From contig DATFXM010000030.1 of NCBI GenBank assembly GCA_035315885.1, forward strand, positions 38,619 to 102,618: DNA of 64,000 bases, in the 5' to 3' direction. This DNA is from Blastocatellia bacterium (GTDB lineage Bacteria > Acidobacteriota > Blastocatellia > UBA7656). The position numbers and the translations under genes were made by a program. How positions within the stretch are numbered: position 1 is the stretch's first letter; each line of letters begins with the position of its first letter. Below the pieces are notes generated by a model, which ran no database searches, was not told where the DNA came from, and was given only the letters and a program-made list of their open reading frames with translations. Below, piece by piece: positions 1 to 64,000 of the stretch.

Positions 1-870
1 AATCGAATGGTTCAATACCGGCAGGGCAATCTGAAGGCTTGAGGGTCGGACAGCACGGCGCGAAGTCAGCGCCTTGATGGTGATCAAGCCGACGGCGATC
101 AGGAAAGCAAGGGAGCCCGGCACCCACATGATTGCTCCTGCTGCGATCTGGTCTGCTAGCGCTGAAGTCCCGGAGAATCGCGGAGCGGCGGCGTAGGTCG
201 GGTAAACCACTCGATCGCAGAAGATGAGGTATGCCGACAGGCCAGTGTTTTGAAAATCGGCGAGAAACAAATAAGGAATCATCGCCCAACGAGGCCATTG
301 GGGGCGGCTCGGCCAGGGTTGGATCACCGGCCACCAGAATAAGAGGCCTGTTCCGAGAAAGAAGACGTGCTCCGCAGCGTGGAGTGGCTGTGAATGCAAA
401 GCCAGCTCATACATCGGTGGCAAATGCCAGACTATGGTTGTCGCCACGAACGCAACCCAGCAGACGATGGGATGCGTCAGTCTGCGGCCAAGGCTCGCAA
501 GCGCCTTCCACGACATGAAAGGACCCAGCCCGTGTTTGGCTACGGCCGCCGGCAGTCCGCGCAACAGTGGCAACAGGGGGTTGGCCAACAGTAGAAGCGG
601 GGGCGCAACCATCATCAGCAGCAAGTGCTGAATCATATGGGCGGTGAGCAAGAGATTCGCGAATGCATCAAGCGGCGAACAGACTGCTAAGAAGATGCTT
701 GCGAGACCCGCGAGGAAAGCCGCCGGTTGCGCGGCGCTGTAGCGTTCGGGCATCTGTCGATGCAGGCTTAGAAAGCCGCGCAGGTAAATCACCGCACTCA
801 GCGCCAGAATGAATAGTAGCGCCGGATCCAGCATCCAGGACTTTATTGCAGCCTCGACAACCGGATTCAT
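1..870 (-). CDS. Polytopic membrane protein, CtaG/CopD-like cytochrome c oxidase assembly factor. 5'-partial: the ORF runs off the window start, with ATG at 870.
   Basis: Manual reverse-strand translation from 870 gives MNPVVEAAIKSWMLDPALLFILALSAVIYLRGFLSLHRQMPERY...HMIQHLLLMMVAPPLL and stays open to position 1. The gene is absent from the ORF track because it has no stop in the window. It shows multiple TM helices and His-rich motifs like the Caa3_CtaG/CopD family. It sits directly downstream of ctaB in the oxidase operon. Confidence 0.45.
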   Translation of the reverse strand, partial: MNPVVEAAIKSWMLDPALLFILALSAVIYLRGFLSLHRQMPERYSAAQPAAFLAGLASIFLAVCSPLDAFANLLLTAHMIQHLLLMMVAPPLLLLANPLLPLLRGLPAAVAKHGLGPFMSWKALASLGRRLTHPIVCWVAFVATTIVWHLPPMYELALHSQPLHAAEHVFFLGTGLLFWWPVIQPWPSRPQWPRWAMIPYLFLADFQNTGLSAYLIFCDRVVYPTYAAAPRFSGTSALADQIAAGAIMWVPGSLAFLIAVGLITIKALTSRRAVRPSSLQIALPVLNHSI

Positions 871-901
871 TGAGTGATCCTTATCGTCTTCACTCCGTCA
901 C

Positions 902-1918
902 CTACACATAGAGCTGGGCTGTCTTATCCAGCACCATCACCAGAAAGAGTAAAGGGAGATAAATTACCGTTGCATGGAGCAGTTCTTTTGCGGAAACCGT
1001 TGTTCGAAGCGATGCGGCACGATGGACCGCTATGAGAAGTCCCACCCCCAGCAGGGAAGCCGCCAACACGTAAACGCTTCCCGCCATTCCCATCACCGCC
1101 GGGAAGAGACTCAATACGATCATCGCGGCTGACATTATCCAGACGCGACGAAAAGCAACGACGCCATCGCTGTCGTCCTGCGGAATCATCAACATTCGCG
1201 CGCGCGCGTAGTCGTCGCGGTACATCCAGCCGATTGCGAGAAAGTGTGGAAACTGCCAGAAGAAAAGGATGGCGTAGAGTATCCAGGCGCCAGGCGTAAG
1301 ATCGCCGCGCACAGCAGTCCATCCCATGAGAATGGGGGCGGCTCCTGGAAAAGCACCGACCAGCGTGCAGAGATCGGTCCGGCGCTTGAGCGGCGTGTAG
1401 ATCAGCAGGTAGGCGAGCAGTGCCGCGAGCCCCACGATGCCGGTCAGCAGGTTGCAGCTCACAGCCAGATAGATTGTTCCGGCGACTGACAGAACGATAC
1501 CAAAACGGAGAACCGCCTGCGGTGTGAGGCGTCCGGCGGGCAACGGCCGATTAGCCGTGCGGCGCATCTTACCGTCATACGCGCGCTCGGCGTAGTGATT
1601 GAGCGCCGCGGTTCCTCCAGCGACAAGGGCAGTCCCTAACAGCGCGTTGAAAAGGATCCTCACATCGATCGATGGAGAAGCCAACAAGCAGCCGGCGCCA
1701 GTCACAATGAGAACCAACAGCAAGACTTCGGGCTTGGTGAGGCTGACGAAATCCATCAGCCGGGCAGGCAGGGGGAGACGTGCAGCGTCAAGCCTGTTGG
1801 TTTGGGTCCCGAGCCTCTGGCCATCAAGCCTCACCAAGCCCGAATGATCATTCCTTTCGTCGGTGACGCTATATCTCTCAATTCTGTTTGTGTCTGGCAT
1901 CATAACCACGCTTTCCAC
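902..1918 (-). CDS. ctaB: Protoheme IX farnesyltransferase (heme O synthase), UbiA prenyltransferase family
   Basis: 338-aa polytopic membrane protein with the UbiA-family Asp-rich region (...YYAERAYDGKMRRTANRPLPAGRL...). Located in the heme-copper oxidase operon. Confidence 0.8.
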   Translation of the reverse strand: MESVVMMPDTNRIERYSVTDERNDHSGLVRLDGQRLGTQTNRLDAARLPLPARLMDFVSLTKPEVLLLVLIVTGAGCLLASPSIDVRILFNALLGTALVAGGTAALNHYAERAYDGKMRRTANRPLPAGRLTPQAVLRFGIVLSVAGTIYLAVSCNLLTGIVGLAALLAYLLIYTPLKRRTDLCTLVGAFPGAAPILMGWTAVRGDLTPGAWILYAILFFWQFPHFLAIGWMYRDDYARARMLMIPQDDSDGVVAFRRVWIMSAAMIVLSLFPAVMGMAGSVYVLAASLLGVGLLIAVHRAASLRTTVSAKELLHATVIYLPLLFLVMVLDKTAQLYV

Positions 1919-1953
1919 CTTCGTTCGCCATACAAGGCGACGTGACTTTGGTC

Positions 1954-3468
1954 TTACGGCTCGGAGGAGCGTGCGGATTGCGAGGACTGCTTCTCGACCC
2001 GCCCAGGCGTCCCCGGTGTAGTCGCATCACGCGCGGGAGCTTCATTCGGTCCGTGGAGGGTTTTCATGAACTCGACCAGAGCGGCCACCTCCGCCGGGCT
2101 CAAGTTCTTGCCGTACGCCGGCATGTTGCCGCCGCCCTGGATCACTTGTCTGATTAGCTGATCGCCGGTCAGCCGGGTCGCGACGCCATCAAGCGCGGGC
2201 CCGCGCAGCCCGCCGCTGCCGTCGAGGCTATGACAGTTACGGCACTGCTTGTTCTGCAGCACGAGCGCGCCTTGCGCTTCGAGCGGTGTGCGCCCCATAA
2301 CATATTTCACAGGCGTCTGGTCAGCGCTCCATGACGCCATGTGTGGCGACCATGGCGAATAGGTGCCCAGGTAATTCAGCGTACCGACACTCAAGAAGAT
2401 GAGCAGTACGGCGAGCACCGCCACGGGTCTGCGGCGGGCGCTCTTTTCTCCGGTTCCGGAGATGAAGGGGAGCGTAAAGAGCACCCCTAACAGGATCACT
2501 GGCACGGTGAGAATCAGAGTGGTTTCGAGATAGTCGGGCAACAGGGCCAGCACCGCGTATAGCCAGAGAAAGAAGAAATCAGGCTTCGGTATGGTGTTTA
2601 TCTGCGTGGGATCGGGAACGCCGTGCGGTCCTTCGGGTCCGAAGTAGAGCGCGCAGCCAACGATGCCAAGCATGACCACCCCGCTGAAGATGAGGTCTTT
2701 GCTGATCGCCTTCGGAACAAAAGGTACACCGTCTTTGTGCAGTAAATCTTCATACTCCTGTTCATATGTTGCTTTCACTACCGCTTTGCCGGGGACGGGG
2801 TACTCGTTTATTCCTTTTGTGAGAACCAGCCTCAAGTGCAGGCTTACGAGCGCGATGATAGTGCCCGGAATGATAAAGACGTGCAGCGTAAAGAAGCGCG
2901 ACAGAGTTTCGCCTGCAATGATCGGGCCGGCCAGCACAAAATGAACCAGATCCGGCCCGATGACTGGAACTCGTCCCATCATCGCCGCGCCGATGCCAAG
3001 TCCCCAGTAAGCGTCCTGATCAAAGCGCAGGACTTGTCCGGTGAAAGCCATGCCCAATGTACAAAGCAGCAGCACGACGCCGGTGATCCAGGTCATCTCG
3101 CGTGGATACTTGAAGGCGCCAAACAGAAAGACCTGCGCCATGTGCAAGATCATGATCGCGACCATGAAATTCGAACCCCAGTTGTGCATTGCGCGGAGGA
3201 GCCAGCCAAGCTGCTGGTGATAGTTCAGGTATTCGAGACTGGTATAAGCCTCGCTGGCGGAGGGGACGTAAACAAAAGCGAGGCAGGTGCCAGTGACAAT
3301 TTGAATGATGAAACAGAGGAGCGTGCCACTGCCTAAGACATAAAACCAACTTTCGGCATTTCGAGGCACCTGGTGCTTGGCGGTCGAAGCATAAAGCTTG
3401 CTGACATGCACCCGGTCTTCAATCCATAACGCTATCTTTCTCAGCATACAAACTCCATCCAGATTCAA
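1954..3468 (-). CDS. Cytochrome bc complex cytochrome b subunit with a C-terminal mono-haem cytochrome c domain
   Basis: 504 aa. N-terminal cytochrome b/b6 core with His ligands in TM helices (HNWGSNFMVAIMILHMAQ). C-terminal CRNCH haem c motif (...NKQCRNCHSLDGSGG...MPAYG...). Confidence 0.8.
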   Translation of the reverse strand: MNLDGVCMLRKIALWIEDRVHVSKLYASTAKHQVPRNAESWFYVLGSGTLLCFIIQIVTGTCLAFVYVPSASEAYTSLEYLNYHQQLGWLLRAMHNWGSNFMVAIMILHMAQVFLFGAFKYPREMTWITGVVLLLCTLGMAFTGQVLRFDQDAYWGLGIGAAMMGRVPVIGPDLVHFVLAGPIIAGETLSRFFTLHVFIIPGTIIALVSLHLRLVLTKGINEYPVPGKAVVKATYEQEYEDLLHKDGVPFVPKAISKDLIFSGVVMLGIVGCALYFGPEGPHGVPDPTQINTIPKPDFFFLWLYAVLALLPDYLETTLILTVPVILLGVLFTLPFISGTGEKSARRRPVAVLAVLLIFLSVGTLNYLGTYSPWSPHMASWSADQTPVKYVMGRTPLEAQGALVLQNKQCRNCHSLDGSGGLRGPALDGVATRLTGDQLIRQVIQGGGNMPAYGKNLSPAEVAALVEFMKTLHGPNEAPARDATTPGTPGRVEKQSSQSARSSEP

Positions 3469-3488
3469 TCTCGCCTTCGCTACCTCGC

Positions 3489-4022
3489 TTACACCGGCTG
3501 CGAGAGGGTCGGAAGCTGGCCGCCCTTAACGAAAAGCTGGCCGTCCTCGACTTTGAAGTCATACTCAAACAATCCGCGCGGCGGCGGTCCGGACGCATGC
3601 GATCCGTCTTCATAGAAGGCGCCGCCATGACACGGGCACATAAACAGGTGCGACTCTTGAAACCAGCGAACGGGGCAGCCGAGGTGCGTGCAGTTGATTG
3701 CGAAGACTTGAAATCTCTCTCCTTCGATTCGGCGCACCCAGCAAGGGATATCGCCCGTCGGCCCATCCCACGGTCGCGTGAAAGGATTGCGATACGTCGC
3801 CAGCCTCGTTTCACCGGCTGGAAACTTTTCCAACGCGCCGAGCGAGACCCACGAATTGGATGGTCCTTTGCGCCGGAAGCTCGAAAAGACAAAACCGACG
3901 ACCGGAATGCCTATGAACGTCGCTGCCACCACGTTGAGAGCGGCGCCAAGCTTCAACAGAAAACTCCGGCGAGAAGATCCGGCATTTGGTTGCGGACAAC
4001 ATTGCTGCTCATTAACAGGCAT
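3489..4022 (-). CDS. Rieske [2Fe-2S] iron-sulfur subunit of the bc complex
   Basis: Rieske boxes CTHLGC and CPCHGGAF are present. N-terminal TM anchor. Confidence 0.8.
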   Translation of the reverse strand: MPVNEQQCCPQPNAGSSRRSFLLKLGAALNVVAATFIGIPVVGFVFSSFRRKGPSNSWVSLGALEKFPAGETRLATYRNPFTRPWDGPTGDIPCWVRRIEGERFQVFAINCTHLGCPVRWFQESHLFMCPCHGGAFYEDGSHASGPPPRGLFEYDFKVEDGQLFVKGGQLPTLSQPV

Positions 4023-4044
4023 CTTGTGTTTCTCCTATCGTTCG

Positions 4045-4824
4045 TCAATCAACGGGCGATGTCGTCCTGTTTTCAGAGGCCGATCGATTGGCGGCTTGCG
4101 CCCGTTCGCGCGCGAGTGGGTTGGGCCGTTGCGCGGCCAGCCAGGCCACCACATCGGAGACCTCCTGCGCTGACATAGGGTGGCCGGGTGTGTTCTGGCG
4201 GCAGTCGGGTTTGCCCATATCCTGTCTGCCGACTATGACGGTGGTCCGCAACGATTGATCGCTGACCAGGGCCAGATAATTTGGATCGACGATTGACCCA
4301 AGCGCTTTGCCGCCCCGCCCATCCGCGCCATGACACTGACTGCAGTACACGCTGTAGACTGTTGCGCCTCGCTGAGGGTCACCAGCCCCGGTCCCCTTTG
4401 CACTTGCTTCTTGCTCGCTGTACGGCGGCAGCGTCGCGTCTTTGAATTCTTCGGGGTGTCCCCACCGCGATCTCATTTGCTCGGCGAGCAAATCGACCTG
4501 CGCGTCGGTGAGCTGGCCTCCGAACTTCTGCGCGAAGGGAGGCATGCTCGTAGAGGGCACCCCCTGGCGGATGACTTTGCTCAAGTTTTCCTGGCTGATC
4601 AGATTCAAGTAGAGCGGGTCATTCAACGGCCGTGCGGCACCCAACCGTCCGTCAGAACCGTGGCACCCCGCGCAATTCTGAGCGTAAAGCTGATCAAAGC
4701 TGGCGACTTCAGAAGGAGCTACCCACCGATCCGCTTGCGATGGTTTACCGGGCAAACGATTGCAGCCTGAGGCCCAGCAGAAGGCAAGAAGGAAGATAGC
4801 TCCGGTGTAGCGTTTTGCAGTCAT
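4045..4824 (-). CDS. Dihaem cytochrome c, predicted lipoprotein
   Basis: Two CxxCH motifs (CAGCHGSDG, CSQCHGADG). N-terminal signal with lipobox (...FCWASGC). Confidence 0.75.
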   Translation of the reverse strand: MTAKRYTGAIFLLAFCWASGCNRLPGKPSQADRWVAPSEVASFDQLYAQNCAGCHGSDGRLGAARPLNDPLYLNLISQENLSKVIRQGVPSTSMPPFAQKFGGQLTDAQVDLLAEQMRSRWGHPEEFKDATLPPYSEQEASAKGTGAGDPQRGATVYSVYCSQCHGADGRGGKALGSIVDPNYLALVSDQSLRTTVIVGRQDMGKPDCRQNTPGHPMSAQEVSDVVAWLAAQRPNPLARERAQAANRSASENRTTSPVD

Positions 4825-5678
4825 TACTCTTCGTCCTTTTCCTTAAGCAGTCCAGGAGTCTCGAGCCCCGCTCTCGCGGCAAGCGGCCAGGTCTGCATCG
4901 TCTCTACTGTCCTGGTGTGGTGGACCACGTAGCCGGTGGTCATGCCGAAGACGATCTGCGACGCGACGAACCACAGCCAGTCAATGCGGGAGTCCAGCAG
5001 TGGATTGACTACCCTGAGCGTCGCCCACACCAACGCCGTCCACATCAGCGGGGCCAGCAGGCTTCCCCAGAAGGCCGCACGTCTCGACGGCAACATTGGC
5101 AGCAACACCGCAAACAGAAGCCCGACAAGCATTGAGATCACGCCGTGGGAAAACAGTGCGACGATGAAAGCCACTCCGTGGAAGGCTTCCAATTGGGCCA
5201 CATCCGCTCGAGCCAGTGAAGGGATTACAGCAGCCGCAAGCAGATTGATCGGATACCAGATGCTGCCGTGAGAAATGAGGCCATATGTAGAGGCAACGAT
5301 CGCCATCGCAACTCCACCGACGACGGCTCCCTTCAATCCGGACGAATAGGGGTGAATCTCAGCCGGGATGCGCACCCGATGACTGGCCTGGCCCGCGGTG
5401 AGGTGAGAGACCGTGCGAGCAGAAGCTTTGACTGCCTGGGCGCGCTCGATTACCGCCCGCACGGTTGCGACCTCGTGATGCTCGACTGGCAAGTTTTCGC
5501 GGAACCAGCCGACTGCGCCGCGAAGAGCCAGGACAATCCCCACTACGCTTATGACGAGGTGCGTGACCAGGCCCGCCGCAAGTAACGTGATGCCCAAAGC
5601 AGTGATCATCGGCCAGGCCGTGGGCGCCGGTACTTCGATCACCTCGTGAAGCGAACTTCTTTCTTCTTCTGATCGCAT
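4824..5678 (-). CDS. Hypothetical polytopic (~8 TM) membrane protein inside the bc-caa3 operon. Start reassigned to the internal ATG at 5678.
   Basis: ORF 4824..5966 has an N-terminal ~95 aa that overlaps the upstream ORF and looks non-coding. The internal ATG (MRSEEERSS...) is preceded by GAGGA 7 nt upstream. Downstream protein is rich in TM helices. Confidence 0.5.
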   Translation of the reverse strand: MRSEEERSSLHEVIEVPAPTAWPMITALGITLLAAGLVTHLVISVVGIVLALRGAVGWFRENLPVEHHEVATVRAVIERAQAVKASARTVSHLTAGQASHRVRIPAEIHPYSSGLKGAVVGGVAMAIVASTYGLISHGSIWYPINLLAAAVIPSLARADVAQLEAFHGVAFIVALFSHGVISMLVGLLFAVLLPMLPSRRAAFWGSLLAPLMWTALVWATLRVVNPLLDSRIDWLWFVASQIVFGMTTGYVVHHTRTVETMQTWPLAARAGLETPGLLKEKDEE

Positions 5679-6238
5679 AAGAGTCCTCGATTTTTCGCGT
5701 GCCTGCGATCCGCAGTCTCCAGGTGCATGCTCAAGTCTGCTTGTAGAATCGTGTCCTTGGCGTGTATCAGACCGCACTGGTGGTACAGCCAGTCGAAGTC
5801 GGCCCAATACTGTGGCCCGGCATTCTCCGGCTTCTGCATTTCTCGGATGTAAGGTTCCAGTATTTGATAGCAACGCCGAATGCGTGGCTCCCAGCCCACG
5901 ATCAACGGCTCTATCGGAACAAGACCCGATTGCAGGACCGTTCCCGCGGTTGAGAAGCTTGAACACAACTTGGAAACCGCCAGCTGCTCATCCTCGGTCC
6001 ACTCAGTGAAGTGCTTCTTATGCAACGTTGTATACACGAGGTTAAGTGCGGCGCGTATATCATCCGATTCGATGAAGCTAAGGAGCGAGAGAATGTGCTG
6101 CACCACGGTGCTGCGACGCATTTCCTGCATCTGCGCGTTCATTACCAGGAGCTGCCGGTAGTTGATGAAAAGCGTGATCAGCAGACCTGCGGACCCGATC
6201 ATTTGGGTAACGATTTGTATTTTCAGAAGGGCGTTCAT
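5639..6238 (-). CDS. Hypothetical protein with a single N-terminal TM helix and a soluble domain. Inserted between oxidase subunit III and the bc genes.
   Basis: Start taken at internal ATG 6238 (MNALLKIQIVTQMIGSAGLLITLF...) to avoid a 70-nt overlap with coxIII. Local GC is lower than its neighbours. No recognisable motif. Confidence 0.4.
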   Translation of the reverse strand: MNALLKIQIVTQMIGSAGLLITLFINYRQLLVMNAQMQEMRRSTVVQHILSLLSFIESDDIRAALNLVYTTLHKKHFTEWTEDEQLAVSKLCSSFSTAGTVLQSGLVPIEPLIVGWEPRIRRCYQILEPYIREMQKPENAGPQYWADFDWLYHQCGLIHAKDTILQADLSMHLETADRRHAKNRGLLCDQKKKEVRFTR

Positions 6239-6276
6239 CGTTCTATCGCGTTGCTCAAGTCTCGTTTTGCCTCGCT

Positions 6277-6876
6277 TCAGCGGCCAATGACATAGACGAC
6301 GCTGAACACAACCACCCAAACTACGTCCACAAAATGCCAGTACCACGAAATCATCTGGATGCGCTCACCGTCTGCCGGCCTGATGCTTTTCCTGAGACTC
6401 AGGACCAGGACAAGGGTGAGAAGTATGAGTCCGACCACAACGTGGCTGGCGTGTAAGCCCACCAGCGAATAGAAAGTTGTGCCGAACAGGTTGGTGCTGA
6501 TCGTCAGGTGCTGGTTAACGATGAGCCGCTTCCACTCGGCAGCGGTTGACCCTAGAAAAATTGCTCCAAGCAGGACTGTTAATGCCCACCAGGCGCGGAA
6601 GCTCCCAATGCTTTCTCGGTGGAAGGCGCGCTCCGCCAACAGGATGGTCACGCTGCTCGAGAGCAGGCAGATTGTTGAGACAATCGGAGTCTCGAGCACG
6701 TCTGCCGGGTATGGGCCGATCAAGCTTTTGCCGACGTAAAACAGATACGCCACGACGAAGATCGTGAACATCGACGACTCGGTCACAAACAGACAGGTTA
6801 GGGCCACCTTGCGGCGCGACGGCAACGTCCATGCGCCGGATTCGTCAGGTAAGATCAAAGCATCAGCATTGGTCAT
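6277..6876 (-). CDS. ctaE: Cytochrome c oxidase subunit III
   Basis: 199 aa, 5 TM. C-terminal signature WHFVDVVWVVVFSVVYVIGR is typical of heme-copper oxidase subunit III. Confidence 0.8.
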   Translation of the reverse strand: MTNADALILPDESGAWTLPSRRKVALTCLFVTESSMFTIFVVAYLFYVGKSLIGPYPADVLETPIVSTICLLSSSVTILLAERAFHRESIGSFRAWWALTVLLGAIFLGSTAAEWKRLIVNQHLTISTNLFGTTFYSLVGLHASHVVVGLILLTLVLVLSLRKSIRPADGERIQMISWYWHFVDVVWVVVFSVVYVIGR

Positions 6877-6892
6877 TGGCTGGTTCTCCAGT

Positions 6893-8584
6893 TCACTCGT
6901 ACTTCCAGTCCGGGTCTTCAGGGTGTTTCAAGTCCCAGAGCGGCCGAGCACTACGTACTAGCGGCACTGTCTCGAAGTTGTACTCAGGTGGCGGAGAAGT
7001 CGTGGCCCATTCGAGCGTCCACGCATCCCACGGGTCATCCCCCGCCTGTTCTCCTTTGCGCAGAGACCTGAGAATATTCCAGGCCAGGCAAGCGATACCG
7101 GCGATTTGGAAGAGAACCCCGATTGAAGTGATCAGATTCAGTATCTCCCACCCGCGTCCAGGATCGTAGGTGTAGATGCGCCTGGGCATGCCCAGCAGGC
7201 CAGGTATGTGCATCGTGTCAAAAGTGAGATGGAAACCGATGAAGAAGAGGGCAACATGCCAGAGGCCGAGCGTCTTGTTCAACATTCGCCCGGTAGCCTT
7301 CGGGAACCAGTAGTAGATCCCACCAAAGATGCAAAACAACATACCGCCGATCAGCACATAGTGAAAATGCGCTACGACGAAATAGGAGTCGGTCAAATGC
7401 CAATCGAAGGGAACTGCCCCCAGCATGATTCCCGTCAGCCCTGCAATCAGGAATTGAAAGAGGAAGGCGATGCAACAGAGCATCGGCAGCTCAAAGCGGA
7501 TCTTGCCGCCGTACATCGTGCCAAGCCAGTTGAATATCTTGATCCCGGTGGGCACGCTAACGAGCATTGTGGAGACGGCAAAAAACGTATTACCAACAGA
7601 GGTCATGCCGACCGTGAACATGTGATGAGCCCAGACACTCATACTGACGAAGGCGATCATCGTCGTTGCCCCCACCATGGCCGGGTAGCCGAAGATCGGC
7701 TTGCGCGAAAAGACTGGGATGATTTCAGAGACGCAAGCGAATCCGGGAATCATGAGAACGTAGACCTCAGGGTGGCCGAAGATCCAAAAGAAGTGCTGCC
7801 ACAAGACCGCCGATCCTCCCGCCTGGGTATTGAAAAAGGTCGCGCCGAAGAAACGATCGAACAGCAACATGATCTGTGCGGCAGTAAGAGGCGGGATTAC
7901 TATAAACATCATCGCTGAGACGACCACCATCATCCATACGAACAGCGGCATGCGCATTAACGTCATGCCTTTGGTGCGCATGCTGAACGCGGTGGCGACT
8001 ACATTAACCCCAGAGGACAGGCTGCCAACGCCGCTCAGAAGCAGACTGAGCGTCCAGTAATCGGTGCTGTTCCCGCGCGAAAACGCCCGGCCGGTCAGTG
8101 GCGCGTAAGCGAACCAGCCTACGTCGGGAGCCGAACCATGGCCCGACAATCCTGGCGCGCCAAGGTAACTGAAGAACAGCAGTCCAGCGCCGAAGAGAAA
8201 CATCCAGAAGCCAAATGCGTTCAGCCGGGGAAACGCCATGTCGCGCGCACCGATCATCAGCGGCACAAGATAGTTCGCGAGACCCGCAACAATCGGCATC
8301 CCGACAAAGAAGACCATCGTGGTGCCATGCACGGTGAACAGGCGGTTAAACGTGTCGGGCGCGACAATGTTGTTGTTGGGGAACGCCAACTGTAAGCGGA
8401 TCACAGAAGCCATCAACCCGGCGACGACCAGGAAGACCAAGGCGCTGGCGATATACATAAGGCCAAGCTTCTTGTGATCGACGGTGACGACCAACGCATG
8501 CAGCCGTGTAACAATCGACGTCGATGGCAACGGGCCGGTCAGCGGGAATTCACTATTGGTGGCGACCATCAAGTCTTCTCCCAT
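6893..8584 (-). CDS. ctaD: Cytochrome c oxidase subunit I
   Basis: 563 aa, 12 TM. Contains the conserved His ligands and the signatures GHPEVYVLMIPGF and WAHHMF. Confidence 0.9.
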   Translation of the reverse strand: MGEDLMVATNSEFPLTGPLPSTSIVTRLHALVVTVDHKKLGLMYIASALVFLVVAGLMASVIRLQLAFPNNNIVAPDTFNRLFTVHGTTMVFFVGMPIVAGLANYLVPLMIGARDMAFPRLNAFGFWMFLFGAGLLFFSYLGAPGLSGHGSAPDVGWFAYAPLTGRAFSRGNSTDYWTLSLLLSGVGSLSSGVNVVATAFSMRTKGMTLMRMPLFVWMMVVVSAMMFIVIPPLTAAQIMLLFDRFFGATFFNTQAGGSAVLWQHFFWIFGHPEVYVLMIPGFACVSEIIPVFSRKPIFGYPAMVGATTMIAFVSMSVWAHHMFTVGMTSVGNTFFAVSTMLVSVPTGIKIFNWLGTMYGGKIRFELPMLCCIAFLFQFLIAGLTGIMLGAVPFDWHLTDSYFVVAHFHYVLIGGMLFCIFGGIYYWFPKATGRMLNKTLGLWHVALFFIGFHLTFDTMHIPGLLGMPRRIYTYDPGRGWEILNLITSIGVLFQIAGIACLAWNILRSLRKGEQAGDDPWDAWTLEWATTSPPPEYNFETVPLVRSARPLWDLKHPEDPDWKYE

Positions 8585-8586
8585 TT

Positions 8587-9651
8587 CTAAGTAAGGGTGA
8601 GAAGGTAGCGGACGAGTTGGTCTACCTCTTCGTCCGTGAGCTGCATATCAGGCATGTAGCAGCCTTCTTTTAGCCTCTGTGGATTGCGCACCCATGCACG
8701 CAGCTTTTCAGGCGTGTTCAACACCACGCCAGACCCAAGCGTTTCGCGGTTCATTAAATGAGTCAGATCGGGCCCGAACTTGCCGTTGGCTTCCGTGCCA
8801 TTGATCGTGTGACAGTTGACGCAAGAGGTGGAGAAGAAGAGGTCACGCCCGACCTTCACCTGGACGTCGTTGGCCGCTTGGCGTTTTTGCGCGGCCACCC
8901 ACTGTTCGAACTCGCCCGGTGGATGCACGATGACCCGGATCAGCATCCGGGCATGCTGTGTTCCGCAATACTCGGCGCAATTGCCCAGGTAAGTTCCCGG
9001 TGTCACCGGCTCTATCCACATGAGATTGTCACGGTTTGGAATGACGTCGGTTTTGCCGGCTAGCTGAGGAATCCAAAAGCTGTGCGCCACGTCGGCCGAT
9101 TCCAGCTTCATGAATGTCGGACGCGGCTGAGCCGCATCGCTAACCGGGACATGCAGTTCGTTCGCAGTCACTATGCCTAGTTCGGGATACCGGATCTCCC
9201 ACCACCACTGATGACCGACTATGGTGACTTGGACTGCTTTAGGCGGAGGAGGCGCGTCTTGAACTTCAGCTATGGTGCGTGCGGTCACCAGGGTGAGCAC
9301 AAAGACAATGATGAGCGGCAAGACCGTCCAGGCGAGCTCGATTTGGTTACTGCCATAGACCTGAGGTGGTTCGTGCGTGTCGTCGCCCTTGCGATGACGG
9401 AATCGTGCCACCGTATAAATGAGCAGGGCCATAACCGTGACAAAGATCACCCCGCAGATGGCTAGAACGAGCATCGTGTAGTTGAAGATCACTCTGGCCG
9501 GTGGGCCATCCGGTTTGAAGATGTTGGTCACGCTGTTTGCGCCATCGGCAAATGCAGGTACGACCATCAAGAAGGAGATGAAACATAAGATCAACGACCT
9601 GGTACACATCGCTCGCCACGAACGAATGGCAAATTGGATCTGCTGCTTCAC
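8587..9651 (-). CDS. ctaC: Cytochrome c oxidase subunit II, caa3-type (CuA domain fused to a C-terminal cytochrome c)
   Basis: CuA motif H...CAEYCGTQHARM and C-terminal CVNCH haem-binding motif. Signal peptide plus 2 TM. Confidence 0.85.
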   Translation of the reverse strand: MKQQIQFAIRSWRAMCTRSLILCFISFLMVVPAFADGANSVTNIFKPDGPPARVIFNYTMLVLAICGVIFVTVMALLIYTVARFRHRKGDDTHEPPQVYGSNQIELAWTVLPLIIVFVLTLVTARTIAEVQDAPPPPKAVQVTIVGHQWWWEIRYPELGIVTANELHVPVSDAAQPRPTFMKLESADVAHSFWIPQLAGKTDVIPNRDNLMWIEPVTPGTYLGNCAEYCGTQHARMLIRVIVHPPGEFEQWVAAQKRQAANDVQVKVGRDLFFSTSCVNCHTINGTEANGKFGPDLTHLMNRETLGSGVVLNTPEKLRAWVRNPQRLKEGCYMPDMQLTDEEVDQLVRYLLTLT

Positions 9652-9774
9652 TCGGAGCGCTCCTTTCCGGCTTGCTTCCGATTAATCGGACATCGACGAA
9701 CAGGTCGCGTCCTGCGGCCTTCGAACGAAGCTGAGGGCTCGCCGATGCTTCCCCTGGTCACACCACGTGCAAAC

Positions 9775-9807
9775 CTACTGCAAGGCTACTGCAACGCTAC
9801 TGCCACG
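9775..9807. repeat. Three tandem 11-nt direct repeats (CTACTGCAAGG / CTACTGCAACG / CTACTGCCACG) in the cox promoter region
   Basis: Read directly from the sequence. Lies ~125-155 nt upstream of the ctaC start codon on the opposite strand. Confidence 0.35.
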
Positions 9808-9827
9808 TTGACCGTGTGCTGATTGCT

Positions 9828-9846
9828 CAATTCAAATCTTGAATTG
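9828..9846. promoter_or_regulatory. Perfect 8-3-8 palindrome CAATTCAA-ATC-TTGAATTG, a candidate operator upstream of the caa3 oxidase operon
   Basis: Perfect dyad read from the sequence, ~180 nt upstream of ctaC. No regulator assignment is possible from sequence alone. Confidence 0.3.
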
Positions 9847-10039
9847 GCAATCGATTAGGTGACTGTCGAAGGGTTTGGCAGATCGCGAATGCCTCAAGGT
9901 CGATGACAGCATTTGAGCACGTGGTAAACGGTTGTCACTGATCGAGGCCTTCGGGTCTGCACCGAGATATCGCTGCCAATTGGTCGTGGCATTCATCCTG
10001 TTTCTTCCACGGAGAAATCGCATTTGTTTCTCGGTTCTC

Positions 10040-12091
10040 TCACCGCATCGACGCCGAATCCCGAATCACGGCCACAGGCGGATTTCTTGGAAGCTGCTCA
10101 TTCGTCTTTAGAATGACGTCAAGGTGGGTCACCACTCCCAGCAACTTACGACTCGAATCGACGACTGACAGCATTTCGATCTCTTCTCGCAACATTATTA
10201 TCGCGGCGTCTACAATGCTCTGGTCTGGTGAAACAACCGGCGGGTCTTTACGCATGAAATCACTGATCGGTGTCTCGAGCGATGCGAGCTGACGCAAAGC
10301 GCTAAACAGCTCGGCGGCCCCGCAGTAGCCTTTTAATTGTCCTCCCTCATCAACTACTGGTGAGCATGGTTTGCCGTGTTCGAAGCGACTGATTGCATCC
10401 GCCAGGGGACTATCAGGCGATAGAGGCTCAGCGGGGCTCGTCATTACTTCCGAGACTTTGATAGTTGCAATTGTGGGATTGATCCGAACCCTTGCCATCA
10501 AGGCCTCGTAGCCCTTGAGTGATTCCGGAGATTTTTCCAGGCCCCTACGTAGCCTGGCATCGAACTGCGCCAGGCGCCTGAAGTCATCCCGCCGAAGGGT
10601 GATCAACTCGAGCGGCGTCTCTGCTTTTACAGAAATCAGATGCGGCCCTTGCCCCTCCGGGGTCAACGACTCGCCGCCGAAGTGGTCGCCTGCCTTGAGC
10701 ACGGTTATTGGATTCGAGGATTCATCCGTGTATACCCCGGCAGTTCCTGATTGAATGACAAAGAGGCTTCCTGGCCGATCTCCTTTATGAAAAATAAAAT
10801 CTCCGGCTGCATATCGAGCCTGCCCTGTCGCGCCGGTGCGCGATAGCGGCAGCTGAACAATGTTTGGAGGAAACAGCATCTTCCACGTCCAGTCACCCAC
10901 GACTTCAAGCTTGCGAGCAAGGCTGGGGAGCTTGCTCAAGTAGATCCCGCGCCATAACATCCAGGCGATAAATCCAGAGATGCGTACTCCGAGAATCTGT
11001 GCGACCGCTTTGCGGTTGCCCAGCGAAGCGAGCATGCCCAGGACCCGAAAAGAAAACGGTTTCGTCGGCTGACCCTTGAATGTCCGCGCCAGGTTTGCGG
11101 CGAGTTGCTTGGCTTGCCTCATGGCAAACTGCGCTGTCGGTGCGCTCGGCTTCTTATCGAACGCGTTCTGGATAAGTGCGCAATCTCCGACTGCCCACAC
11201 GTTGCTCTTGCCCTTAATACTCATGTCGGGATTGGTAACGAGGCGACCTCGATCGAGCGGAAGGTCCAGTTTCTGAATCAGAGGATTTGGCGACGTCCCG
11301 ACCGTTGAAACGACCGTCGCGGCCTCGAACAATTCACCTGAGGTCAATCGCACGCTCCGGGCGGTAATTTCCTCCGCGCTGGAATTGAGACGAACGTCAA
11401 CTCCGGCTTTGCGCAACTTGTCGGCCGCAAACTTTGAGAGAGACGCTGCATTAAGCTCGGGGATCAGAAGATCCCCTCGCTGCAACAGAATGATGCGCGG
11501 GTGCTCGCCTTTGAGGGTTGGGTAAAAGCGGGCCGTTTGTTCTGCTACTTCGGCGATCTCTCCGGCTACCTCTACGCCGCTGAAGCCGCCGCCAATTATC
11601 ACGATTGTGAGCAGCCGCTTTCGACGCAATGGATCGGTTTCCACCGCAGCCTCTTCAAGTCGCATGATGAGATCGTTGCCAAGGTAGATCGCATCTCCCA
11701 GCGTTTTGATTGGGTAAGCATACGCCGCGAGGCCCGGGATCAGATTCATGTTGACTGTCGCGCCGCAAGCCAGAACCAGATGATCATAAGTCAGCGTTGC
11801 GCGTTCGCCGCCTGCGCCGACATAGCTCACGAAATTCTCTTGCAAGTCGATGCCGGTAACTTGCGCCGTCAACCACGTCGTGCGCCGAACCATCTGGCGG
11901 CCCACTACAACTACGTGCAGCGGAGAGATCGCCCGCCCAACCGCTTCCGCGAGCATCGGGGTAAAGACGAAGTGATTCTCGCTGCTTATGAGCACAATCT
12001 CGATATCGGAAGACAGTTGCCGCTCAAGATGCTGCGCGACTGTCACGCCCCCGAACCCGCCGCCGATGATTACTACTCGTCTGGAACTCAT
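10040..12091 (-). CDS. ndh: Type II NADH:quinone oxidoreductase (NDH-2) fused to a C-terminal cyclic-nucleotide-binding domain and a CBS pair
   Basis: N-terminus has two Rossmann motifs (VVIIGGGFGGV and IVIIGGGFSGVEVAGE) plus WAVGDCA. After ~residue 430 come a CAP_ED-like segment (FIFHKGDRPGSLFVIQSGTAGVY...GGESL) and two CBS motifs. Confidence 0.8.
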   Translation of the reverse strand: MSSRRVVIIGGGFGGVTVAQHLERQLSSDIEIVLISSENHFVFTPMLAEAVGRAISPLHVVVVGRQMVRRTTWLTAQVTGIDLQENFVSYVGAGGERATLTYDHLVLACGATVNMNLIPGLAAYAYPIKTLGDAIYLGNDLIMRLEEAAVETDPLRRKRLLTIVIIGGGFSGVEVAGEIAEVAEQTARFYPTLKGEHPRIILLQRGDLLIPELNAASLSKFAADKLRKAGVDVRLNSSAEEITARSVRLTSGELFEAATVVSTVGTSPNPLIQKLDLPLDRGRLVTNPDMSIKGKSNVWAVGDCALIQNAFDKKPSAPTAQFAMRQAKQLAANLARTFKGQPTKPFSFRVLGMLASLGNRKAVAQILGVRISGFIAWMLWRGIYLSKLPSLARKLEVVGDWTWKMLFPPNIVQLPLSRTGATGQARYAAGDFIFHKGDRPGSLFVIQSGTAGVYTDESSNPITVLKAGDHFGGESLTPEGQGPHLISVKAETPLELITLRRDDFRRLAQFDARLRRGLEKSPESLKGYEALMARVRINPTIATIKVSEVMTSPAEPLSPDSPLADAISRFEHGKPCSPVVDEGGQLKGYCGAAELFSALRQLASLETPISDFMRKDPPVVSPDQSIVDAAIIMLREEIEMLSVVDSSRKLLGVVTHLDVILKTNEQLPRNPPVAVIRDSASMR

Positions 12092-12157
12092 GCTTTGACT
12101 CCTGGTTTGTTAGAACTCCTAATTCAGTGAGGCTAACCTTTCGCGCGCCGAACAATG

Positions 12158-13810
12158 CTACGCACCCGGCGGCTTAGTCGATTGCGAATCGAACAAGATC
12201 TTCGTCCGTTTCATAAACGCGATGAGCACAATAAGCCCCAACGCCACCCACGCCATGAACATGAAGGCGTCCATGTACGCGAGCGTGAATGCCTGCTGTC
12301 TTACCTGTCCGCTGAGCAGTGCGACCGAACGCTTTTGCGCCTCATCCAATCCTGAGGAGTTGGAGCTGACACCGCCGGTGAGCCAACGCAGACGCTCGTC
12401 GGTCAGCCAATCCCCGACCTCAACGTGCAGTCCGATCAAATTCGAGTGAAACTTCTCGCGTACCGCGATGAAATGCCCCATGAGGGAGCTGCCGGCTTCG
12501 CCTCCGAGGATCCTGACGCTGTGAACGAAGCATGAAAAGGTAAGGACATTAAACGGTCGCGAGAGGGCTCCCACCTCCTGCAGGTACTGGACCATCCCCC
12601 CGATTAGGGAGACGAAGGTGAATGAAAGGCCAACCGCGATGACAAGTTGAGAAGTCCAGAAGTTATCCCCCGCCCACGCGCTGGTAAGCTGTGCGTTGAG
12701 CAGGCAAGCCACCGCGACAGTCGCGAATCCAGTGGCCAGCATCAGCCTTTGATCAAGTCGGCGCATCAACCACGCCGCAACGAGACCGATAACAACCTGC
12801 GGGGCGGCTACCCACAGCAACACGCGACCGGTCTCGAGCGGACGATATCCTTGTATCGCACCCAGATATCCCGGAACCAGCAATGCAATGGCGAGTATCA
12901 CGAACCGCAGGCCAAACAACCCGGTATAGAGAATGAGGATGTTTCTCTGTCCGAGGAACGGAATATTCACAAGTGGGTTTGGCGAGATCCACCGCCGAAT
13001 TATCGCGGCGAGGATTAGGAACGCAGCGCTGACCAGCATCGCGACAATTACGCCCGAGCCCAACCAGTCCAATCGTTCTCCCTGATCGAGCACGCCATAC
13101 AACAGGCTCAAGGCGACACTGGCCCACAGGAAGCCTGCCCAGCTTATGTGTGGCTTCGGCCCGGTTCGCGCCGGAGGGTTCGGTATTGCCTTGTATATGC
13201 ACAGGATCATCAACATCGACGCCAGCGGGCCAATCCAGAAGATCCAGCGCCACGATAGATGCTCGTTGAAAAACGCTTGCAGCGGTACGGCGAGCGAAGT
13301 CCCCGCTAGAATGTCCATCGAATAGACACCAATACCGTAAATTGTGAAACGCAGAGGTAGCTGGCGCAGCGCAAAAGTCATCGTCAACGGGTAGAACGTG
13401 CCGGACAATAAACCCGCGATCACCTGCAGAGCCAACAACACTGCGAGGTTCGGTGAGAACGGCGCCAGGAACGAAACCACCGCATAGATGGGCGCACAAA
13501 ACAGCAGCACCCGTCTGACTCCCAACAATCCGCCGAGGTAGACCGAGAACGGTCCCATGAACATCAGCCCCATGCTGTAAGTGGTCGGAATCCAGGACGC
13601 CTCGTCCACGCCGAGCCCTAATGCCCCGCGGAGATCAGGCAGCCCGACCGACAGCAGCCGCCCAAACAGCGTGGTGATTCCTGCGCCGAGGAACACGCCC
13701 AGTGTGCCAAGGTAAGGATTCGGCTTGACCTCAAGCCTCCCCTGGAACGGCCGCCATATCGGGAATGAGAGTCCCCGGGGCGCAACTTGGGTTGTTGCGG
13801 TCGAGCTCAC
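12158..13810 (-). CDS. emrB: MFS transporter, DHA2 (EmrB/QacA) family, 14 TM
   Basis: 550 aa, 14 predicted TM helices, EmrB-like N-terminus. Lies downstream of HlyD and TolC genes. Confidence 0.8.
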   Translation of the reverse strand: MSSTATTQVAPRGLSFPIWRPFQGRLEVKPNPYLGTLGVFLGAGITTLFGRLLSVGLPDLRGALGLGVDEASWIPTTYSMGLMFMGPFSVYLGGLLGVRRVLLFCAPIYAVVSFLAPFSPNLAVLLALQVIAGLLSGTFYPLTMTFALRQLPLRFTIYGIGVYSMDILAGTSLAVPLQAFFNEHLSWRWIFWIGPLASMLMILCIYKAIPNPPARTGPKPHISWAGFLWASVALSLLYGVLDQGERLDWLGSGVIVAMLVSAAFLILAAIIRRWISPNPLVNIPFLGQRNILILYTGLFGLRFVILAIALLVPGYLGAIQGYRPLETGRVLLWVAAPQVVIGLVAAWLMRRLDQRLMLATGFATVAVACLLNAQLTSAWAGDNFWTSQLVIAVGLSFTFVSLIGGMVQYLQEVGALSRPFNVLTFSCFVHSVRILGGEAGSSLMGHFIAVREKFHSNLIGLHVEVGDWLTDERLRWLTGGVSSNSSGLDEAQKRSVALLSGQVRQQAFTLAYMDAFMFMAWVALGLIVLIAFMKRTKILFDSQSTKPPGA

Positions 13811-15225
13811 TGACTGTTCCTCGCGGTTTTGGTGTCGCTATGCTTGCCGGATGCGTTGATCTCGACGATCACCGACATTCCCGATCTCAGTCGCTTTGCC
13901 GATTCCTGGTCGTGGTCAATGAGAATCTTGACTGGTATGCGCTGCACGATCTTGGTGAAGTTGCCGGACGCGTTGTCCGGAGGGAGCAGGGCAAATTGCG
14001 ACCCGCTGGCAGGGGAGATCTGTTCGACATGGCCGTTCAGCCTGAGGCCGGGAAATGTATCAACGGTGATCACCGCCGAATCGCCCTTGGTTATGTTGGT
14101 GAGTTGGGTCTCCTTATAGTTAGCCTGAACCCATACATCGCTCTCCACGAGCGAGATCACCTGTGTGCCCGGGCTGACGAGTTGCCCCACGCGGACTTTG
14201 CGTTCTCCTACGACACCGTCTGTCGGAGCGAGAATTCGCGTGTATTCCAGGTTCGTGTTGGCTACCTTGACCGCCTCTTCCTTCGCCCTCAAGTCAGCCT
14301 TGAGTTGTAGTTCCTGCGCGTCGAGCACTCCTCGCTGTCGTTGCTGAGCCTGAAGTTCCGACTCGCGACTGGCCAGTGAGGCGCGCGCCTGCTGCGCCTG
14401 CGCCTTTCTGAGCGCAAGCAGCGCCTTGCTCTTTGACAGGTCGGCTAGTCGGCTTTCCAACGTCGCGGCGTATCGCTGTTCGTCGGCGGTGACCTGTTCG
14501 AATTTCTGCTTAGTCGCAGAGGCAGAGTCCAACAACGCTTCTTGTCGTTTCTTTTCCAACTGCGTTCGCACGACGTCGGCCCTGGTGCCGTCCACGCTGG
14601 CCTCAGCATTCGATATCTCGGCTTTCGCGGCCTCGACGCTGGCGTCTGTCTGAGCGATGTCGGCTTTGGCAGCCTCAACACCGGCTTCAGCCTGTGCGAT
14701 TTTTGACTCCTGAAGCGCCTTTTGTTTTGCGTTGTTCACCAGGGTGGCATTGGCCGCTTGCACTGCAGCTTCTGACTGCTCGACCTGCGCACGGTAATCC
14801 TCGTCCTTGATCTGTACGAGCAGGTCGCCGGCCTTCACGGTTTGATAATCTTCGACCGCAACTTGCGTCACCGTACCGGAGACTCTCGTGCTCAGAGGGG
14901 TGATGTCAGCTCGCAGGTAGGCGTCATCCGTTTTCTGGCTACCTGTCCTGCCAACCCATGAATTCCAGCTTGAAGTGATGAGAATAAGGAGCGCCACCGC
15001 GATCAATATCACCAGGACTGGAGTGAACCTGCGCAAAGTGCCACGCGGCTTCTTGACCTGTTCGACGTGCGAATCGGAACTCGCCGCGGCCGCTTTCTCA
15101 ACCGGTTGACCAGGGGTAGTAGCTGGTTTGGATTGATCCGGGTGCTGATCGGAGATCGCTCCCGATGGCTTGGCGTCTTGTGTCGTGTTTGGCGTGGGCA
15201 TTCGGTTCACTCCTTCTTGTGTCAC
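13807..15225 (-). CDS. emrA: HlyD/EmrA-family membrane fusion protein with a long coiled coil
   Basis: N-terminal TM (VLVILIAVALLILI), extended Ala/Gln/Glu-rich coiled coil, and a C-terminal beta-barrel/lipoyl-like domain. A 4-nt overlap with emrB indicates an operon. Confidence 0.8.
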   Translation of the reverse strand: MTQEGVNRMPTPNTTQDAKPSGAISDQHPDQSKPATTPGQPVEKAAAASSDSHVEQVKKPRGTLRRFTPVLVILIAVALLILITSSWNSWVGRTGSQKTDDAYLRADITPLSTRVSGTVTQVAVEDYQTVKAGDLLVQIKDEDYRAQVEQSEAAVQAANATLVNNAKQKALQESKIAQAEAGVEAAKADIAQTDASVEAAKAEISNAEASVDGTRADVVRTQLEKKRQEALLDSASATKQKFEQVTADEQRYAATLESRLADLSKSKALLALRKAQAQQARASLASRESELQAQQRQRGVLDAQELQLKADLRAKEEAVKVANTNLEYTRILAPTDGVVGERKVRVGQLVSPGTQVISLVESDVWVQANYKETQLTNITKGDSAVITVDTFPGLRLNGHVEQISPASGSQFALLPPDNASGNFTKIVQRIPVKILIDHDQESAKRLRSGMSVIVEINASGKHSDTKTARNSQ

Positions 15226-16565
15226 TTTTCTTCGCCGATCGACTTTTCAAATTCGGCTTTTGCAGTCCAGTAACCGAGAAGCGCGTCTTGGTATTTGTGA
15301 TTGGCTTCGGCAAGCGAGGCCTGTGACTGCAGGACATCGGACAACAGGGCTGCGGTCACCTTGTACTTGTTGGCGTTGATGCGCAGTACTTCACGAGCAG
15401 TTTCCTGTCCGAGTTGCGCAACGACCAGGGCCTGGCGGGTCTGTTGGAATTTGCGGAACTTATCGCCCACATCGATCAGGACCAGGCTCTCGGCTTCGTG
15501 TAAGCCAGTCTTGGCCTGCTCGATGAGTTTCGATTTTTCCGCCATTTGATCTTTCTTTCTTCCCCAATCGAAGATCTCCCATTTGACGAGCACACCGATG
15601 TTCGCAAAGTTCTGCGGGACGCCGCTGTCGAAATTTCGCAGTGTCACATATCTGAATCCGAGGGTAACATCGGGAATGTATTCGGACTTTATGATCCGGC
15701 GATCTACTTCCGCTTCCTTTATCCTCAGTCGCGCCTCTCTCACTTCGGGACGCTGATCCAGCGCGCGCGCGCGGGCCGAGGCGAGTTCAAGGTTATAGTC
15801 CGTCTGGGTGGGGACGGCGCTTACACTGAAATTCGTTTCCACGTCGCGGCCAAGAAGGTTGTTGAGCTGTTCTTTTTCGGTCGCGAGTTGGTTCGTAAGG
15901 TTGAGGGCATCATACTCGGCCTTCGCCAGGCGTGTTTCCACCTCGAGGCGATCGGATTTCAAGACAACCTGCTGTGCAACGTAGTCTCCGGTCACACGAT
16001 CCAGCTCGCGGTAAAGCCTTATGGCTTCAAGCACGCTTTCGAGTGCGCTCTGAGATTGGAGGATCGAGTAGTAGGTTCGCTTGACGCGATCAACTATGGA
16101 TTGTCTGACGTGGCGAAGTTTTTCATTGGTTACGTCGCGTGCCAGCTTGCCGTGCTTAATGGTCAGTCCGATGCGGTACTGCTGCGACAAGGGCTGAGCT
16201 ATCAGCGAGGTGAAGACGGTTGTCGGTCGCCGCGGAACAGTGAGGGGAGCAAACGAGTCGACGCCGGGGAGAAGGTCGGTTGTGACAGATTTCAGGTTGA
16301 TCTCATGCTGAACCATTTGGATTGAGGTGAGCGAGAACAAATTCATTGACGGCAATCGCATCGTGCGAATTGCTGCTAGATTGTCTTCGGCCTTGCCGAC
16401 TTCGAGTTCGGCGATCTTCACCAAATGGCTGTCGCTGAGGGCCAGCGAGATTGCCTGGTCTAGCGTAAGCACTTCGCCGGGAGCCGATCTGTCCCTTTGG
16501 CCGAAGGCACTAATTGGGGTCAGTAGCAATATGAACACTGCAAAGTTGGTCTTTGTTCGTCGCAT
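15222..16565 (-). CDS. TolC-family outer membrane efflux protein
   Basis: Signal peptide, then two repeats of the OEP/TolC helical-barrel pattern. Overlaps emrA by 4 nt. Confidence 0.75.
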   Translation of the reverse strand: MRRTKTNFAVFILLLTPISAFGQRDRSAPGEVLTLDQAISLALSDSHLVKIAELEVGKAEDNLAAIRTMRLPSMNLFSLTSIQMVQHEINLKSVTTDLLPGVDSFAPLTVPRRPTTVFTSLIAQPLSQQYRIGLTIKHGKLARDVTNEKLRHVRQSIVDRVKRTYYSILQSQSALESVLEAIRLYRELDRVTGDYVAQQVVLKSDRLEVETRLAKAEYDALNLTNQLATEKEQLNNLLGRDVETNFSVSAVPTQTDYNLELASARARALDQRPEVREARLRIKEAEVDRRIIKSEYIPDVTLGFRYVTLRNFDSGVPQNFANIGVLVKWEIFDWGRKKDQMAEKSKLIEQAKTGLHEAESLVLIDVGDKFRKFQQTRQALVVAQLGQETAREVLRINANKYKVTAALLSDVLQSQASLAEANHKYQDALLGYWTAKAEFEKSIGEEK

Positions 16566-16568
16566 GAC

Positions 16569-17663
16569 CTATACCTCTGGTGTTGGACTAAGAGTCGGTC
16601 GAACAATGCCTAACTTTCGCATCCTGAATGTCAGCGTGCTGCGATTGATTCCGAGTCTTTTCGCCGCTCCCTCTGGACCTCCAATCACCCAACTTGTTTC
16701 TTTCAGCACGGTCAGGATGTGGGCCCTCTCCACTTCCTCAAGAGTTCTTGAAGAAGACGAGGACACCCTGATCGAGCGCTGCACTTCAAAGACGGCGGGA
16801 CGCAGCGTTCCGTCAACCGACATAACCACCGCTCGTTCGATCACGTTCTGAAGCTCCCGAACGTTCCCGGGCCAGTCATAGCTCAGTAGCGCCCTTAATA
16901 CTTCGGGGGGAAAATCGTCGATCCGCCTGTTTAGTCTCTCGGAGTATTTCCTGGCGAAGTATCTGGCGAGTAAGATGACGTCTTCACCGCGTTCACGCAG
17001 GGCTGGAGCGAAAAGTGGGATGATGTCCAGCCGGTAATAGAGGTCGCTGCGGAACTTGCCACTTTGTACCAACTGGCCGAGGTCGCGGTTGGTCGCAGCA
17101 ACGACTCGGACATTCGGTGTGATGGTTCGGCTGCTGCCGAGTCGCTCAAACCCTTGATCCTGCAACACACGCAAAAGCTTCGGCTGGAGTTCCAGCGGGA
17201 GCTCGCCAACCTCGTCCAAAAAGAGAGTGCCATTGTGTGCAAGTTCAAGGCGGCCGACGCGCTGATTGACTGCGCCGGTGAATGCCCCACGTTCGTGGCC
17301 GAACAGCTCGCTTTCGAACAGGCTAGGCGGGATGGCGGCGCAATTGATTTTGATGAAGTTGTTGTGTCGCCTGGAGCTGAGATTGTGAATGGCGTCGGCG
17401 ATGAGCTCTTTGCCGGTGCCGGTCTCTCCATTGATCAGCACTGTCGAGTCTGTTGGCGCGACGAGCTCTGCCTGGTTGAGCATGTTTAGAAGCGCAGGGC
17501 TGTTGCCAATAATGTCGTTGAATTGCTGGACCGATCGCACATCCTTGGGCACGTCCGTCTTACTCTTGGCGTCAGAGCCTTGGCCTGCACTTGCGTCGCG
17601 TAAGGAGGGAACGACCCAACTTTGTGGAAGCGAGCCCGTTCGGTTGACTAAGACTGCGCTCAT
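16569..17663 (-). CDS. Sigma-54-dependent transcriptional activator (PspF-like bEBP) lacking an N-terminal sensory/receiver domain
   Basis: Walker A GETGTGKE, GAFTGA loop (ERGAFTGAVNQR), and C-terminal Fis-type HTH (AAKRLGINRSTLTFRMRKLGI). Only ~55 aa precede the AAA+ core. Confidence 0.85.
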   Translation of the reverse strand: MSAVLVNRTGSLPQSWVVPSLRDASAGQGSDAKSKTDVPKDVRSVQQFNDIIGNSPALLNMLNQAELVAPTDSTVLINGETGTGKELIADAIHNLSSRRHNNFIKINCAAIPPSLFESELFGHERGAFTGAVNQRVGRLELAHNGTLFLDEVGELPLELQPKLLRVLQDQGFERLGSSRTITPNVRVVAATNRDLGQLVQSGKFRSDLYYRLDIIPLFAPALRERGEDVILLARYFARKYSERLNRRIDDFPPEVLRALLSYDWPGNVRELQNVIERAVVMSVDGTLRPAVFEVQRSIRVSSSSSRTLEEVERAHILTVLKETSWVIGGPEGAAKRLGINRSTLTFRMRKLGIVRPTLSPTPEV

Positions 17664-17933
17664 AAGGTGCTATCTCCTTTGCCTCATAAAGAACGTTTTC
17701 GTAATGCTTGTTCTGCTTTCCAGAAACCTCGCATCGCTGTCGACTTCGTGTCTGAGGTGGTGAAGCGGTCGGAGCAAGACCTCGTCGAGTGCTTCGAGTA
17801 CGGGGTCCAAGTTCGCTTTGCTTGCTGCGTATTCTCGGAGGATTTCCATCATTTGGTCGCTGCAGCTCGAAGGCCTCCCTGCCGAGTTTGAAAACGCGGG
17901 AAGGGAATTGAGCCGATTCGAAGTCCTCTTCGA

Positions 17934-19115
17934 CTATGCTGCGATGCTGTTTCCCGGGGCTGTCCGGGAGTAAGCCGATTGCAGTGCCGCGGCTGCAAGG
18001 CTTGGTTCGCTGTCGTCACGGAAGCACGCCAGTTTCTTGCCGCTGTGATCGAGGTCTAAAACGACTATGTCTCCCAGGCGTAGTTGCCTCGATGCGGCAA
18101 GGTTGGCCAACGGGTGCACCACAAACCGCTCGATGGCGCGCTTCAAGTGGCGAGCGCCGTACCTGTAGTCGGTTCCTTCTCTGAGAAGAAATTCTTTTGC
18201 TTCTATAGTGGCGGTAACCGTGAACCGCTCGCTCGCGCCTTCGTCGATCCTTTGCTGCACCCCCGCGAGCTCCAGGTCGACGATGTTGCGCAATTGCTCG
18301 GGTCCGAGGCTCCTGAAGACCACCACTTTGTCAATTCGGTTCATGAATTCCGGTGAGAACTTCCGCCTCGCCGCCTCTGCTGCGGTGCGGTAAATCTTCT
18401 GGTCCAATTCTTCCGGAGCCAACTGGTCGCCGCCCGAGGGCGCAAAACCGATTGCGCCATCGACTAACTGGTTCATCTCGCGAGCTCCCAGGTTCGAGGT
18501 CATGAAGATCATGGTCTGCGAGAAGTCCACCTGCCGGTTGTCGCCGAGGGTGAGCGTGGCTTTGTCGAGGATTCCCAACAGGAGCTGCCAAAGCGCGTCG
18601 CTCGCCTTCTCGATCTCATCGAACAGTACCAGGCTGAACGGATTCGTCTCGGTGTGATACTTGTTGAGTCTTTCTTGCGTCAGCAAGGGCTGCGTTTCGC
18701 GATGACCGAGGTAGCCCGGAGGTGAGCCGATGAGCTTGGCGATCTCGTGCGAGTGCTGGAACTCGGCGCAATCAATCTTTATGACGGCGTTGCGGGAACC
18801 GAAGAGCGCTTCTGCCGCTGCCTCGATTACGTGCGTCTTACCCGTTCCGGTCGGACCGAGAAAGAGCATCGTCCCGATGGGCTTGTCCGGACTGGTCATC
18901 CCTGCCTGGAATACCTGGTACAGCGAAGCGATCTTGCGCACGGCCCGCTCTTGTCCGACAACGCGAGCGCGCAGATCTGCTTCAAGTTGAGAGGCATGCA
19001 TGCTCTTGCACTCGGTATCAAGTGCGACCAATCTCTTTGTGTTGACCTTCTTGAACTCTCCGGTCTCGGTGATCGGTTGCGTCATTGGATTTGAGGTTTG
19101 ATAAGACATCGTCAT
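17934..19115 (-). CDS. Stand-alone ClpA/ClpB D2-like AAA+ ATPase (AAA_2 core plus ClpB_D2-small domain)
   Basis: Walker A GPTGTGKT, sensor/arginine region, and D2-small C-terminus (...YGARHLKRAIERFVVHPLANL). No N-domain, D1 or middle domain. Carries a 55-aa unique N-terminal extension. Confidence 0.7.
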   Translation of the reverse strand: MTMSYQTSNPMTQPITETGEFKKVNTKRLVALDTECKSMHASQLEADLRARVVGQERAVRKIASLYQVFQAGMTSPDKPIGTMLFLGPTGTGKTHVIEAAAEALFGSRNAVIKIDCAEFQHSHEIAKLIGSPPGYLGHRETQPLLTQERLNKYHTETNPFSLVLFDEIEKASDALWQLLLGILDKATLTLGDNRQVDFSQTMIFMTSNLGAREMNQLVDGAIGFAPSGGDQLAPEELDQKIYRTAAEAARRKFSPEFMNRIDKVVVFRSLGPEQLRNIVDLELAGVQQRIDEGASERFTVTATIEAKEFLLREGTDYRYGARHLKRAIERFVVHPLANLAASRQLRLGDIVVLDLDHSGKKLACFRDDSEPSLAAAALQSAYSRTAPGNSIAA

Positions 19116-19261
19116 GCCCCTTTCTTTTCATTCGCCCGGCAACTCTCGTCGTCGTTCAACGTGTTCAATCTCAGGTTCTCCGCTTAGCGCGAACGATCGC
19201 GTCGCGTTTCATCAAGCGTTGAATCTTCTTGTCAATCTCACATCGCTCGGTGAATAGAGGA

Positions 19262-19278
19262 GGCAACGTGGGGGCCAG
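19262..19278 (-). promoter_or_regulatory. Candidate sigma-54 (-24/-12) promoter for the AAA+ ATPase gene. Minus-strand sequence is TGGCCC-N5-TTGCC.
   Basis: The minus strand reads CTGGCCCCCACGTTGCC, with GG and GC separated by the canonical 10 nt. It lies ~150 nt upstream of the ATG at 19115. It is one of three conserved cassette copies. Confidence 0.4.
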
Positions 19279-19316
19279 TGCTAACTTGCTGAAAACATTC
19301 GGTGTGGGATCGAGGG

Positions 19317-19355
19317 TTCGCGAATTTCTCGCGAAAGGTCGCAAGAACATCGCCG
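19317..19355 (-). promoter_or_regulatory. Conserved dyad element (TTCGCGA-ATTTC-TCGCGAA followed by CGCAAGAAC), a candidate bEBP upstream activating sequence. Cassette copy 1.
   Basis: Perfect inverted repeat read from the sequence. Its centre lies ~60 nt upstream of the -24 element. Copies at 23571-23611 and 26626-26665 show a compensatory change. Confidence 0.4.
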
Positions 19356-19498
19356 TTAGTCCTGTCGCCTGAATTTAAGATTCAGTGAGCGACCACGCTC
19401 GAACTCGCGCGAGTCGATGCGTCGATACTATGCAGCTAGATTTGTGGTTCCAGTGTCGAGGTGGGATACCCAGACGCGAGCCGCATGCCCGTGCAGAG

Positions 19499-19684
19499 CT
19501 ACCGGCTCGCCCCGAGGTGTCGAAGGATTGTCTCAGCGTGTATGTCTGGTGCCTTGTCGCGTATTTTTTCGATCTCCTTCTTGCTGAGTCCGCCCGCTGC
19601 TTTTATGGATTTCACAGTGCGGATGTATTCGTCCTTTGGTCTCTCGAAGTAAGCTAATAACAATCTGTCAACCTTACTGCTCAT
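19499..19684 (-). CDS. Small hypothetical protein (61 aa), Lys/Glu-rich and helical
   Basis: ORF MSSKVDRLLLAYFERPKDEYIRTVKSIKAAGGLSKKEIEKIRDKAPDIHAETILRHLGASR lies between TonB and the sigma-54 cassette. Its coding-like composition differs from flanking DNA. No identifiable family. Confidence 0.3.
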   Translation of the reverse strand: MSSKVDRLLLAYFERPKDEYIRTVKSIKAAGGLSKKEIEKIRDKAPDIHAETILRHLGASR

Positions 19685-19792
19685 ATATGAACCTTTATGA
19701 ACCTTTTCTCATTCCACCGTTTCACAGTATACGACGCGCTGGGGAGGCGGTTTAGCTCTCCAGCACGTCCTACGTATTCTCTACCTTTGTTG

Positions 19793-20857
19793 TTACAGCA
19801 GAGTGAACTTGAACTCGAGCGAGACGCGCACACTTACCGTATGCCCATCTTTCTGCGCCGGAACGAACCGCAATTCTCGTGCAGCCTCTATAGCCTTCTC
19901 ATCAAGGCCATATCCGAGCCCGCGGGTGACTCTGATGTCCGATATCGTGCCATTGGCGTTCAGTACCGCAGAAAGTTTTACCTGTCCCTCGATCTGGGCG
20001 CGCCGCGCCTCCTCTGTGTACCCAGGAACGGGACGCGATAGCATCTGCGGACGCGTCGTGACGTTACTAATGGTGAAGACGCCGTTGTAGTTTACGTCCG
20101 CATTCGATCCACTGCCGGGTCCTCCAGAAGCCGTGCCGCCACCACTACCGGTAAGGCCGCGGGCTGCACCATCCGATGCTGAAGCCCGGGAGGCGGTCTC
20201 ACTTGTCGGTGAGTTTGAGGTTGGTGTAATTGGTTCCGTAGTTACTGTTTGGTCGGGCGGGCGCGGTGTCGGCTTGGCTTCTGGGAATTCAGCCTTAGGC
20301 TGATCTGTAGATTTGATTGGAGGCGCCAACTGCCCTCTGCCTGTCGTGCCGCCCGCTTCTTTGAGCTGCGGGACGGCTTTTTTGACAGGCACAGGAGGGG
20401 GCGCCAGGAAGGTAATCGCAAGATGCTGCACAGGAGCGGCGTCCGGCGTTACGCGGTGAAAGATACGATACGATACGTAGATCCCGGAAAGTGCTAATGT
20501 GTAGAAAGCAACGGCAACGGTTATGCCGGCACGCAGTTTTTTTCGTTGCGCGTCGAGGCTGGTGCCGCCTTTGGTAGCCGCACTTATGAAAGCAATGGGA
20601 TCTTGGCGCAGGGCCCGCACAGCCTCTGCCAGCTCGCGGGCAAGTCGGACCGCAAAAGGATCGGCGACGTTCGACTTTAGAAACTTTAAATCAGCATAAG
20701 CTCGCTCATTGGCCTCTGCATTCGTTTCAAGGGTCGTTTCAAAGGTCTTGGACGAGGGCGCCGACGGCCGATCTTTGTCCTGCGGGAAAAGGGTGTTAAG
20801 AAAGCCCCCTGCCTTCGGCCGTTTCGGTATTACGTTGATGTTATTCAGGGTTTCCAT
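19793..20857 (-). CDS. tonB: TonB-family energy transducer (N-terminal TM, Pro-rich spacer, TonB C-terminal domain)
   Basis: TM helix (ITVAVAFYTLALSGIYVSY), a Pro/Thr-rich linker (PPPVPVKKAVPQLKEAGGTTGRGQLAPPIKSTDQPKAEFPEAKPTPRPP), and the C-terminal TonB_C signature (VPGYTEEARRAQIEGQVKLSAVLNANGTISDIRVTRGLGYGLDEKAIEAARELRFVPA). Confidence 0.75.
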   Translation of the reverse strand: METLNNINVIPKRPKAGGFLNTLFPQDKDRPSAPSSKTFETTLETNAEANERAYADLKFLKSNVADPFAVRLARELAEAVRALRQDPIAFISAATKGGTSLDAQRKKLRAGITVAVAFYTLALSGIYVSYRIFHRVTPDAAPVQHLAITFLAPPPVPVKKAVPQLKEAGGTTGRGQLAPPIKSTDQPKAEFPEAKPTPRPPDQTVTTEPITPTSNSPTSETASRASASDGAARGLTGSGGGTASGGPGSGSNADVNYNGVFTISNVTTRPQMLSRPVPGYTEEARRAQIEGQVKLSAVLNANGTISDIRVTRGLGYGLDEKAIEAARELRFVPAQKDGHTVSVRVSLEFKFTLL

Positions 20858-20895
20858 GAATCGTAACCTGACCTTTCGAACTCGCGCCGCCTTTC

Positions 20896-21867
20896 TTAGT
20901 TTGACCTCGAGTAGTAGCCGGTCCGAGTAAGAGCCTTCAGGCCGGGCTGCGTCATTTTTATAGTGATCTTATGAAAGCTGCGGCTTGAGGAAGCAGTCTG
21001 AAACTGGTAGCCGATTGAATACTGACTCCTCAATTCATCTTGCAGCTTGTTGAAGAATCCAGCTAGCTGGGTCTCACCGCCATCAAGGTGAAACTGGCGT
21101 CCCCCGGTTGCGTCTGTAATGCGAGTGAGCACCGGCTTGCCCTGATGGTCGCGTCCGTTCAGCGAGTTATCACCCGGCAGCCGAATCGCATAGACGGTGA
21201 CATTGTTCCTGACCGCGATCTCTATCGCCTGCTCGATGGAGGCTCGGCTGGTGGTATCGTCGCCGTCGGTTATCAGAACGATGACGCGGCGGGCGTCTTC
21301 TGTGCCGGCCAACTTGTCTCGTGAAGTTTTGTAGATGGCGTCAAATACTGATGTCCCGCCGGCGGCGGTCAGCTTATTGACCGCGCTTGCCAGGATGTCG
21401 GCGTTGTCGGTGAAGTCCTGGACAAGATATACGCCCGAATCGAACGCCACGAGACACGCGGTATCTTTCCCTGGCCTGAGCACTGAATTGATGAAATTGT
21501 GTACGACGGCTTGAGCGCGACTCATGACTTTTTGGACGCTGCGGCTTCTGTCGACGACAAGCGCCACGCGAAGCGGCTGGTCTGATTCCTGGCTGAAGTA
21601 CGTGATGGGCTGTTCTTTACCGTCGTCGAGCACGGTGAAGTCACCCTTGGTGAGCCCGGAAACGAAATGTCCCTGCTCATCGCGAACCGACACACGGGTG
21701 TTGACCAGCGCGGTGTCAAATGTGATCGTCTCGTCATCCTTCTGCTCGACGCTGGCATTCTGTCGAGCTGGTCTGGGTTGTCGGGTGGCCTGGGCAACAG
21801 CCAGTTGCGTTGCAATCAGGGTTACACCGCAGATCAGGATTGCGCGTTTCATATAGCACCTGTCCAT
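20896..21867 (-). CDS. Secreted von Willebrand factor type A (VWA) domain protein
   Basis: Signal peptide, then a VWA fold with a MIDAS-like DxSxS motif (VVDRSRSV) and later TDGDDT. Confidence 0.75.
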   Translation of the reverse strand: MDRCYMKRAILICGVTLIATQLAVAQATRQPRPARQNASVEQKDDETITFDTALVNTRVSVRDEQGHFVSGLTKGDFTVLDDGKEQPITYFSQESDQPLRVALVVDRSRSVQKVMSRAQAVVHNFINSVLRPGKDTACLVAFDSGVYLVQDFTDNADILASAVNKLTAAGGTSVFDAIYKTSRDKLAGTEDARRVIVLITDGDDTTSRASIEQAIEIAVRNNVTVYAIRLPGDNSLNGRDHQGKPVLTRITDATGGRQFHLDGGETQLAGFFNKLQDELRSQYSIGYQFQTASSSRSFHKITIKMTQPGLKALTRTGYYSRSN

Positions 21868-21868
21868 T

Positions 21869-22735
21869 TCATCTCACCGAAGCCGCGACGCGGCGAGTCA
21901 CCTGGTCGACGAAGCCATCGGCTACGCCGCTCAAAGCGTCGCGCGGTGACAGAGGGCCGAGCAGGCTTGACCCACCCGACTTGCCGGAGACGATCTGTCT
22001 GCCGATTTCTTCGCCGGTGTCCTTGTCGTAGTAGCGTAGCCGAACCGTCAGGATGGACTTACCAAGGTCGAGGGGTAGCGCTTGTTTGATGCGATTCCCC
22101 TTAGCGTAATCCAGCACTTCGATCACTGCTACCAGCGTCAGGTCTGCATCCGGTTCGGCCTTTCGATCCGGAGTGAGTCGTAGCTTGTCTCGAGATTCCA
22201 TGTCTGAAAAGCTGCCGATTGAAGAATCAAGAGTATCGTCCGGTGGGCTGACCGTGCGTTCAGAGTTCGCTTGGACTCGTTTCTCCGCCTGGCCTGCAGC
22301 CCCGGGCTTGTAACTATCAACAACCGTCACCGAATCAAAGATCTTTCGCTCTTCGAACTGAGACTTAAATTTGTCGAGCTGGTGATCTGCGACCTGTGAT
22401 GTTAAGGCGTTTCCAACAAAGCTAACGGGCCCTACAATCTCGAGATGATGATAGTCGGCCAGGTTGCCTTTGAAGGGAATGATTGTCGTGACTCGGAAGT
22501 CCCCTCCCATCACGACTGTCTTAATACTGACGATGCCGTTCTTCCCTTTGTAGTTCACCAGTTTCTCACGATTCTCTGTGGTAAGGCGGAAGCCCTCGGC
22601 GGGCGGCTGGGCAACTTCTGGTTTGGGCTGGTCCGATATGGATTGCGCCAGGCCGGTCACCGAGAAGCCGAGTATGAACAGAATCGCGAAGGGCAAACTG
22701 TTCCGGGTCGTGTAGCGTCTTGCATTACTTGCCAT
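21869..22735 (-). CDS. Hypothetical secreted protein, paralog B of a tandem pair (start reassigned to ATG 22735)
   Basis: GGAGG lies 9 nt upstream of ATG 22735. Signal peptide (MASNARRYTTRNSLPFAILFILGFSVTGLAQ). C-terminal region aligns with its neighbour 22725..23393 (LTVRLRYYDKDTGEEIGRQIV vs LTLRITLRDKQTGRTLGETNI). Confidence 0.55.
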   Translation of the reverse strand: MASNARRYTTRNSLPFAILFILGFSVTGLAQSISDQPKPEVAQPPAEGFRLTTENREKLVNYKGKNGIVSIKTVVMGGDFRVTTIIPFKGNLADYHHLEIVGPVSFVGNALTSQVADHQLDKFKSQFEERKIFDSVTVVDSYKPGAAGQAEKRVQANSERTVSPPDDTLDSSIGSFSDMESRDKLRLTPDRKAEPDADLTLVAVIEVLDYAKGNRIKQALPLDLGKSILTVRLRYYDKDTGEEIGRQIVSGKSGGSSLLGPLSPRDALSGVADGFVDQVTRRVAASVR

Positions 22736-23393
22736 ATGCCAGCGCCTCCTTGGGTCCGTTGTCGTGACTCGTCGTGCTGCCAACGAAGTGAGCTACCTCG
22801 TCCGCCGCTTTGACCACCATTCTTGGGACATTGCTGGTGACGCGCGTGTTCTCGACGGTGATATTCGTCTCCCCGAGCGTCCGCCCCGTCTGCTTGTCCC
22901 TGAGCGTGATGCGAAGAGTTAGCACTGCGTGGTTATTACCCTGCTCGATATATCGAAGCGCCGGTATTCCCGGGGTGTAGTCGTCTATGTATCCCTCTAC
23001 GATGAGCTCTTGCGGGGCTCCAGCAGTGGCGACTTCAGAGGCGGACTGATTAACGGCGCTTTCTGAAGGATTCGGCGCTTCTACGTGCGTGACGCGTTCA
23101 AAGCGATTGAGCGCTCGGGTTCGGTTTAGTATCTCAGTGTTCAATTGGGTGACCACCGTCTCGGGGATCTGATCGAGCATGAGATTCTCTAATGGACGGA
23201 CCTCGACGCGGCGATAAGCGCGCAGATCTTCAGTAACCGGGGATATCTTGTAGGAGCGCGTCCTCAAGCCGTGGACCTCCCGAAAGATGCGCGAAGGTAC
23301 GGAGTTGGCGACGCCGCGGACGGAACAGCCGTAGCTTACCGCTGCTACGCTTACGCCTAATGCACATATGATTGCTTTGCAAGTTAGTCTCAT
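22725..23393 (-). CDS. Hypothetical lipoprotein, paralog A of a tandem pair (start at ATG 23393)
   Basis: GGAG lies 5 nt upstream of ATG 23393. Lipoprotein signal (MRLTCKAIICALGVSVAAVSYGC). C-terminal similarity to 21869..22735. No known motif. Confidence 0.55.
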   Translation of the reverse strand: MRLTCKAIICALGVSVAAVSYGCSVRGVANSVPSRIFREVHGLRTRSYKISPVTEDLRAYRRVEVRPLENLMLDQIPETVVTQLNTEILNRTRALNRFERVTHVEAPNPSESAVNQSASEVATAGAPQELIVEGYIDDYTPGIPALRYIEQGNNHAVLTLRITLRDKQTGRTLGETNITVENTRVTSNVPRMVVKAADEVAHFVGSTTSHDNGPKEALAYGK

Positions 23394-23519
23394 TGGTTCT
23401 CCAGCGCACATCTAATGGTTCTGGTTATTCTCCGGTTGGAGCGAGGAGGCCCACGTACGAGGTCGTCAATAGGTTAGTACGGAGTGTCGCACTGTCCTCT
23501 TCGCTCCGTGGATAACAAA

Positions 23520-23537
23520 GGCAAAGTGGAGGCCAAT
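23520..23537 (-). promoter_or_regulatory. Candidate sigma-54 promoter (minus strand TGGCCT-N5-TTGCC) for the lipoprotein/VWA/TonB transcription unit. Cassette copy 2.
   Basis: The minus strand reads TTGGCCTCCACTTTGCC, GG-N10-GC. It lies ~125 nt upstream of ATG 23393. Confidence 0.4.
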
Positions 23538-23570
23538 CTTAAGTTGCTGATATTAATCAGCCGGTGATCT

Positions 23571-23611
23571 TCGTTCGTGAATTTCTTGCGAAGAGCCGCA
23601 AGAACCTTGCC
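23571..23611 (-). promoter_or_regulatory. Conserved dyad/UAS element, copy 2 (TTCGTGA-ATTTC-TTGCGAA ... GCAAGAAC)
   Basis: Aligns with copies at 19317-19355 and 26626-26665. A second overlapping dyad TTCTTGCG-N6-CGCAAGAA is perfect here. Confidence 0.4.
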
Positions 23612-23716
23612 TCTGGAATTGCGATAAGACGGTGAGTTACTCTCCGGAGTTCAAGCAAAACGCTGCTTCGCTGTGAATTTATTAGGTGGAATGCGCTGTA
23701 GGCAAACAGGTTTGTG

Positions 23717-25408
23717 CTACGAGAGTCCAGCTCGACGCAGGATTTCCTGGAACCGTGGGTCATCGCGCAGCGGGTCGAGAAGCGGTTCAATTCTGAGTAG
23801 AGGCCCGAAGACGCCATAAGACTTGTCCAATTCGGCGAGCGCTTTTTCCTTTTCGCCGAGTGCAGTTAGAAACACGACGGCGTCGTATCGAGAAAGGTTG
23901 CCGAGCTGATCTTTCGCGGTCATCGCTCGCAGACATCCGTGCCAGCCATCCTTCGCAAGGCTATCTCGTATCAATGCTGCACCTGAACGATCGCCCATTA
24001 GCTCTCGGTAGGTGGCGTAGCTATGCGCTGCGTCGACGTAATTCTGATTCGCCTGATAGTACTTCGTGAAACGCTGATAGGTGCCTGCGTATTCAGTATT
24101 CAGTTCGAGCGTCTTCTTAAGTTGAGCGATCGCGTCGCCGTACCGCCGCGCGTAAAAGAGACTTTCGGCATAGTCCAAATTGATGACCAGTGACAGCGGA
24201 TCGATCTCCAGTGCTTGCTGGAATTCAGCAAGCGACTCCTCGTTTCGCCCGAGGTAGAAGAGCAGAATGCCGTACCATTGGTGAGCAGTCGCGTAATTCG
24301 GGTTTAGTTCGATGGCTCGTTTGTATTCGCGCTCCGCTTCCGCGAAGTCACATTCGTGTGAGAAAACGTGTCCGAGAGTTGCGTGCGCCTCGGCTAAGTC
24401 GGGGTCCAGCGACAAGGCCTTCATCGCGGCCTCTCGCGCCGCCGGCATAGCTTCGCGCACCGGCCCGTTTCGATAGAATGGAAGCACCGCATACGTATCC
24501 GCGCGACCTGCGTAGGCCAATGCGTAGCTCGGGTCAAGCTCGATTGCTCGATTGAAATACTCGAGAGCTTTTTCCAGATCCTTCAATGTTCGCTTGTTCC
24601 AATAGAAGCGCCCTTTCAAATAGAGCTGGTAGGCTTCGGGATCTGTCGTGTACTTCTTCGACAACTTCTGCTCCTCGCCGCCCACGAGCTTCATTCGCAA
24701 TTTGGTCAGGACGTCGTGAGCAATCTCGCTCTGCAAAGCCACGAGATCGGACTGCTTTCGAGTGTATTGCTCGCTCCAGATCACGTTTTCTGTTCGTGCA
24801 TCAGCCAGCTCCAGGCTGAGCGTCAACAAATCGCCGCGCACAGCTATGCGGCCGTTTAGGACCGCCTGGACGTTCAAGTCCCTGCCCACCGTACCCGGCG
24901 CCACATCCTGGCCTTTGTAGCGGAAGACCGACGATCGAGCCTTAACATTTGGAATCGGAAGCTGAGACAGGTTGGAGATCAGCATTTCCGTCATTCCGTC
25001 TGAAAGATAGTCGAGCTGCTGGTCAGCATTGACGTTGAGGAAGGGCAAAACGGCGAGCGAAGAGATGCCGGCCCTACCTTTCCCTGACAATAAGTAGTGA
25101 GCTAATCCAGTCAACGCAAGTGCAACGATCGCGGCAAGGACAGCTTTGCCGATCCTCTGCCTTAGCCGTCCGGCAACGAATGTTAAGATTCTGGCTTTAA
25201 ATAGCTGGATCCGGCCCCATCGGCCGGTTTGCGCTCTTTCAGAGTTCTCAAGTACGGTGGTAGACGCCGTTGACCCTGGGCGTGGAAGAACGGCAGTTCT
25301 CATATCAGAGGCCGACTCGTCGACCACCACTAGCCGGGCGCCATCGATGCGACAAAAAGCGAGCGCGTCGTCTGTCTCAACGTGATCACATTGAGGACAG
25401 CTTTTCAT
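23717..25408 (-). CDS. Zinc-ribbon / TM / periplasmic TolB_N-like domain / TPR-repeat protein
   Basis: N-terminal CPQC...C zinc ribbon, a single TM (AVLAAIVALALTGLAHYLL), a periplasmic domain (LAVLPFLNVNADQQLDYLSDGMTEMLISNLSQ...) resembling TolB N-terminal/CsgG-like modules, then about 8 TPR repeats. Confidence 0.7.
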   Translation of the reverse strand: MKSCPQCDHVETDDALAFCRIDGARLVVVDESASDMRTAVLPRPGSTASTTVLENSERAQTGRWGRIQLFKARILTFVAGRLRQRIGKAVLAAIVALALTGLAHYLLSGKGRAGISSLAVLPFLNVNADQQLDYLSDGMTEMLISNLSQLPIPNVKARSSVFRYKGQDVAPGTVGRDLNVQAVLNGRIAVRGDLLTLSLELADARTENVIWSEQYTRKQSDLVALQSEIAHDVLTKLRMKLVGGEEQKLSKKYTTDPEAYQLYLKGRFYWNKRTLKDLEKALEYFNRAIELDPSYALAYAGRADTYAVLPFYRNGPVREAMPAAREAAMKALSLDPDLAEAHATLGHVFSHECDFAEAEREYKRAIELNPNYATAHQWYGILLFYLGRNEESLAEFQQALEIDPLSLVINLDYAESLFYARRYGDAIAQLKKTLELNTEYAGTYQRFTKYYQANQNYVDAAHSYATYRELMGDRSGAALIRDSLAKDGWHGCLRAMTAKDQLGNLSRYDAVVFLTALGEKEKALAELDKSYGVFGPLLRIEPLLDPLRDDPRFQEILRRAGLS

Positions 25409-25505
25409 AACAACTCACGATCGCTTTCAACGTGTGTCGACATTCAACGCATCGGCTTGTTCAAAGCTTCTGTCCAAAGTAAGGGGGCGGAGCCACCGGC
25501 TGACG

Positions 25506-26381
25506 TCAAGAACTAAGACCCGAAGCAACCCGCGGCGCCAGGGCGCCTAAGAGAATGTCATAGAACCGCCCTTTCAAATAACGCCGGTAGACGTCCGCAT
25601 TTGTCGTGTACTCGCTCAACAATCTCTGATCATCGGTGTTCGGCAGTTTCACGCGTAGTTTGGCGGCGACGTCGCCGGCAATTTCGCTCTGCAGGGAAAC
25701 AAGCTCACCTAGTTTGCGTCTGTATTGCTCGCTCCAGATCACGTTTTCCGTTAGCGCATCGGCCAGCTCCACACTGAGCGTCAAAATGTCGCCGCGCTGA
25801 CTGATGTGTCCGTTTAAGATCGTCTGTACGTTTAACTCTGCAGCAACCGTACGTGGAGGAACATCCATGCCTTTGTAGCGAGACACGGAGGAAATTGACT
25901 TTACGCTCAAATTCGGAAGCTGGGATAAACTTGTGATCAGCGTTTGGGTCATCCCGTCTGAGAGGTAGTTAAGCTGTTGGTCGTTATTGATACTAGTGAA
26001 CGGCAAAACAGCCAGCGATTTATTGACCGAATTGCTCTTGAGAGAGAATGAGGAGTAAACCACTAGCAAGGCAATCAACGTGGCGATGGCTATCACGCGC
26101 ACTCCGATCTTGTCCCTCTTCTTTTCCATAAAACTGCCTTCACTTGTTTTGCTGGACAACTTTGCTGAGCTCGTCGATGCGGCAGGTCGATCTAAGACCC
26201 GGTTCGATTCGACAGGCGGATCTAAGACTGTGGTCGATACGATGGCAGCGTGAGGTTGAAGGGCAACCGTTTCATCATCGATAAGCGACTGGCTATCGAA
26301 AACGATTCGACCACCATCGGTGCGACAAAAAGCCAAGGAATCATCTGACGGGACACGTTTGCATTTAAGACAGCGTTTCAT
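25506..26381 (-). CDS. Truncated paralog of 23717..25408 (zinc ribbon + TM + TolB_N-like domain only). Possible pseudogene or decoy.
   Basis: Same architecture up to YLKGRFY, then an unrelated 17-aa tail. Nucleotides 25680-25800 are ~85% identical to 24720-24840. Confidence 0.5.
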   Translation of the reverse strand: MKRCLKCKRVPSDDSLAFCRTDGGRIVFDSQSLIDDETVALQPHAAIVSTTVLDPPVESNRVLDRPAASTSSAKLSSKTSEGSFMEKKRDKIGVRVIAIATLIALLVVYSSFSLKSNSVNKSLAVLPFTSINNDQQLNYLSDGMTQTLITSLSQLPNLSVKSISSVSRYKGMDVPPRTVAAELNVQTILNGHISQRGDILTLSVELADALTENVIWSEQYRRKLGELVSLQSEIAGDVAAKLRVKLPNTDDQRLLSEYTTNADVYRRYLKGRFYDILLGALAPRVASGLSS

Positions 26382-26574
26382 ATCAACTCGTTTCGCTAGA
26401 GCCTCGGGTGACGGAGATTGGCCCTGAAGGGAGGATCAGTTTGCGACCGCCGCAAGTCCCTCGTACTGACAAGAGAGTCATCAACGCTATCGCGAACAGA
26501 CATCCCGGAAAGAAAGTTTTCGATTGGCTGATCATCGCCTCACCTCCTTTTGAGCACGCAGCCGCGAATTGTGA

Positions 26575-26590
26575 GGCAACGCGAGGACCA
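26575..26590 (-). promoter_or_regulatory. Candidate sigma-54 promoter (minus strand TGGTCC-N5-TTGCC). Cassette copy 3.
   Basis: The minus strand reads ATGGTCCTCGCGTTGCC, GG-N10-GC. It lies ~190 nt upstream of ATG 26381. Confidence 0.35.
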
Positions 26591-26625
26591 TCCTAAGTTT
26601 TTGATTCTTAGTTGGGACGCTCTCG

Positions 26626-26665
26626 TGTTCGCAAATTTCTTGCGAATGTCCGCGAGAACGTTGCC
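26626..26665 (-). promoter_or_regulatory. Conserved dyad/UAS element, copy 3 (TTCGCAA-ATTTC-TTGCGAA ... CGCGAGAAC)
   Basis: Perfect inverted repeat. The central G-to-A change relative to copy 1 is matched by a C-to-T change in the partner arm, so the dyad is preserved. Confidence 0.4.
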
Positions 26666-26738
26666 TTTGTATCCAGTTGATCGGTTGCGTCTGAGGGAGG
26701 GGAGACGATCTGCGGGGCAAGGTAAATTACATCAACGT

Positions 26739-27887
26739 CTACGCTGCGCTGAATGATGCGCGAGCGGGCCAGTCGACGACTTGATGCTTGAAGCGTCGCT
26801 TGTCGATTTTCAACATTTTGATTTTTGATTCTAATGTAGAGGAAGGGATGCCAAGCAGCGAGGCTGCACCGAACGGCCCGGATACTCGCCCCTTGCTTTC
26901 GACAAGGGCTGCTTCGATGGCGTCTTTCTGTTGAGTCGCGAACGAGCGTTGCGAACGCATCTCCGCTCCCGCTGCCGCGGCAGCAGCGGCACGCGCCCTC
27001 GACGGTCGTGCGGAGAGCCATTGCTCATCGATGTACAACGACTCCGAGTCGGAGACGATTACCGCTCGTTCCACGAGATTCTGCAGCTCTCGCACGTTGC
27101 CAGGCCAGCCGTACGACTGCAGCAGGCTCAAAGCCTTCTTGCTGATCATGTTGATTCTTTTCCCGGCCCTCGCGGCGATGCGGTGAGTGAAGTACTCGAC
27201 AAGAAGCGGAATGTCCTCCAAACGTTCGCGCAGCGGAGGCATTTCCAGCGGAAACACGTTCAGGCGGTAATACAGATCAGATCGGAACGTCTTCTCCTCG
27301 ATGGCAGCTTCCAGGTCCCGGTTGGTCGCGGCAATCACTCGAACGTTCACGCGTATTGGGCGATTACCGCCAACGCGCTCGAACTCACGCTCTTGAAGGA
27401 CTCGTAACAGCGTCACCTGGATCTCCGCGGGAAGCTCGCCGATCTCATCAAGGAAGATCGTCCCGCCGTCCGCCAATTCGAAGCGGCCTTGTCGGCGCTG
27501 CATCGCACCGGTAAACGCGCCCTTCTCGTGGCCGAAGAGCTCCGAGGCGATGAGCGACGGAGGGATCGCAGCGCAGTTGACGCTTATAAAAGGTCCATTA
27601 CATCGTCGTGATCGCTTGTGGATCGCTCGTGCGACGATCTCCTTGCCGGTCCCGGTCTCACCAGTGATCAACACGGTCGAATCTGTTGGAGCGACTTGGG
27701 ACACTTCCGATAGTACCGATCGTAAGGACGCCGAGATGCCGACGATTCCTTCGAACATTGAAGAACTGTCCGGCTGGTCACCGAAGACGATGTTGTCTTG
27801 AAGTTCGATGTCCCGGTCTATGACATCGTAAGTTGTGCGTTCAATCGGTTCCTGAACCCGGCGATGATCAGCAAAATAATTGCTCAT
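26739..27887 (-). CDS. Sigma-54-dependent transcriptional activator (PspF-like, no sensory domain), paralog of 16569..17663
   Basis: Walker A GETGTGKE, GAFTGA, and a C-terminal HTH (AASLLGIPSSTLESKIKMLKI). Only ~45 aa precede the AAA+ core. Confidence 0.85.
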   Translation of the reverse strand: MSNYFADHRRVQEPIERTTYDVIDRDIELQDNIVFGDQPDSSSMFEGIVGISASLRSVLSEVSQVAPTDSTVLITGETGTGKEIVARAIHKRSRRCNGPFISVNCAAIPPSLIASELFGHEKGAFTGAMQRRQGRFELADGGTIFLDEIGELPAEIQVTLLRVLQEREFERVGGNRPIRVNVRVIAATNRDLEAAIEEKTFRSDLYYRLNVFPLEMPPLRERLEDIPLLVEYFTHRIAARAGKRINMISKKALSLLQSYGWPGNVRELQNLVERAVIVSDSESLYIDEQWLSARPSRARAAAAAAAGAEMRSQRSFATQQKDAIEAALVESKGRVSGPFGAASLLGIPSSTLESKIKMLKIDKRRFKHQVVDWPARASFSAA

Positions 27888-28091
27888 CGAACTCTGCTCC
27901 TTTCTTGTCTTGTGGCCACAGTTTGCTCCAATTCCGTTTTTGACGAAACCCTAGATAGTGCGAATAGAACATCCCTCGAACGTGTTAAGCGCAACCTCCC
28001 CCCTTGCAATCACTAACAGTTTCAAGCCTTTGATGGCTGCGACAAAGTCGCACCGCGAACTATATGCGAACTATATGCGATGGCTTCACTG

Positions 28092-28541
28092 TTAGAGGGA
28101 TGAGAGATTCAGGGGTGGGTTCTTGTCCTTACGTGGAGGGACGACTGTAACGCGCCTTCCAAACAACTTCGCATCTACTGAGTATGCGCCGGGCCCAAGC
28201 AGGGCGAGCGACACCGCTACGAATATTGTGTAGAGGTGGATGAGATTGCCCGAGTTGAAGGCGATCAACAGATTTGCTGCGGCAGCCACGCCCACAATCG
28301 AGGCCAGAAAGGGCGTCAAGAAGCCGACAAATAAGGAAAGGGAGATCAGACAGATTACGAGCGCTAGCACGAGCAGCACTGGGTTTGAAGAGACGCCGTG
28401 CCGGTTTGCCAGGTTCATCAGGAAGGCCGCCGCAACCAGGATACGTAGAAGCAACAGGGCGACCCCTGGTCCCCCGTGAGGAAACATCGAATACAATCGC
28501 TGCACGAGTTGAGCGTAGCTACTTTCTTTTGGGTGGAACAC
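28092..28541 (-). CDS. DoxX-family membrane protein
   Basis: 149 aa, 4 TM, with DoxX-like features (LLLRILVAAAFL...GPGAYSVD). Confidence 0.6.
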   Translation of the reverse strand: MFHPKESSYAQLVQRLYSMFPHGGPGVALLLLRILVAAAFLMNLANRHGVSSNPVLLVLALVICLISLSLFVGFLTPFLASIVGVAAAANLLIAFNSGNLIHLYTIFVAVSLALLGPGAYSVDAKLFGRRVTVVPPRKDKNPPLNLSSL

Positions 28542-28671
28542 CCGAAATCAGGCTATGGTTCAGTACCTCTTTAGAGGGATTTGCGGTTGCGTTTGCGAAG
28601 CATTCGCCCAGGAAAACGAACCGGCGAAGTGGCGTTCTCAACTCCTCAAGCAGCCTTAAACTCAAGCAACC

Positions 28672-31600
28672 CTAAAACTGAAGCTTGAGGGCAAACTGGA
28701 TCGAGCGCGGTCCGCCAATCTGATAGAGGGGATTGAGACCGCCATTGGGCCCACCGGAGCCCAGACTGTTCGCCAACGTTTGGGTGGAACGGCCAAACAG
28801 AGGACTCGTCAGGACGTTGACGGGATTGCCGAAGTTCGGATGGTTGAAGATATTGAAGAACTCGGCTCGGAATCGAAGTCCAACTTTCTCGGTAAAATGA
28901 AACTGGCGCTGCAACGCTACGTCAGCTTGCGAAGCTCGGTAACCCCTCAGCACATTGCGCCCGAGATTACCCTGGTGCCCAGCAGGCACCGCTGTAAACG
29001 CCGCGCGATTGAGTATCTTGCCTCCCGGATACTGCGACCCATGTATCTCCAGAGGCACTCCCGGGTTTACGTTGGGACGAGGTGCAAGGGCGACGCCCGC
29101 CACGAAGAAGGTTCCGCCAACAACGTTAACCGGCGGCGCTGATCTGGCGAAGATAAAAGTGTCCACCGACCAGTCGCGCAAGACTGCGTCGACAACCGTG
29201 TGCCAGTGCGGAGAAGGGATGTCGTAGGTCACGCCCGCCGTAAGAGAGTGCCGGATGTCAAAGTTGGAATCTCCGCGGTCTATGTTCGGACTAGCAATCG
29301 TGGTCGGTGTGTTGATGCTCCCTGCACTCGTATCAGTCGATGCAATATCAATCGAATGGGCGAATGTATACGACGCCACAGCTTGCAACCCGTGCGTCAA
29401 TCGGCGCTCGAATTTGAGTTGCAGGGCGTGATAGTCCGACGTTGCCGAGTTACCGGTCACACCGACGAATTGAAAATTTGGATTCGGGTTGAATAAGCTG
29501 GTTACGCGAAGCAGGTCACGTCCAATCGCACCGAGGTACGTTAGAGATATGCTTTGGCTGCTTCCGATCGACTGTTCCACGGCTATGTTCCATTGATAGC
29601 TTCGTGGCAACTTCAGTTGAGGGTCGGCGACGAAGATGTTACCAACTGGCGTATTCGTTGTAAGGGCCGGAGGCGCTGCGTCCTGAGGGCTTAACGGAAA
29701 AGCGGCCGGCGAAAGATTTCTGCTGGCACTATATGGAAAGGAACTGGAGACTACTCCGAGGGAGCCGGAACCTAGATCATAGAAGATCCCAAAACCGGCC
29801 CGGAGGACCGTGTCCCAATTGCGTCGCTCCGTGAGTTGATACGCAAGACCCACTCTGGGCGCCACGTTTCCATAGGTGGTTTCGTAAAGCGGAGTGCCGC
29901 GAGGAGCCAGGGTCATCGTCGCGGGGTTATCAAGGCCCGCTATTGCGAATGGGTCGTTCGCTGAGTTCTTGCCTTTTAGCGCCGGATTGATGTCCCACCT
30001 CAAGCCATAAGTCAGCGTCAATCGCGGAGAGACCTTCCAGGTGTCCTGGCCGTACAAGGAGAAGTTCTGTGCTAGTAGCGAGTTTGTTTGAAAAGTAGTC
30101 GGTTGGGCGAACAATGCTGTGCCGGAAAGGGCGCCCCCGGGCGTGGCCGTCACTCCCGAGAATTGTACAAACCCACGGTAGGTGAACGGACTGCTGAAAG
30201 GGGCGAGCCATCGATAGTCCACTCCAAACTTCAATTGATGAGCCCCTGTTGTCACCAATAGATTGTCAATCAGATTTATCTGGCGCTGCTCGTCAGTTCC
30301 TGACTTACCCTGACCCCACTCGCCCACGCCATTGATGAGCAATAAGAACGCGCTATTTGCTGACGAGAGCCCCGAGGGAAACAATAGTGAATCGGGAAGC
30401 GGCACAGCGCCGCCGAAAGTATCCACCGCGAATGTAGTCGCAATTCTGTTGTTGCTGTAGTTCGCCCGCACTTCGTTGGTGATTGACGGCGTGATCTGTT
30501 GTACGAGGCCGAGCGTAAAAGTGTGTACGGTGGCGGAAACCGAGTCCACTGTGCTGAGCGCCGCCGTAGTAAAGGGTGCAGCGCGTTGGTCCAGGCTCGA
30601 AGGAGAGTAGTTGTAGCGTCCAAACAAATGGAGTTTCGATGTAATAACTTGATCAACGCGGATGCTGTAGGCGTCAAGCGAAGAGGGATTCGAATAGCTT
30701 GCATTGAATTGCGCCAAGCCCGGTCCGGCTGCAGGGCCGTTTGCGACGGGATACGCGTCCAAAAAGGGACGGATGCCCGCCGGAGCCCGCTGGCGCGATA
30801 GGGCGTCTGGGACTACCGATTGCTGGGTGAATGGCTGTCGCAACCGCAGCCCCTCGTAGGAGAAGAAAAAGAACGTCCTATCTTTAAGAACTGGGCCGCC
30901 GATCACACCGCCGAAATCATTCTGCTGCTCCTCGGGTTTCGCCAGATTATTGAACTTTACAAACCAGTCTCTCGCGTCCAGCACGCCATTGCGGAAATAC
31001 TCGAACAACGTTCCGTGAAAAGCATTCGATCCGGAGCGCGTCACAACGGATATCTGACCTCCGGGAGTGCGACCGAACTCGGGTGCAAACGAAGACGTTT
31101 GGATACGAAACTCCTGCATCGCATCAACGGACACCAGGCTGTTTGTCCCGCCCGAAGCGCTGAGTGCCGGTAAAGCACCGGCTGCGCTTTGTGACAATGC
31201 CAGAAATCCAGTGACACCAAAATTGGCGCTGACCCCGTCCACCGTGAAATAGTTCGCATCCGAGCGTTGTCCGTTCACACTGAATTGACCCTGGTCGATT
31301 AGACTTGCCGCAGTCGGCACAACACCAGGCGCCAGCATGATCAACGTCTGGAAGCTTCGGCCATTCAGAGGAAGTCTCTCGACAAACCTCCGGTCAATCA
31401 CGGTGCTGACCGTTGCCGACTCGGTATTAACCAAAGGCGCGCCCGCTTCGATGGTGATGCTGTCGGACACGGAACCAACTGCCAGTTCGAAATCGATTTC
31501 GAGAGAATCCTGAACGTGAAGGATCACGTCGGGCTTAATCAGCTTTTTGAAGCCGGCCTTCTCGACTTCAATGCGATAAGCGCCTGGAGGGAGATTTGTC

Positions 31601-31800
31601 AGGTAGTATTGCCCCGAGTTGTTGGTGGTGGTTTCGTAACGCACGTTTGTGTCCGCGGTGATCGCGGCGACTTTGCTGTCGGCGATCAAGGCCTTGGCGG
31701 GATCGGTTATGCGGCCTGTGAGCGAAGCATTCGTGGATTGGGCACAGATAGCACACGCAAAAAACGCAACGAGGACGAAGGCGAATACGACTCGATGCAT
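28672..31800 (-). CDS. TonB-dependent outer-membrane receptor with an N-terminal carboxypeptidase-regulatory-like (CarboxypepD_reg) domain
   Basis: 1042 aa. Signal peptide, CarboxypepD_reg-like segment (GRITDPAKALIADSKVAAITADTNVRYETTTNNSGQYYLTNLPPGAYRIEVEKAGF), plug/barrel, and a C-terminal aromatic residue (..ALKLQF). Confidence 0.8.
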   Translation of the reverse strand: MHRVVFAFVLVAFFACAICAQSTNASLTGRITDPAKALIADSKVAAITADTNVRYETTTNNSGQYYLTNLPPGAYRIEVEKAGFKKLIKPDVILHVQDSLEIDFELAVGSVSDSITIEAGAPLVNTESATVSTVIDRRFVERLPLNGRSFQTLIMLAPGVVPTAASLIDQGQFSVNGQRSDANYFTVDGVSANFGVTGFLALSQSAAGALPALSASGGTNSLVSVDAMQEFRIQTSSFAPEFGRTPGGQISVVTRSGSNAFHGTLFEYFRNGVLDARDWFVKFNNLAKPEEQQNDFGGVIGGPVLKDRTFFFFSYEGLRLRQPFTQQSVVPDALSRQRAPAGIRPFLDAYPVANGPAAGPGLAQFNASYSNPSSLDAYSIRVDQVITSKLHLFGRYNYSPSSLDQRAAPFTTAALSTVDSVSATVHTFTLGLVQQITPSITNEVRANYSNNRIATTFAVDTFGGAVPLPDSLLFPSGLSSANSAFLLLINGVGEWGQGKSGTDEQRQINLIDNLLVTTGAHQLKFGVDYRWLAPFSSPFTYRGFVQFSGVTATPGGALSGTALFAQPTTFQTNSLLAQNFSLYGQDTWKVSPRLTLTYGLRWDINPALKGKNSANDPFAIAGLDNPATMTLAPRGTPLYETTYGNVAPRVGLAYQLTERRNWDTVLRAGFGIFYDLGSGSLGVVSSSFPYSASRNLSPAAFPLSPQDAAPPALTTNTPVGNIFVADPQLKLPRSYQWNIAVEQSIGSSQSISLTYLGAIGRDLLRVTSLFNPNPNFQFVGVTGNSATSDYHALQLKFERRLTHGLQAVASYTFAHSIDIASTDTSAGSINTPTTIASPNIDRGDSNFDIRHSLTAGVTYDIPSPHWHTVVDAVLRDWSVDTFIFARSAPPVNVVGGTFFVAGVALAPRPNVNPGVPLEIHGSQYPGGKILNRAAFTAVPAGHQGNLGRNVLRGYRASQADVALQRQFHFTEKVGLRFRAEFFNIFNHPNFGNPVNVLTSPLFGRSTQTLANSLGSGGPNGGLNPLYQIGGPRSIQFALKLQF

Positions 31801-32173
31801 AAGAGTTGACCTGGGGGAAACGATCAGCGTCGAGGCTAGCGCCGGACTCGCTGTTGGTCAATCCCCATATCTCGCTATGGGCCACTCCCCAAATGGAGTT
31901 AGGTATTCTTGCCTTAATAGAGTGATGCTCACAGTTCCAGTCGACCGGTACATTCTACTAAGACCCATTGGATAGCGTGGCTTGGGGTGGAGCTACGGGT
32001 ATCCGGGGCGCGCGACCGATAGAGGAGCATGGAATTGCACGAACGGAATTCCGTTGTCGCCCGTACGGTCTAACAGTCATTGATGCCGGTAAGTTTCCTG
32101 TTGGCTTTAAACGAGGTCTTTCGCGGTCGCAGCTTCGCAGTGTGAGGTCAGAATGCGATAAGATTTCACGGCC

Positions 32174-35100
32174 ATGGAAAGTGCTAGGGGACTAGGACGA
32201 TTCATGCTTGCGCCGGGCCTTGTACTGGCTTGGACGCTGATTGCATCGTGTCCGTCTGCCTTGGCACTGAATCCGGCGTTGGACGTCAGTCAGTACGCGC
32301 ACACGTCGTGGAAGATCGGCGACGGGTTTTTCAAAGGCAGGATCTCGTCCATTGCTCAGACTGCCGACGGCTATCTTTGGCTAAGCACGGACTTCGGCGT
32401 GCTTCGGTTCGACGGCGTTAGATTCGTCCCATGGCAGCCGCCGGGCGATCAGCCCTTGCCGTCGAGCACCGTATTTCACCTGTTAGGCTCGCACGATGGG
32501 ACGCTTTGGATTGGTACCGACAAAGGCCTGGCAAGTTGGAAGGAAGGGAGGCTCACTCGGTACCCCGAGCTGGATGGACAAACTGTGTCTGCGCTCCTGG
32601 AGGATCGCGAAGGCGCGGTTTGGGTCGGCAATTATTCGCTTGAGGTCGCTCCGACTGGAAAACTCTGTGTAATTCAGGATGGTCGCATTCAGTGCTACGG
32701 AGGTGATGGAGCCTTTGGCCGTGGAGTGTTTAATCTCTATGAGGACAAGGGGGGACGTCTCTGGGTTTCCGGGGAGAGCGGAATCTGGCGGTGGAAACCG
32801 GGACCGCCCGAGTTCATTCCAGTGCCCGGTATCAGGCACGGCTCAGGGAATCTCGCTGAAGACCTTGACGGCACCCTGTTGATCACCACGGAGGGCGGAA
32901 TCAAACGACTCGTCGTTGGAAAGGTGGAATCCTATCTTCTTCCAGGTGCAGTGACTCCGTACCAAGTCTTCAGAATATTCCGTGATCGCGATGGGTGCTT
33001 TTGGGTCGGAACCGTGGATCGGGGCATACTGCATGGTCACCAGGGAAGGACAGACGTGTTCTCGAGGTCCGACGGTCTTTCGAGCGAAAGCGCTTCACGC
33101 TTTTTCGAGGATTTTGAAGGCAACATTTGGGTCTGTACGAACACCGGCCTCGATCGATTTCGCGAGTTTGCTGTCCCTAATTTCAGTGTGCGGCAAGGTT
33201 TGTCAGTTGCGACTGTCGCCTCGGTTCTGGCGCTCAGGGATGGGGGCTTGTTGGTCGCCACCTTTGGTGGCTTGAATCGATGGAATAAGGATCAATTCAA
33301 TGTTTACGGCAGCAGCAACGCACGGGGACAGCAAGGCACAAATGTGCCGTACGCTCTCTTTCAAGACGCTCGAGGACGAATCTGGGGCATCGGGCAACAC
33401 GCGTTCGGATATCTGGAGAACGACAGGTTTATTCCTATCAATGGCATTCCGGGCGGAGTTGGTCGTGCCATCGGTGAGGACAATGCTGGCGATCTGTGGA
33501 TTGCTAATCAGAATCTCGGTTTGTTTCATCTGCGCGGGAGCGAGCTGATCGAGAAGCTTCCGTGGGACAAGCTCGGACATCAGGACTTTGCTACGGCCCT
33601 TGCTGCCGATCCTGTGAGAGGGGGGATATGGGTTGGTTTTTTTTACGGTGGCCTGACTTACTTCAAGGACGGTCAGGTCCAGACATCCTATGGAGTCGCG
33701 AATGGATTGGGAGAAGGGCGAGTTAACGACATTCGGCTCGATCGTGACGGTACGCTCTGGGCCACCACCGAAGGTGGACTGAGTCGGTTGAAAGACAACC
33801 GTTTCGCGACTCTTACAAGCAAGAATGGATTGCCGTGCGATACGATTCATTGGCTCATCGAAGACAACGACCATTCGTTATGGCTCGACACGAGGTGCGG
33901 CCTGTTGCGGATCGCGCGAGAGGATTGGGCCGGCTGGGTCGCCGCGGCGGAAACAGGTGACGATACGAAGCTGAAGGTACAGGCGCGGGTTTTCGATAAT
34001 TCGGATGGGGTCAATAGTCTGGCTTATCCGATCGGCCTCAGTCCTCAGGTCGTGAAGACCGCCGATGGCAAACTGTGGTTTCCCGGTTTGGACGGAGTCA
34101 GCGTTGTAGATCCTCGCCACCTTCCATTCAACGATTTGCTGCCGATGGTGCACGTGGAACAGCTAATCGCTAACCACCAGACCTACGATACGACTCTCGA
34201 TGTGGGGCGGGTGCGCCTGCCGTCCTTAATTCGTGATTTGGAGATCGACTATACTGCCCTCAGCCTGGTCGCACCGGAAAAAGTATTCTTCCGCTACAAG
34301 CTGGAAGGCTTTGATCAAGATTGGCAAGACGCGGGCAATCGGCGCCAGGCGTTCTATACGAATCTCCCACCGCGCAGCTACCGCTTCCGAGTGATGGCTT
34401 GCAATAACTGCGGCGTATGGAACGAGGTCGGGACATTTCTGGATTTCTCCATCGCCCCGGCGTACTACCAGACGATCTGGTTTCGTCTGGGGTGTGTGGC
34501 AGCGTTTGTTGTATTGGTCGTAGCGGTTTATAGACTGCGAGTGCGCCAGGTGGCGCAGCGCGTTCAAGGACGTATGGAGGAACGACTCGACGAGCGCGAA
34601 AGGATCGCCCGAGACTTGCACGATACATTGCTTCAGAGCGTGCAGGGATTGATCCTGAAGATTCACGCGGTCGCACAACGAATCCCCGATAAAGCGGCTC
34701 GTGACGGCTTAGAGAAAGCCCTGGATCGAGCAGACGAGGTCCTTGCGGAGGGAAGAGATCGCGTTCGAAACCTTCGGGGCAACACCATACCGTTCGGCGG
34801 CTTGCCTGCGGCATTCCAGCGCGTCGCCGAAGAAACACCGCAGGGCCGCGAAACAACTTTTAAAACGGTGGTTGAAGGGCGGGTGCGGTTGCTGCACCCG
34901 TTGATTCGCGAGGAGACCTTTTCAATTGGGCGAGAGGCGCTGATCAATGCGCTAACGCATTCCAAAGGGCATCACGTTGAAGTGGAGATCATCTACGACG
35001 CGCGACAGTTCCGGGTAAGGATCCGAGACGATGGACGTGGGTTCGATCCGAAGATTCTTGAGGACGGTGGCCGACCTGGTCACTGGGGGCTGCAAGGAAT

Positions 35101-35272
35101 GCAAGAGCGCTCCGACAGGATTGGAGCACAACTGAAGATATGGAGCCGTCCTGAAACCGGAACCGAAATCGAGTTGATAATTCCCGGGAGCACGGCCTAT
35201 CAAACGTCTAGTGCCAACGCTAAGAGTTCCTGGTTTGGTCGTTCTTCCGGCGACGACGGCAAGCAAGAGTGA
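32174..35272 (+). CDS. Sensor histidine kinase with a large periplasmic two-component-regulator beta-propeller/Y_Y_Y domain, HisKA_3 and HATPase_c
   Basis: 1032 aa. Signal peptide, ~700-aa propeller region, TM (IWFRLGCVAAFVVLVVAVY), HisKA_3 H-box (ERERIARDLHDTLLQ), and an ATPase domain (RDDGRGFDP...GHWGLQGMQERS). Confidence 0.8.
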   Translation: MESARGLGRFMLAPGLVLAWTLIASCPSALALNPALDVSQYAHTSWKIGDGFFKGRISSIAQTADGYLWLSTDFGVLRFDGVRFVPWQPPGDQPLPSSTVFHLLGSHDGTLWIGTDKGLASWKEGRLTRYPELDGQTVSALLEDREGAVWVGNYSLEVAPTGKLCVIQDGRIQCYGGDGAFGRGVFNLYEDKGGRLWVSGESGIWRWKPGPPEFIPVPGIRHGSGNLAEDLDGTLLITTEGGIKRLVVGKVESYLLPGAVTPYQVFRIFRDRDGCFWVGTVDRGILHGHQGRTDVFSRSDGLSSESASRFFEDFEGNIWVCTNTGLDRFREFAVPNFSVRQGLSVATVASVLALRDGGLLVATFGGLNRWNKDQFNVYGSSNARGQQGTNVPYALFQDARGRIWGIGQHAFGYLENDRFIPINGIPGGVGRAIGEDNAGDLWIANQNLGLFHLRGSELIEKLPWDKLGHQDFATALAADPVRGGIWVGFFYGGLTYFKDGQVQTSYGVANGLGEGRVNDIRLDRDGTLWATTEGGLSRLKDNRFATLTSKNGLPCDTIHWLIEDNDHSLWLDTRCGLLRIAREDWAGWVAAAETGDDTKLKVQARVFDNSDGVNSLAYPIGLSPQVVKTADGKLWFPGLDGVSVVDPRHLPFNDLLPMVHVEQLIANHQTYDTTLDVGRVRLPSLIRDLEIDYTALSLVAPEKVFFRYKLEGFDQDWQDAGNRRQAFYTNLPPRSYRFRVMACNNCGVWNEVGTFLDFSIAPAYYQTIWFRLGCVAAFVVLVVAVYRLRVRQVAQRVQGRMEERLDERERIARDLHDTLLQSVQGLILKIHAVAQRIPDKAARDGLEKALDRADEVLAEGRDRVRNLRGNTIPFGGLPAAFQRVAEETPQGRETTFKTVVEGRVRLLHPLIREETFSIGREALINALTHSKGHHVEVEIIYDARQFRVRIRDDGRGFDPKILEDGGRPGHWGLQGMQERSDRIGAQLKIWSRPETGTEIELIIPGSTAYQTSSANAKSSWFGRSSGDDGKQE

Positions 35273-35293
35273 ATCAAGTAGTGACATGAGAAT

Positions 35294-38200
35294 GTGAGCC
35301 GCATGGCGAACGTAGAGAGACGAGGAAGATTTCTTTTCGGGCCGAGCATTCTGGGCTGGATGCTCCTTGGCTGGATGCTGCTTGCGTCGTCTCCTCCCGC
35401 ATTCGCCTTGAATCCGGCGTTGGACGTCAGTCAATACGCTCACACCTCGTGGAAGAACCGCGAAGGTTTTTCCAAAGGACGGATTGACGCCATTGCTCAA
35501 ACGCGCGATGGCTATCTCTGGCTGGGTACGGAGTTCGGGCTGCTTCGCTTCGACGGCGTCAGGGTCGTCCGATGGGAACCGCCAGCCGATCAGCACCTGC
35601 CGTCGAGCGTGATTATCAACCTGCTCGCCGGCAGCGATGGGAGCCTTTGGATTGGCACCGATAAAGGTTTGGCAAGTTTGAAGGACGGGAGGGTGACACT
35701 GTACTCCCAGGTTGGCGAGGAATTTGTGTTTGCGCTCCTTGAGGATCGTGACGGCGCGGTCTGGGTTGGTAGTTATTCGTTCGATGCCGTTCTGAAGAAA
35801 AATCTCTTTGTAATTCACAATGGCAGCATCGAGAGCCTGGGAGAGGGCCGATCTGTTGGCGCTGGAGTGTTGAATTTGTATGAGGACAAGAGGGGATTTA
35901 TCTGGGCCTCTGGCTCGGGTGGAATTTGGCGATTGAAGCCGGGTCCACCTGAATTCTTTCAAGTGCCCGGTTTTGTGCCCGGCAAACAGATTCTTGCTGA
36001 AGACTTTGACGGCGCTCTCCTGATTGGCACAGAGGTCGGAATCAAACGGCTCATCGATGGGAAAATACAGGCTTATGTTCTCCCAGATTTTGCGCAGCCG
36101 TTGCGAGCCCTAACAGTGTTTCGAGATCGGGATGGCGGTCTGTGGATTGGAACCCCTAACCGAGGGATCACACATGTACACCAGGGGAGAACAGATGTAT
36201 TTGCCGCATCCGACGGGCTTTCGAGCGACTTTGTCTCATCCTTTTTCGAGGATTCTGAAGGCAACATCTGGGTGGCCACCTTAAACGGTCTCGACCGCTT
36301 TCGCGAGTTTGCCGTCCCCGCGTTTACCCGAAAGCAGGGTCTATCATCATATGAAGACCTCTCATCCGTCCTGGTGGTCAGGGATGGAAGCCTGTTGGTC
36401 GCGGCAGGCGATGGCTTGAATCGATGGAACAACGGGCAATTTACTGCCGTTGGGGCTGGCACCAGACGCCTGGATGTGCCGAGGTCGCTTTTTCAAGATT
36501 CTCACGGGCGAATCTGGGCGGTCAGCATAGACCAGTTCGGCTACCTTGAGAATGATCGGTTTATTGCCATCACCGGCATTCCGGCTGGAGTTGTGCGTGG
36601 CATTGTTGAGGACGCTGCCGGCGATCTGTGGATTGCTAACCAGAATCTCGGATTGTTTCATCTGCGTGGGAGCCAGATCATCGAACAGATTCCGTGGATT
36701 AAGTTTGGACATAGAGACTTTGCCGCGTCGCTTGCCTTTGATCCGGTGCGAGGCGGAGTATGGATTGGATTCTTCAAAGGTGGCCTCACTTATTTCAAGG
36801 ACGGCAGCGTTCAGTCGTCGTATAGCACCGATAATGGGCTCGGTAAAGGACTGGTTAACGATCTACGGGTCGATTCTGATGGTGCGCTATTTGTCGCCAC
36901 CGAGGGCGGACTGAGCCGGCTGAAAAACAACCACTTCGCCACACTCACAAACAGTAATGGATTACCCTGCGATACGATTCATTGGCTCATCGAAGACGAC
37001 GACCATTCCTTATGGCTTAACACAACGTGCGGTTTGGTGCGCATCACGCGCGTCGAGTGGGATCGTTGGGCCGCCGCGGCGGACACCGGCGAGGATACGA
37101 AGGTCAAGGTACAGGCCACCGTTTTCGACATGTCCGACGGGGTTAGCAGTCGCTCCTATCCTATCGGATTTGTCCCTCAGGTCGCCAAGTCCAAGGATGG
37201 CAAACTGTGGTTTCCTAGTTACGACGGAGTCAGCGTCGTAGATCCGCGCCATCTTCCATTCAACAACCTCCTGCCGCTAGTGCATGTGGAACAGCTAATC
37301 GCCAACCACCAGACCTACGATACGACTCTCGATGTCGGACGAGTGCGACTGCCGTCCCTAATTCGCGATTTGGAGATCGACTATACTGCCCTCAGCCTGG
37401 TCGCACCGGAAAAAGTATTCTTCCGTTATAAGCTGGAAGGCTTCGATCAAGATTGGCAAGACGCGGGCAGTCGGCGCCAGGCGTTCTATACGAATCTCCC
37501 ACCGCGCAGCTACCGCTTCCGAGTGATGGCCTGCAATAATTGCGGCGTATGGAACGAGGTCGGGACATTTCTGGATTTTTCCATCGCCCCGGCGTACTAC
37601 CAGACCATCTGGTTTCGTTTGGCGTGTGTGGCTGCGTTCCTTGTCATGCTCGCAGCAGTTTATAAGCTCCGCGTGCGTCAGGTCGCGCGGACCGTTCAAG
37701 GACGCATGGAGGGGCGGCTCGACGAACGGGAGAGGATCGCCCGAGACTTGCACGACACGTTGCTTCAGAGTGTGCAGGGATTGATCCTGAAGATTCATGC
37801 GATCGCGAAACGAACTCGCGATGAAGGGTCTCGTGACGACTTAGAGAAAGCCCTCGATCGAGCAGACGAGGTTCTTGCGGAGGGAAGAGATCGCGTCCGG
37901 AGTCTGCGCGGCGCTATGGATTCGCTCTGCGACTTACCGGCAGCATTCAAGCGGGTCGCGGAGGACAACCAACCGTCACGCAGAGTGACCTTTAAGACCG
38001 TCGTAGAAGGCAGCTCGCGAGAGCTGCACCCTCTCGTTCTTGAAGAATCTTTTTGCATCGGACGTGAAGCAGTAATTAATGCTCTTACACATTCAAAGGG
38101 GCATCACGTCGAAGTAGAGATCACGTACGAACCCAAACAGTTTCGCTTGCGGGTGCGCGACGATGGCCATGGCTTCGACCCAAAGATTCTCGAAGATGGC

Positions 38201-38404
38201 GGCCGCCCTGGTCACTGGGGGTTGCAAGGTATGCGAGAACGCTCCGACAGGATAGGTGCACAATTGAAGATATGGAGCGGCTATGAAACCGGAACCGAGA
38301 TTGAGCTGATAGTCCCGGGAGCCGCGGCTTATAGCGCGGTGAGTGCCGGGCCGAGGAATTCCTTGTTCCGCAGATCTTCCGGCAGCAATGGTGATCCACG
38401 ATGA
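35294..38404 (+). CDS. Sensor histidine kinase, tandem paralog of 32174..35272 (beta-propeller/Y_Y_Y + HisKA_3 + HATPase_c)
   Basis: 1036 aa, same architecture. The C-terminal ~330 nt (37260-37620) is ~95% identical at nucleotide level to 34140-34500. The 4-nt overlap with the downstream response-regulator gene indicates an operon. Confidence 0.8.
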   Translation: MSRMANVERRGRFLFGPSILGWMLLGWMLLASSPPAFALNPALDVSQYAHTSWKNREGFSKGRIDAIAQTRDGYLWLGTEFGLLRFDGVRVVRWEPPADQHLPSSVIINLLAGSDGSLWIGTDKGLASLKDGRVTLYSQVGEEFVFALLEDRDGAVWVGSYSFDAVLKKNLFVIHNGSIESLGEGRSVGAGVLNLYEDKRGFIWASGSGGIWRLKPGPPEFFQVPGFVPGKQILAEDFDGALLIGTEVGIKRLIDGKIQAYVLPDFAQPLRALTVFRDRDGGLWIGTPNRGITHVHQGRTDVFAASDGLSSDFVSSFFEDSEGNIWVATLNGLDRFREFAVPAFTRKQGLSSYEDLSSVLVVRDGSLLVAAGDGLNRWNNGQFTAVGAGTRRLDVPRSLFQDSHGRIWAVSIDQFGYLENDRFIAITGIPAGVVRGIVEDAAGDLWIANQNLGLFHLRGSQIIEQIPWIKFGHRDFAASLAFDPVRGGVWIGFFKGGLTYFKDGSVQSSYSTDNGLGKGLVNDLRVDSDGALFVATEGGLSRLKNNHFATLTNSNGLPCDTIHWLIEDDDHSLWLNTTCGLVRITRVEWDRWAAAADTGEDTKVKVQATVFDMSDGVSSRSYPIGFVPQVAKSKDGKLWFPSYDGVSVVDPRHLPFNNLLPLVHVEQLIANHQTYDTTLDVGRVRLPSLIRDLEIDYTALSLVAPEKVFFRYKLEGFDQDWQDAGSRRQAFYTNLPPRSYRFRVMACNNCGVWNEVGTFLDFSIAPAYYQTIWFRLACVAAFLVMLAAVYKLRVRQVARTVQGRMEGRLDERERIARDLHDTLLQSVQGLILKIHAIAKRTRDEGSRDDLEKALDRADEVLAEGRDRVRSLRGAMDSLCDLPAAFKRVAEDNQPSRRVTFKTVVEGSSRELHPLVLEESFCIGREAVINALTHSKGHHVEVEITYEPKQFRLRVRDDGHGFDPKILEDGGRPGHWGLQGMRERSDRIGAQLKIWSGYETGTEIELIVPGAAAYSAVSAGPRNSLFRRSSGSNGDPR

Positions 38405-39030
38405 CCGACAAAAATACCATTAGAATTCTCACCGTAGATGACCACCCCTTGTTGCGAGAAGGAATCGCCGCCGTCCTCTCGAGCGAGGTGGATATGGCAC
38501 TGATCGCCGAAGCCAGCACTGGAATGGAGGCCATCGAGCAATTCCGTACTCATCGGCCAGATATAACTCTGATGGACTTGCAGTTGCCACTATTGAACGG
38601 CATCGAGGCAATTGTGGCCATTCGGAAGGAGTTTCCGGACGCGCGCATCATCGTCCTGACCACCTACGCCGGTGACGCACAGGCGGTCCGCGCATTCAAC
38701 GCCGGGGCTTCTGGATACCTGCTGAAGAACATGCTCCGCAAGGAACTGGTGGAGACCATTCGAAGCGTGCATTGCGGCAAGAAACGCATTCCTCCCGAAA
38801 TCGCGGTTGAAATGGCCGAACACCACGCCGACGATTCATTGACCGAACGCGAAATCGACGTCCTGCGAGAAGTGGCCGCCGGCAACGCAAACAAGATAGC
38901 CGCCGACCACCTCGGCATTTCAGAAGAGACCGTAAAAGCTCACATGAAGAGCATTCTCTCAAAACTCGGCGCCAACGATCGTACTCACGCGGTCACCATA
39001 GCGTTGAAGCGGGGAATAATTGAGATCTAG
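38401..39030 (+). CDS. NarL/FixJ (LuxR-type) response regulator
   Basis: REC domain (LTVDDHPLLREG...DITLMDLQLP) plus LuxR HTH (SLTEREIDVLREVAAGNANKIAADHLGISEETVKAHMKSIL). Confidence 0.85.
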   Translation: MTDKNTIRILTVDDHPLLREGIAAVLSSEVDMALIAEASTGMEAIEQFRTHRPDITLMDLQLPLLNGIEAIVAIRKEFPDARIIVLTTYAGDAQAVRAFNAGASGYLLKNMLRKELVETIRSVHCGKKRIPPEIAVEMAEHHADDSLTEREIDVLREVAAGNANKIAADHLGISEETVKAHMKSILSKLGANDRTHAVTIALKRGIIEI

Positions 39031-39039
39031 TGCTGTCGG

Positions 39040-39666
39040 TTGAACAAGCCGGTTATAGATGATATAGATCATCCCTTAGTTCCCATGCGATACAGTAGCG
39101 AACACAAGCGACAGACTCGCGAGCGAATCGTGCGCGCCGCCTCCCGACAGTTTCGCGCCAAGGGGGGGAAAGGACTCGCGATCGGCGATCTGATGGAAAA
39201 GCTGGATCTGACTCACGGAGGGTTTTATCGGCATTTCGGCAGTAAAGACCAGTTGTTCGCGGAGGCGTTGGAAAGAGGCTTTGAAGAAGCCGCGGCGCGG
39301 CTCGGAAAGGGTATCGAGGCGGCGCCACCCGGGTCAGAGCTCAAGAGGATAATCGAGCGCTATCTGAGCGCGGAGCACTGCGCGAACGCAGCCGATGGCT
39401 GTCCGTTTGCAGCAATGATGTCGGAGATGAGTCGTTATCCACGAGGCCTGCGAGTAAGAATCGAACGCGCGATGCGCGCGCATTTCAAAAAGATTGCGAA
39501 ATTCTTGCCGGGAGCAACTGGGCGGGAACGTGGGCAAAACTGCCTGATACTGTTTTCGGGGATGGCCGGTGCGTTGAACGTGGCACGAGCCGCTGCGAAC
39601 CCGGAACATCGCGACGCAATCCTCCGGTCAGCACGGGCGTTCTACATTAAAGCGTTCTGCGAGTGA
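39040..39666 (+). CDS. TetR/AcrR-family transcriptional regulator (start uncertain; may begin at internal ATG 39085)
   Basis: TetR_N HTH (RERIVRAASRQFRAKGGKGLAIGDLMEKLDLTHGGFYRHFGSKDQL). Confidence 0.7.
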   Translation: MNKPVIDDIDHPLVPMRYSSEHKRQTRERIVRAASRQFRAKGGKGLAIGDLMEKLDLTHGGFYRHFGSKDQLFAEALERGFEEAAARLGKGIEAAPPGSELKRIIERYLSAEHCANAADGCPFAAMMSEMSRYPRGLRVRIERAMRAHFKKIAKFLPGATGRERGQNCLILFSGMAGALNVARAAANPEHRDAILRSARAFYIKAFCE

Positions 39667-39795
39667 AACATTCTCCCTTTTTTTGCCGTTATGGGATGAT
39701 GAGCATCATCTCATGCCGCCAATTGTGCATTGGGTCGATACGGAACCCCTGCTGTTCCTGATCGTGGGGTTTGATTAATCCAAAGGGAGGCCGCA

Positions 39796-40887
39796 GTGAA
39801 CTTCCTTGCAGCCGGGACGCAAGCCGAGAACTGGCCTTGGACATTAGGTCTCATTATCACCGGTAGCACACCTTCTTGTCGCCCCTCCTTCCGTGAGGTG
39901 CGGGTTTTGGCTTTTCTTGCAGTGTCGGCTCTCGGCTTGCTAGTCGTGCCCGCTGCTGCACAAACGAATAGTTCCGCGGACTCACACCTGAAGCGCGGCA
40001 TTCAGCGATATAACGCACGTGACTTTAAGTCAGCCATCGAGGACTTTAGTGAAGCGATCGCGATCAACTCGGGATTTTCAAAGCGGCGCACGGCGGGACG
40101 CAGCGGCTTAAACTACAGCGAAGATCGCGAGCTCGACGGCTCGAGTGACCGTATTGTCGTTACAGATGCATTCAACGCAGTGGCTTACTACAATCGCGGG
40201 ATAGCATGGAGTGCCGTAAGCGACTTTGATCACGCCATTGCAGATTTCGATAATGCCATTCGCATCAACCCTCGTTATACGGATGCTTTTCTGAGGCGGG
40301 GGAATGCGTGGCATTCGAAGGGAAGCATCGACCGGGCGATCGCGGACTACAATCGAGCAATCGAGCTGGACCCGCGCTCTGCATATGCCTACAACAATCG
40401 CGGCATCGCACGGAAAGACCTGCAGGATATGGCCGGCGCGATCAGCGATTTCAATGAGACTCTCACCCTCAACCCTGACCTCACTCAGGCTTACATCAAT
40501 CGCGGGGCCACCCTCTGCGCAGTCGGCGACCTGAAGAGAGCAATGGACGATGTCAATCACGCGATTGCCAACGAACCACAAAATTCCATGGCGTACAACA
40601 ACCGTGGTGCGATTCGGCAAGCCGGAGGGGAATACACGGGTGCGCTGGCCGACTACGACAAAGCAATCCTGCTCGATCCGGAGAATGTCCTGGCTTATGC
40701 TAATCGAGGTCTCTTGCGCATTCGGCAGGGAAACGTCGCGGAAGGTGAACGCGACCTCAATCGCGCGTTGAAGCTTTGCCCTGGTTTGAAATCGACTATT
40801 GAACATCTCCTCCGACGCGATAACGATAAAGAACCGCAGCCAACCATTCCATCTCCGGATGAGGTGGAACTTCTTCTTCAGTCTTGA
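39796..40887 (+). CDS. Secreted tetratricopeptide-repeat protein
   Basis: About 8 TPR units (AYYNRGIAW, AFLRRGNAW, AYNNRGIAR, AYINRGATL, AYNNRGAIR, AYANRGLLR). A signal-like segment (VLAFLAVSALGLLVVPAAAQ) suggests the true start is a GTG near residue 35. Confidence 0.65.
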   Translation: MNFLAAGTQAENWPWTLGLIITGSTPSCRPSFREVRVLAFLAVSALGLLVVPAAAQTNSSADSHLKRGIQRYNARDFKSAIEDFSEAIAINSGFSKRRTAGRSGLNYSEDRELDGSSDRIVVTDAFNAVAYYNRGIAWSAVSDFDHAIADFDNAIRINPRYTDAFLRRGNAWHSKGSIDRAIADYNRAIELDPRSAYAYNNRGIARKDLQDMAGAISDFNETLTLNPDLTQAYINRGATLCAVGDLKRAMDDVNHAIANEPQNSMAYNNRGAIRQAGGEYTGALADYDKAILLDPENVLAYANRGLLRIRQGNVAEGERDLNRALKLCPGLKSTIEHLLRRDNDKEPQPTIPSPDEVELLLQS

Positions 40888-40971
40888 GGCTTGTCCAGAC
40901 ACACCCTTATCGGTGACGGAGCTGGTTCAAGCGAATTAATAACTGCTACTAAGGATATTGAAGGGAGAATC

Positions 40972-41436
40972 ATGGAACAAAAACCAACGAACGAACAAGC
41001 ACAACTACATCTGCAAGTCTATGATTTGCGCCGCGAGGAACGCCTCCGCCAGGCGCGCGATTGGTTCCAACGGAACTACGTCGTCGAGACAATCGACGAC
41101 TCTAACCGTATTGCGCCGCCCGGAACCGAAACCGGAAACTTCGTTGGAATGGTGATCGGCTACTGGGAACAAGCGTGCGCGCTGCTCAACTACGGCCTGC
41201 TCCACGAGGACCTCTTTTTCTCGACCAGCGGCGAGTTCTTTGGTGTCTGGGAAGCGCTAAAGCCGGTGGTCCCTCAGTTTCGCGAGCAGTTTGCGAATCC
41301 GAACCTGCTCTCTAATTTAGAACGAGCTGCCCAGCGCTTCGAAGCCTGGTCAGCGCAACGGTCTCCTGGTCATATTGCTGCAATGCGGCAAATCCTGCAC
41401 CAGCGGCGGTCTCAACTTAAAGCGGCAGGCGCCTGA
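40972..41436 (+). CDS. Hypothetical protein (154 aa)
   Basis: Internal ATG 40972 has GGGAGAA 4 nt upstream. No recognisable motif. Confidence 0.4.
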   Translation: MEQKPTNEQAQLHLQVYDLRREERLRQARDWFQRNYVVETIDDSNRIAPPGTETGNFVGMVIGYWEQACALLNYGLLHEDLFFSTSGEFFGVWEALKPVVPQFREQFANPNLLSNLERAAQRFEAWSAQRSPGHIAAMRQILHQRRSQLKAAGA

Positions 41437-41441
41437 TTCAA

Positions 41442-41640
41442 AGGAGCGAAGGGGCGACTCCGAGGACGCGGGGAGGAGAGACACGGGGACACGGGGACGC
41501 CCGTAAGCAAGGTCATCGAATGGCGAAAGGTTAGGTTCGTAGAGAGGGTTGTCCCCGCATCTGCGCATTTTCCGCATACACGCATCCGTCCCCGCGTCTC
41601 TCCGCTCCGCCTCGCCCCTTTGCCCCTTCGCCCCTTGGCG
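41442..41640. repeat. Long imperfect inverted repeat with ~55-nt arms (41446-41500 vs 41582-41640), rich in GGGGA/CCCCG tracts, between convergent genes
   Basis: The left arm ...GCGAAGGGGCGA...GAGAGACACGGGGACACGGGGACGC pairs with the right arm GCATCCGTCCCCGCGTCTCTC...TCGCCCCTTTGCCCCTTCGCC. The loop contains three CCGCAT repeats. Confidence 0.4.
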
Positions 41641-42894
41641 TCATCCCCTCATACAGGCGGCGATGCGACCTTCAAGGAAAGTACGCTCCATAGGATTGCG
41701 GGCGTGTGAAAGGGCTGCCTGAAAGTGTTCGCGAGCGGTTTGGTGGTTGCCCCGACGAAGCTCGAGTTCGCCGAGCGCCGCCGAATAGAACGGATATGAG
41801 GCGAGGCGCTCGCTGTCGGTTACAGCGTAGATCTCTTCTAACCCTCGCTCAGGACCCTCATTCTGTGCCACCGCGATGGCGCGGTTTAGTGCGACGATGG
41901 GAGAAGGATGTATGGCCATCAAGGTGTCGTAGAGTGAAACGATTAATTTCCAATCCGTATCCTCGACTCGTTGGGCACGTGAGTGAACGTCGGCGATCGC
42001 CGCTTCGACGTGATATGACGTGAGCTGTGAACCGGTTGCCGAGAGGTCCAGGAGCCGGTGTCCTTCAATCACCAGCCCTCGATTCCATTGTGATCGATCT
42101 TGATCGAATAGCGTCGCAAGGTTGCCGGACGCATCGATTCGAGCCGGCAGTCGCGCCGCGTTGAGACACATAAGCGCGGCTAGCGCATAAGTAGCCGGCG
42201 TCCGGCCGAGCGGCGCATCCAGGAGGATCGCGGTAAGCCTCATTGCTTCCTGACAGAGTTCCGCGCGTACCGCGGTCTCCGCGGAGGCGCCGTGATATCC
42301 CTCGTTGAATAGCAAGTACAGAGCGCGCTGTACGCTGGGCAGTCGCGAGGAGAACTCCGCGTCATTCCCAACGTCAAAGAGTCTGTTTGATTGGGCGAGT
42401 ACCTTCTTGGCGCGCGTTATTCGCTTTTCGATCGCCGCGTGACTGCTGACAAACGCGCCCGCGATTTCGTCGACCGTAAAGCCGCACAGGATGTGTAGCA
42501 TCAGCGCAACGTGTGACTCTTCGCGCAGCCGTGAATGGCAACACGAGAACATCATGCGAAGCTGGTCGTCTTTGATCGCGTGTTCCTCAAATTGTTCCTC
42601 AATTGTCGGAGCCAGGGTCCATTCGCTTTCCAGTAGCCGCCCCAGCTCGGGTGCAAAGGTGCGCGCGGTTCGCTCGCGCCGCAGAACGTCGAGCGCGCGG
42701 TTCTTGGCAGTAGCCATTAACCAGGCAGACGGATTCTCGGGCACCCCACGGAATTTCCACACTTCCAACGCGCGGCAGAAGGCGTCTTGTACGACGTCTT
42801 CTGCCAACGCGAGATTGTGGACTCCAAAGATGCGAGTCAGCGTCGCGATCATGCGGCCGGCTTCACGCCGAAACAGATGATCACTTGGCTCCAT
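41641..42894 (-). CDS. ECF-type RNA polymerase sigma factor with a ~230-aa C-terminal extension
   Basis: Sigma-70 region 2 (LAEDVVQDAFCRALEVW) and region 4 (LCGFTVDEIAGAFVSSHAAIEKRITRAKKVL), followed by a helical extension. Immediately adjacent to a YciI-like/DGPF gene, a known conserved pairing. Confidence 0.75.
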   Translation of the reverse strand: MEPSDHLFRREAGRMIATLTRIFGVHNLALAEDVVQDAFCRALEVWKFRGVPENPSAWLMATAKNRALDVLRRERTARTFAPELGRLLESEWTLAPTIEEQFEEHAIKDDQLRMMFSCCHSRLREESHVALMLHILCGFTVDEIAGAFVSSHAAIEKRITRAKKVLAQSNRLFDVGNDAEFSSRLPSVQRALYLLFNEGYHGASAETAVRAELCQEAMRLTAILLDAPLGRTPATYALAALMCLNAARLPARIDASGNLATLFDQDRSQWNRGLVIEGHRLLDLSATGSQLTSYHVEAAIADVHSRAQRVEDTDWKLIVSLYDTLMAIHPSPIVALNRAIAVAQNEGPERGLEEIYAVTDSERLASYPFYSAALGELELRRGNHQTAREHFQAALSHARNPMERTFLEGRIAACMRG

Positions 42895-43235
42895 CAGAGG
42901 TTCAGCTTCATCACTGGACGTACTTCTACCGCACCTTCGTTTTCGAAAATTGGGCAGCCTTTCGAAATCTCGATCGCTTGATCCAGATCGCGGGCCTCGA
43001 TGAGACTGTACCCGCCCACGACGTCTTTGGCCTCCGCGAAAGGTCCGTCGATTATTATCTTCTGATTGCCCTTAACAAGCTTGCCCGCGCGTTCCAGAGG
43101 ATGTCCCTGGTCCTTCACGTGACCTTTCTCATTCAGGTCCCGGAACCAGGCCATCCATTTCTGCATCATCTGCTGAGCTTTCTCAGGTGATCTACCGGCT
43201 TCGCCACCGCGATAAAGAAACACGAATTCACTCAT
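42894..43235 (-). CDS. YciI-like / DGPF-domain protein (start at ATG 43235, MSEFVFLY...)
   Basis: AGGAAAGGAA lies upstream of ATG 43235. Motifs FVFLYRGGE and IIIDGPFAEAKD are present. The stop abuts the sigma factor stop. Confidence 0.7.
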   Translation of the reverse strand: MSEFVFLYRGGEAGRSPEKAQQMMQKWMAWFRDLNEKGHVKDQGHPLERAGKLVKGNQKIIIDGPFAEAKDVVGGYSLIEARDLDQAIEISKGCPIFENEGAVEVRPVMKLNL

Positions 43236-43431
43236 GACAATTTCCTTTCCTCTCATACTAGTTTTAACACGCAACCCTAATACGTTTGACCAAAGCGGCA
43301 CCGGACAAAATTATTTGGACCAACCGTGAAAGCGTGGAACGATGAACGAATCATTGGTCTGGGTTGGACTCCCGGTGCACAAATCGACAAAATTATACCT
43401 AACCGGAATGGCAAAGGATGGGCTTGTGGCT

Positions 43432-43800
43432 ATGAAACCGATGCAGGCACTTTCAAGTGACGAGACGCGAGTGCGACGCCGCAACAAGATCATTGATTGT
43501 CCGCTCACCGCTGCGTTGGCCGCGTTCGGCGGCAAGTGGAAAATGATAATTATCTACTGGCTGGCCGAATCGCCGAAGCACTTTGCGGCAATCCAACGAG
43601 CGATGCCTGGCATCTCGCACAAGGTCCTGACTCAGCAACTGCGCCAACTGATGAGCGACGAAATCGTGCAGCGACAACCCAACGGAGCGACGCCCGCGCC
43701 GGTCATCTATTCATTGACTGATTACGGCCAATTGCTGGTGCCACTGGTCGAGAACGTGCGAGTCTGGGGCAGCGGTCACATCCAGCGATTCAGTGACTAG
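43432..43800 (+). CDS. HxlR-family winged-helix transcriptional regulator (start position uncertain)
   Basis: CPLTAALAAFGGKWKMIIIYWL...ISHKVLTQQLRQLMSDEIVQR is typical of HxlR/DUF24. Confidence 0.65.
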   Translation: MKPMQALSSDETRVRRRNKIIDCPLTAALAAFGGKWKMIIIYWLAESPKHFAAIQRAMPGISHKVLTQQLRQLMSDEIVQRQPNGATPAPVIYSLTDYGQLLVPLVENVRVWGSGHIQRFSD

Positions 43801-43873
43801 GCTGTCTGGCTTCGTTGCAAATTTCACTCGTTCGCACGCATCGGCTCGTCGGACAAAATGAGGCTTAATCGCG

Positions 43874-45220
43874 TTACGCGGGAAAACACTTTCCAAAGGC
43901 CAGTAACAATCGCGGCGATCCCTTGATGCGGATCTTTCTGCTCAGCAAAGCCCAAACAAGATTCTTTTCCTTTGCCAGGAAACCCAGCCATGTCTTGCTG
44001 TCCGCGGTGATCACAATATCGGCCTTGCCGTTATGGCCCTCGGTGACTTCCAGTTTTTGATCCTGAATCGTCACGGTTGCCTTGCGCTCCTCTGCTCCAG
44101 TAAAGGTGAAATGATAATTGGCTTTGAGACCCTTCGATTGCCCTCGTTGAAATGACAGTGGCAAGCCAAACAGAAAGGACGAAATCGAGCGCAAGCGATT
44201 CAGACTGTTACCCACACGTTTGATGTGCTTGTTTGGGAAATGATGTGGAACGTATTCTTCCGCGTCGGACTTTGGAATTACGTAGACGGTCTCCTCGAGT
44301 TCCTGTAGTGGCTTCACGACCTCTTTCAAATACTGTGCACGGTTGGTGAGAAATGGCGCCAGAACTTCATCGCCCGCCGGACAAACCCCCATGCAGTAAG
44401 CTGACTTGTAATTAGCGCCGAATGATAGGCTCTGCCACATCGAAGCTGATTCGGGATCGCTTACGCGCCGTCTATAGTCAGCCGCACTCTTACTATCGGC
44501 GATCTGTTCCACCCAATTCGTAAAGCCACCTATGAACTCTCGGTAGTTGTGCGTGTAGCAAGCGGAGAAGTTGAACGACCTGTCTGCACCAATGGCTCCG
44601 ACGGGACACGCCGCTACGCACAGCTTGCATTCAACACACGGGTTGTAATCGAGCGGCTGGTGATACTGGGATATCTCGGCATCGACAAGCACCGTGCCAA
44701 GCAAGATGAAGTTGCCGAACCTCGGATGGATGACATTGCGATGAATGCCCATCTGGCCAAGCCCCGCAGCGACCGCCACCGTTTTATGTGAAACCAGCCA
44801 GAGCTTCCCGGCACCGGCCTGAACCATCTCCATCGGGAAACCCATCGACGGGTTAATGGCTCGAATGCCTCTGGCTTCGAGGGTGGCTACGATTGTGCGC
44901 GCCGTCTCGTTTACTCTGTCGCCGGTGTGATGGAATTCAAGGTTCGCGACCGAACGCGCGGGGTTGTGGATCGGTTCGCGATTGAGTCGCACGACAAAGC
45001 TGATGAGCGACTTCGTATGCGGAAAGAAGCGCAGGATGTCGTCTCGCTCGCGCCCAAGTTCCGCTCGCCCGCAGTCAACAAATCCAACGTCATCAGCGCC
45101 GGCTGCAAGACACATTTCGCGAAGCTCTTGTGCAGCCAGTACCGGCGGCGGTCCCGGTGGGGATGCGGCAGCTCGCTCTCGGAATCTTTTCACGCTGGGA
45201 TGTTCAGCCAGTTGGGACAT
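43874..45220 (-). CDS. 4Fe-4S cluster protein (QueG/RDH-like ferredoxin domain) fused to a C-terminal SCP2 sterol-carrier-like domain
   Basis: Ferredoxin motif CVECKLCVAACPVGAI and a second Cys cluster (AYCMGVCPAGDEV). C-terminus ...KATVTIQDQKLEVTEGHNGKADIVITADSKTWLGFLAKEKNLVWALLSRKIRIKGSPRLLLAFGKCF resembles SCP2. Confidence 0.55.
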   Translation of the reverse strand: MSQLAEHPSVKRFRERAAASPPGPPPVLAAQELREMCLAAGADDVGFVDCGRAELGRERDDILRFFPHTKSLISFVVRLNREPIHNPARSVANLEFHHTGDRVNETARTIVATLEARGIRAINPSMGFPMEMVQAGAGKLWLVSHKTVAVAAGLGQMGIHRNVIHPRFGNFILLGTVLVDAEISQYHQPLDYNPCVECKLCVAACPVGAIGADRSFNFSACYTHNYREFIGGFTNWVEQIADSKSAADYRRRVSDPESASMWQSLSFGANYKSAYCMGVCPAGDEVLAPFLTNRAQYLKEVVKPLQELEETVYVIPKSDAEEYVPHHFPNKHIKRVGNSLNRLRSISSFLFGLPLSFQRGQSKGLKANYHFTFTGAEERKATVTIQDQKLEVTEGHNGKADIVITADSKTWLGFLAKEKNLVWALLSRKIRIKGSPRLLLAFGKCFPA

Positions 45221-45364
45221 TACTCATACCACCTTTCATGACCCAATTCGATCGCCAAGAAGAAACGTTACGGGGCTTTATTCGCGCCCGCAGAACCGAT
45301 CAGCTTCGGTATAGGATAAGGCCCGAATCTCCAAAATGGTAGTACGCACCTTGTGGTTACTATC

Positions 45365-45490
45365 GGTTTAGGGTTTAGGGTTTCGGGTTTAGGGTTCGTC
45401 GGATCTAGACGCGTTTGGCGAGCGATGCTTGAGTATCGATGAGACTGATTGAACGAGCCCTAAACTCTAAACCCGAAACCCTAAACCCGC
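45365..45490. repeat. G-rich heptamer repeat element, copy 1. GGGTTTA/GGGTTTC array plus conserved core GGGTTCGTCGGAT..AGAC, arranged as inverted arms.
   Basis: Left arm GGTTTAGGGTTTAGGGTTTCGGGTTTAGGGTTCGTC. The right arm is its reverse complement (GAACGAGCCCTAAACTCTAAACCCGAAACCCTAAACCCGC). Same family as 60322-60491. Confidence 0.5.
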
Positions 45491-45583
45491 TGTGCGCACT
45501 GCCACAATTATGGATGGCTTGATGACCCTCGGCTTCGGTAGTTATATTGGCTTGTCGTACTGCACTCAAGGCTGAGGCTTCAG

Positions 45584-46816
45584 GTGGCGCAGAGAGAGGA
45601 CACACTGGGAGTCTTTCGCGTTTCTCAGTCCAATGATTGGCGCGAACTGAGCTCGGTTCATCGACGATGCTTGTTGGAACCGGGATCGAGTGCACCACGA
45701 GTGCCGAGCCCGGTACCACGAGTTGAGCTGAATCTTCAGAAGTCCGTTCCGAACAAGCTCATCTGCATATTTATTGTTATCGCGGCTGGCTTTTGCGTCC
45801 TGATCAACGGCTGCAGCGCGACGCACGTCGGTGTCGTGCCCTCGATCGAATTCACCAGGATCCCTCCCGCAGAGATCAATCGTGCGGAAAAGTTCGACAT
45901 TATCCAGGGCCGGGTAACTGGGGCGCGCCCCGGCCAGCAAGTGGTCTTGTACGTAAAGACCGGAGACTGGTGGGTACAGCCGTCTTTCCATCAACCCTTC
46001 ACAAAGATTCTGGCTGACTCTACCTGGCTGAATTCAACTCACCTCGGGTCGCACTATGCTGCCGTCCTCGTAGATCCCGAATATCATCCCCAATCAACCA
46101 TGGATACTCTGCCGGATATTGGTGGTGGCGTCGCGGCAGTAGCGGTTGCGGAGGGCGCAACATCCGGCCCAACCACCGCTGCAAACCTGCAGTTCGGCGG
46201 ATATGATTGGAGGGTGAGGAATGCTCCGAGCAGCCGCGGAGATACTCCAAACATTTATGATCCCTCAAACGCCTGGATCGATGCGGAAGGAGCGCTCCAT
46301 CTTCGGATAGCAAAGCAAGGCGATCAGTGGACGTGTGCAGAAGTGACCCTCACCCGCAGTCTTGGATATGGCACTTATTCATTCGTAGTGCGCGATACGT
46401 CGCAGTTGGAGCCCGCTTCAGTTTTTTCGATGTATACCTGGGACTACTCCGGCGGCGATCAGAATAATCGTGAGATGGATATCGAGATAAGCCGTTGGGG
46501 TGATCCGGCAGCGGTGAACGCCCAATGTGAGGTTCAGCCCTTTTATGTTCCGGCGAATGTCGCTCGATTCGACGCACCGGCCGGCGTGCTGACACACAGT
46601 TTTCGTTGGGAGCCCGGGAAGGTTGTCTTCAGAACCCTGCGAGGATCGGTCAACGATTCTCACGCTGAAGTAGTAAATGAGCACGCCTTTACGTCCGGAG
46701 TGCCGCTTCCCGCCTCCGAAACGGTTCGCATAGCGTTCTACGTCTACGGAAAGATATATAATCCGGCGCAAAATGATATTGAAGTTGTTGTTGAGAAGTT
46801 TGAATACCTTCCTTGA
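45584..46816 (+). CDS. Predicted lipoprotein with a novel ~105-aa N-terminal domain and a C-terminal GH16-like (concanavalin-type glucanase) domain. Start uncertain.
   Basis: Lipobox-like (...AAGFCVLINGC). C-terminal region has the ExDxE motif NREMDIEISRWG, typical of GH16 catalytic strands. The N-domain is homologous to the N-terminus of 50124..51425. Confidence 0.5.
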   Translation: MAQREDTLGVFRVSQSNDWRELSSVHRRCLLEPGSSAPRVPSPVPRVELNLQKSVPNKLICIFIVIAAGFCVLINGCSATHVGVVPSIEFTRIPPAEINRAEKFDIIQGRVTGARPGQQVVLYVKTGDWWVQPSFHQPFTKILADSTWLNSTHLGSHYAAVLVDPEYHPQSTMDTLPDIGGGVAAVAVAEGATSGPTTAANLQFGGYDWRVRNAPSSRGDTPNIYDPSNAWIDAEGALHLRIAKQGDQWTCAEVTLTRSLGYGTYSFVVRDTSQLEPASVFSMYTWDYSGGDQNNREMDIEISRWGDPAAVNAQCEVQPFYVPANVARFDAPAGVLTHSFRWEPGKVVFRTLRGSVNDSHAEVVNEHAFTSGVPLPASETVRIAFYVYGKIYNPAQNDIEVVVEKFEYLP

Positions 46817-49800
46817 TGGTGGTCGAAGACATCGCCGGTCATTCGGATGGTTTTGGCTGGTGTTGATGTCGGCGTGTCTGGCACCCAACGCTCACGCGTT
46901 GGATCCATCACGGCCAATCTCTGAGTATGCGCGCGAAAGCTGGGATATTGAGACGCGATTTCCCGGCGGACCAGTGCATGGCATCGCCCAGACTCCGGAT
47001 GGATACCTATGGATCGCCGCGGAAAAGGGGTTGGTCCGCTTCGATGGATTGAACTTCCGCCTGTTTAACCAGGCAAACTCACCTGGTTTTCCTGACGGGC
47101 CGGTCTTGGATGTGATGGCCGACTGGGAAGGAAACCTGTGGATCCGGCCGCAGAGCCGGAACATGCTGCGTTATCGCGATGGAGTATTTCACGATGTCAT
47201 GCCTGACCTGGACAGGACGCGTCTTGGGATATCGGCGATGTGTATGGGACCAAAGGGCGAGGTTCTTTTAGCCGTGCGCAGTACCGGCATATTCACCTGG
47301 AAGGATCAACGATTCGAGAAGGTGTTATCTACGGAAGACCGCTCTAATTTCCTGGTCATCTCGATGGCGAAAGCCCGCGACAACAAGGTCTGGATTGGCA
47401 CTCGAGACAACGGTCTTTTTACCGCCAGCGGAGGACAGATTTCCGCGGTTAGAAATGGATTACCTGACAGAAAGGTCAACAGCCTCCTGTCGGTGAATGA
47501 GCGTGAGTTGTGGGTCGGGACCGACAATGGAATCGTCCGGTGGAATGGTGAAGAGTTGACCGCGGTAGCCGATCAGGCGCTGGACCGCGTGCAGGTGTTA
47601 GCAATGACCAGGGATCGCGATTCGAATCTCTGGATTGGGACGTCGAAGGGGCTGTTGCGCCTGAATGCGAGTGGAGCGACTTCCGACGAGGAGGAGGCGA
47701 ACGAGTCTTCGGCAGCCGGAGTGAACGGAGGAGTGAACGCCGTCTTTGAAGATCGCGAAGGAAATCTTTGGGTCGGAAGCAATCGAGGCCTCGAGCGACT
47801 TCGCGACATCGCCTTCACCACACACTATGTTTCCAGGGACCTTCCCCAGCGCGCCTACGGCGCCTTCTACCTCGATGCAGGCGGTTTGACCTGGTTCGCT
47901 CCCTCGGATGGCGGGTTGTACTGGCGGCGAGGCACGCAAAGCGGACAAGTGAAAGAGGCGGGACTTGACCGCGACGTAATCTATTCAATGGCAGGCGGCA
48001 AGGGCGAGCTGTGGGTAGGCCGCCAGCGCGGTGGACTCACGCACTTAAGGTACGACGGCAGTTCATTCAAGGCGGAAACTTACACGGAAGCGCAAGGGCT
48101 TGCACGGGGCGCCATCTATGCGGTTCTTGAAACGCGCGATCGAACTGTGTGGGCTGGAAGTTGGATGGGAGGTGTCACCAGGATAAGGGACGGAAAACTC
48201 ACGACCTACACCGCAGCGAACGGCCTTGCGTCTGACACCGTCACATCCATTCTTGAAAGTGCGGCTGGAACGATGTGGTTTGGCACGTCTAACGGGTTGA
48301 GCTCGCTCTCGCAGGATGGCTGGCGGACCTACCGAGGCGTCGATGGCTTACCACCCGGCGTTGTGTACTGCTTACTCGAAGACTCCGGGCACGCGATATG
48401 GATTGGTACCGCCAACGGGATTGCGGTTCTTCTTTCCGGTCAGATCCGGGCTGTTCGCGAGGCTCCCAGCTCGTTGAACCAACCGATAAGGGGAATTGCT
48501 GAGGACCGGGCGGGAATGCTGTGGATCTCGACTGCGAATCGAGTTGTACGCGTCGACGGCGACAAATTGCTGCGCGGACCGGCTGGTGAACCGGTGGTTC
48601 GAGAGTTCGGACTCGCCGACGGACTCCGCAGCGTGGAGGGGATGAAGCGAAGCAAGTCGATAGTCATGGATTCGCTCGGGCGAATCTGGGTTTCCACATA
48701 TGCCGGGCTTTCGGTCGTCGACCCTCTTAGAGTTTCGGATGAGACAATTCCCGTGATAGTCCGGGTGGAGGGGCTCGCAGCCGATGGTAGACCCGTTGCT
48801 CTCAAGGATACCGTTCGCATTCCGGGTGGTCGTCAAAGGATCACACTCAGCTTCGCTGGTCTGAGTCTCTCGGTACCGGAGCGCATCAGGTTCAGATACC
48901 GATTGGATGACTTCGATCAGGATTGGAGCGACGTGGTCTCGGCACGAGAGGCTGTCTATACAAATCTAGGACCCGGAACTTACCGTTTCCGCGTCTTGGG
49001 GAGCAACAGCGACGGGGTCTGGAACAGATTCGAATCGACGATCCTGTTCGAGATTGAACCGGTATTCTGGCAGACCTGGTGGTTTCGTTCGCTCACGCTG
49101 ATTGCGGGTGGGCTGATGGCCCTGGTGATTTACCGAGCGAGGCTGCGTCGTGTGACCGGACAACTGAATGTGCGATTCGAAGAGCGGCTGGCCGAGCGCA
49201 CGCGCATCGCTCAGGACCTGCACGACACGCTGTTACAAGGATTTCTCAGCGCATCAATGCAGCTCGACGTGGCCGCGGACCAGCTACCCTCGGATTCTCC
49301 TGCCAAGCCTCTCGTCGCCCGCGTGCTTCAACTGATGAGACATGTTATCGACGAGGGACGCACCGCGCTCAAAGGCCTGCGCTCTTCTGACTATGGTCCT
49401 AAAGATCTGGCGCAATCATTCTCTGACGTTCAATATGAGCTCGCCGTTCCCGATAACGTAGATTATCGCGTCACTGTGCGAGGGACCTCCCGCCCATTGC
49501 ACCCGATCATCCGCGATGAGGTATATCGTATCGGCAGGGAAGCGCTGGTGAATGCGTTCCGTCACTCGCGGGCGAACACCATAGAGATGGAAATCGAATT
49601 TGGAGCGCAATTCCTGCGACTGCATGTTCGCGACAACGGCACGGGCATCGATACTCATGTACTTCGCGACGGGCGCGACGGACACTGGGGTCTCAAGGGA
49701 ATGCGAGAGCGAGCAGTGGTAATCGGTGCCACACTCAAGCTGCGGAGCCGCGCGGGCACGGGCACGGAAGTTGAGGTTGTCATTCCGAACCAGATTGCCT

Positions 49801-49892
49801 TTGAATCGTTGACCCAGCTTCCCTGGTGGGGCCGGCTCCCTAAGGTGCCCTGGGGAAAACCCCGACAGAAGTTGAAGGGCCGAAAGAACTAG
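46773..49892 (+). CDS. Sensor histidine kinase with a periplasmic beta-propeller/Y_Y_Y domain (third paralog), HisKA_3 + HATPase_c
   Basis: 1039 aa. Signal (FGWFWLVLMSACLAPNAHA), propeller repeats, TM (WWFRSLTLIAGGLMALVIY), H-box ERTRIAQDLHDTLLQ, and ATPase region (RDNGTGID...GHWGLKGMRERA). Confidence 0.8.
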   Translation: MILKLLLRSLNTFLDGGRRHRRSFGWFWLVLMSACLAPNAHALDPSRPISEYARESWDIETRFPGGPVHGIAQTPDGYLWIAAEKGLVRFDGLNFRLFNQANSPGFPDGPVLDVMADWEGNLWIRPQSRNMLRYRDGVFHDVMPDLDRTRLGISAMCMGPKGEVLLAVRSTGIFTWKDQRFEKVLSTEDRSNFLVISMAKARDNKVWIGTRDNGLFTASGGQISAVRNGLPDRKVNSLLSVNERELWVGTDNGIVRWNGEELTAVADQALDRVQVLAMTRDRDSNLWIGTSKGLLRLNASGATSDEEEANESSAAGVNGGVNAVFEDREGNLWVGSNRGLERLRDIAFTTHYVSRDLPQRAYGAFYLDAGGLTWFAPSDGGLYWRRGTQSGQVKEAGLDRDVIYSMAGGKGELWVGRQRGGLTHLRYDGSSFKAETYTEAQGLARGAIYAVLETRDRTVWAGSWMGGVTRIRDGKLTTYTAANGLASDTVTSILESAAGTMWFGTSNGLSSLSQDGWRTYRGVDGLPPGVVYCLLEDSGHAIWIGTANGIAVLLSGQIRAVREAPSSLNQPIRGIAEDRAGMLWISTANRVVRVDGDKLLRGPAGEPVVREFGLADGLRSVEGMKRSKSIVMDSLGRIWVSTYAGLSVVDPLRVSDETIPVIVRVEGLAADGRPVALKDTVRIPGGRQRITLSFAGLSLSVPERIRFRYRLDDFDQDWSDVVSAREAVYTNLGPGTYRFRVLGSNSDGVWNRFESTILFEIEPVFWQTWWFRSLTLIAGGLMALVIYRARLRRVTGQLNVRFEERLAERTRIAQDLHDTLLQGFLSASMQLDVAADQLPSDSPAKPLVARVLQLMRHVIDEGRTALKGLRSSDYGPKDLAQSFSDVQYELAVPDNVDYRVTVRGTSRPLHPIIRDEVYRIGREALVNAFRHSRANTIEMEIEFGAQFLRLHVRDNGTGIDTHVLRDGRDGHWGLKGMRERAVVIGATLKLRSRAGTGTEVEVVIPNQIAFESLTQLPWWGRLPKVPWGKPRQKLKGRKN

Positions 49893-50123
49893 AGTCAGCC
49901 CGTTGCTGGACAGCGGCTGCTAACACTTTCGTGGTATTCAAAAAACCCTATCTCCGGTGATTCATTTTTGTATCCCTGCGGTTAACCTTCAAATGCCGAC
50001 GCGAGCTGAACGGTTAGGACGCTGAGGTTCCAATGCGTGCGAAGTAGGCACGCCAGTCATCGACGGCCCCCAAAGTCGCAAGATTGGCGGACAAGACGCT
50101 GAAGCTGAAGCTCACAGCAGTTC

Positions 50124-51425
50124 TTGCCTGGCAGCCAGAACGAGGAGCGCGAGGAATCGGGCTTCCTCCGCGAAGACAAGAGATTGAAACCACGATTTGA
50201 AAACCCTGTCGCAATCCCAACACTGGCATTCGCCTTTTTACTTCTCACTCTTTGTTTTGTAGTTGGCGGTTGTCGCGCCCGGAAAGTGGACGGCGGACCC
50301 GTTGTCGAGTTCACAAAAGTGCCTCTAGCTGAAGAAGGCGGGCCAGACAAACTTGATGTGATCGAAGGCCGCGTTAGAGAAGCTCGCCCGGACCAGAAGA
50401 TCGTCTTGTTTGCTAAAAGCGGGACATGGTACGTCCAACCGTTCGCGGACCAACAATTCACAGCTATTCAAGCCGATTCAAAGTGGAAGAGCGTTACGCA
50501 CCTAGGCACTGAGTATGCCGCACTGCTCGTCGAGCCGGGCTATCAACCTCCAAATGTAACCGATACCCTGCCGACTGCAGGTGGAGCAGTGGTAGCCGTA
50601 GCCATCAGGAAAGGTGAGCCGGTGTACTGGCTGAGATGGTGGTTCCTGGTCTTATGCGCTCTGGCCCTCCTGTCCACGTTTCTTGCGTTCAACAACTACA
50701 AGCTGCACTTAGTGACCCGACAACTGAATCTGCGCTTCGAAGAACGCCTGGCCGAGCGGACCCAAATCGCGCAGCAACTCCACGACACGCTGTTGCAGGG
50801 TGTTATCAGCGCCTCAATGCAGCTACACATGGCAGTTGATCAACTGCCGACCGACTTGCCGGCGAAGCCTTCTCTAACTCGAGTTCTTCATGTAATGGAG
50901 CAGGTCCTTGAGGAAGGACGGTATGCGCTTCAGAGCCTCCGCCCGGGTCCCAACAGCGTCTGTCTCGATGTCGAGCAGACGTTCCGCACGATCCAACAAG
51001 AGTTCAACGACGATGCGATTGACTTTCGCGTCATTGTTGAAGGCCGACCCCGCCCCGTACACCCGATCATACGCGATGAGGTGTACCGTATCGGACGCGA
51101 ACTGCTTGTCAGCGCATTTCGCGCCGAGCGCGTGAGGAGCATAATAGTCGACGTGAAATACAGGGCCAGGTACTTGTGTATTGCCTTCCTCATCGATGGC
51201 GGACGTGATAACAATCAAACGCGAGCGCCGGAAGGCGACGGTCAATGGCCGGTTTCAGAGATGCGCGAGGGCGCCGACAGAATCGGCGGGCGTTTGAGAG
51301 TCAAACATGGCGCACGAACTGAGGTCGAATTGTTGGTTCCGGGCTATATCGCTTTCCAAAGTCAATCTGCAAGGAACGCCTTGAGCTGGCTCGCTCGTTT
51401 TCGTCCGCAAGGGTGGGACCGGTGA
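50124..51425 (+). CDS. Short sensor histidine kinase: lipoprotein-type signal, novel ~105-aa periplasmic domain, TM, HisKA_3, and a divergent/degenerate HATPase_c
   Basis: The periplasmic domain is ~55% identical to the N-domain of 45584..46816. The H-box ERTQIAQQLHDTLLQ region is nucleotide-similar to 49140-49260. In the ATPase G-boxes, IDGGRD replaces DNGTGI and the GxGL box is absent. Confidence 0.6.
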   Translation: MPGSQNEEREESGFLREDKRLKPRFENPVAIPTLAFAFLLLTLCFVVGGCRARKVDGGPVVEFTKVPLAEEGGPDKLDVIEGRVREARPDQKIVLFAKSGTWYVQPFADQQFTAIQADSKWKSVTHLGTEYAALLVEPGYQPPNVTDTLPTAGGAVVAVAIRKGEPVYWLRWWFLVLCALALLSTFLAFNNYKLHLVTRQLNLRFEERLAERTQIAQQLHDTLLQGVISASMQLHMAVDQLPTDLPAKPSLTRVLHVMEQVLEEGRYALQSLRPGPNSVCLDVEQTFRTIQQEFNDDAIDFRVIVEGRPRPVHPIIRDEVYRIGRELLVSAFRAERVRSIIVDVKYRARYLCIAFLIDGGRDNNQTRAPEGDGQWPVSEMREGADRIGGRLRVKHGARTEVELLVPGYIAFQSQSARNALSWLARFRPQGWDR

Positions 51426-51454
51426 AGGAAGAAACCGACAAAGGAGGTGGACAA

Positions 51455-52084
51455 ATGAGCAATCAAGCTTCAATCCGCGTCTTCAGCGTTGATGATCATC
51501 CTCTCCTGCGCGAAGGACTCGCTGCAATTGTCAACAATCAGCCCGATATGGAGCTAGTCGCTCACGCGTCCACCGGTCGCGAGGCCATTCAAGCCTTCAA
51601 GCAACACCAACCCGATATCACGCTGCTTGACCTCCGGCTGCCCGATATGAGCGGCATCGATGCTTTGATCGCGATTCGAGCCGAATTCCCTGAGGCCCGT
51701 ATCATTATGCTTACGACGTTCGAGGGCGATGTCGATATCAGCCGTGCTCTGGCGGCAGGAGCCCGCGGATATATGCTGAAAAACATGCCGCCCAAGGAGC
51801 TCGTAGAGGCGATACGCCAGGTTCATTCGGGGAAGAGGCGCATCCCTCCGCAGGTCGCATCGCACCTCGCCGAGTTTTTCGGAGGCGATTCCCTCACCGA
51901 GCGTGAGATAGAGGTCCTGCGGCACATCGCCGAGGGAAACCGCAATCGAGACATTGCCGAACGCCTCTTTATCTCGGAGGAGACCGTCAAGGTGCACATC
52001 AAACACATCATGGAAAAGCTAGGCGCCACCGATCGCACGCAGGCGGTCGCGATCGGCCTGCGGCGCGGAATTATTAAATTGTGA
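51455..52084 (+). CDS. NarL/FixJ (LuxR-type) response regulator, paralog of 38401..39030
   Basis: AAAGGAGGTG lies upstream of ATG 51455. REC domain (VFSVDDHPLLREG...DITLLDLRLPDMSG) plus LuxR HTH. Confidence 0.85.
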   Translation: MSNQASIRVFSVDDHPLLREGLAAIVNNQPDMELVAHASTGREAIQAFKQHQPDITLLDLRLPDMSGIDALIAIRAEFPEARIIMLTTFEGDVDISRALAAGARGYMLKNMPPKELVEAIRQVHSGKRRIPPQVASHLAEFFGGDSLTEREIEVLRHIAEGNRNRDIAERLFISEETVKVHIKHIMEKLGATDRTQAVAIGLRRGIIKL

Positions 52085-52367
52085 GCTCCGCAAACAATCG
52101 GCGTACGTCGTCGCCGTCCCTCACAAGTCGCGTGCCGCAATAAGCCTCACGTCTGCCCGACTAATTTCGATTCCTCCTGCACGACAATCCTTCACCAAGG
52201 TGAGGGTCGCTACTACTATCGTGTTATGCCCGGATTGCTCTGACGAGGTAGGAAAAAACCATTCGATCCCGGGATGCGCGATTAGATCCATTTCCGCAAT
52301 AGTGTTGCCGTGTCGTGACATCAAACGAGCGAACTTGAAACGACGATCAACGCTGGAGGGCACGAGG

Positions 52368-52868
52368 ATGAATTCCCACATGATGCTAATCACGTACATT
52401 TCGACGTTAACCTTCGTGCATGTCCTGTTGAGCTTAATAGGAATCGGCTCGGGATTCGTCGTTCTGTTTGGGCTGCTTACCCGGAGAAGGCTTGACCGTT
52501 GGACGGCGATCTTTCTATCGACCACGGTTGCGACGAGCGCTACCGGATTCTTTTTTCCGATCCACAAGCTTACGCCGGGTCTGGTAATCGGCATCATATC
52601 GCTGGTCGTGCTGGCACTGGCAATTACGGCGCTATACGTATCGCACCTTGCGGGAGCATGGCGGTGGATCTACGTGTTCGGATCCGTGTTTGCCCTCTAC
52701 CTGAATGTGTTCGTAGCAATCGCACAGGCTTTCCGGAATATACCGGCACTGAGAGAAATGGCGACTCAGTCGGAATCGCCGTTTCGGTTTACCCAGCTTA
52801 CCGTAGTCACGCTGTTCATCGTGCTGGCAATTGTCGCTGCCAAACGGTTCCGAGTTGCCCATGCCTGA
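52368..52868 (+). CDS. Hypothetical 4-TM membrane protein
   Basis: Start at internal ATG 52368 with GAGG upstream. Four hydrophobic helices. Confidence 0.4.
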   Translation: MNSHMMLITYISTLTFVHVLLSLIGIGSGFVVLFGLLTRRRLDRWTAIFLSTTVATSATGFFFPIHKLTPGLVIGIISLVVLALAITALYVSHLAGAWRWIYVFGSVFALYLNVFVAIAQAFRNIPALREMATQSESPFRFTQLTVVTLFIVLAIVAAKRFRVAHA

Positions 52869-52994
52869 CGTCCGCAAAATGACTAATACCCTCGAGAGTT
52901 GTCGGTCGTGAGAACTGCAAGCGTTGAGCACAAGCGAATGGGATATGGATGCATTAGCGTTCGTCGAAGCTTCAACCAATGAAAGGAATCCGCT

Positions 52995-53264
52995 ATGACG
53001 GACGTCATTTGTACTGATCTTGAATCCATTGAAACCGTGAGACAGTCAGAAGTACGAGAGTGTGAAGAATGTGTGAAGATTGGCTCACAATGGGTCCAGC
53101 TACGGACGTGCCAGGAGTGCGGGGTGATGCTGTGCTGTGACAGTTCCCCGCATCAGCATGCGACTAAGCATGCACAATCGAGTGGACATCCTGTAATCGC
53201 CTCGGCGGAGCCCGGAGAGCGGTGGCTTTATTGCTATTCTCACGACGCCTTCGCGGAGTACTGA
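52995..53264 (+). CDS. UBP-type zinc-finger (zf-UBP) domain protein
   Basis: CEECVKIGSQWVQLRTCQECGVMLCCDSSPHQHATKHAQSSGHPV matches the C2-C2-H-H-H spacing of the zf-UBP fold. Confidence 0.65.
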   Translation: MTDVICTDLESIETVRQSEVRECEECVKIGSQWVQLRTCQECGVMLCCDSSPHQHATKHAQSSGHPVIASAEPGERWLYCYSHDAFAEY

Positions 53265-53383
53265 TTTCAAGAATCGTTAGTTTGCGACCCAATCAACTGA
53301 CAAAGCAGTCTTCGAAGCTTGCAGTGGCTAAAACGAGCCATTCGACCGAGTCGGATGAACTAATACCTTGAAGGAGAACTCTA

Positions 53384-54010
53384 ATGGCAAAAAGGCAGAT
53401 CGAGACGAACAAACCAAGGAGCATTAACGCCCAACCGCGCCTTCACCAACGAGCTCGTGAAATTCAATCATATGGAACTGTGACCCACGCGTTGCCGCTC
53501 GAGCTGGAAGAACCGGTTCGACTGGAAATGACCGAGCAGTTGAATCAAATGCTCGCGGATACCATGACACTCCGCGACTTGTACAAGAAGTGCCATTGGC
53601 AGGTGGCGGGTCCAACCTTTTATCAACTGCACCTGCTTTACGACAAACATTATGGCGAACAAGTTGACCTGGTTGACGCGATTGCCGAGCGGATTCAACT
53701 CCTCGGCGGCATAAGCCTGGCCATGGCTGCCGACGTGGCTGAGACTACACAAATCGAACGGCCGCCGCGTGGCCGCGAGGAGGTCCCCGTTCAGTTGTCG
53801 CGATTGATTGATGCCCACCAGATTATTGTTCGCGATGCCAGGACACTGGGTCGGCGTGCTGCTGACCTCGGCGACGATGGCACCAACGATCTGGTTGTGA
53901 GTCAGGTGCTCCGCACCAATGAGCTTCAGATCTGGTTCCTGAGTGAGCATCTTGTGAATATGCCGCTCGTAGAAGCAAAAGAGCCATCGTTGACCGCCGC
54001 CGCGTCATAG
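53384..54010 (+). CDS. dps: Dps-family ferritin-like DNA-protection protein
   Basis: LYKKCHWQVAGPTFYQLHLLYDKHYGEQVDLVDAIAERI carries the Dps ferroxidase-site residues in a four-helix pattern. Confidence 0.8.
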   Translation: MAKRQIETNKPRSINAQPRLHQRAREIQSYGTVTHALPLELEEPVRLEMTEQLNQMLADTMTLRDLYKKCHWQVAGPTFYQLHLLYDKHYGEQVDLVDAIAERIQLLGGISLAMAADVAETTQIERPPRGREEVPVQLSRLIDAHQIIVRDARTLGRRAADLGDDGTNDLVVSQVLRTNELQIWFLSEHLVNMPLVEAKEPSLTAAAS

Positions 54011-54108
54011 CGGCGCAATGCCGGCGAAGGTTACTTGTCTGCGTAGCGTGGGCCGTCGAGATCCGAACGCGTGACTATTGTCTATTGGAGTTGATTGAGG
54101 AAATGCCA

Positions 54109-54858
54109 ATGAATGGGCTTCAAGGAAAGATTGCGTTGATTACCGGTGGCACGACCGGCATCGGCCTTGCGACTGCCAAGAGGTTCGTAAGCGAAGGTGC
54201 CCATGTTTTTATAACCGGGCGCCGCGAGGCGGAGTTGGCCGCGGCGGTTAAGGAGATTGGCAAGGATGTGACCCGCGTTCAAGGCGATGTATCGAACCTT
54301 GCGGATCTCGATCGCCTGTTTGCGCAAATCCATCGGGAGAAGGATAGGCTCGATATCGTCTTCGCGAACGCGGGCTTAGCAACGTCCGCTCCGTTGGGTA
54401 GCATTACCGAAGAGCACTACGACTCGATCTTCAACATCAACGTGAAGGGCATGCTCTTCACAATTCAGAAGGCGCTTCCGCTGATGCCGGATGGTTCGTC
54501 AATCATCCTGAATGCGTCCATCGTGGCCAGCAAGGGATCGCCGGCGATCAGTGTCTACAGCGCCACAAAAGCTGCCGTGCGCTCGTTCGCACGAACGTGG
54601 ACAACCGACTTGAAGGACCGGCGCATTCGTGTAAACGCAGTGAGCCCCGGCCCTATCGATACACCCGGGCTCAAAGATCTGACAGCTTCCAGAGGATCCG
54701 GCGAGCAATACCTGAAGATGCTTTCCAACAACATTCCGCTTGGCAGGCTCGGCACTCCCGATGACATCGCGAATGCCGTAGTGTTTCTAGCCTCCGACGA
54801 CAGCACCTTCATCACTGGCACGGAGCTGTTTGTAGACGGCGGATTCGCGCAAGTGTAG
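54109..54858 (+). CDS. SDR-family short-chain dehydrogenase/reductase
   Basis: TGGTTGIG cofactor motif, NAG (FANAG), and catalytic YSATK. SD GAGGAA lies upstream of ATG 54109. Confidence 0.8.
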   Translation: MNGLQGKIALITGGTTGIGLATAKRFVSEGAHVFITGRREAELAAAVKEIGKDVTRVQGDVSNLADLDRLFAQIHREKDRLDIVFANAGLATSAPLGSITEEHYDSIFNINVKGMLFTIQKALPLMPDGSSIILNASIVASKGSPAISVYSATKAAVRSFARTWTTDLKDRRIRVNAVSPGPIDTPGLKDLTASRGSGEQYLKMLSNNIPLGRLGTPDDIANAVVFLASDDSTFITGTELFVDGGFAQV

Positions 54859-54976
54859 TCCGTCGAGGTAGCATGTAGGCCATCATCATTTGATCTCGAC
54901 GGGGATTCGCCACGCACACGGTGCCCTTGGGAGTTTTGGATTCCCAACGAGATCATTGAACCCAAAGGAGAATTTT

Positions 54977-55999
54977 ATGAGCGGCAAAATGAAGGTGGCG
55001 CAGATAGGCAAGGCTGGTGGCGCCTTTGAATTGGTAGAACGCAATATCCCAGAGCCTAATCACGGTCAGGTGCGAGTGAAAGTAGAGGCGTGCGGCATTT
55101 GCCATAGTGATGCCGTCGTCAAAGAAGGTGTTTTTCCAGGGATTCAGTATCCACGTGTGCCAGGCCATGAGGTCGCCGGACGCATCGATGCGATCTCCGG
55201 CAATGTCACCTCGTGGAAGGAAGGACAACGAGTGGGTGTGGGCTGGCATGGTGGACACTGTTTCGTGTGCGAACTGTGCAGGCGCGGCGACTTTGCCATG
55301 TGCGTCAATCGTAAGGTCACCGGCATCGATTTCGATGGAGGTTACGGCGAGTACATGATTGCGCCCGCTGCGGCTCTCGCAGCAATTCCAGACGATTTGC
55401 CGGCAGAGGAGGCTGGGCCTTTCATGTGTGCGGGCGTTACGGTCTACAACGCGCTGCGCAATTCCGGCGCCCGGTCCGGAGACGTCGTTGCAGTGCACGG
55501 CATCGGCGGATTGGGACACCTCGGCGTTCAGTACGCCCGGCGCATGGGCTTTCAGACCGTAGCCATCAACCGCGGTAACGACAAAGAGGCGCTCGCTCAG
55601 GAACTCGGCGCACATCATTACATCGATTCAGAGGCAACCGATCCGGCGGCGGAGTTACAAAAGCTTGGCGGCGCCCGCGTGATTCTCGCTACCGCGCCTA
55701 GCGCGCAGGCGATTTCCGCGCTGGTCGATGGATTAGCGGTCGACGGAAAGCTCTTGGTCCCGGCGGCACCGGCAGAGCCACTAATGATCAGCGCGATGCC
55801 CTTAATTTTTGGGAGGCGATCGGTCGCAGGTTGGTACTCCGGAACAGCCCGGGATTCCCAAGACACAATGGAATTCAGCAAAGCGAGCGGCGTACACCCG
55901 ATGATCGAAAAGTATCCTCTCGATCGCGTGTCAGACGCCTACGAACAAATGAACAGCGGCAAAGCGCGGTTTCGAGCCGTCCTCACTATCGGTAAGTGA
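54977..55999 (+). CDS. Zinc-dependent alcohol dehydrogenase (MDR family)
   Basis: GHEVAGRI zinc-site motif, structural-zinc Cys cluster (CFVCELCRRGDFAMC), and GIGGLGH Rossmann motif. SD AAAGGAGAA lies upstream. Confidence 0.8.
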   Translation: MSGKMKVAQIGKAGGAFELVERNIPEPNHGQVRVKVEACGICHSDAVVKEGVFPGIQYPRVPGHEVAGRIDAISGNVTSWKEGQRVGVGWHGGHCFVCELCRRGDFAMCVNRKVTGIDFDGGYGEYMIAPAAALAAIPDDLPAEEAGPFMCAGVTVYNALRNSGARSGDVVAVHGIGGLGHLGVQYARRMGFQTVAINRGNDKEALAQELGAHHYIDSEATDPAAELQKLGGARVILATAPSAQAISALVDGLAVDGKLLVPAAPAEPLMISAMPLIFGRRSVAGWYSGTARDSQDTMEFSKASGVHPMIEKYPLDRVSDAYEQMNSGKARFRAVLTIGK

Positions 56000-56062
56000 T
56001 CCGAGTGTCACACGGTCTGCATACCGGGGAGGTGCTTAGAGTTTGAACAATTTCTGGTTGGA

Positions 56063-56098
56063 CCTCTGCGGTGAATAAGCGTCCGTTCACCGCAGAGG
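56063..56098. terminator. Bidirectional stem-loop terminator between the convergent ADH and TetR genes
   Basis: Perfect 13-bp stem CCTCTGCGGTGAA / TTCACCGCAGAGG with a 10-nt loop. Confidence 0.45.
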
Positions 56099-56107
56099 AG
56101 CGTCAGT

Positions 56108-56692
56108 CTAACCTTGTTCGTTACCTAGCGCCTCCTCGCTCAGTTTTCTTCCGGCCGACAGAAACTCATCGCTGAGCCCCGTGCCTGCTAACGCCCGCGA
56201 CAACGACAGCGCGCCGTACATCAACGCGATCAGGCCTAGCGCTTTTTCCCGATTCCGACCCCTGGCATCGATCACATCCGCAAACGCCTCGACAAAAACG
56301 GATAACTCCTGTTCGAGCGCGCTGCGATATGGTTCGCCTTGTCGAGCAATTTCCGGAACGGTGCTGGGCAGCAGGCAGCCGGCTTCTTTATTGTCGCGAT
56401 GCTTGCGAGACAGGTATTGCTTTATGACGCTCAACGCACGAGATCGGGGCGAATCACCTTTTGCTGCGCTCAGGAGGTGCTTCCAGTTAGAGGCTGATGC
56501 GTTCTTAAGCGTCTCAACAAACAGTTCGTCTTTTGAGCCGTAGTGACTGTAGAAACCACCGACGGTGAGACCCGCACCCTTCATCACGTCCATTACCGAG
56601 CTCGCCTTGATCCCTCTTTCGCGAAGCAATGCGGTTGCGGACGCCGATATGGCTTCACGAGACTTCTGCTTTTGTCTAGTCTTCCGATTCAT
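56108..56692 (-). CDS. TetR/AcrR-family transcriptional regulator
   Basis: TetR_N HTH (REAISASATALLRERGIKASSVMDVMKGAGLTVGGFYSHYGSKDELF). Downstream of an emrAB-like pair on the same strand. Confidence 0.8.
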   Translation of the reverse strand: MNRKTRQKQKSREAISASATALLRERGIKASSVMDVMKGAGLTVGGFYSHYGSKDELFVETLKNASASNWKHLLSAAKGDSPRSRALSVIKQYLSRKHRDNKEAGCLLPSTVPEIARQGEPYRSALEQELSVFVEAFADVIDARGRNREKALGLIALMYGALSLSRALAGTGLSDEFLSAGRKLSEEALGNEQG

Positions 56693-56738
56693 GTCAGTGC
56701 CTCACGTTGAGTAATCACAAACCTTAGCTGCATCGTCC

Positions 56739-58349
56739 TTAGTGTCCCGCACTCGCTGACTCATCGCGCCGGATATTCTTTATGAACAGCACCAGCGGAA
56801 CTGAGACCAGCGCCATCAGGCATAACAGCCAGAACACGTCGAGGAAGGAGAGAAGCGCTGACTGTTTCTGCACCGTTTCATATATTAACGCCTGCGCGCG
56901 CTGTAGCGCTTCGCCAGCGGGCAGACCGGCATCGATGAGCTTGCGCGTCAGGCTTTGAAGAGCCGCACCCGCCGACTTACTGTACGGCGAGATGTTCCCC
57001 CCAAGCACACTTTGATGAAACTGACTTCGGCGAGCGAGCATAGTCGCCACAAAAGCTACTCCGAAGCTCCCTCCGAGATTCCTGAACAGGTTGACCAGAC
57101 TCGACGCTCGATTGTTCTTCTCAGGTGGAAGATAAGAATAGGCGGTCAGGTTCAGCGGAATGAAAATAAACGCAAGTCCAAGCCCCAACACCATGCGGGG
57201 CACTACGAAGTTGTTGTAGTCCCCGCTCAGATTCAGTTGCGACATACTGAAAGAGGCCAGGGCGATCACTAAGAGTCCGAAGCCAATCATCCAGCGGAGC
57301 TGGACCTTTTTTGAGACGAGTACGACCAGTGGTACCAGCACTACAATTACCAGTGCTCCAGGAGAAAGAACTATGCCCGCATCAGTTGCGGTGTACCCAA
57401 ACAGACTCTGCAGCATCAGCGGCACAAGAAGCGTGCTGGCAAATAGAATAAAGAAGACGATGAAGTAAAGGACGCTCGCCAATGCGAAGTTCCGTTCCTT
57501 GAGTAAGGTCAAATCCACTACCGGATCCTTTCGTCTCAATTCCCAGAACACTCCCACAACAAGCGCGACGATTGAGGCCACGAGGAACGCGACGATGAAG
57601 TTCGACTCGAGCCAGTCCTCCCTTTGACCTTTGTCCAACACCACCTCGAGGCAGCCGAAGCCGACCGCGACGAGCAGGATACCCATGTAATCGATCCTCA
57701 GCTTGGCCTTATTCGCCAGCCGCGCTGCCCTGAATTGAGGCGGATCCGAAAGCAACGTGCTCGAGAGCAACAACGAGACCAGTCCTATTGGTATGTTTAT
57801 GAAGAACACCCAGCGCCACGAGTAGTTGTCTGTTATCCAGCCCCCGAGTGTAGGTCCGATAGCCGGCGCGGTGACGATGGCAATGGTATACACGGCGAAC
57901 GCCGAAGCACGCTTCTCCTGCGGAAACGTGTCGACCAGAATCGCCTGCTCGACCGGTGCGAGTCCGCCTCCACCCGTTCCTTGCAGCACTCGGAAGAAGA
58001 TCAGCCACCCGAGGCTGGGCGCGAGGCCACAAAGCAAAGAACTCACGGTGAACAGCGCCACCGAGAGCAGATAATAGTTCTTGCGACCCATCAGTTGAGA
58101 GAACCAGGCGCTCAAGGGGAGCACAACGGCATTCGCGACAAGATAGCTACTCAAGACCCACGTCGACTCGTCCTGTCCTGTGCTCAGGCCGCCGGCAATG
58201 TTCGGCAGTGAGACGTTGGCGATGGAGGTGTCGAGCAGCTCCATGAACGTCGCCAGCGTGACCGTCACCGCGATGACCCACGGGTTGACGGAAGTCCGCC
58301 TCGCCGCAAGCATCGACCCGGGTCTGAGTGTGTCCGCGGTCGCGCTCAT
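56739..58349 (-). CDS. MFS transporter, DHA2 (EmrB/QacA) family, 14 TM. Paralog of 12158..13810.
   Basis: 536 aa, 14 TM, with typical DHA2 motifs (LDTSIANVSLPNIAGGL). Confidence 0.8.
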   Translation of the reverse strand: MSATADTLRPGSMLAARRTSVNPWVIAVTVTLATFMELLDTSIANVSLPNIAGGLSTGQDESTWVLSSYLVANAVVLPLSAWFSQLMGRKNYYLLSVALFTVSSLLCGLAPSLGWLIFFRVLQGTGGGGLAPVEQAILVDTFPQEKRASAFAVYTIAIVTAPAIGPTLGGWITDNYSWRWVFFINIPIGLVSLLLSSTLLSDPPQFRAARLANKAKLRIDYMGILLVAVGFGCLEVVLDKGQREDWLESNFIVAFLVASIVALVVGVFWELRRKDPVVDLTLLKERNFALASVLYFIVFFILFASTLLVPLMLQSLFGYTATDAGIVLSPGALVIVVLVPLVVLVSKKVQLRWMIGFGLLVIALASFSMSQLNLSGDYNNFVVPRMVLGLGLAFIFIPLNLTAYSYLPPEKNNRASSLVNLFRNLGGSFGVAFVATMLARRSQFHQSVLGGNISPYSKSAGAALQSLTRKLIDAGLPAGEALQRAQALIYETVQKQSALLSFLDVFWLLCLMALVSVPLVLFIKNIRRDESASAGH

Positions 58350-59845
58350 CGAACTTTGACCTCCGGCTCCACCGACATGCCGGGCGCGAGCAGGTGCTCG
58401 GAGTCGAAGTGCTCGTCGAAAACGATCTTTACTGGCACGCGTTGCACAACCTTAACGTAGTTGCCGGTTGCGTTCTCAGCCGGCAACAGAGAGAAGCGCG
58501 AGCCGGTGCCACTTTGAAGACTGTCAACCTGCCCACGGAAAGTTTTGTCGGGGAAAGCGTCCACCGTTATCTCGACTTGCTGGCCGGGCCGCATCCGCTT
58601 GAGCTGGGTCTCCTTGAAATTGGCGATCACCCACATCTCCGACGGGACGAGGACCAACAACGCCTGGCCAGGCTGCAAGAACGCTCCCAACTCGACTGAC
58701 TTCCTGGTTATTCGTCCATCTTCCGGCGCATAGATTTTTGTATAGGAGAGTTCAAGCTCCGCCTGTCGCAGCGCGGCTTCGGCCTGCTCGATCTCGGCGC
58801 CGGCCGTCTCAACTTCGGACTGCTTGACGGCGACTTGCTGCGGGGCCGAATTGGCTTCGCTCAATTTGCCGGTCGCCTGACCGACCTGAGCTTCGGTCCC
58901 CGAAATGGTTGAGAGGGCTTGCCGGTATTGATCTTCTGCCGCTCGTTGCGCGGCCCGTGCCTCATCGACCTGAGTCTGTGCGGCGGCGGCCTTCTTTCGC
59001 GCCGCCTCTAACTGCGCTTCTGCACTCGTCGCGGCTGCCGCAGCCCAATCAAGTTGCTGGCGCGAGACTACATCCTTTTCGAATAAGGTCTTATAACGAA
59101 CGGCGTCGGTCCGGGTGCGTACGGCTTCAGCCTCGGCTGCATCGACCTGAGATCGAGCCTGAGCAGCGCCGGCTTCAGCGGTACCCACCCCAGCCGACAA
59201 TTGGTTGATGCGGCTCTGGGCGACCGCCGAGGCCGCGCGCGCCTGGTCCACACTGCTACGCGCCGCATCGACTCCGGCAGTCGCTTGCTCAACTCCCGCA
59301 CCCGTCGTTACGCGAGTCAGCGTCACACCCGCTCGGGCAGCCAGGTTTCGCGCCGTTGCCGCGCGTAGTTGTGCTCGAGCCTGGGCGAGTCTCGCCTCGT
59401 AATCACGAGGATCGATTTCAACGAGCAGATCGCCAGCCTTAACTCTCTGGTTGTCGTCGATGTAGACCTTCTGAACATAGCCTGAGACTTTTGGGCTGAT
59501 CTGAGTTGCGTGTCCTTCGATGAACGCGTCATCGGTAGACTCGTATTGTCGTGCGTGAAGCCAGTAGCGCGCTCCAATCACCGCTCCTGCCAGCAAGAGC
59601 GCCACAAGAGAGAAAATGATAATTTTCGATTTGACTCTCGTTTGACTGGAAGAGCCCTGATCCTCCTTCTCCTCATGTTCCTTCGCTGAGTGAAGGTCCC
59701 TGGTCGAGACAAGCGCGGTTTCCTGTTCAACTACAGCCTGCACTTGGCTTGTGCCCGCGCCATTTCCATTTCTCTGTGCGAGGCCCGTAACTGGCGTCGC
59801 AAGTTCGTGGTCTTGAATGCTTATGTCGGTTCCTTTCCTGCTCAT
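58346..59845 (-). CDS. HlyD/EmrA-family membrane fusion protein. Paralog of 13807..15225.
   Basis: TM (IIIFSLVALLLAGAVIGA), long Ala-rich coiled coil, and a C-terminal barrel domain. A 4-nt overlap with the MFS gene indicates an operon. Confidence 0.8.
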   Translation of the reverse strand: MSRKGTDISIQDHELATPVTGLAQRNGNGAGTSQVQAVVEQETALVSTRDLHSAKEHEEKEDQGSSSQTRVKSKIIIFSLVALLLAGAVIGARYWLHARQYESTDDAFIEGHATQISPKVSGYVQKVYIDDNQRVKAGDLLVEIDPRDYEARLAQARAQLRAATARNLAARAGVTLTRVTTGAGVEQATAGVDAARSSVDQARAASAVAQSRINQLSAGVGTAEAGAAQARSQVDAAEAEAVRTRTDAVRYKTLFEKDVVSRQQLDWAAAAATSAEAQLEAARKKAAAAQTQVDEARAAQRAAEDQYRQALSTISGTEAQVGQATGKLSEANSAPQQVAVKQSEVETAGAEIEQAEAALRQAELELSYTKIYAPEDGRITRKSVELGAFLQPGQALLVLVPSEMWVIANFKETQLKRMRPGQQVEITVDAFPDKTFRGQVDSLQSGTGSRFSLLPAENATGNYVKVVQRVPVKIVFDEHFDSEHLLAPGMSVEPEVKVR

Positions 59846-59910
59846 GTCTTTCTCCGTACAAAGCCCGTCTGATGCTTCTCAAATCAAACCCCGCGGGCGC
59901 GCCTTCACGG

Positions 59911-60249
59911 TCATTCCGGAACGTGCTTATCGAGGATTTTCGATATGGACTCTTGTGCGCTCAGCGGGAGACCAATGATGCGCTCGACTTCCGCGCCGTC
60001 GCGGAAAAGGATCAGCGTCGGAATGCCCCTCACGCCGTAGTTGGAAGGGCTTGAGTTGTTCTCATCTACGTTTAGTTTGACCACTTTGGCTTTGCCCTGA
60101 TACTTCTGGGCAATTGCTTCGACGGCCGGCGCAATCGCTCGACAAGGCGCGCACCAGGCTGCCCAAAAATCCACCAGCACCGGCTGGGATGACTTCAACA
60201 CCTCAAGCTCGAACTCCTCATCCTTAACTTCCCTTACCAGTTGGCTCAT
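59911..60249 (-). CDS. trxA: Thioredoxin
   Basis: WCAPC active site within a thioredoxin fold (VLVDFWAAWCAPCRAIAP...GIPTLILF). Confidence 0.8.
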   Translation of the reverse strand: MSQLVREVKDEEFELEVLKSSQPVLVDFWAAWCAPCRAIAPAVEAIAQKYQGKAKVVKLNVDENNSSPSNYGVRGIPTLILFRDGAEVERIIGLPLSAQESISKILDKHVPE

Positions 60250-60321
60250 CGATCCCTCCTTTTCATATTACGCTCGTAATATGATGATCATACGATAACC
60301 TGTCAAGATCAGTTCCGTGTG

Positions 60322-60491
60322 GCGGTTTGGGGTTTAGGGTTTAGGGTTCGTCAGATAGAGACTCGAATGGCAGGATCGGGTTTCGGGTTTAGGGTTTCGG
60401 GTCTCGGGTTCGTCAGATTAAGACTCGAATGGCGGGTAGTGCTCGACGAAAGATTACTGAATCAAAACGAACCCGAAACCCGAAACCGAGC
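60322..60491. repeat. G-rich heptamer repeat element, copy 2: two tandem units of GGGTTTAGGG/GGGTTTCGGG arrays plus core GGGTTCGTCAGATNNAGACTCGAATGGC, with an inverted C-rich arm
   Basis: Unit A is 60330-60375 and unit B is 60378-60437. The right arm AACGAACCCGAAACCCGAAACCGAGC (60467-60491) is the reverse complement of the GGGTTTCGGG motif. Confidence 0.5.
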
Positions 60492-60516
60492 AAGGGCGAC
60501 CACGAGAGTCGCCCTT
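60492..60516 (-). terminator. Stem-loop immediately 3' of the 60529..63477 gene (AAGGGCGAC-N7-GTCGCCCTT)
   Basis: Perfect 9-bp GC-rich stem. On the minus strand it is followed by a T-containing tract (CTCGGTTTCGGGTTTCGGGTTCGTTTTG). Confidence 0.4.
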
Positions 60517-60528
60517 GTTGAATCTACG

Positions 60529-63477
60529 TCATTGAAGCGACTTCAGGTACATGATCAATGCGTTCAGATCTTCCTCAGTCAACTGCGAAGTCTTGCCGTG
60601 CGAATCTTTGATTACCAGGACGTTGTTTGCCGCAAGCGCCGGATTCAGTTGCCTGTTGACCACCAGGGCCGCAAGGTTGCTCGTTCCCAACTGATCGATC
60701 AACGGCTTCCCGCCCGGACCCGGCGACGTAGGACTGTCAAGGCTCACGAGCACTTGTCCCCTCCCGTCTCCCGCAAGGTGCCCATCACTGTCGGCCACCG
60801 TGATTGGAACCTGAGTCGGCAAGACGATCCTCGGGCCGCCAAGAAAACTATTCGCGGTAGCTCGACTATTGTCCGAACGAACCGTCCTAAAGTTGAACCC
60901 TCGTTCCCCCGGCTTGAGCAAAGGCGAGTCCGGCGTGAGCAGAATCTCGCGGACCGTATGGGCAAATCCATAATGCAGCCATCGCGGCACGCTATCCCAG
61001 AATGCACGCAAGTGTTTTGTATTCCGGCTGCTGAAGTTTTGTGGTGTCCCGACGTCCTGGGGCGGCAGAAAACGTGTGAAGAAGTAGTCGTTGTTCGGAC
61101 GGAAGAACGGACCGTTTCCGTCAACCGTTGACTCGCTGATCACCCCTGGCTCGTGAATGTTGTAGTCCTGAAATGTATTGTCCACTGAGCCGTTGATGAT
61201 CTTGTTTCCGTTATGGTGGCAATCGGCACAGCCCGCGCCTCCCTGTGACACTTTGGCCGAGAAAATTTGTTTGCCCCGCGCGATCGCAGCCGCTTCAGTC
61301 GAATCGGGAAACTGAGCGAGCGGGTTCGGAAGGCGTCGCACTTCATTTTGCGACCACAGTATTTGCAGGAAGGCCATATCATAATAGCCCACCTTGAATG
61401 CATTGCCTGATAGCTCCGGCCGGCCGATGGCCCGCGAGTCTTCTTCGGTTTTTCTCAACACGAAGTCTTCGCGAGCGTGAAAGCGGTCAGCCTGATTTGC
61501 CTGAGGAAACAGCGGAGTCGGCGTGCGCTCGCCCAGAAGCACTTCTCCGTTGCAAGCCGAAGCGTATGCCATGAAATCATTGTTAAGCCCCTCGTACCAC
61601 TCAGGCCAATTGTCCGAGATATCCTTGTTCTGCGGACAAACCTTTACACCTCCTACTGCGTTGGCAGCTACGTTCCATTGGCATCCGTCGTGCTGGCCGT
61701 CCCAGTGACAAAAGCCGCACGATTTTTGACCGTCATCTGAATACGACGATGAGAAGAACCATCGCAGTCCCACTTCTTCATCGGTCGCAAACAGATTCTG
61801 TCCATGTCCGCCGGTTGTCGGATCCGGCGTATCGTTGGTCACGCCCACTGCCACAAACCCTGCTCGAACCAGCCCGCCTCCAGGATCCACCTGAAGGAAA
61901 GACACATCCTCCGTTTGGAAATTCGCAACGTAAATCATATCGCCGCCAGGTGAGACTTCTATCCCGCGAGGAGTTATGCCGCCGGTCAGCTCTACGCCAA
62001 GAGGCGAAAGAATCTGAGACGGGTCCGCGGGGTGCTGGTTGATGCGGAAGGCCTGGACCCTTTCGTTGTGGACAAAGGTCACAAAGAGCAAATCACCTCT
62101 TACCACCATCTGCTCCGGCCCGCTGCCTTTGATTATCTTCTGCGCGTCGTCGTGATCATGCAGATCGAAGAACTGACCGGGCACCACTGATTGCGAGATG
62201 TCGCGTCCTTCGTCGACGTAGCGATATACGAACAGGTTTGTAGCGGTGTCGAAGACATTCAGCTCACTTCCGAGATCGTCAAAGGTGGTTGCTTTCGTAG
62301 CGTCGGTCATCACCGGCGTGTAACCAAGCGGGCTGCCGTCGTTTCTGATTGGGACGCCGTTGGCGTCTTTGGTTGGGAGTCCGTGCCCGCTCTCCGGCTC
62401 ATTCAAACCCGAGTTCGTTTCTTGTCCGCTCGTGATTCCCCAATGACCCGCCACTTTCACGTCCGTTGCTAGACCCCCGAGCGGCAGAACCTTTGACAGC
62501 TTGTTGGCGTCATTCGCAACATCGATCGCCGCAATCGTGTGTCCGAGCGTGTTGGCAACGTAGAGGGTCCGGCCGTCCGCGCTCAAATCGAGGTCGCGGG
62601 GGTTAGCTCGCTCGAGATCCGTCGTGCCCGTTGGTATCTCGGCGATCTGCGTAAAGAATGGTCCCGGATCGACTCGGAAAGCGCGAACCTGATCCTTGAA
62701 CCGATCCGTCACATAGAGGCGAGTGCCGTCGCGATTGAAAATAAGTTTCTCGCCGTAGAATCCAGTTTCGAATTCTCCAATGATTGCGTCGGTACTCGAA
62801 TCGATGACGCTTGCGAAGTTGCCGTACATGTTTAGTACGACTACATAAGCGTGAGGAAAGATGCTCGTGTTTACCGGGGAAACCTTGACTCCCATGGGCC
62901 GAGTACCCAGGACTTGCCCATCAGGACGCAAGTCTATCCACCTGATCACCCGTTGTGCTCGTGCGTCCACGACTGCGACGCGCCAATCCGGGTAACCTTC
63001 GCGGCCGGGCAGTGTGACGAAGAGTTTCGATCCATCGGGAGTCAACGCCAGCGCCCTGGGTTCGCTGCGAAACGGTTGCTTGCGGTTGGGCCAAAAGGAG
63101 CCGCCGCTGTTTACGATTGGGTTGTTCGGATCAACGCGCGTTCCGGGATCCGGACGACCGTCGAGGTAGCTTGCTCCGAACATGATCTTAGTGAAACGCT
63201 GAAGGCCGCCGCGCTCACCCGCCGCTTCTTGTCCAACGATTTGCTTAACCGGATCGCTGTTTGGACCAGTGATTATGCGGCCTCGAGAATCGGTCTTCAC
63301 ACCGGTTGTAAAGAAGCGGAGGTTGAATGCCGCTTCAGGCAAGGGCGTGAGAATCTTGCGCTCAAACGGAGCTGAGAGGGTACCGCTTGCGGGACTGGCG
63401 CTCGTGTGAAGAACCGCGACACTTAGCATGATCGACAGCGCGATCCCGGCAACTGCATACTTAACTTTGCTGACCAT
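60529..63477 (-). CDS. Secreted YVTN-type beta-propeller protein fused to a C-terminal dihaem cytochrome c peroxidase (CCP/MauG-like) domain
   Basis: Start at ATG 63477 with GAGGTG upstream. Signal peptide (MVSKVKYAVAGIALSIMLSVAVLHTSA). Repeated LYVT/IYVAN propeller motifs. Two CxxCH motifs (CGFCHW, CADCHH) in a CCP-like context (GKQIF...GCADCHHNG). Confidence 0.65.
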   Translation of the reverse strand: MVSKVKYAVAGIALSIMLSVAVLHTSASPASGTLSAPFERKILTPLPEAAFNLRFFTTGVKTDSRGRIITGPNSDPVKQIVGQEAAGERGGLQRFTKIMFGASYLDGRPDPGTRVDPNNPIVNSGGSFWPNRKQPFRSEPRALALTPDGSKLFVTLPGREGYPDWRVAVVDARAQRVIRWIDLRPDGQVLGTRPMGVKVSPVNTSIFPHAYVVVLNMYGNFASVIDSSTDAIIGEFETGFYGEKLIFNRDGTRLYVTDRFKDQVRAFRVDPGPFFTQIAEIPTGTTDLERANPRDLDLSADGRTLYVANTLGHTIAAIDVANDANKLSKVLPLGGLATDVKVAGHWGITSGQETNSGLNEPESGHGLPTKDANGVPIRNDGSPLGYTPVMTDATKATTFDDLGSELNVFDTATNLFVYRYVDEGRDISQSVVPGQFFDLHDHDDAQKIIKGSGPEQMVVRGDLLFVTFVHNERVQAFRINQHPADPSQILSPLGVELTGGITPRGIEVSPGGDMIYVANFQTEDVSFLQVDPGGGLVRAGFVAVGVTNDTPDPTTGGHGQNLFATDEEVGLRWFFSSSYSDDGQKSCGFCHWDGQHDGCQWNVAANAVGGVKVCPQNKDISDNWPEWYEGLNNDFMAYASACNGEVLLGERTPTPLFPQANQADRFHAREDFVLRKTEEDSRAIGRPELSGNAFKVGYYDMAFLQILWSQNEVRRLPNPLAQFPDSTEAAAIARGKQIFSAKVSQGGAGCADCHHNGNKIINGSVDNTFQDYNIHEPGVISESTVDGNGPFFRPNNDYFFTRFLPPQDVGTPQNFSSRNTKHLRAFWDSVPRWLHYGFAHTVREILLTPDSPLLKPGERGFNFRTVRSDNSRATANSFLGGPRIVLPTQVPITVADSDGHLAGDGRGQVLVSLDSPTSPGPGGKPLIDQLGTSNLAALVVNRQLNPALAANNVLVIKDSHGKTSQLTEEDLNALIMYLKSLQ

Positions 63478-63910
63478 AGTTTTCACCTCGCTCGTGGAAT
63501 TGATCGATTTCACTCGGTCGGGACTAGAGAAGCCTCGCATCGACGCCGGGTAAGGACGCTTGAGACACAGCTCACGCAGAACACCAACGGTGAATTGATA
63601 CGAGCTTAGTGAGGAATATTTTGATTACTGAGTTTTACTTTACAGAAAGACTTAGTTTCGAAATCACCTTACCCATGTTCGAAATGTACGTAATATGGGC
63701 AGGCTGGGCCGCCTCAGGAATCCCCAATGATTGAGAGGGACTGAAGATGAAAAAAATACAAGCGCTCGCAACCGCGTCACCCGAGTAACGTCAACGAGCG
63801 TCCTGGACAGTCTGTTGGGGCGAGCGACACCTGGGAGGCATCGGTAGCGAAACTGGCTCATGCAATCAGGAACGTCTATGAATACACGCTGCGGCGGCGG
63901 GTTCTACCGG

Positions 63911-64000
63911 TCAGGCGCTGATTACTTCGCAGAATTTGTTCAGGTCGATATTGCCACCGGAGACTATTGCGACGATTGGCCCCTGTCCAATTTTGCCGGT
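63911..64000 (-). CDS. 3' end (last 29 codons) of a PLP-dependent enzyme, probably threonine/serine dehydratase-like. The gene continues beyond the window end.
   Basis: Reverse translation from the window end gives ...TGKIGQGPIVAIVSGGNIDLNKFCEVISA*. The SGGNID motif is characteristic of the PALP-fold C-terminus. Confidence 0.35.
   Translation of the reverse strand, partial: TGKIGQGPIVAIVSGGNIDLNKFCEVISA

Follow-up and report, generated by a model that had tools for sequence, protein, structure and literature searches.

The window analysed here, a 64,000-nt stretch of DNA from a soil acidobacterium, carries two adjacent genes of one family of single-pass membrane proteins on its minus strand, and these are the only copies of the family within it. 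The upstream member of the pair, which we call the short gene (25506..26381), encodes 291 amino acids, and the downstream member, the long gene (23717..25408), encodes 563. BLASTP aligns residues 1-274 of the short copy with residues 1-269 of the long copy (139/277 identical, 50%, E 2e-79), a part that spans a Cys motif, a TM helix and a TolB-N-like domain. In the DNA, the conserved cores of the two genes (24602-25060 and 25560-26018) agree at 72-73% of positions. A sequence-only reading had described the two as paralogs side by side on one strand that share their N-terminal architecture, and the alignment bears this out. The high identity that it reported between 25680-25800 and 24720-24840 is also present, at 78.5% with a peak of 90% in 24762-24801, but the segment aligns with the short copy at register +958 and not +960. 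Past the common module the long gene is full length and runs on into the C-terminal TPR array typical of the family (~290 aa, ending LLDPLRDDPRF) with a 'TPR end-of-group' C-terminus; its TPR Pfam matches begin at residue 273, and TPR_END_plus scores 41.7 bits (cut-off 32). The short copy has no TPR Pfam match and no TPR remnant in any frame. In the NCBI annotation the short gene starts only at M85, as a hypothetical protein of 207 aa.

The short protein opens with the Cys motif (aa 1-30, from sequence and alignment), followed by a disordered linker (aa 32-90) that holds a 10-aa internal duplication, a predicted TM helix (aa 93-113, 26043-26105, minus strand) and the TolB-N-like alpha/beta domain (aa 121-245, 25647-26021, minus strand), the last two modelled with pLDDT >90. 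Helices follow after residue 245, the last of them being helix A of TPR1. Across an alignment of 99 homologs C4, C19 and D22 never vary and C7 is kept in at least 90%; both window genes have all four. The earlier description of a Cys-ribbon, TM and TolB_N-like protein holds for these four residues, the helix and the domain, but neither copy has a zinc-ribbon Pfam match, and the Cys motif may bind zinc. The motifs LAVLPF, YLSDGMT, LSQLP, RYKG and W-x-EQY are found in both copies. Foldseek matches the domain of the short copy to FlgT, the TolB N-domain, PelC and LpoB (E 1e-7 to 1e-6, probability 1.00, 115-171 aligned columns), and Pfam FlgO matches the long copy weakly. The same periplasmic alpha/beta sandwich of ~120-130 residues recurs in TolB, LpoB, PelC, FlgT and GNA1162 at 13-18% sequence identity, but those proteins are soluble or lipoproteins, whereas the window proteins would be TM-anchored behind a Cys motif; the likeness is one of fold. 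In topology there is a parallel in the ToxR-like one-component regulator CadC of E. coli, with its cytoplasmic N-terminus, single TM helix, periplasmic alpha/beta domain and subsequent helical subdomain. NCBIfam PRK10153 matches both copies weakly (short, E 9e-8, 31.4 bits; long, E 1.7e-10, 40.4 bits; cut-off 400 bits), and Foldseek matches the CadC periplasmic domain 3LY7 at E 3.6e-4 with a TM score of 0.30. Unlike CadC, the cytoplasmic part here consists of the ~30-aa Cys motif only, with no Trans_reg_C or other DNA-binding match in either copy (Pfam, NCBIfam), and the helical part of the family is canonical TPR.

Both genes are members of the proteins named 'TolB-like protein / TPR (PilF-like)' by JGI and NCBI in Pyrinomonadaceae/Blastocatellia, in which a cytoplasmic tip with the Cys motif is followed by a low-complexity linker, a single TM helix, the TolB-N-like domain in the periplasm and finally the TPR array. 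The CxxC-x11-C-xx-D motif, linker, TM helix and alpha/beta domain are present in both; only the long copy, whose identity to many members is 40-65%, continues into the TPR array and the C-terminal end motif, both of which the short copy lacks entirely. This TolB-like/TPR membrane family is uncharacterised and very large. A literature search on it returned nothing specific, and a phmmer scan covering 1.8 billion representatives gave 37,343 representative clusters with the periplasmic module at E<=1e-10; typical Cys-motif members among these representatives are 550-600 aa long. The family is massively amplified in Pyrinomonadaceae, where soil members carry as many as seven copies in one array. 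In 138 related loci we count ~272 copies, of which 220 are full-length; most of the remainder run off a contig end or carry a frameshift, and deletion-type truncations are scattered over positions 193-479. Six shorter proteins were considered as a possible TPR-less family (P0040, P0183, P0211, P0230, P0242 and P0142) and rejected, as all of them end mid-TPR consensus at contig cuts or in out-of-frame tails. An independently conserved family of short orthologs, which would have made the short gene a genuine short paralog, was looked for in the 138 loci, among more than 519 homologs and in the 1.8 billion representatives, and the search was negative; the short form with its tail occurs, among those loci and homologs, only in the strain cluster of this DNA.

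Where the short copy leaves the family can be given to the codon. Nucleotide alignment shows homology with the long copy stopping abruptly past TATTTGAAAGGGCG(G/C)TTCTAT, which encodes YLKGRFY, at nt 25560, and the last homologous codon (25560..25562, minus strand) is that of Tyr274. The same limit is seen from outside: all 136 related loci match the short copy up to about residue 273-276 and none beyond, and the 150 best representatives stop there as well, with few exceptions. What follows is a non-homologous tail of 17 codons, DILLGALAPRVASGLSS plus stop (25506..25559, minus strand, TGA at 25506-25508; tail peptide FYDILLGALAPR), over which pLDDT drops to 47-56. Divergence right after YLKGRFY and a stop 17 residues on were thus read correctly from the start; the description of the gene as truncated after the periplasmic domain needs the qualification that, while everything past the first TPR helix is gone, the cut itself sits within TPR1 helix A and at no clean domain boundary. 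An internal in-frame deletion that kept the family's C-terminal motif (RF/YDILLGAL... compared with DPRF/QEILRRAGL) was tried as a source of the tail and rejected, since the tail scores -1.5 bits, not significant, against a profile built from 237 family C-termini. Sensitive blastn of the 149 nt after the breakpoint against the 138 loci and the window returned self-matches only, and neither the 17-aa tail nor the 97-nt spacer between the two genes (25409..25505, minus strand) resembles anything in that search.

A family this repetitive, with many frameshifted copies in metagenome assemblies, invites the suspicion that a chimeric join or collapse between paralogs made the apparent truncation. 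The same junction with its flanks is found in a JGI contig, Ga0066904_10002779, with 5 mismatches over 4640 nt, and at 100% identity in a Logan contig, so it is not the artefact of a single assembler; within the short gene these two contigs (L059 and L002) show 0 differences. Two protein records, P0001 (SRC) and HMG32935.1 (NCBI), end in the same tail. Moreover, the sequence past the breakpoint is unique, and therefore no repeat is available to mediate a collapse. We regard an assembly artefact as very improbable, the least credible of the explanations weighed here.

The truncation does not appear to have arisen by recent tandem duplication of the neighbour, as had been proposed. The closest relative of the short copy is a full-length, 566-aa gene of another organism (L060, 508..2208). 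The two agree at 56% of residues 1-274 and at 68% of those in the domain, and both have the TM segment KIGVRVIAI, which is variable elsewhere. Short copy and L060 group with 80% bootstrap, against 1% for short with long, and have 19 derived residues in common, against 11 for the short and long copies. The long copy instead groups with L061 and L062 and has its own syntenic orthologs, L061 (65%), L121, L062 and L073, at 58-65% identity. In these comparisons the short and long genes are old paralogs and no recent duplicates, and the short gene belongs to an older lineage, which we call A-type. Because the nearest relative is full length, the short copy lost its TPR half secondarily. Implicit in the sequence-only reading is a different model, in which the copy was born truncated by partial tandem duplication of the long gene from its promoter to codon 274. 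The layout fits such an event, with the short gene directly upstream on the same strand, homology beginning ~10 nt before the ATG and GAGTTGnTATGAAA in both genes; but this GAGTTGnnATG context also lies upstream of L060, and so is a feature of the subfamily, and the upstream regions of the two genes are otherwise unrelated. Against it stand, too, the tree, in which the short copy is sister to L060 and not to the long copy, and the domain identities, since the domain of the long copy is closer to those of orthologs in other organisms (72-80%) than to that of its neighbour (64%). Birth by partial duplication is hence improbable. A full-length upstream copy was also sought at orthologous loci, and none with the gene order of the window exists among GTDB species representatives and JGI metagenomes; L060, the closest A-type gene, sits in a different neighbourhood.

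Upstream of the pair lies a candidate promoter, which we call cassette 3. Its activator-type element (26627..26669, minus strand) contains a palindrome with core TTCTTGCG-N6-CGCGAGAA at 26637-26659, and this 43-nt repeat is 81% identical to 23573-23615. The palindrome occurs three times in the window against 0.03 expected, and the three cassettes align. A sigma-54-type -24/-12 element, TGGTCCTCGCGTTGC (26576..26590, minus strand), lies 47 nt downstream of the palindrome, and the other two cassettes have such an element at 47-49 nt spacing with TGG and TTGCCT invariant; a single match of this type is at chance level, and its support comes from the conserved spacing across the three cassettes. 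Directly upstream of cassette 3 is a gene for a sigma-54 enhancer-binding protein (EBP; 26739..27887, minus strand) with AAA+ and HTH_8 domains and without an N-terminal sensory domain, and element, palindrome and adjacent EBP gene together mark a predicted sigma-54-dependent promoter. The EBP matches the phageshock_pspF model at E 3.7e-90, below that model's cut-off. The arrangement recalls the sensor-less activators of PspF type, which act with a UAS and a -24/-12 promoter, in that the EBP has only AAA+ and HTH_8 and is followed downstream by three cassettes, predicted promoters that each combine the palindrome with TGG-N9-TTGC at fixed spacing; it differs in that no PspA/B/C homologs are seen here. 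The sensor-less state of the EBP may itself be a truncation, because its ortholog in L061 has six PAS domains.

The truncated copy had been credited with keeping its own cassette-3 promoter. The cassette upstream is real, but as predicted it is the only promoter cassette of the pair and would serve both genes: the 97-nt spacer has no cassette, sigma-70-like site, terminator or stable hairpin, and folds worse than shuffled sequence (z = +1.85). Between cassette and short gene lies a small ORF of 50 codons (26383..26535, minus strand) with a strong Shine-Dalgarno sequence, AAGGAGGTGA, 7 nt before its ATG; its TGA ends 1 nt before the ATG of the short gene. It is annotated as a gene on L001/L002, and no homolog of the 50-aa product was found.

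The alternatives originally offered for the short gene were a decoy or a decaying pseudogene. The gene departs from consensus at 15 of the 86 positions that are at least 90% conserved (with replacements such as F167S, R163I, R192H and A264V), which makes it the most deviant of 99 homologs; the other 98 average 2.65 departures (sd 1.9, max 10), with 4 in the long copy and 7 in L060. The strain variant P0001, 96% identical and with the same length and tail, differs at 13 positions, of which 7 fall on sites at least 90% conserved where 3.8 are expected at random, and 6 of these 7 destroy the consensus residue, as in LAVLPF to LAAVRF; P0001 is a protein record with possible assembly errors, and 5 of its 13 changes lie within 9 residues. 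The short gene has a GC content of 50.1% and a GC3 of 58%, both below the values of every neighbouring gene (55-57% and 62-67%). Rate tests that set it beside its sister L060 (19 and 12 unique changes; 15 and 7 at conserved sites) do not reach significance. The reading frame is uninterrupted over the 274 homologous codons and open for 291, and C4/C7/C19/D22, the TM helix and the motifs YLSDGMT, LSQLP, RYKG, TENVIWSEQY and LQSEIA are kept. By a rough estimate, the ~8 excess replacements at conserved sites would under full neutrality go with 40-50 substitutions and several indels in 822 nt. Constraint thus seems relaxed and not clearly absent, because an open frame is unlikely under that neutral load. 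The evidence does no more than lean towards relaxed constraint and decay.

The same observations can be turned towards a functional paralog, retained without its TPR half and modulating the long neighbour or other members through the TM helix or periplasmic domain, as a decoy, a dominant-negative form or a co-receptor. The intact 274-codon frame with its preserved motifs and its confidently predicted fold would suit such a protein, as would its place first behind the promoter cassette with a start coupled to a small ORF that has a strong Shine-Dalgarno sequence; the 291-aa form exists in at least two strain variants, and the replacements at conserved sites may mean a changed and not a lost function. 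Set against this are a cut inside a TPR helix followed by a random-looking, low-confidence tail, the hits in P0001 on invariant residues above chance, which are the opposite of what purifying selection leaves, the downward drift of GC and GC3, the commonness of scattered truncations in the family and the lack of any conserved short family in the loci and representatives scanned. A retained paralog is possible but less likely than decay.

We favour, at a probability of roughly 0.55, the reading of the short ORF as a co-transcribed, decaying 5' remnant of a family member that was formerly full length. It rests on the full-length state of L060, the lack of a conserved short family, the apparent relaxation of constraint and the low GC, together with the cut within a TPR helix, a tail with no homolog and low model confidence, and a single cassette for the pair. 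The family constantly gains and loses copies in Pyrinomonadaceae, and an A-type copy here has lost its TPR half, with one end of the loss inside TPR1 helix A and no trace of the remainder. Among the loci and homologs compared, the truncated form is confined to one strain cluster, and it has since taken up an unusual load of conserved-site replacements. With the sole sigma-54-type cassette on one side, the intact 'B-type' gene on the other and no terminator in the spacer, the remnant would form the leader cistron of an operon, and it is probably translated through coupling to the upstream small ORF. Its product would sit in the membrane without a TPR half, having lost its function or being about to lose it, and the long copy is probably the working gene of the pair. 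In its lineage-restricted partial loss of coding sequence, excess of replacements at conserved sites, compositional drift and company of many disrupted family copies, the short gene resembles the pseudogenes of birth-and-death families. It is not a classical disrupted pseudogene, because its frame is open and its position, with a predicted cassette, a coupled small ORF and a strong Shine-Dalgarno sequence, is competent for expression.

The short gene is an ordinary outcome in a fast-turnover birth-and-death family, one more truncated copy, and is mainly useful as an annotation caveat. The context, a large uncharacterised family in a conserved neighbourhood, is of more interest than the truncation. 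Related organisms keep the long gene linked to vWA, TonB-C, ClpB-like and EBP genes, and in the window this neighbourhood is predicted to be driven by three near-identical sigma-54 cassettes. A more ambitious idea, which we consider unlikely, is that selection maintains the TPR-less protein as a membrane-anchored partner or antagonist of the long copy. It would be the first large cistron of a sigma-54 operon under a sensor-less, PspF-like activator, the pair linking an envelope signal to the activator through their small cytoplasmic Cys motifs. Such a circuit would resemble Psp in its trans-regulation but use another protein family, with a TolB-N-like/TPR ectodomain to read the envelope signal. 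Were the short form under selection, it would offer a natural 'domain-deletion experiment' on the role of the TPR half.

The short ORF (25506..26381, minus strand, 291 aa) and the long ORF (23717..25408, minus strand, 563 aa) are adjacent on the same strand, separated by a 97-nt spacer, and 139 of 277 residues are identical (50%, E 2e-79) between positions 1-274 of the short protein and 1-269 of the long one. Their conserved core is 72-73% identical at the nucleotide level, and the segment picked out by the sequence-only reading is 78.5% identical, at register +958. Nucleotide alignment of the two loci shows that homology stops sharply past TATTTGAAAGGGCG(G/C)TTCTAT, the codons for YLKGRFY, after which the short ORF runs through 17 unrelated codons to its stop. 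The ORFs, the amino acid identity and this abrupt end bear out the description of paired paralogs with a truncated upstream member; no third family copy was found in the window. The long copy has several TPR Pfam matches from residue 273 onward and a C-terminus assigned to the NCBIfam "TPR end-of-group", whereas the short copy has no match in Pfam. The TPR part is gone, as had been claimed, but the cut falls within helix A of the first TPR rather than between domains.

With 99 homologs as input, AlphaFold2 models the short protein as a small N-terminal beta element bearing the Cys motif (pLDDT about 78), then a disordered linker (aa 32-90), a TM helix (aa 93-113), an alpha/beta domain (aa 121-245, pLDDT >90) and C-terminal helices whose confidence falls off into the tail. 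The earlier naming of the domain as TolB_N/CsgG-like is sound, because Foldseek matches it to FlgT, the TolB N-terminal domain, GNA1162, PelC and LpoB (E about 1e-7); the match to the CadC periplasmic domain is weaker (E 3.6e-4), and both copies match the CadC model weakly, below threshold. The linker of the short gene also contains a 30-nt tandem duplication (26174-26233, aa 52-71; 73% identical) encoding VLDPPVESNR / VLDRPAASTS, a lineage-specific insertion missing in the other aligned family members.

The proposal of a tandem duplication did not hold, as the two copies are no recent duplicates of each other. By a domain alignment of 157 columns, the nearest relative of the short copy is the gene at a related locus, L060 (68%), and the long copy shares 72-80% identity with those at L061, L121 and L078 and only 64% with the short copy. 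Bootstrapped neighbour-joining groups the short copy with L060 at 80% and with the long copy at 1%, the long copy with L061 and L062 at 66%, and all five together at 82%. The short copy and L060 have in common 19 derived residues and the TM segment KIGVRVIAI, which is variable elsewhere. Since the L060 gene is full length (566 aa), the TPR half was already present in the ancestor of the short copy, and the truncated form is a derived state. A further family start (MKSCPHC...) 8 nt past this gene hints that an order of A-type (the lineage of the short copy and L060) then B-type (that of the long copy) is old. This second start after the full-length A-type stop (L060 2214-2285, MKSCPHCGLFVKNDALLAFC...) runs into a stop at codon 24, close to where the contig ends, and may represent a decayed copy or an error of assembly. 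Syntenic orthologs of the long copy at L061, L062 and L073 adjoin homologs of the window's vWA, TonB_C (p354), ClpB-like (p393) and sigma-54 activator genes, so the long copy is the conserved and presumably working member of the pair. These orthologs (L061 3-2856, L062 2-1822, L073 2-2478; 58-65% identical) lie directly downstream of vWA, TonB_C or ClpB-like homologs, in an order that differs from the window; the long gene keeps its functional linkage with its neighbours, in a locus that was rearranged.

Homologs are overwhelmingly from Pyrinomonadaceae, and the periplasmic module is present in 37,343 representative clusters (E<=1e-10). Family members whose sequence begins with the Cys motif usually run to 550-600 aa, and in 136 related loci the family genes are closely packed in tandem, with as many as seven copies in 17 kb (e.g. 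L008, L009, L026). Head-to-tail arrays of 4-7 copies with spacers of 15-250 nt occur at L003, L007, L008, L009, L026 and others, and among the representative sequences are proteins of 1000-2800 aa bearing 2-7 periplasmic modules (P0123-P0133), either array read-through fusions or genuine multi-module giants. About 272 copies contain the periplasmic domain and 220 are full length; the majority of the others end at contig ends, and 17 are disrupted within their own contigs; in about half of these a frameshift puts the remainder into a different frame, and the other half or so have deletion-type truncations spread over positions 193-479. An independently conserved short family, the possibility that had been set against truncation, is absent from the related loci and best representatives, because matches to the short protein end at about residue 273-276 in all of the former and nearly all of the latter, and candidate short representatives of a TPR-less family were on inspection fragments or frameshifts.

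The junction is seen again in independent assemblies and has no flanking repeats, which makes an assembly artefact unlikely. Near-identical or identical contigs come from one soil metagenome (JGI 3300018419; Logan SRR5262249), and the annotation of a Blastocatellia MAG has an identical protein that begins at M85, called hypothetical and 207 aa long. The 149 nt past the breakpoint have no match in 138 loci or the window, and derivation of the tail from a family C-terminal motif was unsupported.

Of 86 positions conserved in at least 90% of 98 homologs, 15 carry a different residue in the short copy, against an average of 2.65 in the other homologs (sd 1.9, max 10), 4 in the long copy, 7 in L060 and 1 in L061. 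The sole strain variant, P0001, from a shared SRA run, is 96% identical to the short protein with the same length and tail; 7 of its 13 differences fall on positions at least 90% conserved (3.8 expected), and 6 of those lose the consensus residue. Five of the 13 (P0001, SRC, SRR5262249) lie inside nine residues and remove the invariant LAVLPF (SLAVLPFTS to LLAAVRFTM); clustered mutation, gene conversion or faulty assembly could each account for this. The conserved-site departures, the changes in P0001 and a GC and GC3 below those of every neighbouring gene point to relaxed constraint. Against full neutrality stand the uninterrupted 274-codon frame, the preserved Cys/Asp motif, TM helix and most core motifs, and rate tests versus the sister L060 that were not significant. 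Weighing the one against the other, we favour, with a probability of about 0.55, a decaying remnant whose frame is still open over a retained TPR-less modulator, which we consider rather unlikely.

The window contains three copies of a 43-nt element built around the palindrome TTCTYGCG-N6-CGCRAGAA (26637-26659, 23583-23605 and 19326-19348, minus strand) versus 0.03 expected, each with a sigma-54-type TGG-N9-TTGCCT element, fitting a -24/-12 promoter, 47-49 nt downstream. The three cassettes (19263-19348, 23521-23615 and 26576-26669, minus strand) are near-identical and alignable along their whole length. They precede three successive units, namely the ClpB-like AAA+ gene, p228-p304-vWA-TonB_C and small ORF-short-long, and all lie downstream of a single sigma-54 activator gene. 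The p228 and p304 genes (21869-23411, minus strand) overlap by 59 nt and encode lipoprotein-like or signal-like N-termini, with no match in Pfam or NCBIfam. The activator directly upstream of the cassette at 26576-26669 (26739..27887, minus strand, 382 aa) has AAA+ and HTH_8 domains only, without a sensory domain; its relative at L061 (3266-6454; 66% identical), an ORF of 1062 aa, carries six PAS domains, and the window protein may itself have lost an N-terminal part and be either constitutively active or under control in trans.

The cassette at 26576-26669, which had been read as the truncated copy's own promoter, lies upstream of a 50-codon ORF (26383-26535, minus strand); 1 nt separates the stop of this ORF from the short-gene ATG. 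It has an ideal Shine-Dalgarno sequence (AAGGAGGTGA) and a hydrophobic, signal-like N-terminus; a search found no homologs, and it may be either a real leader peptide or just a coupling device. Because the spacer before the long gene contains no cassette, sigma-70-like site, terminator or stable fold, we infer that this one predicted sigma-54 promoter gives rise to a transcript covering both the short and the long gene, and the remnant would be transcribed regardless of its usefulness.

The observation itself is real and was rightly described, and the truncation of the upstream paralog stands; the recent tandem duplicate and the separate promoter give way to the grouping with L060 and the cassette-free spacer. 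The short gene would then be one more example of something familiar: a remnant left within a rapidly turning-over multigene family.

Follow-up and report, generated by a model that had tools for sequence, protein, structure and literature searches.

The window, by which we mean the whole 64,000-nucleotide stretch of DNA analysed here, carries ordinary chromosomal genes, among them a cytochrome oxidase cluster, efflux systems, sigma-54 activators and three large Reg_prop/Y_Y_Y histidine kinases. The kinases (32174-35272, 35294-38404 and 46773-49892) are paralogues of ~1035 aa, two of them adjacent, with Reg_prop beta-propeller repeats and Y_Y_Y, HisKA_3 and HATPase_c domains; genes for LuxR-type response regulators (38401-39030 and 51413-52084) lie near them. 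A 982-aa YncE-like protein is encoded beside the second of the two repeat loci described below, and its nearest relatives (73-87% identity) are from the Blastocatellia and the Pyrinomonadaceae. Transposase domains, including Y1_Tnp, were not identified in the 44 window ORFs that were scanned.

The two repeat loci are both intergenic. Copy 1 (45365-45489, plus strand) is flanked by divergent genes; a promoter-like site (TTGATG-18-TATATT, 45519..45548, plus strand) that precedes the ORF at 45584-46816 follows ~30 nt downstream. Copy 2 (60322-60488, plus strand) has the terminator hairpin of the 982-aa gene on one side and a promoter-like site for trxA on the other. The terminator is a 10-bp GC hairpin on the minus strand (60491..60517), directly past the stop codon (60529) of the 982-aa gene and 3 nt from the end of copy 2, and the promoter-like site (TTGACA-17-CATATT, 60278..60306, minus strand) is upstream of trxA (59911-60249) and 16 nt from the left end of copy 2. 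An earlier reading made from the sequence alone (the sequence-only reading) had put copy 1 in a divergent promoter region and copy 2 between a terminator and the trxA promoter, and this placement is correct. Orthologues of the 982-aa gene at L123, L124 and L128-L131 have a GC hairpin and a T-run 3' of the gene; at L125 and in the window there is a hairpin and no T-run. In the window an arm of the element (GGTTTCGGGTTTCGGG on the minus strand) starts at the place where the T-run is expected.

Read directly, copies 1 and 2 each consist of an array of GGGTTT(A/C) heptamers, then a conserved core, then a complementary C-rich array, which is the arrangement that the sequence-only reading had described. 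A two-heptamer pattern (GGGTTTMGGGTTT, at most 1 mismatch) has 14 matches in the window against 0.10 expected, all of them inside the two copies, and TRF applied to the whole window found no period-7 array of more than 2.3 units outside these loci. The core, GGGTTCGTCRGATnnAGACnCGnnTGGC, occurs three times in the window, each time on the plus strand.

The arms of copy 1 (45365-45399 and 45453-45487) are 35 nt each, 89% complementary and spaced by 53 nt. The 5' arm (45365..45399, plus strand) is made of 4.6 tandem GGTTTAG/GGTTTCG units leading into GGGTTCGT, and the 3' arm (45453..45489, plus strand), which pairs with it, of 4.4 CCCTAAA/CCCGAAA units. The conserved core (45392..45460, plus strand; nhmmer E 1.8e-14) has the inner inverted ends GGGTTCGTCGGAT and ...ATTGAACGAGCCC and has diverged further than any other core in the family; the middle of the copy is the string GGGTTCGTCGGATCTAGACGCGTTTGGC plus ~40 more non-repetitive bases.

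Copy 2 had been described as two tandem units. Two units are indeed present, but the first, 2a (60322..60375, plus strand), is a left half, and only the second, 2b (60376-60488, plus strand), is complete. The half unit has a 3.6-unit 5' arm and the first ~30 nt of the core; it covers profile positions 1-30 only, breaks off at the core's apical loop and is without a 3' half. In the full unit, a 5' arm of 5 units (60376..60413, plus strand), one of them a GGGTCTC variant, is followed by the core (60406..60474, plus strand; nhmmer E 9e-20) and a 3' arm of 2.6 AACCCGA units (60467..60488, plus strand). Its paired arms (60393-60413 and 60467-60487) are 21 nt each, 95% complementary and again 53 nt apart. 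The 3' arm of 2b is shorter than the 5' arm of the same unit and is closer in length to the 5' arm of 2a. The general unit is thus 2-6 GGGTTT(A/C) heptamers on the 5' side, a ~53-nt core and complementary heptamers on the 3' side. The ~53-nt core is itself an imperfect palindrome, with inner ends GGGTTCGTCAGAT and ATCAAACGAACCC.

A scan of metagenomes with a query of 22 specified core bases, with no heptamer in the pattern, returned nine contigs, which correspond to the window's two loci (base for base) and seven further sites with unrelated flanks. A GGGTTT(A/C) array lies 5' of the core at all seven new sites, and its complement lies 3' at all except L113, where the contig stops within the core. 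An alternative contig, L136, adds one more left junction, which brings the family to 11 units that share a core, at 10 distinct left junctions. The repeat family that had been proposed is therefore not confined to the two sites in the window. Mean column identity over the eight complete cores is 87%. The cores of L113 and L117 are alike at all but 1 of 65 positions and have unrelated flanks, and the length of the arrays and the order of A-type and C-type units vary even where cores are near-identical. Every known copy is intergenic. All come from a few soil metagenome samples that also have near-identical copies of the window's two loci, and all are possibly from one population.

Beyond these samples the family was not encountered. 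A scan of 596 Gb of genome collections with GGTTCGTCRGATNNAGAC, a pattern that proved too loose, gave 110 loci, all attributable to chance and none carrying the element. Among them only L098 has a two-unit heptamer match, single and isolated, and the slightly longer nhmmer matches at L007 and L067 fall in coding sequence. Viral contigs (by pattern scan) and plasmids (by blastn) hold no copy of the family.

Could the repeats have been created in assembly, as an artefact or a chimera at a low-complexity repeat? Some short-read contigs (L121, L122 and L134) do terminate within the arrays, and L136 joins another left flank to the copy at L119. However, when contigs encoding exactly the window's proteins were looked up, both loci turned up in three JGI samples, one ENA assembly and Logan assemblies. 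Copies 1 and 2 are base-for-base identical in the contigs of the three JGI samples, and the contigs from ENA and Logan show no difference in the flanks and in the parts of the arms that they span. Since these independent assemblies agree, the element is no assembly artefact, a possibility that the sequence-only reading had itself raised, and we consider this explanation extremely improbable.

The two arrangements at L136 and L119 merit a separate description. The right part of the element and the adjoining PPIase gene are identical between L136:5344-5644 and L119:600-900 (also in L138 and L139). The arrangements diverge to the left of TCAGATAGAGAC, where L136 has another 5' arm and another left flank. 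In L136 a FabH-like gene enters the 5' arm, and its TAG stop lies inside a TTTAGGG unit. The L119 arrangement is backed by three other assemblies; either the element has been a site of recombination or the Logan contig L136 is chimeric.

The claim that the copies fold as long hairpins is borne out for the complete units. As RNA, copy 1 folds at -66.7 kcal/mol on the plus strand (z -8.4 relative to shuffled sequence) and at -51.2 kcal/mol on the minus strand (z -6.8); as DNA its two strands fold at -34.4 (z -7.1) and -30.5 kcal/mol. The complete unit 2b, as DNA, folds far better than shuffled sequence. The half unit 2a is the exception and has no fold of its own (DNA -1.2 kcal/mol, z 0.2). An intrinsic terminator was considered and rejected: there is no T-run after the 3' arms, which are followed by GCTGTGCG and GAGCAAGG, and no terminator-like site at either copy.

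Potential for G-quadruplex (G4) formation had been proposed as a trait of the family, and this did not hold. Ten units have 2, 2, 2, 3, 3, 4, 4, 4, 5 and 6 chained G3 tracts, so that only half have the four or more required by the motif (G3N1-7)3G3, and there is no preference for four heptamer units. When G4 energies were allowed in a thermodynamic model, the hairpin was the minimum-energy fold in every complete copy; a 5' arm modelled alone can form a G4. The identity with the plant telomere heptamer, to which the sequence-only reading had also drawn attention, is coincidental and concerns the A-type unit: the arrays freely interleave it with C-type units, and relatives of the host use other heptamers.

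A multi-copy gene for a structured small RNA, with the core displayed on a long stem and transcribed from the G-rich strand, would account for the much stronger conservation of the core relative to the arms. As a consensus, the core also folds better on the plus strand (-19.7 versus -12.9 kcal/mol), and 13 cells in the predicted plus-strand helices vary by G-U only. This G-U bias is lost in the arms (10 versus 8), however, where most mismatches are an A-type unit opposite a C-type unit. The core alignment has no compensatory double changes, and its measures of pairing and covariation are no better than those of shuffles. Given these three results, selection at the RNA level is unsupported. Rfam has no match in the window, with only miRNA-like hairpin noise far under gathering scores at E values up to 10; no promoter-like site was found within or directly ahead of the unit at copies 1 and 2; and copy 1 has a different predicted inner fold. 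We thus think a small RNA gene rather improbable. A protein encoded by the open frame through the core (GFRVRQIETRMA...) was likewise set aside: it has no match at E <= 1 in a set of 5.8 billion proteins, and since copy 1 has a stop in this frame the frame is non-coding.

There is no target-site duplication, and no direct repeats were found at the ends of the element. The flanks just beyond the arms are mutually inverted at L112, L114, L118 and L119, and weakly so at copy 1. The outer inverted repeat at L114 consists of GATGAGG heptamers, and that at L119 is ~30 nt long. At copy 1 the weak outer repeat has its left half at 45337..45349 (TGGTAGTACGCAC, plus strand) and its right half at 45494..45506 (GCGCACTGCCACA, plus strand), and the predicted fold pairs these flanks; TGGTAGTACGCAC and the reverse complement of the right half (TGTGGCAGTGCGC) agree at ~11 of 13 positions with an offset of 2 nt. 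As the flanks are inverted repeats, more than half of the sites have the element at the precise centre of another palindrome.

The outer palindromes around the element also have their G-rich arm 5'. In all, each of the 13 inverted repeats examined has its G-rich arm 5' and its C-rich arm 3' (sign test ~1e-4, one-sided). In a palindrome this order holds on both strands, and a transcript from either strand therefore has equal polarity. The window has a third long G-first hairpin at 41437-41640, between the convergent DUF4760 and ECF sigma/DUF6596 genes, with GACACGGG 8-mers in its 5' arm and TCGCCCCT 8-mers in its 3' arm (DNA -52.5 kcal/mol, z -3.4). Its candidacy as a homologue of the GGGTTTM core was rejected, the alignment score being inside the shuffle range.

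The nhmmer core profile found no copy of the element in ~155 kb that surrounds orthologues in relatives with 79-86% protein identity. The inverted heptamer pairs of these relatives use other units: GGGGATT nested around GTTCAGC at L124 (L124:5407-5604), CAGTGGC and AGTGATG at L129 (L129:833-941 and 8591-8690), AGTGACA and GGGGCCG at L130 (L130:365-471 and 20635-20704), and TGAGTGC at L131 (L131:1049-1267). There are 11 period-7 arrays per 100 kb and five inverted pairs in these 155 kb, compared with 1.3 arrays per 100 kb and no inverted pair in a control of 834 kb from 110 unrelated genomes. Taken together, the Blastocatellia arrays found here are mostly in inverted pairs (about a dozen), often nested, and few are unpaired (e.g., L115:1655-1678 and L130:21233-21263). 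Judged by eye, the centres of the other heptamer hairpins have no common motif.

One of these hairpins has an orthologous site from which it is absent. At L129 (8520-8712), a ~100-nt AGTGATG/CACTCAT hairpin separates a conserved -10 box from the start codon of the gene downstream, and at the orthologous site in L130 (13010-13118) and L131 (12985-13067) the promoter and start codon are kept without the hairpin. The empty site in L130 holds CACTCAA, a near-match to the repeated unit of L129, which hints that the array at L129 grew in place.

Several further features of these repeats were seen in passing. Many of the units that lack GGG share AGTG (AGTGATG, AGTGACA, AGTGGCC, AGTGCTG and AGTGAAT; there is also AGTAGGC). 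Units of this type occur at L113:1157-1172 and L115:1655-1678, 1820-1845 and 21-44, and in L129, L130 and L131. The unit ACTCAGC is present both in the element-bearing contig L115 and in L131, from a relative at 79%. Clusters of small GC-rich stem-loops with a REP-like look (GGCTCCGTAGGAGCC, CCCCGTAGGGG, GCCCCTCCGGGGC and GCGGCCTTCCGCCGC) are found at L131:1076-1243, in the centre of a heptamer hairpin, and at L140:9580-10005, upstream of the PPIase gene.

A filled and an empty site of this kind, with a near-match unit in an orthologous 5'UTR, would be expected if each repeat were a G4-forming simple-sequence repeat born in place, with the G4 as the functional form, as proposed for Xanthomonas GGGAATC and Nostoc GGGGAYT. 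Dispersed intergenic G3N4 arrays, often in inverted pairs, match the description of those repeats (PMC4692102), and five units of the present family satisfy the G4 motif. Against this, half of the units have fewer than four G3 tracts, four units are not preferred, and the C-rich arm outcompetes the G4 in complete copies. Moreover, a common non-repetitive core of ~53 nt at 10 unrelated sites cannot originate independently in place. Thus, the unit is a copied element and not merely a simple-sequence repeat, and we consider birth in place at each site highly unlikely.

The gene context of nine sites bears on whether the host makes use of the element. Four or five of the sites are between divergent genes, three are between tandem genes and one (L112) is between convergent genes, with the core in mixed orientation relative to the flanking genes. 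A cis-acting DNA or RNA element domesticated by the host and kept by selection, whose long hairpin, cruciform or G-rich arm served as a transcription barrier, insulator, terminator or stabiliser of mRNA 3' ends as proposed for REP/BIME, would fit the location of both window copies between transcription units and that of the L112 copy. It would also fit the other heptamer hairpins of the relatives, which mostly follow gene 3' ends, and the G-first order of the hairpins, hence the same transcript polarity from either strand. However, a terminator has no role in the divergent promoter regions, and the mixed orientation, the lack of a T-run after the 3' arm and the unconstrained arm length also argue against such a function. 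In addition, relatives have canonical terminators at the orthologous place without the element. Selection for a host function of this kind is, in our view, unlikely.

No orthologous empty site was found for the element itself. For copy 2, gene order near the 982-aa gene is not kept at 79-86% identity, and exact-protein look-ups with the 448-aa gene and trxA returned only element-bearing contigs. For the copy at L119, the upstream region of L140 is unrelated. Neither a transposase nor a full-length autonomous element is present in the gene tables and Pfam lists of the fetched loci.

We favour, with slightly better than even confidence, a non-autonomous repeat as the explanation of both loci: a dispersed palindromic DNA unit, confined to a single Blastocatellia lineage. 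An enzyme from another part of the genome would copy the unit, folded as a single strand, into new sites; a RAYT/IS200-type tyrosine transposase would be the obvious candidate, and the tips or the foot of hairpins may be the preferred targets. After insertion, the arms would lengthen and shorten by slipped-strand mispairing; variation in arm length and unit order between near-identical cores is what is expected if arrays slip in this way. Recombination between copies could produce half units such as 2a and perhaps rearrangements such as L136 versus L119. Copy 2 may have formed when one unit inserted in the tip of another, followed by a presumed deletion between both right halves. Insertion of a unit in a tip fits the observation that 2a ends at the apical loop, where 2b starts, and that the 3' arm after 2b fits the 5' arm of 2a in length better than that of 2b. 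Effects on neighbouring genes, if any, would be a by-product.

Several points weigh against a mobile repeat. Neither a transposase, nor a full-length autonomous element, nor an empty site was found in the DNA covered, and all copies come from a few soil samples. The pattern of conservation, with the centre kept and the ends variable, is the reverse of that of a REPIN or MITE, and the nesting within outer palindromes could also stem from the building of palindromes in place. In the latter case, a general process in the Blastocatellia would build palindromes from tandem heptamers, and the GGGTTTM/core element would be its mobile or templating product. The G-first polarity would result if a hairpin tip broke, repeats were added at each of the two 3' ends and the break was then closed. 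Such a process would account for G-first arrays, for layers centred in older hairpins and for the presence or absence of hairpins at orthologous sites. We regard it as distinctly improbable.

The sequence-only reading had called the element REP/MITE-like. That much stands insofar as it is copied, palindromic, extragenic and without target-site duplication; it does not fit the structural definitions of REP and MITE. Like MITEs, the element is small, non-coding, dispersed and intergenic, with inverted ends, but unlike them it has neither a target-site duplication nor a fixed terminal inverted repeat, since its ends are GGTTT...AAACC and its arm length is variable; the loci covered also yielded no insertion sequence related to it. 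REPINs are hairpin-forming doublets that show no target-site duplication and are mobilised as single strands by RAYT (PMC3116915), and the RAYT-like transposases of Acidobacteria form a group of their own, with long inverted repeats on either side (PMC3733652). The element resembles REPINs in being extragenic, hairpin-forming, ~100 nt long and species-specific, in lacking a target-site duplication and in leaving singletons and half units as remnants. Most copies also have a CGTC tetranucleotide at the junction of arm and core (GGGTTCGTCAG), as in a REP tag, although it does not end a short stem-loop. REPINs have conserved ends and a variable spacer, whereas the element has a conserved centre (87%) and heptamer ends that vary in number. 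It is not built of the 20-40 nt palindromes of REP, and neither half of the core folds in a REP-like manner.

The finding adds the Acidobacteriota, a major soil phylum, to the lineages with heptamer arrays. Arrays that flank a common core are an added form of such repeats, in which the copying of a unit can be separated from the local growth of arrays, two processes that are usually confounded. The G-first polarity, the nesting at hairpin centres and the filled and empty orthologous pair are concrete handles on the origin of the repeats. If palindromes are indeed built in place, the lineage could offer a handle on what creates STRR, GGGAATC and TAACTGA arrays in bacteria. In practical terms, these repeats break short-read assemblies of Blastocatellia genomes. 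They can, moreover, provide genes with stop codons and disrupt DNA close to promoters, and annotators should therefore mask them.

Earlier reports of heptamer arrays, which concern cyanobacteria, Xanthomonas, Beggiatoaceae and Bacteroidetes, give no mechanism (PMC4692102; PMC4679880), and our literature search found no description of such repeats in Acidobacteriota. In Xanthomonas and Nostoc, G-rich heptamer arrays (GGGAATC and GGGGA(C/T)T, respectively) are dispersed and mostly intergenic (Rehm et al., 2015; PMC4692102). Xanthomonas GGGAATC has 70-75 convergent inverted pairs able to form stem-loops, and the arrays of both fold into G4 in vitro, with no function known for them (PMC4692102). 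The tandem G-rich heptamers of the element are similarly dispersed, intergenic, variable in number and arranged in inverted pairs, and the relative at L124 uses GGGGATT, which is a Nostoc unit. The differences are that the element has a common non-repetitive core of ~53 nt between its arrays, that its host belongs to the Acidobacteriota and that it lacks the four-unit preference of the described repeats. Divergent promoter regions, which account for several of its sites, are under-represented among those in Xanthomonas.

STRR arrays form the two arms of an extended helix in the RNase P RNA of Nostoc. TAACTGA heptamer repeats are direct repeats located just upstream of start codons (MacGregor, 2015; PMC4679880). 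As with the cyanobacterial STRR and TAACTGA repeats, intergenic tandem heptamers occur lineage-wide in the Blastocatellia, with several types per lineage (PMC4679880). Unlike those, the Blastocatellia arrays are from a different phylum, use different units and are mostly inverted pairs, always with the G-rich arm 5' and often nested. On the best reading, the element is an acidobacterial counterpart of the cyanobacterial STRR and Xanthomonas GGGAATC repeats.
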